Origin: Candidatus Jordarchaeia archaeon | Lineage (GTDB): Archaea; Asgardarchaeota; Jordiarchaeia; Jordiarchaeales; Jordiarchaeaceae | DNA length: 23,884 nt | Reading direction: 5' to 3' | NCBI GenBank assembly: GCA_029856435.1 | Contig: JAHQXB010000097.1 | Span: 1 to 23,884 of the forward strand | Translations under genes and position numbers: made by a program | The notes under the pieces: generated by a model | Seen by the model: the letters and a program-made list of their open reading frames with translations, nothing else | Database searches by the model: none | Told to the model about the DNA's origin: nothing | In this document: positions 1 through 23,884 of the stretch, piece after piece | How the letters are laid out: each line of letters begins with the position of its first letter | Numbering within the stretch: position 1 is the first letter of the stretch

Positions 1-3000
1 CTGGAGGAAAATTTTCAGAAGCCCCTCAAGGACTTCGGCCCAGCCCCATTCTGGTTTTTAAACAATGATCTTCCGGAGGAAGAGATAGACTGGTTTCTCC
101 AAGAATTAAGTAACAAACATAACTCTGGGGTTTTCATGCATCCCCGAACCGGAATGGAGGTTGAATATTTAACTCCTAATTTTTGGGAAAAAATTGTTTA
201 TTGTGTGGAAGCCTGTAGAAAGTATGGGCTTAGAGCTTGGCTTTATGATGAGTATAATTGGCCCAGCGGGGTATTGGGGGGAAAACTTTTACGGGAACAC
301 CCAGAGTACACTCAAGTTTACTTGGATTATAAGAGGGATAGATTTGAGAGGGGAAAACTCATCAGGATGCCTGTAGAAGGCAAAGTTGTGAACGCCATTG
401 CGGTGAATGATTCGGGAACCAAGGTTCTCTATCTCAAGGATAAGATTTCGGATTCTGTATTAGAGTATCAGCCTGAGTATGGTGATTGGAACGTAGTGGT
501 GTTCACTGAGAAAACCAACACTGATACCTTCTTTTGCACCACCTGTGCCCCTTGGGCGGGAAACGAGAAGGGCTACCTCGACCTTTTAAGTAAGGAAGCT
601 GTAAAATTTTTTATTGATCACACCCATGAGAAGTATAAGAAATTATTCCAGAAGGATTTTGGCGGTTTAATACCCGGCATATTTACTGACGAACCGGCGA
701 ATTATAGGGGATTGCCTTGGACTAGGAATTTCTTGGAGGAGTTTAGGAAGAGAAAGAATTATGATTTGGAGCAAAAAATGCACGAGTTGGCCTTCAATGT
801 GGGAACATATGTTAAGACACGCTGTGACTACTTCTCTGTGGTGTCTGAGCTCTTCTCTGAAGCTTTTTATGGCCAAATTGGAAGATGGTGCAGGGAGAAC
901 AATCTGATTTTTACGGGACACCTATTCATGGAGGAATCCTTGGAAACTGTTCCCTGCTATCACGGTAATGTTTACTCAGCCCTTAAAGAAATGGATATGC
1001 CGGGGATAGATTGGCTTGGGGTTAAAACTGGTTATGATGAAATTCCCCTAGTGGGAGCCCCAGATCTGGCTCCTAAGACGGCCAGCAGCATTGCTCACGC
1101 TAAGGGCAAAAAATTTGTTTTATGCGAGTATGGTGGGGGGAGCGGCTGGAACACCACATTAATGTCTCTTAAAAACTTGGTAAATTATCTCCAGGCTACT
1201 GGTATTAATTTTATGAATACTCACGCGGCGCACCTATCACTTAAAGGGCTACGCAAGAGAGATTTTCCACCCTCACACTTTGTTCAGCAACCTTGGTGGA
1301 AATACTATGCGGCGTTTGCAGATTACATTTCAAGATTATGCCAAATAAATAGTTCAGGTACACATGTCGCCGACATATTGCTACTTTATCCTCTTAGGAC
1401 TTTGTGGGCGGAGTACACTCTTAGGGGGAAAAGCGAGGTTTTTGAAAAGGTAGTAAAATTTTTTGGAATGATTAGCAACGCGCTCTTAAGAATCCAGAGG
1501 GATTATGATATTCTCTTTGAGGATGAGGTGCTCGAGAACTTAGTAACTTTAGAGGGGAATTGCCTGAAGATCGCAGATGAAAAATTTCGGGTTCTCATAC
1601 TTCCTCCAATGACAACCATGCCCATTTGGATTGTTAAAATGGTGAAGGAATTCTTTGAGAGTGGGGGAATCGTGATTAGCTTGGGAGTTCTTCCCACCAA
1701 TTCTGATGAAAAACAAAACGACTCAATCATTGACTCCAACATTAGGAGCATTTTTTCAGAGGCCGCTTATCAGAAAAAGAAAATCAGCAATAAGAATGAC
1801 AGGGGAGGACAAGCAATTTTCATACCGCTACCCGAAGATGTAGGAAGGGAGGAGTTGGAAAAAATTCTCCAGGAAACATTAGATAGCCTACTGGAAAGCG
1901 ATCTTAAGATTAACTCTTCTGAGAGACGAAATCTAATATATTTACATAGAAGAATAAAAACTGATGAGTTCTACTTTGTTGCCAACTTGTCGGCGAAAAC
2001 CATTGAGGGGGAAATCATACTGAACTCTGTGGGAAGACTTGAAAAGTGGAACCCAGAAAATGGGGAAATAACTCCGGTGTACACTTATAGGAGAGAAGAG
2101 GGAAAAACCATAATCCCATACGTGTTTGAAGCCTATGAGGGCGTATACTTTGTTGTGAAAAAGGGGAAAGAACAGAAACATGTAACATCCTCCAATGTTA
2201 ACATTACTGGAATTTATGAAACAGCCCAAAGAATCACGGCACACTCCAGAACATCTGAACCCAAAATAGTTTTCGAGGGAAGAAAACTCGCAGCGGAAAC
2301 GCAAAAGATTATAGAACCAATATCCATCTTCAAGTGGAGCGTGGAAATTCCCATCAACTATTACGTTTTGGAGCCTTGGAGAATAGAAGTAGGAAAATCT
2401 TCAGAGTCTAAGGATAAAAAGGAGAAGGAATCCAAACAGGTAAACATTTCCAGATACAGACCCATTGATGAACTCTTTGCAGGAATTCCCTCAGTATGCA
2501 AAAACCTCGGCATCGATATGAAGGAGTACGGCTTCTATGAGATCCTGGACATTTTAGACTCAAAGTTGAAGGAGGCGGGAATCGAGATTGCCCCTCAACC
2601 CGTACCCCTTGGGGAAGAGTATGAAATAACCGCCGAGTTTGAGGCGAAACATATTCCAGAACAAATTCTTCTAGTGTACGAAGACCTCGGAGAACCATTA
2701 GAAATTTATGTCAACAAGACAAAAGTTGAAGAAATCGCCCAAAAGTTTTTCCTCTGGGACCGAAGCAACCGCGCCCTAGACATTAAGAATTACTTGAAAA
2801 AGGGAGGAAACCAAATCACTATTAGAACCAGATACCCAGACTTCAAGGACAAGGTTCCCAGCACCCACGGAATAGAGCCAGTAGTGCTTGTGGGAAAATT
2901 TGCTGTTAGAGAGAAAAAAATTGAGGAACCAAAATTCAAAGACCTAGAAAAGGGTGAACCGGATAGAGGATTCCCCTACTACATTGGAGACCTCACGCTG

Positions 3001-3282
3001 AGACAAAAGTTTAACCTTGGAGAAGAATACTTGGACAAGAAACTAATTTTGGATTGCACCGGCTTCAAAAACGCTATTGAAATCAAAATAAATGGAAAAG
3101 TAGCCGGCACCAGACTATGGGCACCTTACAGACTAGATATAACGGAACTCGTACAGAAAGGGGAGAATACCTTGGAAATAATCATCACAAACACCGCTGA
3201 GAACCTCCTTGGCACACCCACACCAATAGCGGAGAAACAAGCAAGTATAATACCATACAACAAACACTTATTTAACTATTAA
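1..3282 (+). CDS. Large glycoside hydrolase, GH106 (alpha-L-rhamnosidase)-like / GH2-type beta-sandwich C-terminus; 5' end lies outside the window
   Basis: Frame 1 is open from base 1 (LEENFQKPLKDFGPAPFWFLNNDL...GVFMHPR), so the gene begins upstream of the tracked ATG at 136. Motifs F..P....P.PFWF.N, WLYDEYNWPSG, GIFTDEP, LCEYGGGSGW and HAAHLSLKGLRKRDFPPS, plus the C-terminal 'IKINGKVAGTRLWAPYRLDITELVQKGENTLEI', are typical of GH106-like proteins. Confidence 0.8.
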   Translation: MEENFQKPLKDFGPAPFWFLNNDLPEEEIDWFLQELSNKHNSGVFMHPRTGMEVEYLTPNFWEKIVYCVEACRKYGLRAWLYDEYNWPSGVLGGKLLREHPEYTQVYLDYKRDRFERGKLIRMPVEGKVVNAIAVNDSGTKVLYLKDKISDSVLEYQPEYGDWNVVVFTEKTNTDTFFCTTCAPWAGNEKGYLDLLSKEAVKFFIDHTHEKYKKLFQKDFGGLIPGIFTDEPANYRGLPWTRNFLEEFRKRKNYDLEQKMHELAFNVGTYVKTRCDYFSVVSELFSEAFYGQIGRWCRENNLIFTGHLFMEESLETVPCYHGNVYSALKEMDMPGIDWLGVKTGYDEIPLVGAPDLAPKTASSIAHAKGKKFVLCEYGGGSGWNTTLMSLKNLVNYLQATGINFMNTHAAHLSLKGLRKRDFPPSHFVQQPWWKYYAAFADYISRLCQINSSGTHVADILLLYPLRTLWAEYTLRGKSEVFEKVVKFFGMISNALLRIQRDYDILFEDEVLENLVTLEGNCLKIADEKFRVLILPPMTTMPIWIVKMVKEFFESGGIVISLGVLPTNSDEKQNDSIIDSNIRSIFSEAAYQKKKISNKNDRGGQAIFIPLPEDVGREELEKILQETLDSLLESDLKINSSERRNLIYLHRRIKTDEFYFVANLSAKTIEGEIILNSVGRLEKWNPENGEITPVYTYRREEGKTIIPYVFEAYEGVYFVVKKGKEQKHVTSSNVNITGIYETAQRITAHSRTSEPKIVFEGRKLAAETQKIIEPISIFKWSVEIPINYYVLEPWRIEVGKSSESKDKKEKESKQVNISRYRPIDELFAGIPSVCKNLGIDMKEYGFYEILDILDSKLKEAGIEIAPQPVPLGEEYEITAEFEAKHIPEQILLVYEDLGEPLEIYVNKTKVEEIAQKFFLWDRSNRALDIKNYLKKGGNQITIRTRYPDFKDKVPSTHGIEPVVLVGKFAVREKKIEEPKFKDLEKGEPDRGFPYYIGDLTLRQKFNLGEEYLDKKLILDCTGFKNAIEIKINGKVAGTRLWAPYRLDITELVQKGENTLEIIITNTAENLLGTPTPIAEKQASIIPYNKHLFNY

Positions 3283-3358
3283 ACACATTAACTTCAGAAA
3301 ATTATTTTAGTAATTCCTGTAATTTAAGAAACAATTCAGCCACTAGAGGAGGCACTGA

Positions 3359-4333
3359 ATGAAGGTTGTTTGTTTATGGAAATATTTTGGAGGAGACATA
3401 GAAGAATTCGTTAAGAAGAATCTACCACCGGGCACTGAACTAGTTTTCCCGGACACCGAAGAGGAAATACTTAGAGAAATTGAAGATGCGGATGTGCTAC
3501 TTTCTCACTGGGCTCCAGCAAAGATTATTGAAAAGGCAAAAAGGCTCAAACTTATCCAGACGGCGGCTGCGGGCGGAGACAGCATCGATTTTGTAGCTGC
3601 ATCCAAAAAAGGAATAATGGCCGCCACCGCCTCAGGTTGCAACGCCTCAGCCACAGCAGAACACGCCATTCTACTCATGTTAGCACTAGTTCGAAGACTT
3701 CCCCAAGAAATCAACAGGTTGCTCCAAGGCAAATGGAAAAAGTGGGAAGACAAATACGAGGGATACGAACTCCAGAATAAAACCTTGGGAATCATAGGAT
3801 TTGGCAAAATAGGAGTAGAATTAGCAAAAAGGGCCAAAGCCTTCGGAATGAGAATACTCGCCATAAAAAAGCACCCCCAAACCCCAAATGTGGAAAAAAA
3901 GGAATTGGGACTGGATTTTTTGGGAGGTTTAGATAGCCTAGACTATGTCTTGAAGAATTCTGATTTCGTGGTGCTCTGTGTACCTCTGACTGAGGAGACC
4001 AAAGAACTGATTGGGGAAAGAGAAATTCAATTGATGAAAAAAACCGCCTATTTAATCAATGTCTCCCGAGGCAAGGCTGTGGACGAGAAAGCCCTCGTTG
4101 AAGCCCTGAAAAATGGCAGAATAGCCGGAGCGGGACTCGACGTATTCTACGATTACATTCCCAGCCCCGACAACCCCCTTTTCAAACTGGACAATGTAGT
4201 CCTAACACCCCACATGGGAGGATGGACTAAGGAGAGCAGAGAGAGATGCTTAAGATTCGCCCTAGAAAACGTTTGGCGAATATACAGGGGAGAACCAGTC
4301 AAAAACCAACTAAGAGCAGAATTAGGATACTAG
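3359..4333 (+). CDS. D-isomer-specific 2-hydroxyacid dehydrogenase (NAD-binding)
   Basis: Rossmann motif GIIGFGKIG, NVSRG (catalytic Arg), GAGLDV and LTPHMGG (catalytic His). RBS GAGGAGG lies upstream of the ATG. Confidence 0.92.
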   Translation: MKVVCLWKYFGGDIEEFVKKNLPPGTELVFPDTEEEILREIEDADVLLSHWAPAKIIEKAKRLKLIQTAAAGGDSIDFVAASKKGIMAATASGCNASATAEHAILLMLALVRRLPQEINRLLQGKWKKWEDKYEGYELQNKTLGIIGFGKIGVELAKRAKAFGMRILAIKKHPQTPNVEKKELGLDFLGGLDSLDYVLKNSDFVVLCVPLTEETKELIGEREIQLMKKTAYLINVSRGKAVDEKALVEALKNGRIAGAGLDVFYDYIPSPDNPLFKLDNVVLTPHMGGWTKESRERCLRFALENVWRIYRGEPVKNQLRAELGY

Positions 4334-4378
4334 CATTAAGCAAAAAAATAAAAAAATACTTGGATTGGAGGGAAAGGA

Positions 4379-5305
4379 ATGAAACTTTTGGAAAATAAAA
4401 TCGCCGTAATAACTGGTGCCGGTAGAGGACTGGGCAGAGCCCATGCTCTTTACTTTGCTGAACAGGGAGCCAAAGTTATTGTAAATGATGTCAAAGAGAT
4501 GGAGGGTGAATATCTTGCAGACAGAGTAGTCAAGGAAATCGTTTCGACGGGAGGAGAGGCTGAGAGCAATTATGAGGATGTGTCCAGTTTTAACGGAGCC
4601 CAGAGAATAATTGAACAGGCCATAGACGCGTTTGGAGGTTTAGATATTCTGGTTAACAATGCGGGAATCCTTAGGGATAGAATGATATTTAATATGACGG
4701 AAAAAGAATTTGATGAAGTAATAAACGTACACCTTAAGGGAACCTTCAACTGCACCAGACACGCCTGTGCATACTGGCGAGAACGCTTTAAGAAGGGTGA
4801 CCACAGAGGCGGTTCCATAGTTAACACCACTTCAGAGGCGGGAATGCAAGGAAACATAGGCCAATCCAACTATGCTCCGGCAAAATCGGGAATAGCCACC
4901 ATGACCATAGTGGTTGCAAGAGAAATGAAAAAGTACAACGTAAACTGTAACTGTATAAGTCCGCTGGCAAGGACAGAACTTGCACTCTCCAGCCCACCGG
5001 TAGCAGAAGTCATGAAACTAATTCCAGCTAAACCAAACTTTGACCCCTTAGACCCCAGCAATGCTTCACCTCTGGTCGCCTTTTTGGCAAGCGATAAGGG
5101 GAGACGCATAACTGGAAAAGTATTCAGAATTATTGGCGGAAAAATCGACTTGTATAAAACTTGGGAAATTGAATCCACCATAGAAAAGGATGGGAGATGG
5201 GAACCAGACGAACTCGAGCATGTGTTAGCTAAACTTTTAGAAGACAAAACACGCCAAGAACAGACAGATCTCAAGCAAGGCCTTGAAAAAATTTTGAAAC
5301 CGTAA
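4379..5305 (+). CDS. Short-chain dehydrogenase/reductase, MFE-2/(3R)-hydroxyacyl-CoA dehydrogenase-like subfamily
   Basis: TGAGRGLG, VNNAGILRD, GNIGQSNYAPAK (YxxxK) and a C-terminal extension, as in MFE-2/HSD17B4-like SDRs. RBS GGAGG lies upstream. Confidence 0.88.
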   Translation: MKLLENKIAVITGAGRGLGRAHALYFAEQGAKVIVNDVKEMEGEYLADRVVKEIVSTGGEAESNYEDVSSFNGAQRIIEQAIDAFGGLDILVNNAGILRDRMIFNMTEKEFDEVINVHLKGTFNCTRHACAYWRERFKKGDHRGGSIVNTTSEAGMQGNIGQSNYAPAKSGIATMTIVVAREMKKYNVNCNCISPLARTELALSSPPVAEVMKLIPAKPNFDPLDPSNASPLVAFLASDKGRRITGKVFRIIGGKIDLYKTWEIESTIEKDGRWEPDELEHVLAKLLEDKTRQEQTDLKQGLEKILKP

Positions 5306-5514
5306 GCATAAGCTCCCAACACAATCTTCCAAAAAAAGTAAAATGCATTTCGCCAAGGCTTAAAAACTAAAACTAGTGTAACCAATTGGTAACTAGCAGA
5401 AATTAGAAATTCCTTCTGAGTGGACTGGATTCATTCTCTAAGCCAACTCTTGTAGGGGCGACCCAGCGGTTTTTCAAGCCTCCTTTATGGGTGTAATTGG
5501 ATACTGAATCTTGA

Positions 5515-6318
5515 TTATTGGGTTTTGGGATTATTTACAAGGACATAGTATAGGGCGCCCAGTTCGCCTGTAATATGAGAGTCGATAGGAATTGGTTGGT
5601 ACTCTTGGTTATAAATTGCTTCTATTTTGAAGCCACCCTCTTGAGCTAATCTTTTGAAATCCTCGTAGTACCAAAGTCTAAGTTTATGTTCCTCTTCAAA
5701 TTCAAATGTTCTGCCATTATCTTGGCCTCTCATTCTGAACTTGACGCATCGCAATTTATTTTTTGTGTCGTAGTGGTAGGGATTCCATGTGGCCTCTATT
5801 TTGACTCCGTTCATCTCCGCAAACCAAGTTTCGTCCGGCCTTTTCTCCCTTTCTAAGTTGTGGCAGGCACATGAGATTTCCACGATGTAGAGTCCACCCT
5901 CGACGAGGGATTCGGAAATGGCTTTGAAGTGGCTTACTATTTCTTGATCTGTATGTAGGTATCCGAGGCTGTTGATGGCGATTATTGCCGCGTCGAACTT
6001 GTCATTGAATCTCATTGTTACCATGTCACCTACTATTGCCTTTGCCCTGTGGGATAAACCTGCTTTCTCTATTTTCTCATTGGCATACTCAACCATTTTG
6101 GGACTGAGATCATACCCAGTTATATAGTACCCATATTTGGGGAAGGCTAATAGGAAGACTCCGCTTCCGCATGCAGGTTCTAAAACTCTTTTCACTTCAA
6201 AACTGCAGTACCTTTTGAAGCAGCTTATGTAAAAATTTATTTCCCCTGAAACGTCGCGCGAGAATGCGATATCATAGTACTTAGGCAGGTTGTAGAGTAT
6301 AAGTTCCTCCTCCGCCAA
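5515..6318 (-). CDS. Class I SAM-dependent methyltransferase (Methyltransf_25-like)
   Basis: Motif I VLEPACGSG, G.DLSPKMV, GDM, FDAAI and NSLGYL. The ORF track starts at 6468, but the first 50 aa look non-conserved. An in-frame TTG at 6318 preceded by GGAGA is the more likely start. Confidence 0.85.
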   Translation of the reverse strand: MAEEELILYNLPKYYDIAFSRDVSGEINFYISCFKRYCSFEVKRVLEPACGSGVFLLAFPKYGYYITGYDLSPKMVEYANEKIEKAGLSHRAKAIVGDMVTMRFNDKFDAAIIAINSLGYLHTDQEIVSHFKAISESLVEGGLYIVEISCACHNLEREKRPDETWFAEMNGVKIEATWNPYHYDTKNKLRCVKFRMRGQDNGRTFEFEEEHKLRLWYYEDFKRLAQEGGFKIEAIYNQEYQPIPIDSHITGELGALYYVLVNNPKTQ

Positions 6319-6809
6319 AATTTCTCCAGTCAAACCGCAAAAACCATTATTACTGCCTGTTGTAGCGCGGTGGAAGGCAGATACTTCTCCGGATTTGTCA
6401 ATGTTTTGGGGCGCGTGGGATTCTAGTGAAGTTTCGGAAACTAACTTCTTCATTATTCTAACCCTCACTTGACCTAGTGTAAAATTTTTAAAAAGTAGTG
6501 TTCAACGTATCATCCAAATACGTTTAAAGGGTATTTACCCTAAAATGGTTCTCTTTCCCGGCTGCTTTACTGCCAGAGGAAGAGTTGGGGTATTTTACCT
6601 TTTTTTTGCACAGGTATAGTGCAATTTTTAAACGGTATTGCCTATCTGCTAAACCTAACATTCGAATATCTGCAACCTCATTTAGACACTCTATTAAAAA
6701 AGGTATTTAACTACTTAAAAAGTTTGTCCTTTCATAAAAATATTATTAAAAACATTTATCTCTCAAATATATAAAAAGGACTACACAACAGCCACCACAA
6801 AATTTAGAA

Positions 6810-6850
6810 AAGGACCAAAAAACAACCAAAAAATACCAATCAACAAAAAG
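6810..6850 (-). terminator. Oligo-T tracts downstream of the Fe-S gene (putative archaeal terminator)
   Basis: Several T5-T6 runs lie on the - strand within 50 nt after the stop codon at 6860. Confidence 0.35.
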
Positions 6851-6859
6851 GGAGGAGAA

Positions 6860-7984
6860 CTAGTGAGCTCTCGCTATTCTGAACTTTTCCTCCATCTCGG
6901 CCTGGCTTTTAACTGGCACAACATTTCTAACCTTCTCAAGAGTGATGGCTCCATTCAGACAGTTAGAGGCGCACACCCCACAACCTATGCAGAGGTCTTC
7001 CCTTATCACCATAATGTCGTCAGACTCGTCTTCTGAGTGGGGCCAATGGTGAAATATTGCCCCCATAGGACATATTTCCATACACTTTTCGCACCTTTGA
7101 CACAAGTTGCCATTCCACCGTGGAGCAAAATTAGACTTTGTTATTGCGTTGTAGTTGTGGAATTCTCTCACGGATTTTAGAAAGCCGCAGCAGCAGGGAC
7201 AGCAGTTACAGATGAACACCGAAGTGTCCTGAATATTTATGGTTTCGTGCACTAGTCCTGCTTCTTCAGCTTTCTTCATGATTTCCATCAGTTCATCAAG
7301 GGTGACCTGGCGTCCCACTCCCTGGTCTAAAACGCTTTTTGCCAGAAAATCTGTGGTTACACAGAAGTTTTCATCAGTGCGTTTACAGGGTTCTCCTGCC
7401 AGTTTAGCTGCGTTTCTACAACTACAGGGAACCACCGCGAACAGGTTAGCTTTTGAGAGGTATTCTCTCAAAACTTCGTAGGGCAAAACTTGGTGCTGCA
7501 CCTCTAGTGATTTGTTTATTTCTATTATTTTTTCGGTGGGCTCTACAGAGGGAATTACACGGTAGAGGGGGTAGCCGCCTGCGCTTAGTTCGAAGGGGTG
7601 CCCGGCGTAGAATAATTCGCGGTAAGCTTTTGCCGCCTTCCTCATTCTTTCAGGGTCGTCCCGGTTATGGGTGAAGTATACCTCAAAAAGTCCGGGAACA
7701 AAGGGCATTAGGACATAAAAGTTGCCTGCCTTAATCACTTTGCCTTTATGAGCCATGTCGTCGAAAATTTTTTTCACTTTTTCTTCCGGGACCCCCGAAA
7801 GTTGCGCTATTTTTTCGGAGCTTAAAGGTTGCTGAGATTTCTCGAAAACGGCAAGTAGTTGAGCTTCCTCTTCACTAAAAATAGCCCTAAGCATCTCACC
7901 TACTGCTTTATGTTTTGGAAGTTTAATGGCTGTGCCCGTATTCATAATTTTTCTCAGCTTCTCATAAATATCGGTTTCAACCAT
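6860..7984 (-). CDS. Uncharacterised Fe-S protein: N-terminal winged-HTH-like domain, Cys-rich core and C-terminal 2x[4Fe-4S] ferredoxin domain
   Basis: HTH-like LSSEKIAQLSGVPEEKVKKIFDDMAHKG, PCSCR...C...C, ICNCCPCCCG, and the ferredoxin motifs CQRCEKCMEICP and CIGCGVCASNCL. The start was moved to the ATG at 7984 (track start 8005). Confidence 0.85.
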   Translation of the reverse strand: MVETDIYEKLRKIMNTGTAIKLPKHKAVGEMLRAIFSEEEAQLLAVFEKSQQPLSSEKIAQLSGVPEEKVKKIFDDMAHKGKVIKAGNFYVLMPFVPGLFEVYFTHNRDDPERMRKAAKAYRELFYAGHPFELSAGGYPLYRVIPSVEPTEKIIEINKSLEVQHQVLPYEVLREYLSKANLFAVVPCSCRNAAKLAGEPCKRTDENFCVTTDFLAKSVLDQGVGRQVTLDELMEIMKKAEEAGLVHETINIQDTSVFICNCCPCCCGFLKSVREFHNYNAITKSNFAPRWNGNLCQRCEKCMEICPMGAIFHHWPHSEDESDDIMVIREDLCIGCGVCASNCLNGAITLEKVRNVVPVKSQAEMEEKFRIARAH

Positions 7985-8640
7985 AAAAGATACCACCAAA
8001 ACCATTACCTATCATAATCCACTATTAGAGTGATTGATGATGATAAATGCTTCAAAGTACATAAAAAATCTTTCACATCTTATAAACCATTAGGAGCAAG
8101 CCTCACAAGTTACATAAATGTTTTCATAGGAATTCTTTTGCGTCTTATGGCATTATCAATTATTTATATTTTGCACCCCGTAGCCTCTCTCCTCCAGCTG
8201 TTTCTTGTACATAAGACCAGAAGTCTGCATTTTTGAATCCCTTCTTATTACCCCATAGTGATTCTCTAGAAATTTGACACTTGTCACAACTGAAGTGAGG
8301 ACTTGCTTCGCAAATGGTTCCAGAAAAAAGCTTAAGAAGTAAGGAGAAACAGCGAAAAAACTTATATTAAGATAAAAAAGATGAAAAATATGTTATTTAT
8401 AGGCTTCATCGCTTAACTGGCAACTGGGAACAGCACTATTCCAAATTTCGCCGCCAGTGAGAATCACTCCTAAAATATATTCCTTCAATTTTTCTTTAAA
8501 AAATCTGAGAACCTGAAAGGTTGGAGAAACTTTTTCCATTGAAACATGCTCAAACTTTTTGCGAAGACGCTTTTTTGGGGGAATTCACCTTTTCCAAGAA
8601 AAAAGAAAAGTGAGGATTAGAATTGGTTATTTTATCTACA

Positions 8641-8900
8641 CTTCGCAAGAAGACCCCTTCCGAAAGGGAGGGGATGAATTGCGGTTAAACTTAAACAACT
8701 CTTACAATCTAAAAAGTTTTTGGAATGTTCCCTTACAGAAAATACGACAGAGACCTGAATGCGTGTGTAAAAATAGCCCATAGGGTAACGAGCTCTATGG
8801 GATGGGGGAGCCGTGAGCCCCCCGAACCAGCAGATGAGGAGATGGGCGTAAAGCCTACTCTAAACGCTGGAAGCCCCGTCCGTTAGGGCGGGTAGCTCAC
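8641..8900 (+). mobile_element. Non-autonomous, internally deleted IS200/IS605-family element (both ends plus tnpB 3' remnant)
   Basis: Left-end hairpin CCCCTTCC-GAAA-GGGAGGGG (8654-8673), enclosed by CGCAA/TTGCG (8644-8648/8679-8683). Right-end hairpin CCCGTCC-GTTA-GGGCGGG (8875-8892), followed by TAGCTCAC ending in TCAC (8897-8900). A TnpB C-terminal motif lies between them. The left boundary is approximate. Confidence 0.8.
8746..8886 (+). pseudogene. tnpB: tnpB C-terminal remnant
   Basis: Manual translation gives DRDLNACVKIAHRVTSSMGWGSREPPEPADEEMGVKPTLNAGSPVR*. DRDxNA is the RuvC-III motif of TnpB. The rest of the gene is missing. An in-frame ATG at 8725 would give only 53 aa. Confidence 0.82.
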
Positions 8901-8920
8901 GTACCGAGTTAACCTTTAGA
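8746..8920 (+). ncRNA. Putative TnpB omegaRNA/reRNA scaffold plus flank-derived guide (8901-~8920)
   Basis: Stems at 8777-8783/8795-8801 and 8804-8811/8817-8823, and the right-end hairpin at 8875-8892. The loop GTGA (8813-8816) is complementary to the terminal TCAC (8897-8900), giving a pseudoknot. The 5' end is unknown. Confidence 0.55.
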
Positions 8921-9381
8921 TCAGAAGAAGGATGCCTATTAATACAGTAAGGGCTGGGGCTTGAGTTATTACTAACCGGGTTTCCAGTAACTGCATGTCC
9001 CGCTTCTCTGCTTGTTATCTCTATTATACCCACAATACACATAAGCTCGTGAAATGTTTACTCTGTCCGGTCTCACATTTCGATGATAGAAACATTCGCC
9101 GCAGGTTTTCCCATTAAATTCCTCAAAATGTCGTTATTATGATTAAGTTTCTATAAATGGGAGGTAAGGAATATTTCCACGTGTGCATTGTTAGGTTCTC
9201 TGGTTTAGAATTTTTGAAAGTAGGGCTTGTTTAGAAAAAGGGTTTTCGGTGAGGAAGAGGCGGGTGATGTAGAATCGTTCGATTTCGCCTCAAAAAGGGG
9301 TGTTTATAGGGCTTCTTTCACGATTTGGAGCCTTATTAGGGAGTTTGAATCGAATAAATCTGCATCACCGGAAGAGGCGCT

Positions 9382-10089
9382 TTATTTTCGGCATAGGACG
9401 TAGGTGGTGCCTCCTTCCTTTATGCTCAGCCTCATGGATTGGAATCTTTTGAAGCCCAGTTTGGACAATTTTTTGACCAGAACATATTTGGGGAGAGCGG
9501 TGGAGAAAACAAATTTTCCACCCTTTTTCGTGACCCGGTATATTTCTGCCAATGCTTCGTCCCTCCCAATTAGCAGGGTGTCTATCACATCGTGGCAGGC
9601 GACCAAATCGAAGGTGTTGTCGTCGAAGGGAAGCTTTCGTGCGTCCGCTTGCTGGAATTTGATTTTGTGGGCTACACCTTCTATTTTAGTGTTTTCCTCT
9701 GCGTGTTCCATGGTGTTTCCACTGACGCCGGAGAGGCAAAATGGAGACCAAGTGTCTATTCCTATCACCTTGCATTTCTTGCAGGCCTTTGCAAGAGATA
9801 TTGCCACCAATCCTCTGCCTGTGCCCACATCCAACATTAAAGAATTTTCCCTAGGCTGAGCGAATTCCACAAGTAAAGTGCTTTTCTTAACTCTAAGTGG
9901 AGTAGTGCTCTCATAGAACAACAGCCCAATTATGATTGCCAACGCAATTACAATTACTGTAAAAACATATCTAACAACTAAATCATTAGCAATGAGATAA
10001 AGGATGAAACATAAAATAATTCCAAATAGGAGTAGACTCAAAATAAGCGGGGAATAAACTCCGTAACTTACATTTTCTTCCTCAGTCAA
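9382..10089 (-). CDS. Membrane-anchored class I SAM-dependent methyltransferase (Methyltransf_11-like)
   Basis: Two N-terminal hydrophobic helices, then LDVGTGRG, GIDTW and ADARKLPFDDNTFDLV. TTG start with GGTGA upstream. Confidence 0.85.
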   Translation of the reverse strand: MTEEENVSYGVYSPLILSLLLFGIILCFILYLIANDLVVRYVFTVIVIALAIIIGLLFYESTTPLRVKKSTLLVEFAQPRENSLMLDVGTGRGLVAISLAKACKKCKVIGIDTWSPFCLSGVSGNTMEHAEENTKIEGVAHKIKFQQADARKLPFDDNTFDLVACHDVIDTLLIGRDEALAEIYRVTKKGGKFVFSTALPKYVLVKKLSKLGFKRFQSMRLSIKEGGTTYVLCRK

Positions 10090-10419
10090 TCACCAAGCCT
10101 CACTTAGACCTTATTAAAATTATCTTTTATATTTTTTGAAAAGTCCTGAAAAAACAGTAAGCTCTCCAACTATTAAATTTTGGTAATGGAACCCAGCCTG
10201 CGGTGTTCCAAGTGAAAAAAATACTGGTGCAGTGGATGCTTCTTTAAAAATTTTTGTATTAAAACTGTTGTCCATCCTTTCTAAAATCCCCTTTTTTTGA
10301 GAAAGAAACCAAAAAGGATTTTTTATCGGACTCCCAAAAAGACCAAAAATTCTTTAAAAGCCCTAAAACTTTAAAACGGGGAATATGGTGTCAGAAGCAG
10401 CTGGCGACTTACGGTTACC

Positions 10420-11595
10420 TCAAATTGACATCAAGTCATCTACAAGCTCAACGAGGTCCTTAACCTCAGGATAGTTTTTATCAGGGTCTGAGGAGTCCTT
10501 GAAGTTTAATTCACAGAAGGGACAGGCTGTTAAAAGCAATTTGGCCCCCGTGGTTTTCGCTTCTTCTAATCGTTCTTTAGCAGACCAGAGGGCGAAATCA
10601 TTAAATGCTGCTTTGACACCCGCTCCAGCTCCACAGCACCACGAATTATCCATTTTTCTGTCCATTTCCACCAGTTTAACCCCCGGGATGGCGTTTAATA
10701 TTTTTCTTGGCTGATCGTATATGCCTGCAAGTCTTCCCAGGTGGCAGGGATCATGATAGGTGACTATTTGACTTAATTCTTTAAACTTTATTCTTTCGTT
10801 TTCCAAGAGTTGGGAGAGAAACTCCACCATGTGCTGAATCTCAAAATTCAGTTTTCCTCCAAGTTTAGGGTATATTGATTTGAAAGTCTCATAGCAACCG
10901 GGGCAGACAAAAAGTAGTTTCTTTAACCCGGACTCTTCTATTTTTTTCAAATTGTGTTCCATAAGTTCCCGAGCCTTGGAAGCCAGACCCACTCTGTATA
11001 GTACTCCTCCACAACAGTATTCCTCGTCCCCTAGTACTTTGAATTTTATGTTGAACTTTTTTAGTATGTTTACTGTGGCATTGGCAACGTTAGGTAACCT
11101 GTAGGGAATGGTGCAACCGATGAACAAGCCTATTTCTGCTCCCTCCCCTTCTTTGTCTTCTTGGGGTAACCATTTGAATCTGGCTTCGTGTGGTTCGCCA
11201 TAGGGGTTGTGGTACCTTTCTATGTTTTCAGCGAATTTTTTGTGCTGTTCCAAGGGACCCTTACCATCACTTACACACTTGAACCTTAATTCTTGGAGAA
11301 CTTTTAGAGGCTCCATTTTTGCTTGGTTGCGCCTGCAGGTTACTTCACAACCTCCACAGAGGGTGCAGGCATATATTATTTCTAAGAGTTTACTGCTGTA
11401 GTCTAACTCGCCTCTTAGTAGAGCTCGGGCGATGTCCATACGGCCCTGTGCAGAATAGGCGTCGAAAAGAAACTTCTTTAGGCTGGGACAGACGTAGCTG
11501 AATTCTGCGTTTTTAACGTCCCAGTCGCAGACCCATTTGCATCTTGAGCATCTGAAACAGAGTTCTAGAATTGGTTCACATTCTTCAAGGGGCAT
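10420..11595 (-). CDS. (Fe-S)-binding protein, HdrD/GlcF-like (2x[4Fe-4S] plus two CCG domains)
   Basis: CFRCSRCKW...CPS, CTLCGGCEVTC, EYCCGG, VCPGC, TYHDPCHLGR, WCCGAG and ACPFC. Confidence 0.9.
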   Translation of the reverse strand: MPLEECEPILELCFRCSRCKWVCDWDVKNAEFSYVCPSLKKFLFDAYSAQGRMDIARALLRGELDYSSKLLEIIYACTLCGGCEVTCRRNQAKMEPLKVLQELRFKCVSDGKGPLEQHKKFAENIERYHNPYGEPHEARFKWLPQEDKEGEGAEIGLFIGCTIPYRLPNVANATVNILKKFNIKFKVLGDEEYCCGGVLYRVGLASKARELMEHNLKKIEESGLKKLLFVCPGCYETFKSIYPKLGGKLNFEIQHMVEFLSQLLENERIKFKELSQIVTYHDPCHLGRLAGIYDQPRKILNAIPGVKLVEMDRKMDNSWCCGAGAGVKAAFNDFALWSAKERLEEAKTTGAKLLLTACPFCELNFKDSSDPDKNYPEVKDLVELVDDLMSI

Positions 11596-11607
11596 AACAC
11601 TTCCTTC

Positions 11608-13041
11608 CTAAAAGCAGAGTTTTCCGGGGTTCATAATGTTGTTGGGGTCGAAAACCTCCTTAATCTCCTTTAAAATCCGGGCATAAGCCAAGTTTCTCTG
11701 GTAAGTAATTTTTGATAGGAATGAACCGTAGGGTCTGGAGAAAAAGGCCCCACCATCAAACAGACATTCTACGAGTTTCTCATAAGTCTTCTTAATCTTC
11801 TTTAACTGTTTATCATTGTTGGAATCGTAAAAGAACGTGAATTCCATGTGGCAGGCACCACCCCTCACTAAAGGTTGAATATAGCAGCCCACTTCGTCCA
11901 TAGGGTAACCAAGTTCCGAAGAGATTTTCTCCACAACCTCAAAGTGGTGTGGGGTCTTATCGAGTGTGGTGACGAAAAATATGTCTTGGAAATCACCCTT
12001 CCACATCTGCTTCCAGTACTCTCCCTTGCAGGATTGGCGGAGCATTAATAGGACCTTTTCTTCTAATCCCTCCAGTCTGGTTGAAGGCTCAACACTGAAT
12101 CCCCTTAATATTTCTAGAAAATCTTCTTCCTCCTGCTTTAATTTTTCCTCTGGAAGTTTCACACCTCCCGAAAGGCAAACAATCAGAATCCAACGAGCCA
12201 GCTTATGCCTCAAAACCTCTATTTCCGATTTTCTGTCGGCAAGAATAGTTGCCAAATCTAAATCGTTTAGCACTAAGCACTCGTAACCTAGCAGATACCT
12301 CTGAATTTCATATAAGGGGTCTACCAGTTCCTCTAGACTGTTTGAGGACAGGAAATATAGTTTATCAAGCTTGGGAAGATGCTCTATTTTTACGGTGGCG
12401 CTGGTAACTATTCCCAACGTTCCCTGTGCACCCTGAAAAATTTGGTTCCAGTTCAGTCCAGGCCCGAATGGTACCACATATTCGGCAAATTTACTGGGCT
12501 TAACTGCTGCGGAGCCTGTTCGGAGAATTTCCCCTGTAGGCAAAACTACCTCCATGGTTAGTATGGGCTCATAATACTCAAGTTTTGGTACGAGCAAAGG
12601 CTCCCTTTCAAGATAACTGGTCAACACAGATTTCCTCTCGGGAACACAGAGTGGGAATAGGGGCAGCAACCCCTTTTCTTTTAGGCTTTCAAACTGGGAA
12701 AATGTTACCCCAGCCTCAATAGTGGCGTTTTTGTTCCTATCATCGAATTTAACTATGCGGTTCATTTCACTTAGGTCAACTATAATTCCCCCATCCGCAG
12801 GAATAGTTCTTCCGTAAAAGTGCACTCCCGAGCTGCTGGGAACTAGGGGAATTTTGTGCTTATCGCAGAACTCTACAGTTTTTTTAACCTCCTCCACAGT
12901 CCTTGGCTTGCAGATGCACATGGGCACTCTTCTTGGCTCTAAACAACTTTTATCCGCTGAGTGAGAATTTAATGCGCTGGGGGTTCTTATGATATGCTCC
13001 CTGCCTAGAATTTGTTCCAGTTCCTTTACCAATTTGGACAT
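11608..13041 (-). CDS. FAD-binding oxidoreductase, VAO/PCMH (GlcD-like) family
   Basis: P.TVEEV, IIVDLSEMNRI, ATIEAGVT, MEVVLPTGEILRTG, QGTLGIVT and the C-terminal FDPNNIMNPGK. RBS GGTGA; 12 bp from the downstream gene. Confidence 0.88.
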   Translation of the reverse strand: MSKLVKELEQILGREHIIRTPSALNSHSADKSCLEPRRVPMCICKPRTVEEVKKTVEFCDKHKIPLVPSSSGVHFYGRTIPADGGIIVDLSEMNRIVKFDDRNKNATIEAGVTFSQFESLKEKGLLPLFPLCVPERKSVLTSYLEREPLLVPKLEYYEPILTMEVVLPTGEILRTGSAAVKPSKFAEYVVPFGPGLNWNQIFQGAQGTLGIVTSATVKIEHLPKLDKLYFLSSNSLEELVDPLYEIQRYLLGYECLVLNDLDLATILADRKSEIEVLRHKLARWILIVCLSGGVKLPEEKLKQEEEDFLEILRGFSVEPSTRLEGLEEKVLLMLRQSCKGEYWKQMWKGDFQDIFFVTTLDKTPHHFEVVEKISSELGYPMDEVGCYIQPLVRGGACHMEFTFFYDSNNDKQLKKIKKTYEKLVECLFDGGAFFSRPYGSFLSKITYQRNLAYARILKEIKEVFDPNNIMNPGKLCF

Positions 13042-13052
13042 GGGTTCACCCT

Positions 13053-14576
13053 TCAGGTTTTTGTGATGTCTATGGGGTATGGGGGGTTAGAGACATTGTT
13101 GGGGTCGAGTTTCTTCTTAATTTTTCTTAACAGTAATTGATAGTTACCGTAAGAGGGCCCTAGAATTTCGTGAGCCGGCCCCGCGGAGCCCGTGACATAC
13201 ATTTTCTGCTCTGCGTCCTGCCTTATGCCAACGTTCTGACACTCCATAGCTTCGTCCAGATGGGTTAGGGGGTCGTAAAGTATGCTGAGTTCAATGTGGC
13301 CATAGTGTCCAAGCTCCAAGGGAATCATATAGTAGAAGTGAATGAAGTCGGGGTACTTTTCCTCTAGAAAAGCTTTAGCTTGCTTAAGCTGGTCCAAGAG
13401 TTTATCAAGAGACTCAGCCCAGGATCTAAAAACATCGTAACCGCCCATAGGGTTGAGTATGCGCATTGAAACAGCGCTCCTTATCGTCTCGGGAATTCCT
13501 TCCTGAAGCGATTCAACCATCTCGTCTGGTATAAGGTATCCCTTATTTTCCTCAACAATTTTTTGTAAGACTTTCCTGTCGTACTCCATTACTCTAGGAG
13601 AAGTTTTGAAACTCATGAACAGAATGAACTCCTTTATATCCTTAAAGGCTTCAAGGAGACTTAGGAACTCCTCTCTACTTTTTGCCATGGGAGCCATAGC
13701 CATTGTGGTGCTCAAGAGGTGTAGTGACATACCAATCTCAGCTCTACAAATCTCATATAAAGCGTTAACTGCATCTTCAGTGCTGGGAAATATGGCCAGG
13801 TAAAGCTTTGCTAAATCTTTTGGAAATTCAACCACCTTTTCAGGAAACACTCCCCTACAGTGAAAGGCGTCTGGGCCCGTCCATGGATACAGTCTAACAG
13901 CCATCTTTGTAACCACTCCCAGGCCCCCAAGTGCACCCACATAGCCCCTCATAAGTCCCCTCAGATCGGGACCCGGACCCTCACCCCAGAAATAATCGTC
14001 GCCATAACCAGCCGAACCCAGCTTTAGGATTTCTCCAGAAGGTAAAACCCACTCTACACCGAGTACTGCACGGGCATAGTAGGGGATTCTATGCATAGCG
14101 AAGTGTGAGCCACAGAAAAGGTGGTTGGCAAGAACAGAAGTGTTTCCGCCACTGGAAGGAACCGGAAGCCACAACCCCCTCTTCATGGCTTCGGCTTGAA
14201 GCTGGGTGTAGGTTACATAAGGCTCTATCACGGCGTATTTGTTTTTCTCATCGATTTTTAATATTTTATCCATTCTCTTAAAATCCAGAATTATTGTTTC
14301 GGGATATGTGGCTTGGCAACTCCAGTGCAGGAAGCTTCCAACAGGTATGAAGGGAACCTTATACTTATTTGCCATTCTCACAATGGCTTGAACTTCTTGC
14401 ACAGAACTGGGCAAGACCACAAAGCCAGGTCGTCTCTTCAGCTTTCGACCCAGAATCCAGCCCGTTCTTGAGTACGCCTCTAGAACAGCTGGATCATCTG
14501 AAACATAATCTGGCCCCACAGTTTCTTCAAGCAGCTCATAAATTAATTGGTGGTCAACAGGCAAGGTTTCATTCAC
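13053..14576 (-). CDS. FAD-binding oxidoreductase, VAO/PCMH (GlcD-like) family
   Basis: VLPSSVQEVQAIV, LDFKRMDKI, AVIEPYVT, VEWVLPSGEILKLGS, GALGGLGVVT and LDPNNVSNP. The start is GTG 14576 or TTG 14564; 11 bp from the downstream gene. Confidence 0.88.
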   Translation of the reverse strand: MNETLPVDHQLIYELLEETVGPDYVSDDPAVLEAYSRTGWILGRKLKRRPGFVVLPSSVQEVQAIVRMANKYKVPFIPVGSFLHWSCQATYPETIILDFKRMDKILKIDEKNKYAVIEPYVTYTQLQAEAMKRGLWLPVPSSGGNTSVLANHLFCGSHFAMHRIPYYARAVLGVEWVLPSGEILKLGSAGYGDDYFWGEGPGPDLRGLMRGYVGALGGLGVVTKMAVRLYPWTGPDAFHCRGVFPEKVVEFPKDLAKLYLAIFPSTEDAVNALYEICRAEIGMSLHLLSTTMAMAPMAKSREEFLSLLEAFKDIKEFILFMSFKTSPRVMEYDRKVLQKIVEENKGYLIPDEMVESLQEGIPETIRSAVSMRILNPMGGYDVFRSWAESLDKLLDQLKQAKAFLEEKYPDFIHFYYMIPLELGHYGHIELSILYDPLTHLDEAMECQNVGIRQDAEQKMYVTGSAGPAHEILGPSYGNYQLLLRKIKKKLDPNNVSNPPYPIDITKT

Positions 14577-14962
14577 CTTACGGAATAAATAATACTAAAA
14601 GTTATGGGTAAAGTTCCGAGATATAAGGTGGGATTTGTCCCCTGAAATCTGAGGAAATCAAATCTCGATTTAATCAATGCTTTTTCCACTTTTTAAATAA
14701 TTCTGTTATAAAAATTAAGTTTTAAAATTCCAAAATTCCAAATCAATTATAGAATTGTCTTGGATGTTCTGGGTGCAATAGAGTTTGTGTTTAAGCGTAT
14801 TTTCGTTGCCCCAAATTTTTAGAAGCTATATTTCTTACCAGTGGAGACCGTTATTGTTGCTGCAAAACAATTATTAGAATCTGAGTAATCGTCTTTTTAA
14901 CTTTTCATAAAAAAGGAAAAAGGGGGGAAGTTTTTCTTCGCAAATTTATTGCTTTGAGGATT

Positions 14963-16753
14963 TTAGTCTGGAGGGATATTTCTAAAGATTTCCGATAGGT
15001 CTATTCCTGCTTTTCTGTTTCGCCTACGCATGTAGAGATAAATTATTGCCCCAATGAGATACACTGCCACTATAACGAGAATGGAGCCTATGGTAAAGGT
15101 TACGAGTGCTCCTAGTATTAAGGGCACCGCAAAAAAGACTGAGATTACACCGCATATACTTATTACAGGGACTCCTCTGATTTTGGGGTTGTAAGTTCGT
15201 TCCGCTAGGTCTTTCCTCCTTCTGTTGAAAAGGATGCCTGAAACGACTGTTAAAACTATTGACGCGATTCCTAGAAAAACTGCGTTAATCGCTGCCTGAA
15301 TGGTGCTTATGGAACTCAGAACTATTCCAATAATAGCCACCAGCATAGATATCGCAGTGGCGTATATCGGGGTGGTTGTTCTCTCACTCAGTGTGCTAAT
15401 TTTCGTGGGCATTATTCTATCGAAACTCCATGCAAAAATATATCTAGAGCTGGTAAACAACATGGGCGTAATGGAATTGATTAGCCAAAGAACACCAGCG
15501 CCAATTATGAACAGCCCAAGCCAGCTTAAGCCAGCAAGTGGAGCAGCAAAAAGGGGTATGCTAGCAGGGAGGGGAGTGGGAATTTTTCCCGCGTAGAGCC
15601 AACCTCCATACAGTATCCAGTATTGCAGAGTGTCCTTAGAGAGCATACTACCCCAACCACTAAGCCAAGAAAGTTCACCACTAAACTGGGGTAAGGACCA
15701 CCACAACATGCCAAAAATGGGGTCCTTAGTGTATGTGAGGAAGTCATATAGTTTGATAAATTCTCCCCAGTTGCTCTGAAGAGGATAAAGCAGCGCCACA
15801 TACAGAAACACGATGAGTGTGATGCTCACTACCATAGCCAGGTAGAATGTTCTCCTTGTATCTCTAACCTCTCCACCAATGAGGCTTAGGCTGTAACCAC
15901 CACCTAAAGCAAACATAGCTATAACTACGGCTGACAAAGTAGCACCCGTGGTACCACTCAAAGAGTTGAAATAGTAGGATAACCAGTAATACTGGACAGG
16001 AAACGCGAATGCTACGCGAAATAGGTCTCCAAAGGCTCCTGGAAGAATGTCCATTGTTGTGCCCCAACCGAAAATGTTATTCCAAGCCCACAGCATATCA
16101 AGGGGAGAGTGTGTTAGAAGAACCCAAATTGTTGCCAGTATACCTATCAGGGGAATAATGAATAGGACACGAATAAGCCAAAGGGAAGCTTTAAGGCTGA
16201 CGATTAGGAATCCACCGAATATTAGAACCAAAGTTGTGCCGAAAATCACACCCCAGATTGGCTCCGTCAACCATATTGACCAGCCTAGGAGACTGGGATT
16301 CCAAGTGTAAAGGCCGAACTGCATAACAAAGTAGCTAATGAACGAGATAGCCTGATAGGACAATACACCCATGGTGAGAAGAGTGCTAATCCAAACACCC
16401 CAGGATGCAACAAAGCCCAAACCAGGACCTAGAACCCTACTAACAAAAATATAGTCGCCACCACTACGAGGCATAGCTCTAGAAAAAATTGCGTAAACCA
16501 TGTAAAGAGGAAGCACAAAAATCAACCCAATAAGATAAGATATAGACAGGTTGGCTCCTGGAAAATAGCCGGGCTGCAGAGCCTGAACTGAAAGGAACAA
16601 AATACCACCACCGATTACAAGGGAGAAAACAATTATGAAAGCGTCCTTAATACTAACTTCTCGAACCAAACCCGTAGCGTCTCTCGTGAAAACAATCCTC
16701 CTAGGACGACTAGCATCACCAGAAGAAACAGAATTACCGCCTTTTTTGGCCAT
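14963..16753 (-). CDS. APC-family amino acid/polyamine permease
   Basis: FTRDATGLVREVS, AMPRSGGDYIFVSRVLGP, GGEVRDTRR and SSRYIFAWSFDRIMP, with about 12 hydrophobic segments. Confidence 0.9.
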   Translation of the reverse strand: MAKKGGNSVSSGDASRPRRIVFTRDATGLVREVSIKDAFIIVFSLVIGGGILFLSVQALQPGYFPGANLSISYLIGLIFVLPLYMVYAIFSRAMPRSGGDYIFVSRVLGPGLGFVASWGVWISTLLTMGVLSYQAISFISYFVMQFGLYTWNPSLLGWSIWLTEPIWGVIFGTTLVLIFGGFLIVSLKASLWLIRVLFIIPLIGILATIWVLLTHSPLDMLWAWNNIFGWGTTMDILPGAFGDLFRVAFAFPVQYYWLSYYFNSLSGTTGATLSAVVIAMFALGGGYSLSLIGGEVRDTRRTFYLAMVVSITLIVFLYVALLYPLQSNWGEFIKLYDFLTYTKDPIFGMLWWSLPQFSGELSWLSGWGSMLSKDTLQYWILYGGWLYAGKIPTPLPASIPLFAAPLAGLSWLGLFIIGAGVLWLINSITPMLFTSSRYIFAWSFDRIMPTKISTLSERTTTPIYATAISMLVAIIGIVLSSISTIQAAINAVFLGIASIVLTVVSGILFNRRRKDLAERTYNPKIRGVPVISICGVISVFFAVPLILGALVTFTIGSILVIVAVYLIGAIIYLYMRRRNRKAGIDLSEIFRNIPPD

Positions 16754-16813
16754 TTACTACAGACACCTCTCTAGCTTTTACAAAAGTTTTGTCTAAAATC
16801 TTGTTTAATGTAG

Positions 16814-16823
16814 TATATAAAAA
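16814..16823 (-). promoter_or_regulatory. Putative TATA box of the APC permease gene
   Basis: TTTTTATATA on the - strand, about 60 nt upstream of the ATG at 16753. Confidence 0.4.
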
Positions 16824-17135
16824 TTCGTGTAGAAATAGTTTTAGAAAATCTATCCGTTGAAACAAATAAAACCACATTCACATTTGGAGAACCAAACAAG
16901 AATTCAAACCTTTTCAAAAACTGTTACTGACACATAATCATTCCAGGAAACAAAAAAAGAAGAATACACTTCAGATAATAAGCCCTTAGGAAAAAGGTTT
17001 CACTTCACCAATTACATTTTTTAATGACAATGGTTTTTCTATGTTTTTCAGTTCTACAAGAGAGATAGGGGCTAACAAAATTTTGGTAAGCTTAACTGAG
17101 CCACCCCAGTTTGAAATTCTTGCTGTGTGTTTTGG

Positions 17136-18014
17136 TTATTTGATTTTGTTGGCGTATTTGAATCCATCTCGCATATGGGTTGCTAGTAGCATAGGGAAGG
17201 CTTCGCCGACTCTTTCCACAACCTTGGAGTTAGGCAAATATTTTTGGGTTATTGCTTTTCTTAGATAATCGACATCGTCTAGCTTGTCTCTGTTCTGGTC
17301 AAAGAAGTTCCAGAATTTTTCGAAGACCTCCTTGGCTTCAGCCAGTATCTTTCGGGCATCGGCTCCATCCCAGCAACCGTAGTGACCCAAGCAAATGGTC
17401 TCAAAGTTCACCTTCTTTAATTTCTCCAGGGTTTTGTAAAATTGTTCCCGGTTGAACCATGGTGGAATAATGGGGGCCAAAAATGTGGTTTTATCAACCT
17501 TGTACCCGATGCTGTCTCCAGCGAATAGGTTTCGATTGGATCTGTCAAATAGAGCTATGTGGCCCGGAGTATGGCCTGGAACAGTTATAACCTCAAGTTC
17601 CACTCCTCCAAGATCTACAGTATCCCCCTCATCTAGGGGGTATACGTTTTTCACCGGTTCGATAGGCCCCATACCATAATCATAACCAATTTTGCTTGGA
17701 TCCTCAATCATGGGCTTGGCCAGTTTCCCAGCAAAAACCTCCACCTTACCGCCCATAGCCTTAACGAGGGGAGCAGCGCCTTGAATGTGGTCTGCATGCT
17801 CATGAGTAATAATTATGTAGTCTACTGGAAATAGATCCAGTTCTTTTAGGGCGCTAACAACTTTTACCGCAGACTGGCTGGTTCCAGCATCAATGAGGAC
17901 GGTCTTTTCTCCCTTAACCACGTAGAGCGACATAAGTTCAACAATGTCAAAATAGTATCCGTCTATAAGATAAGTATTTTTAAAAATTTTTCCAGACTCA
18001 TGAACATGACCCAT
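17136..18014 (-). CDS. MBL-fold metallo-hydrolase (paralogue 1)
   Basis: LIDAG, THEHADH (HxHxDH), PGHTPGH, AGDS and LGHYG. RBS GGAGGTGG. Confidence 0.9.
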   Translation of the reverse strand: MGHVHESGKIFKNTYLIDGYYFDIVELMSLYVVKGEKTVLIDAGTSQSAVKVVSALKELDLFPVDYIIITHEHADHIQGAAPLVKAMGGKVEVFAGKLAKPMIEDPSKIGYDYGMGPIEPVKNVYPLDEGDTVDLGGVELEVITVPGHTPGHIALFDRSNRNLFAGDSIGYKVDKTTFLAPIIPPWFNREQFYKTLEKLKKVNFETICLGHYGCWDGADARKILAEAKEVFEKFWNFFDQNRDKLDDVDYLRKAITQKYLPNSKVVERVGEAFPMLLATHMRDGFKYANKIK

Positions 18015-18180
18015 GGAAAACCACCTCCATTAAATTTTTTGAAAACTTCATTCAGACTGAAAAACTGCAGATATTTTTACGGTGTGGTTGTGGATTCCAT
18101 TTTTTGGCTAGGGAAAGAATTTTCAAACATTAGTATTCCACTTTCTCCACTTTTGTTTTATTCTTTTCTATTTTTTGGGA

Positions 18181-18356
18181 GGCACAGTTAACTGGGCGTC
18201 GCCTTTTGGGTGTACGTTTATGTCGCGTCCTGTGTCCCCATATTGAAGCCCATTATGAGTTATTCTGCAGGGTAAAAAGCCGAAAAGGGCACCTCAAAAG
18301 GGATGAAGGCCGAAAAACAAACAACACGCAGCAGGCGACACCAAATTAATTGTGCC
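18181..18356. mobile_element. 176-bp MITE, copy 1
   Basis: The ends GGCACAGTTAA...TTAATTGTGCC are inverted repeats, flanked by the 8-bp direct repeat TTTTGGGA (18173-18180 and 18357-18364). It is near-identical to the reverse complement of 23651-23828. Confidence 0.93.
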
Positions 18357-19055
18357 TTTTGGGATTCGCGAAGCGGGTGTATACGGCGCTAAACCCTCGC
18401 CGAATAATTTTCGGGGAATCTCCAAATCTCTGTAAGAGGAGTGGGAAGCACTTGGGAGAGACGGAAAGATACCAAAAAATCCGTGACGGCACTGAATTGG
18501 GTTAATACATTTCTTTCCTAAATATTATTGAGGCTAGCAGCACTAGCATGAACATTAAGATGTTAGAAAGTTTTCCAATAGGGATATGGGGGAAAACAGT
18601 AGATTTCTAAAAATCTTCATTTTTTACACTTTCCAGTATAGTCTTCTGTTTTTACACTCCTTGACTACCAAACTGTCAACAGTGTAAATGGTTTTTCTAG
18701 AACAACGTTGAGTCAAAAGAACACAAATCTCCGTTAGTAGGGAATCTGTTTTGCAAAGTAGAGTGCTTTAAAGCTTTATTGTTTTGAGGCGATTTCATGT
18801 TGCTTGATTCGTCCTCTCATGTATTTTTCTGCTCCTAGTAACTCATATTCATGAACTCTTTGCTCAATTTATCCCTAACCCCTCGCATTATTTTTGACAC
18901 TGACAAACTTCTCCTTCTTCATAAGTTATAACTTCCCATGAACTTCTTATTCCTAATAAGGGATATCCCATTTTTAAGTTTACTACATTGAAACCTCGGA
19001 TTTTCATTAAGTTAACAATGTGCTTGAAGTTCCAGCTTACAAAGCTATTGGCGAG

Positions 19056-19088
19056 AAAGCCCCCACTTTTAGTCGCGGGGAGTGTCAA
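19056..19088 (+). mobile_element. Isolated IS200/IS605-type right-end remnant
   Basis: AAAGCCCCCACTTTTAGTCGCGGGGAGTGTCAA is an imperfect CCCC..GGGG hairpin ending in TCAA. It reads KAPTFSRGECQ, like the ESPxFSRGECQ tail of many TnpBs. No tnpB body lies upstream. Confidence 0.45.
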
Positions 19089-19262
19089 GAGGCAAGTGAG
19101 TTGAAAATAGTGAGGTTAGATAATATGTCAACATGTTATAAAGTGACAGGTGTACAGGCATGCTACTAGTAGTATGTTTTGTAAAACCAACAAATCAGAA
19201 AGAGAGAAAAAAGAATTTACCAAAAAAGGGGGTGAGTACGCTTTAGTGAAACAGGTTTCCAA

Positions 19263-20144
19263 CTAGTCTATGTGGCTGTAGTGTTTGAACCCGTCTCGAA
19301 GCCAAGTTATTACTACTTGGGCAAAAACTGGCCCCACTCTTGCTATCGCTTTAGAGTTGGGTATAAACTTTTGGACAAGTGAGTTCGTAAGATATTCAAT
19401 GTCATTCAACTTATTTTTGTTCGCTTCAAAGAAGCCCCAGAATCCCTCAAAGACTTTTTTGGCATCGTTCAGTATATTTTTTGCGTCCTGCCCGTCCCAG
19501 CAACCATAGTGGCCCAGACACACCGTGCTAAAATTAACCTTCTTCAACTTATCCAAAGTTTTGTAGTACTCCTCCTTATTAAACCATGGCGGATTATGAG
19601 AAGGTATAAACGTGGTGACATCAACCTTATTGCCTATACTGTCACCCAGAAAAATGTTCTTATTCGCCTTATCATACAGCGCTATGTGTCCCGGAGTGTG
19701 ACCGGGAACATCTATAACCTCAAGCTCCACGCCCCCGCCGAGGTCCACTACGTCTCCCTCCTCAAGGGACGTCACTTTTTTTACTGCTTCAATCGGGCCC
19801 ATACCGAAATCGTAGCCGATTTTTTTGGGATCCTCAATCATGGGTCGGGCCTTTTTTCCCGCGTAGACTTTAACCTTGGCTCCCATCTCTTTGAGAAGGG
19901 GGGCTGCTCCCTGAGTGTGATCCCAGTGTTCATGGGTTATAATCATATAGTCTACTGGGAATTTTCCGAGCTTTTTGAGTTGTTCAACCACTTTTCCCGC
20001 AAATTGGCTGGTTCCACTATCTATAAGTGCTGTTTTTTTTCCTTCCACCACATACATAGCACAGATTTGGGGCACCCCAACCATATGGGCATCCACTAGA
20101 TACGTGTTATTTAGAATTTTTCCAGGTTCGGATTTATGACCCAT
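19263..20144 (-). CDS. MBL-fold metallo-hydrolase (paralogue 2)
   Basis: THEHWDH, PGHTPGH, LGDS and LGHYG. The true start is ATG 20144 (MGHKSE, aligning with paralogue 1 MGHVHE), with RBS AAGGAG. About 64% identical to paralogue 1 (186/292 by manual count). Confidence 0.9.
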   Translation of the reverse strand: MGHKSEPGKILNNTYLVDAHMVGVPQICAMYVVEGKKTALIDSGTSQFAGKVVEQLKKLGKFPVDYMIITHEHWDHTQGAAPLLKEMGAKVKVYAGKKARPMIEDPKKIGYDFGMGPIEAVKKVTSLEEGDVVDLGGGVELEVIDVPGHTPGHIALYDKANKNIFLGDSIGNKVDVTTFIPSHNPPWFNKEEYYKTLDKLKKVNFSTVCLGHYGCWDGQDAKNILNDAKKVFEGFWGFFEANKNKLNDIEYLTNSLVQKFIPNSKAIARVGPVFAQVVITWLRDGFKHYSHID

Positions 20145-20181
20145 AAAACCTCTCTCCTTAAAAGTTATGTAGACTATATTA

Positions 20182-20202
20182 TTCAAATTTGAAGTATATA
20201 AA
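20182..20202 (-). promoter_or_regulatory. Putative TATA box and adjacent palindromic operator of MBL paralogue 2
   Basis: TTTATATA on the - strand at 20202-20195, immediately followed by the perfect 12-bp palindrome TTCAAATTTGAA (20182-20193). Confidence 0.45.
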
Positions 20203-20247
20203 TACATATGCTACTCTGAGATCTCATCTTCTCCCTTTGCAAAATTC

Positions 20248-22088
20248 GGCATAATGTAATAATTATGTTTTTTGTGGGCTGAGCGGTGTGTTTTGGGCTT
20301 GTAGGATTTCCATTCTCGATCTGAGGAAGGTTCCCACCACACCCCCCAGAAAGCAGTAGGCGGATAATTTGCCACCATTAACCGAGAGCACTACTAGAAG
20401 GGTTCTCAGGCTCATTTTTCCACCCCTGTTGGTGTACCTCACCCGAAGAAGCTGGTAAGGATGCACACAAATCCTAGGTTGCCTCTTGATGCTGGAAGCG
20501 GTGAGCAGAGAACATATTCAAACCTCAGAAAGAGGGGGTATGCGAAAAAAGGTCCAGAAGGGCGAGGCTCACCACTTTTTCCGAAGCAGCCTTCGATGAT
20601 ATTATGGGGCTGATGATAGAGTTAACCCCCTCAACTGGGCTGCTGACCAGCCTTTTTTCTCCAAAAGCCTGTTTTAAGACCCCTTGTAACCCCCTTCACC
20701 CCCTCAATCTGCCTCTCTGCGTCGGCCAGGGGGCCCCTAAAGATGCAGGTAGAACTCCTCTTTTCCACATAGGGCTCCCCATCCCCAGACCCTCCCCTCT
20801 GCATTTTCCCAGTGGCCCTGCGGAACTCCTCTATCCCCTGGCGGAGCAGTTCACAGAACCGGAGGGAGAGTCTTCTCAGCCAGAGGAGTTTGAGGTTCTC
20901 CCCAACATCCCTTCTATCAACCTCCCCCCCCGCCACCAGTTCCGCGAGTCGGCGGAGGATTCTTGTGAACCTTTAGAGGAGTCTCCCATCATACTCCCCG
21001 GTGGATGCTTATGAGCATAATCACCTCAAGGAGCCCTTCCCAGCCACCTCCAGGGCTACTTGGGCTTTCCTAATTTTTGGGGATTCATCCGCACACCCTC
21101 CCAGACTATTACCTGGGCGGTGTTCCTTCTCCGAAGCACGTCTATGGAACCGTAGAGAGAATACACCCGGTTCCCAAGAGAGCAGTGGACTTGGTTCCAG
21201 GTTTTTGTGAAAATGTCTCACGTGGGCGGCTTTGGGGGATGCTTCTTGCAGGGTCCACGTATGAGGGGTTCCCGTTGGTCACCACCACTAGGGTTGCTTC
21301 CTCTGGGACGTATTTTCTGAGCTCTTGAGAAACGTATTTATGGTTACGGTGTTTTCCTCTCCAAAGGTCCAGAGGACATTCTTACCCGACTTTCCCACGA
21401 GGATGGCCAGTCTGCTGCTGAAAGAAGCCGTCTATGAAAGCTACCACGAGGTCTCCGCTCAACTTGGGTGTGGGTATGGGAAGATGTTTTGCGAGGGTAA
21501 AGATCACGGTATCCACGAATGTTCTTGTCACTCCCAAAAGTTTCGCGGTTTTCTTCTGGGAAAGCCCCGCAGCCACTAGTTGACCCACCCTCACTTGCGC
21601 ACAGGGCGAAGAAGCATCTGGCCTCAATACTCCTCATTATGCTTAGGCGTCCGTGTTTGGGGCAGTTAAGTACAGGGTTTCTCCCGTTGGTTCCCGAGGT
21701 GTGCGCAAGGCAGCTGGCACCGGGGGCAGCGGAGGACGGTGTGGGGCTTTTTCCTCCTCTTCTTGAGGGTGGCGCAGACCGGGCAGTCCTCGGGTTTCAA
21801 TAGGAAGAGGTAGGAGAGGCAGAGGGTCCACAGGGATTTTACTGGTTCCAGAATCATGCGGGCCACGAACAGGACGCGGCTTTGAGAGGCTGATTGAGGG
21901 GAGCTTGAATTCTTGGAGCATAAGTTCTCTCCATACTGTTTCTTTAATCTCCTTGGATCGGGGGAGGTGGTGGAGTGTTCAGGGTTGATTCCCTCAAAAA
22001 CTTCTTCGACTGACATACCCCTATTATAGACAAAAAGGGGTTAGTTAAACCTAACCCCCCAAAAAAAACATAATTATTACATTGTGCC
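20248..22088 (-). mobile_element. 1841-bp insertion sequence with 26-bp terminal inverted repeats (IS1/IS6-like DDE type), decayed
   Basis: The left end GGCATAATGTAATAATTATGTTTTTT (20248-20273) and the right-end reverse complement GGCACAATGTAATAATTATGTTTTTT (22063-22088) differ by 1 mismatch. The interior is more GC-rich and carries transposase fragments. Confidence 0.88.
20280..22016 (-). pseudogene. Multiply frameshifted transposase (Zn finger - HTH - DDE)
   Basis: Fragments in different frames: CPVC...CPRC...GTNGRNPVLNCPKHG (Zn ribbon); GLSQKKTAKLLGVTRTFVD (HTH); VAFIDGFF (first D); LVVVTNGNPSY...AHVRHFH (second-D region, D replaced by N); AERQIEGVK (candidate E). The 3' limit is approximate. 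Confidence 0.75.
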
Positions 22089-22160
22089 TTCAATTTGCAC
22101 AAAAACCTTTTACGCCTAGATTTTATAAGGAGTATAGCAAAAAAATGATATTGAGGGATT

Positions 22161-23351
22161 TTGATGATTGATAAATTTTTTAATCAGTTATACTCGATTC
22201 GTGTAATGAACGGGGGCTTCTACACGGGTGAAGTAATAACAACGATACTCGCTATTATTATCGTTGCTTATTTTCTTAAAAAAGGGGATAGAAACGCGTT
22301 CTGGGTATTCCTTTTCGGCTGCGGCGCGTGGATCTTCGCTGAGATACTTTTGGCAGCTAGTGGTGAACGGGCATTAACCGCAACAATGCAGCTTCTGGGC
22401 GGAATCAATGTGGGATTTCCGGTAGCACCCATACTTATGGGTATTGTTGAAGGTGCTGTTCCAGCACTATTGGCGTACATATTCGCCAAGTTTCTATACA
22501 CAGGAGAGTATAAGAAAGCTGCACTACCACTCTTATTCATAGTATTTTATCTTTTCCAAGAGAGCGTACTTGGCAAAATCTCTGCTTCGGGTGTACCGTC
22601 ATGGTTCTATTTAACTGGTTTACCAGTATGGAATTCTGTACTCAGCATTCGATGGTACTTCAGACCCGCTGGTGTGGGCGCAGTTCTAATGATGACACTT
22701 ATCGGGATAGTAGCTCTTGCTATGATTAGTACTAGGCGTCCTGCCCACTGGAAATTCACCATCTATTACTATCTAGGCTTGGCTTTCTATATAGCTTGGG
22801 TTACTTGGTCAGCACAGTCCTGGGGCTATACGCGTTTTGTAGCGATACCTGTAATTTTGGGGGATACATGGGCTGCTGGGTTGAATGCTGTTTTGCTTCA
22901 ATACATTTTGATAACGAGTGGTGCGCCTTGGATACCGTTAATGTTCCCATACTGGTTCCTTATTCCAGGTCTTACCACATTTTGGTGGCTCCCTGCGAGC
23001 TTCGGGGGTGCGGCTACCGCTTACCTCTTTGATATACTAATCGAGGTTGCAGGTATCTACATTCCCTTCTTAGCCATACCGTTTAAACTGAAGCTAGTCA
23101 AATTACCTGAGAATGGAGAAGTAGAGGTTTCAAGTAGGCAGGGATGGTTATCACTGCTTTTCTTCTTCATAGTACTGGTACCCATACTAATTGTTGCGGT
23201 GTGGATGTCTTCTTTATCAAACAACTTTCTGACTGGCTTCACCCAGGGACTATTCAATGGTATCATAGTAATGGCTATAGGCACAATAACGGTGATAGTG
23301 GTACAAATTATCTGGAGAGCCACCAAGGGAGAACCGATAAAGTGGTGGTAA
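22161..23351 (+). CDS. Hypothetical polytopic membrane protein (~10 predicted TM segments)
   Basis: 396-aa ORF made of alternating long hydrophobic stretches. GAGG lies upstream. No family is recognised. Confidence 0.8.
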   Translation: MMIDKFFNQLYSIRVMNGGFYTGEVITTILAIIIVAYFLKKGDRNAFWVFLFGCGAWIFAEILLAASGERALTATMQLLGGINVGFPVAPILMGIVEGAVPALLAYIFAKFLYTGEYKKAALPLLFIVFYLFQESVLGKISASGVPSWFYLTGLPVWNSVLSIRWYFRPAGVGAVLMMTLIGIVALAMISTRRPAHWKFTIYYYLGLAFYIAWVTWSAQSWGYTRFVAIPVILGDTWAAGLNAVLLQYILITSGAPWIPLMFPYWFLIPGLTTFWWLPASFGGAATAYLFDILIEVAGIYIPFLAIPFKLKLVKLPENGEVEVSSRQGWLSLLFFFIVLVPILIVAVWMSSLSNNFLTGFTQGLFNGIIVMAIGTITVIVVQIIWRATKGEPIKWW

Positions 23352-23650
23352 TCGCTACCACCTCATTCTTTTTTAATACTCAATGTTTTGCTTTGCCTTT
23401 TTTGATGGTTTATAGAACTTGTTAAAAAATAATTTAAATGTGAGGGAGTAAAATAGTATAGGTGGGTGTACATGCACCCTTTAATGAAGAACAGAGGATG
23501 AGAGATGTGATGAGAGCTAAAGCAGAGAACGCCTCAGTCACCCCTGGTATTCAGAGAACCAGTCTCGTAGGGGGCGGTCTCTGCCCTAACATACACCCCA
23601 GGGAATAGTTATTACTCCTTGGGGAATAAAAACATTTTGGTGTTCTTCAC

Positions 23651-23828
23651 GGCACAATTAATTTGGTGTCTCCTGCTGCGTGTTGTTTGTTTTTCGGCCT
23701 TCATCGTCCTTTTGGGGTGCCCTTTTCGGCTTTTTACCCTGCAGAATAACTCATAATGGGCTTCAATATGGGGACACAGGACGCGACATAAACGTACACC
23801 CAAAAAGTGACTCCCAGTTAATTGTGCC
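23651..23828. mobile_element. 178-bp MITE, copy 2 (inverted relative to copy 1)
   Basis: Ends GGCACAATTAA...TTAATTGTGCC, flanked by the 8-bp direct repeat TTCTTCAC (23643-23650 and 23829-23836). It differs from copy 1 by 6 substitutions and one 2-bp indel (manual alignment). Confidence 0.93.
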
Positions 23829-23884
23829 TTCTTCACACGCGGAAAAAACATAACCAGCGGTAAGGTTCAAGACCTCCCCCTAAA

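Follow-up and report, generated by a model that had tools for sequence, protein, structure and literature searches.

Positions 8630..8900 of the window, by which we mean the whole stretch of 23,884 nucleotides that was analysed from a Candidatus Jordarchaeia archaeon, hold a 271-bp element without a tnpA gene which, as far as its sequence tells, is a non-autonomous deletion derivative of a tnpB-only (IS1341-like) IS200/IS605 element, that is, a PATE or IS200/IS605 MITE (hereafter the mini). PATEs are gene-less IS200/IS605 derivatives and were first named in Haloquadratum walsbyi (PMC3119063). The mini and all features described below lie on the forward (+) strand of the window. The original prediction had described a mini IS200/IS605 element that lacks tnpA and most of tnpB while keeping both ends and a full omega-RNA scaffold, and this description was borne out; the stems, motifs and codons on which it was built were all found where it had placed them.

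Ends, promoter-like box and tnpB remnants

The left end carries a subterminal hairpin (8654..8673) with an 8-bp stem and a GAAA loop, followed by the conserved ATGAATTG, and both position and motif are kept in full-length relatives. A second subterminal hairpin at the right end (8875..8892), predicted to serve as the DNA site for TnpA and as the last stem of the RNA, shows compensatory changes in seven of its seven pairs among relatives, and its stem in the window copy is one G short. The stems of the two hairpins are closely alike, the element being bordered by these subterminal imperfect palindromes in place of terminal inverted repeats. Their geometry is asymmetric, with 24 nt between the left boundary and the left hairpin and 8 nt between the right hairpin and the right boundary.

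Between the hairpins lie the remains of the tnpB gene. The TATA-like box (8691..8697), which probably belonged to the old tnpB promoter, is situated 5' of the tnpB start and about 50 nt 5' of the RNA scaffold; it reads TTAAATA in the family and TTAAACA in the window copy, the TTAAATA form being conserved, in the same position, among full-length relatives as well as the other minis. Tandem TTAAAC boxes (8685-8696) had been pointed out here, and while a promoter-like box is indeed present upstream, the tandem boxes proved private to the window copy, the family box being the TTAAATA at 8691-8697. Scans for sigma-70 promoters and for terminators were dropped as uninformative for an archaeon.

The tnpB remnant itself is in two parts. 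The start remnant and deletion junction (8733..8741) read TTG-CAG-AAA in other copies, with TTA as the first codon here, and align with the (M)QK start of intact relatives. This start codon and the two codons after it are joined at about 8741 to a tail that begins ...YDRDLNA, so that of the earlier claim that only a ~155-nt tail of tnpB is left, the tail stands and the word 'only' does not. On translation, the DRDLNA codons (8746..8763), the third RuvC motif of the deleted tnpB, match the YDRDLNA(C/S)(I/V)NIAH of intact TnpBs. In the window copy the TATA box is weakened (TTAAACA) and the start codon mutated, the latter being irrelevant to an RNA. A 53-aa ORF (8725-8886) is open in the window copy and in two others, and is broken by indels or stops in the copies on contigs C21, C36, C88, C136, C57 and C69.

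Copies, boundaries and insertion site

The genome searched is a 3.54-Mb MAG of 181 contigs with a completeness of 97.8%, in which the smallest contig measures 5,036 bp and repeats break contigs. A blastn search with the region, which had been suggested as a check for copies with different flanks, recovered at least 11 mini copies that are 95-98% identical and have unrelated flanks. Counted by right ends, these amount to 11 loci (C158, C127, C36, C21, C136 (= C174), C78, C101, C57, C69, C140 and C15), although up to five of the right-end copies lie at contig ends and are not demonstrable as minis, with just three left-end fragments to match them. Several copies with unrelated flanks and no conserved ORF are what is expected of a PATE/MITE-like element, and the mini presents at least 11 loci and a 53-aa frame that is mostly broken.

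When the copies were aligned with 40 nt of flank each, similarity began at 8630 and stopped at 8900. Position 8630 is the point at which nine copies cease to align, and nine left ends share the same internal deletion junction. All ten left ends found in the genome are preceded by TTTAT, and the right ends of all copies terminate in (T/C)TCAC. In the window, this target or transposon-adjacent motif (TAM) occupies 8625..8629, in host DNA outside the element.

Two congeners provided empty sites. Sequences in G003 (contig C219) and G004 (contig C568) align to both sides of the element at 82-85% identity and precisely lack the insert; their junction reads ...GGTTATTTTAT|GCACCGAGTTGAC..., or TTTAT|G(C)ACCGAG..., with TTTAT occurring once and joined straight to the right flank. 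These alleles, a search for which had formed part of the original prediction, established TTTAT as the TAM and confirmed 8630 as the left boundary. An extent of 8641-8900 (~260 bp) had been proposed earlier; the right end held, while the left boundary had to be moved to 8630 on the strength of the copy alignment and the empty sites. No target duplication is present in the empty site of either congener. Since TTTAT and the right flank are directly joined in both, insertion appears to have taken place 3' of TTTAT in IS200/IS605 style, and a precise empty site without duplication bears the signature of single-strand transposition as IS200/IS605 elements perform it.

Mini copies were not found in the five congeners, where one weak covariance-model match in G004 was the only trace of the RNA family, nor did these genomes yield a TnpB of the mini's clade at E <= 1e-40. 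The absence of the element from congeners suggests that the family is specific to this lineage.

Two copies are longer than the rest and were considered as intermediates between the mini and a full-length element. The extra 179 bp of the C78 copy was rejected as such, being a nested, unrelated ~180-bp MITE with an 8-bp duplication. This separate repeat (C78 ~423-601, locus L008) has about 13 copies of 90-93% identity and is flanked by the 8-bp direct repeat TGTTCCCT. The extra 107 bp of the C16 copy was rejected likewise, as it corresponds to an abundant 106-bp MITE. A MITE of this ~106-bp type is also present in the window at 9263-9371 and has about 90 or more copies in the genome, mostly 93-98% identical, plus diverged relatives. 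It is missing at the orthologous site in G003 and G004, where the flanking matches overlap by about 9 bp, consistent with a target duplication.

Structure and covariation of the omega-RNA scaffold

By homology with intact tnpB elements, the putative omega RNA of the mini runs from the 3' end of tnpB through the right end, with the transposon boundary as its limit. Counted from stem 1 to this boundary, the scaffold measures about 125 nt, and the mini retains the whole of it together with about 30 nt upstream. The region corresponds to no Rfam family in gathering and E-value scans. The predicted fold of 8725-8920 is stabler than that of shuffled sequences (z = -3.4, 0/200).

Conservation of the structure, scored as four stems plus the pseudoknot, was assessed in an alignment (A1) of 18 sequences, in which the 155-nt 3' part of six minis was combined with twelve relatives from five other genomes and two relics. 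In this alignment 89.9% of cells were paired as against 73.6% in shuffles, and the covariation score was reached by none of 500 shuffles. Controls in which the partners were slid by one to three columns gave 35-49% pairing in A1, with an overall maximum of 52%. A covariance model built from A1 retrieved 41 sequences (alignment A4), in which 28 of 41 pairs showed compensatory changes. The conservation of stems and pseudoknot, which had been put forward as something to be examined by covariation, was thus upheld.

Stem 1 (8777..8801) comprises nine pairs, six of them with compensatory changes, and 92.5% of its cells are paired in the 41 sequences; in the window it forms seven perfect pairs, or nine to ten if G-U is allowed. 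Stem 2 (8805..8823) is made of four G-C pairs, a bulged A8809 and one more pair, shows compensatory changes in three of five pairs (for instance, column pair 69/78 is CG in 17 sequences and GC in 15) and holds in its loop the pseudoknot strand 8813-8818. A bulged G5/C5 stem had been drawn at 8804-8823; such a stem is present, and the register that covariation supports best pairs 8805-8808 with 8820-8823 and 8810 with 8819, leaving A8809 as a bulge. Stem 3 (8827..8870) consists of an outer helix of five pairs, 98% paired with three of five pairs compensatory, and an inner bulged hairpin. In the inner helix seven of nine pairs show compensatory changes, but a register that differs from clade to clade keeps the share of paired cells down to 78%.

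The last six transposon bases, GCTCAC (8895..8900), form the 3' strand of the pseudoknot and pair with GTGAGC (8813-8818), a partner site about 85 nt upstream; the right cleavage site would lie after TCAC. This terminal pseudoknot, correctly anticipated, is kept across relatives with 97.5% of cells paired, and two of its pairs vary on both sides (AU:24/GC:10/GU:5 and UA:22/CG:13). The variants are GAGC...GCTC in one clade and GAAT...ATTC in the other, and since the changes follow the two clades, just one or two events may account for them. RNAalifold proposed another partner for the 3' end, inside the DRDLNA codons (8752-8757), which fits about equally well.

Strong matches to the covariance model within the genome were solely minis, a relic on contig C23 or a relic on contig C141; the minis are the commonest form of the family and outnumber every full-length relative. 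The C141 relic (11392-11546, locus L047) is a 155-nt scaffold plus right end of a sister subfamily, without a left end; it appears to interrupt a radical-SAM-like reading frame, and its 5' limit falls within about 8 nt of the mini's deletion junction. Weak matches were also seen. One, on the minus strand of C68 (~650-1020), has the appearance of a further mini family without genes, featuring a left hairpin followed by GATGAATTG, a GTGAAC loop complementary to a GTTCAC terminus, and a right hairpin. The other (C20 11154-11307) is a tnpB tail whose right hairpin stem is the same as that of the window mini's left hairpin. A 4.7-Mb genome of the same phylum (G275; e.g. loci L084-L103) gave 49 matches to the RNA family. 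Of 20 that were inspected, most lie behind full-length or frameshifted tnpB genes, and several are 5'-truncated or internally deleted and keep 70-160 codons.

Origin from a full-length tnpB element

Over its first 111 nt the mini can be aligned to full-length elements at their left ends, through the hairpin, ATGAATTG, the TTAAATA box and GGGATGTTCCC to the start codon and (M)QK. Its 3' part is related to four full-length elements from metagenomes (loci L072-L075, recovered by an exact-pattern scan), which have intact TnpBs of ~400 aa and 3' DNA that is 82-89% identical; their homology to the mini starts at 8741-8743, and in the RNA region the best of them reach 88-89% identity. An intact 390-aa TnpB with an RNA region of 75% identity and a right-end hairpin identical to that of mini copies is encoded in G010 (L053), a genome from the same order. 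In a protein search, the 53-aa tail matched many TnpB proteins of 400-440 aa at 75-89% identity, and a TnpB homologue occurs in an archaeal virus record (P0120). Because both halves align with full-length relatives, the mini appears to be the product of one deletion that joined start-Q-K to ...YDRDLNA, and because the junction is common to all copies, amplification would have come after the deletion. We conclude from these alignments that the mini is derived from a full-length tnpB element by a single internal deletion.

A full-length tnpA/tnpB parent, which had been suggested as something to look for, did not turn up in the genome, whether the search was run with blastn or with tblastn using either C23 fragments or the G010 TnpB as query. 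It yielded a single full-length relative, the C23 relic (~12,750-14,040, minus strand; locus L061), a decayed tnpB-only element with 13 in-frame stops whose identity to the mini is 77% for the RNA region and 79% for the left end. An exact-pattern scan of genome contigs for a parent elsewhere gave nothing, and a parent of more than 95% identity was absent both from the metagenome scan, which gave the 82-89% relatives, and from the search with the 53-aa protein (at most 89%).

Partner nuclease and transposase

Searching the assembly by tblastn for an intact tnpB of the same clade returned none, only the C23 relic with its 13 stops. This absence is weak evidence, as the MAG lacks contigs below 5,036 bp and repeats break contigs. 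One intact-looking TnpB (431 aa) is encoded on contig C43; it shows 27% identity, and neither its RNA nor its right end is that of the mini. The original prediction of a trans-acting TnpB guide had itself named the lack of an intact cognate tnpB as the outcome that would count against it, and as a claim about the present day it was not supported, at the weight that such an absence can carry.

Two nearly identical tnpA genes for a Y1 transposase are located at contig starts (C166 58-489 and C58 2-352, both minus strand); their tnpB partners run off the contigs, which suggests a multi-copy tnpA-tnpB IS that the assembler did not resolve. The left ends of both share the layout of the mini's, with a target-like TTTAC, a ~20-nt spacer, a hairpin and then GGGGATGAATTG, while the hairpin itself differs. 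A link between these genes and the mini family was considered via a relative in G301 and was rejected, as the 84% identical TnpA of G301 pairs with a 440-aa TnpB of another clade. The two tnpA genes belong to an IS with a different TnpB clade, the target TTTAC and a different hairpin.

Guide-equivalent flanks and variation among copies

By analogy with TnpB omega RNAs, the putative guide of the window copy is the 3' flank GTACCGAGTTAACCTTTAGA (8901..8920), which is host DNA and intergenic. The guide proposed earlier, GTACCGAG..., is this same flank, and the empty allele in the congeners has TTTAT beside the orthologous flank. In a check that had been suggested earlier, no other TAM-adjacent match to 8901-8920 was present in the genome, and a second TAM-adjacent target was likewise lacking in the genome for every one of the 11 guides. 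The guide-equivalent of the copy at C57 (13828) lies in MITE-family sequence and has many near matches with one or two mismatches, because this copy adjoins a MITE; none of these is preceded by TTTAT.

Among the copies, the left part (111 nt) has 14 variable sites and the RNA part (160 nt) has 22. These are evenly spread, and some of the variants disrupt stem 2, the pseudoknot or the right hairpin. Extra constraint on the RNA part gave no signal in this comparison, which with 11 young copies has low power.

Discussion

We consider it probable that the element is a deletion-derived PATE whose RNA cassette is now an orphan, its partner nuclease having gone. An internal deletion that removed about 1.06 kb of tnpB, codons ~4 to ~357, would have fused the left end, TATA-like box and start to the last ~155 nt. 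The product would then have been copied to at least 11 sites, the likely agent being a Y1 transposase (TnpA) that acted in trans and inserted single strands 3' of TTTAT by 'peel and paste', with no duplication of the target. The family-conserved TATA-like box precedes the scaffold by about 50 nt, which makes a short promoter-driven transcript plausible, and the old tnpB promoter may have given rise to a leader, a scaffold of ~125-155 nt and a flank-derived guide. In the company of a cognate TnpB, such an RNA would direct cleavage of the emptied site (TTTAT plus flank), and repair from a sister copy would allow the mini to persist. The partner nuclease having gone from the assembled genome, save for a decayed relative, the cassette is now most likely decaying neutrally.

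There is a modest chance that the cassette is instead active as a stand-alone guide, the minis being transcribed and their RNAs loaded by a cognate TnpB supplied from unassembled or unbinned DNA, a plasmid or a virus. As a consequence, to which we give an equally restrained weight, a mini would be re-copied into its own emptied TTTAT site and would live as a guide-only parasite of TnpB. The complete scaffold and pseudoknot, the conserved TATA-like box kept just upstream of them and the predominance of minis over every full-length relative in the genome all point this way, as do intact TnpBs with RNA regions of 82-89% identity in environmental DNA and the homologue in P0120; the MAG moreover omits contigs under 5 kb, and Meers et al. 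propose exactly such use in trans for PATEs. An intact tnpB of the clade is nevertheless absent from 3.54 Mb at 97.8% completeness, and the five congeners lack the family bar the one weak G004 match. The changes that break stems and pseudoknot among the copies, the lack of excess conservation in the RNA part, and the weakened TATA box and shortened right-end hairpin of the window copy likewise argue against activity. Carried further, there would be a small chance that the minis are functional guide-only hyperparasites, some 11 promoter-driven omega RNAs being loaded by a TnpB from a virus, a plasmid or an unassembled IS, and that several unrelated mini families of this Asgard genome have converged on the same combination of promoter and scaffold.

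It is also conceivable, if quite improbable, that the mini is a plain transposition relic in which the 3' 155 nt were kept through a chance deletion endpoint and TnpA's need of the right end, the RNA never having mattered; this reading largely overlaps with that of an orphaned PATE cassette, from which it differs just on past use of the RNA. A single junction in all copies amounts to a single event, with no repeated selection of the endpoint within the family, variation is evenly spread along the element, and deletion derivatives of the same family in G275 keep tnpB from residues ~247, ~297, ~308 and ~335, all of which would fit a relic. (The same G275 derivatives were rejected as evidence for retention of the scaffold, as they had been chosen by a full-length RNA match and the argument would be circular.) The junction, however, falls within a few bases of the start of the conserved region and leaves promoter and scaffold intact; the independent C141 relic begins within about 8 nt of the same point; and at least one other mini family, that on C68, keeps its scaffold with the GTGAAC loop complementing the GTTCAC terminus. 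Exaptation, either as an RNA-guided regulator (TldR-like), as the original prediction had ventured, or as a small protein gene (the 53-aa ORF), is very improbable and largely refuted. The frame is open in the window copy and two others, and the guide-like flank is intergenic. Against this, most copies have a disrupted frame, congeners lack the locus, no nuclease-dead TnpB-like gene was found near the element, and a second TAM-adjacent target to regulate is missing for all 11 guides.

The reading as an orphaned PATE cassette places the mini within a known type of element. PATEs have also been noted in Geobacillus stearothermophilus by Meers et al. 2023 (PMC10055086), according to whom such elements often code for omega RNAs that depend on a TnpB supplied in trans; with that work, trans-acting guides from PATEs are already a published idea. 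As in PATEs, there is no protein gene, left and right subterminal hairpins are present, copies are multiple and mobilisation by TnpA in trans is presumed; in contrast to those described, the mini resides in an Asgard archaeon, of Freyarchaeia/Jordarchaeia going by the names attached to a protein cluster of the window, its scaffold follows directly on the former tnpB promoter and start codon, and an intact cognate TnpB was not found in the assembly of the window's genome. The omega RNA (reRNA) of ISDra2 from Deinococcus radiodurans, known from cryo-EM, has a 116-nt scaffold with four stems and a pseudoknot between -5..-3 and about -104 (PMC10097598). The predicted RNA of the mini resembles it in arising from the tnpB 3' end and right end, in stopping at the boundary, in its size and stems (scaffolds of ~116-125 nt, four stems), in a pseudoknot that uses the last few transposon bases, in a guide taken from the 3' flank and in a target motif 5' of the left end. 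It differs in the pseudoknot partner, which lies in the loop of stem 2 at ~83-88 nt from the end in place of -103..-105. The likeness to ISDra2 is one of layout, sequence similarity not being claimed, and for the mini binding and processing are predictions only. The TAM of ISDra2 is TTGAT, as against TTTAT for the mini. With full-length archaeal IS1341-type elements (L053 in G010, L072-L075, and L058 in G272) the mini shares the left-end layout, TATA-like box, TnpB tail, RNA scaffold, right-end hairpin and TCAC terminus; those elements have an intact TnpB of ~390-420 aa, whereas the mini lacks codons ~4-357.

Current understanding of such elements is unchanged by this locus, which is a well-documented example of an element type already described and carries modest weight as such. 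It offers an exact empty site, a defined TAM (TTTAT) and a covariation-supported RNA family absent from Rfam, and may be of use as a test case for the trans-loading of TnpB by PATE-borne guides, as a compact scaffold/TAM pair for related intact archaeal TnpBs, or for tracing recent transposon activity in Asgard genomes of the Freyarchaeia type. Should the minis turn out to be guide-only hyperparasites, a gene-less element of 271 bp would gain RNA-guided homing for free. As it stands, the mini is a natural example of the modularity of IS200/IS605 elements, in which 271 bp keep what TnpA would need, namely the ends, and what TnpB would need, namely the promoter, the scaffold and a guide from the flank.
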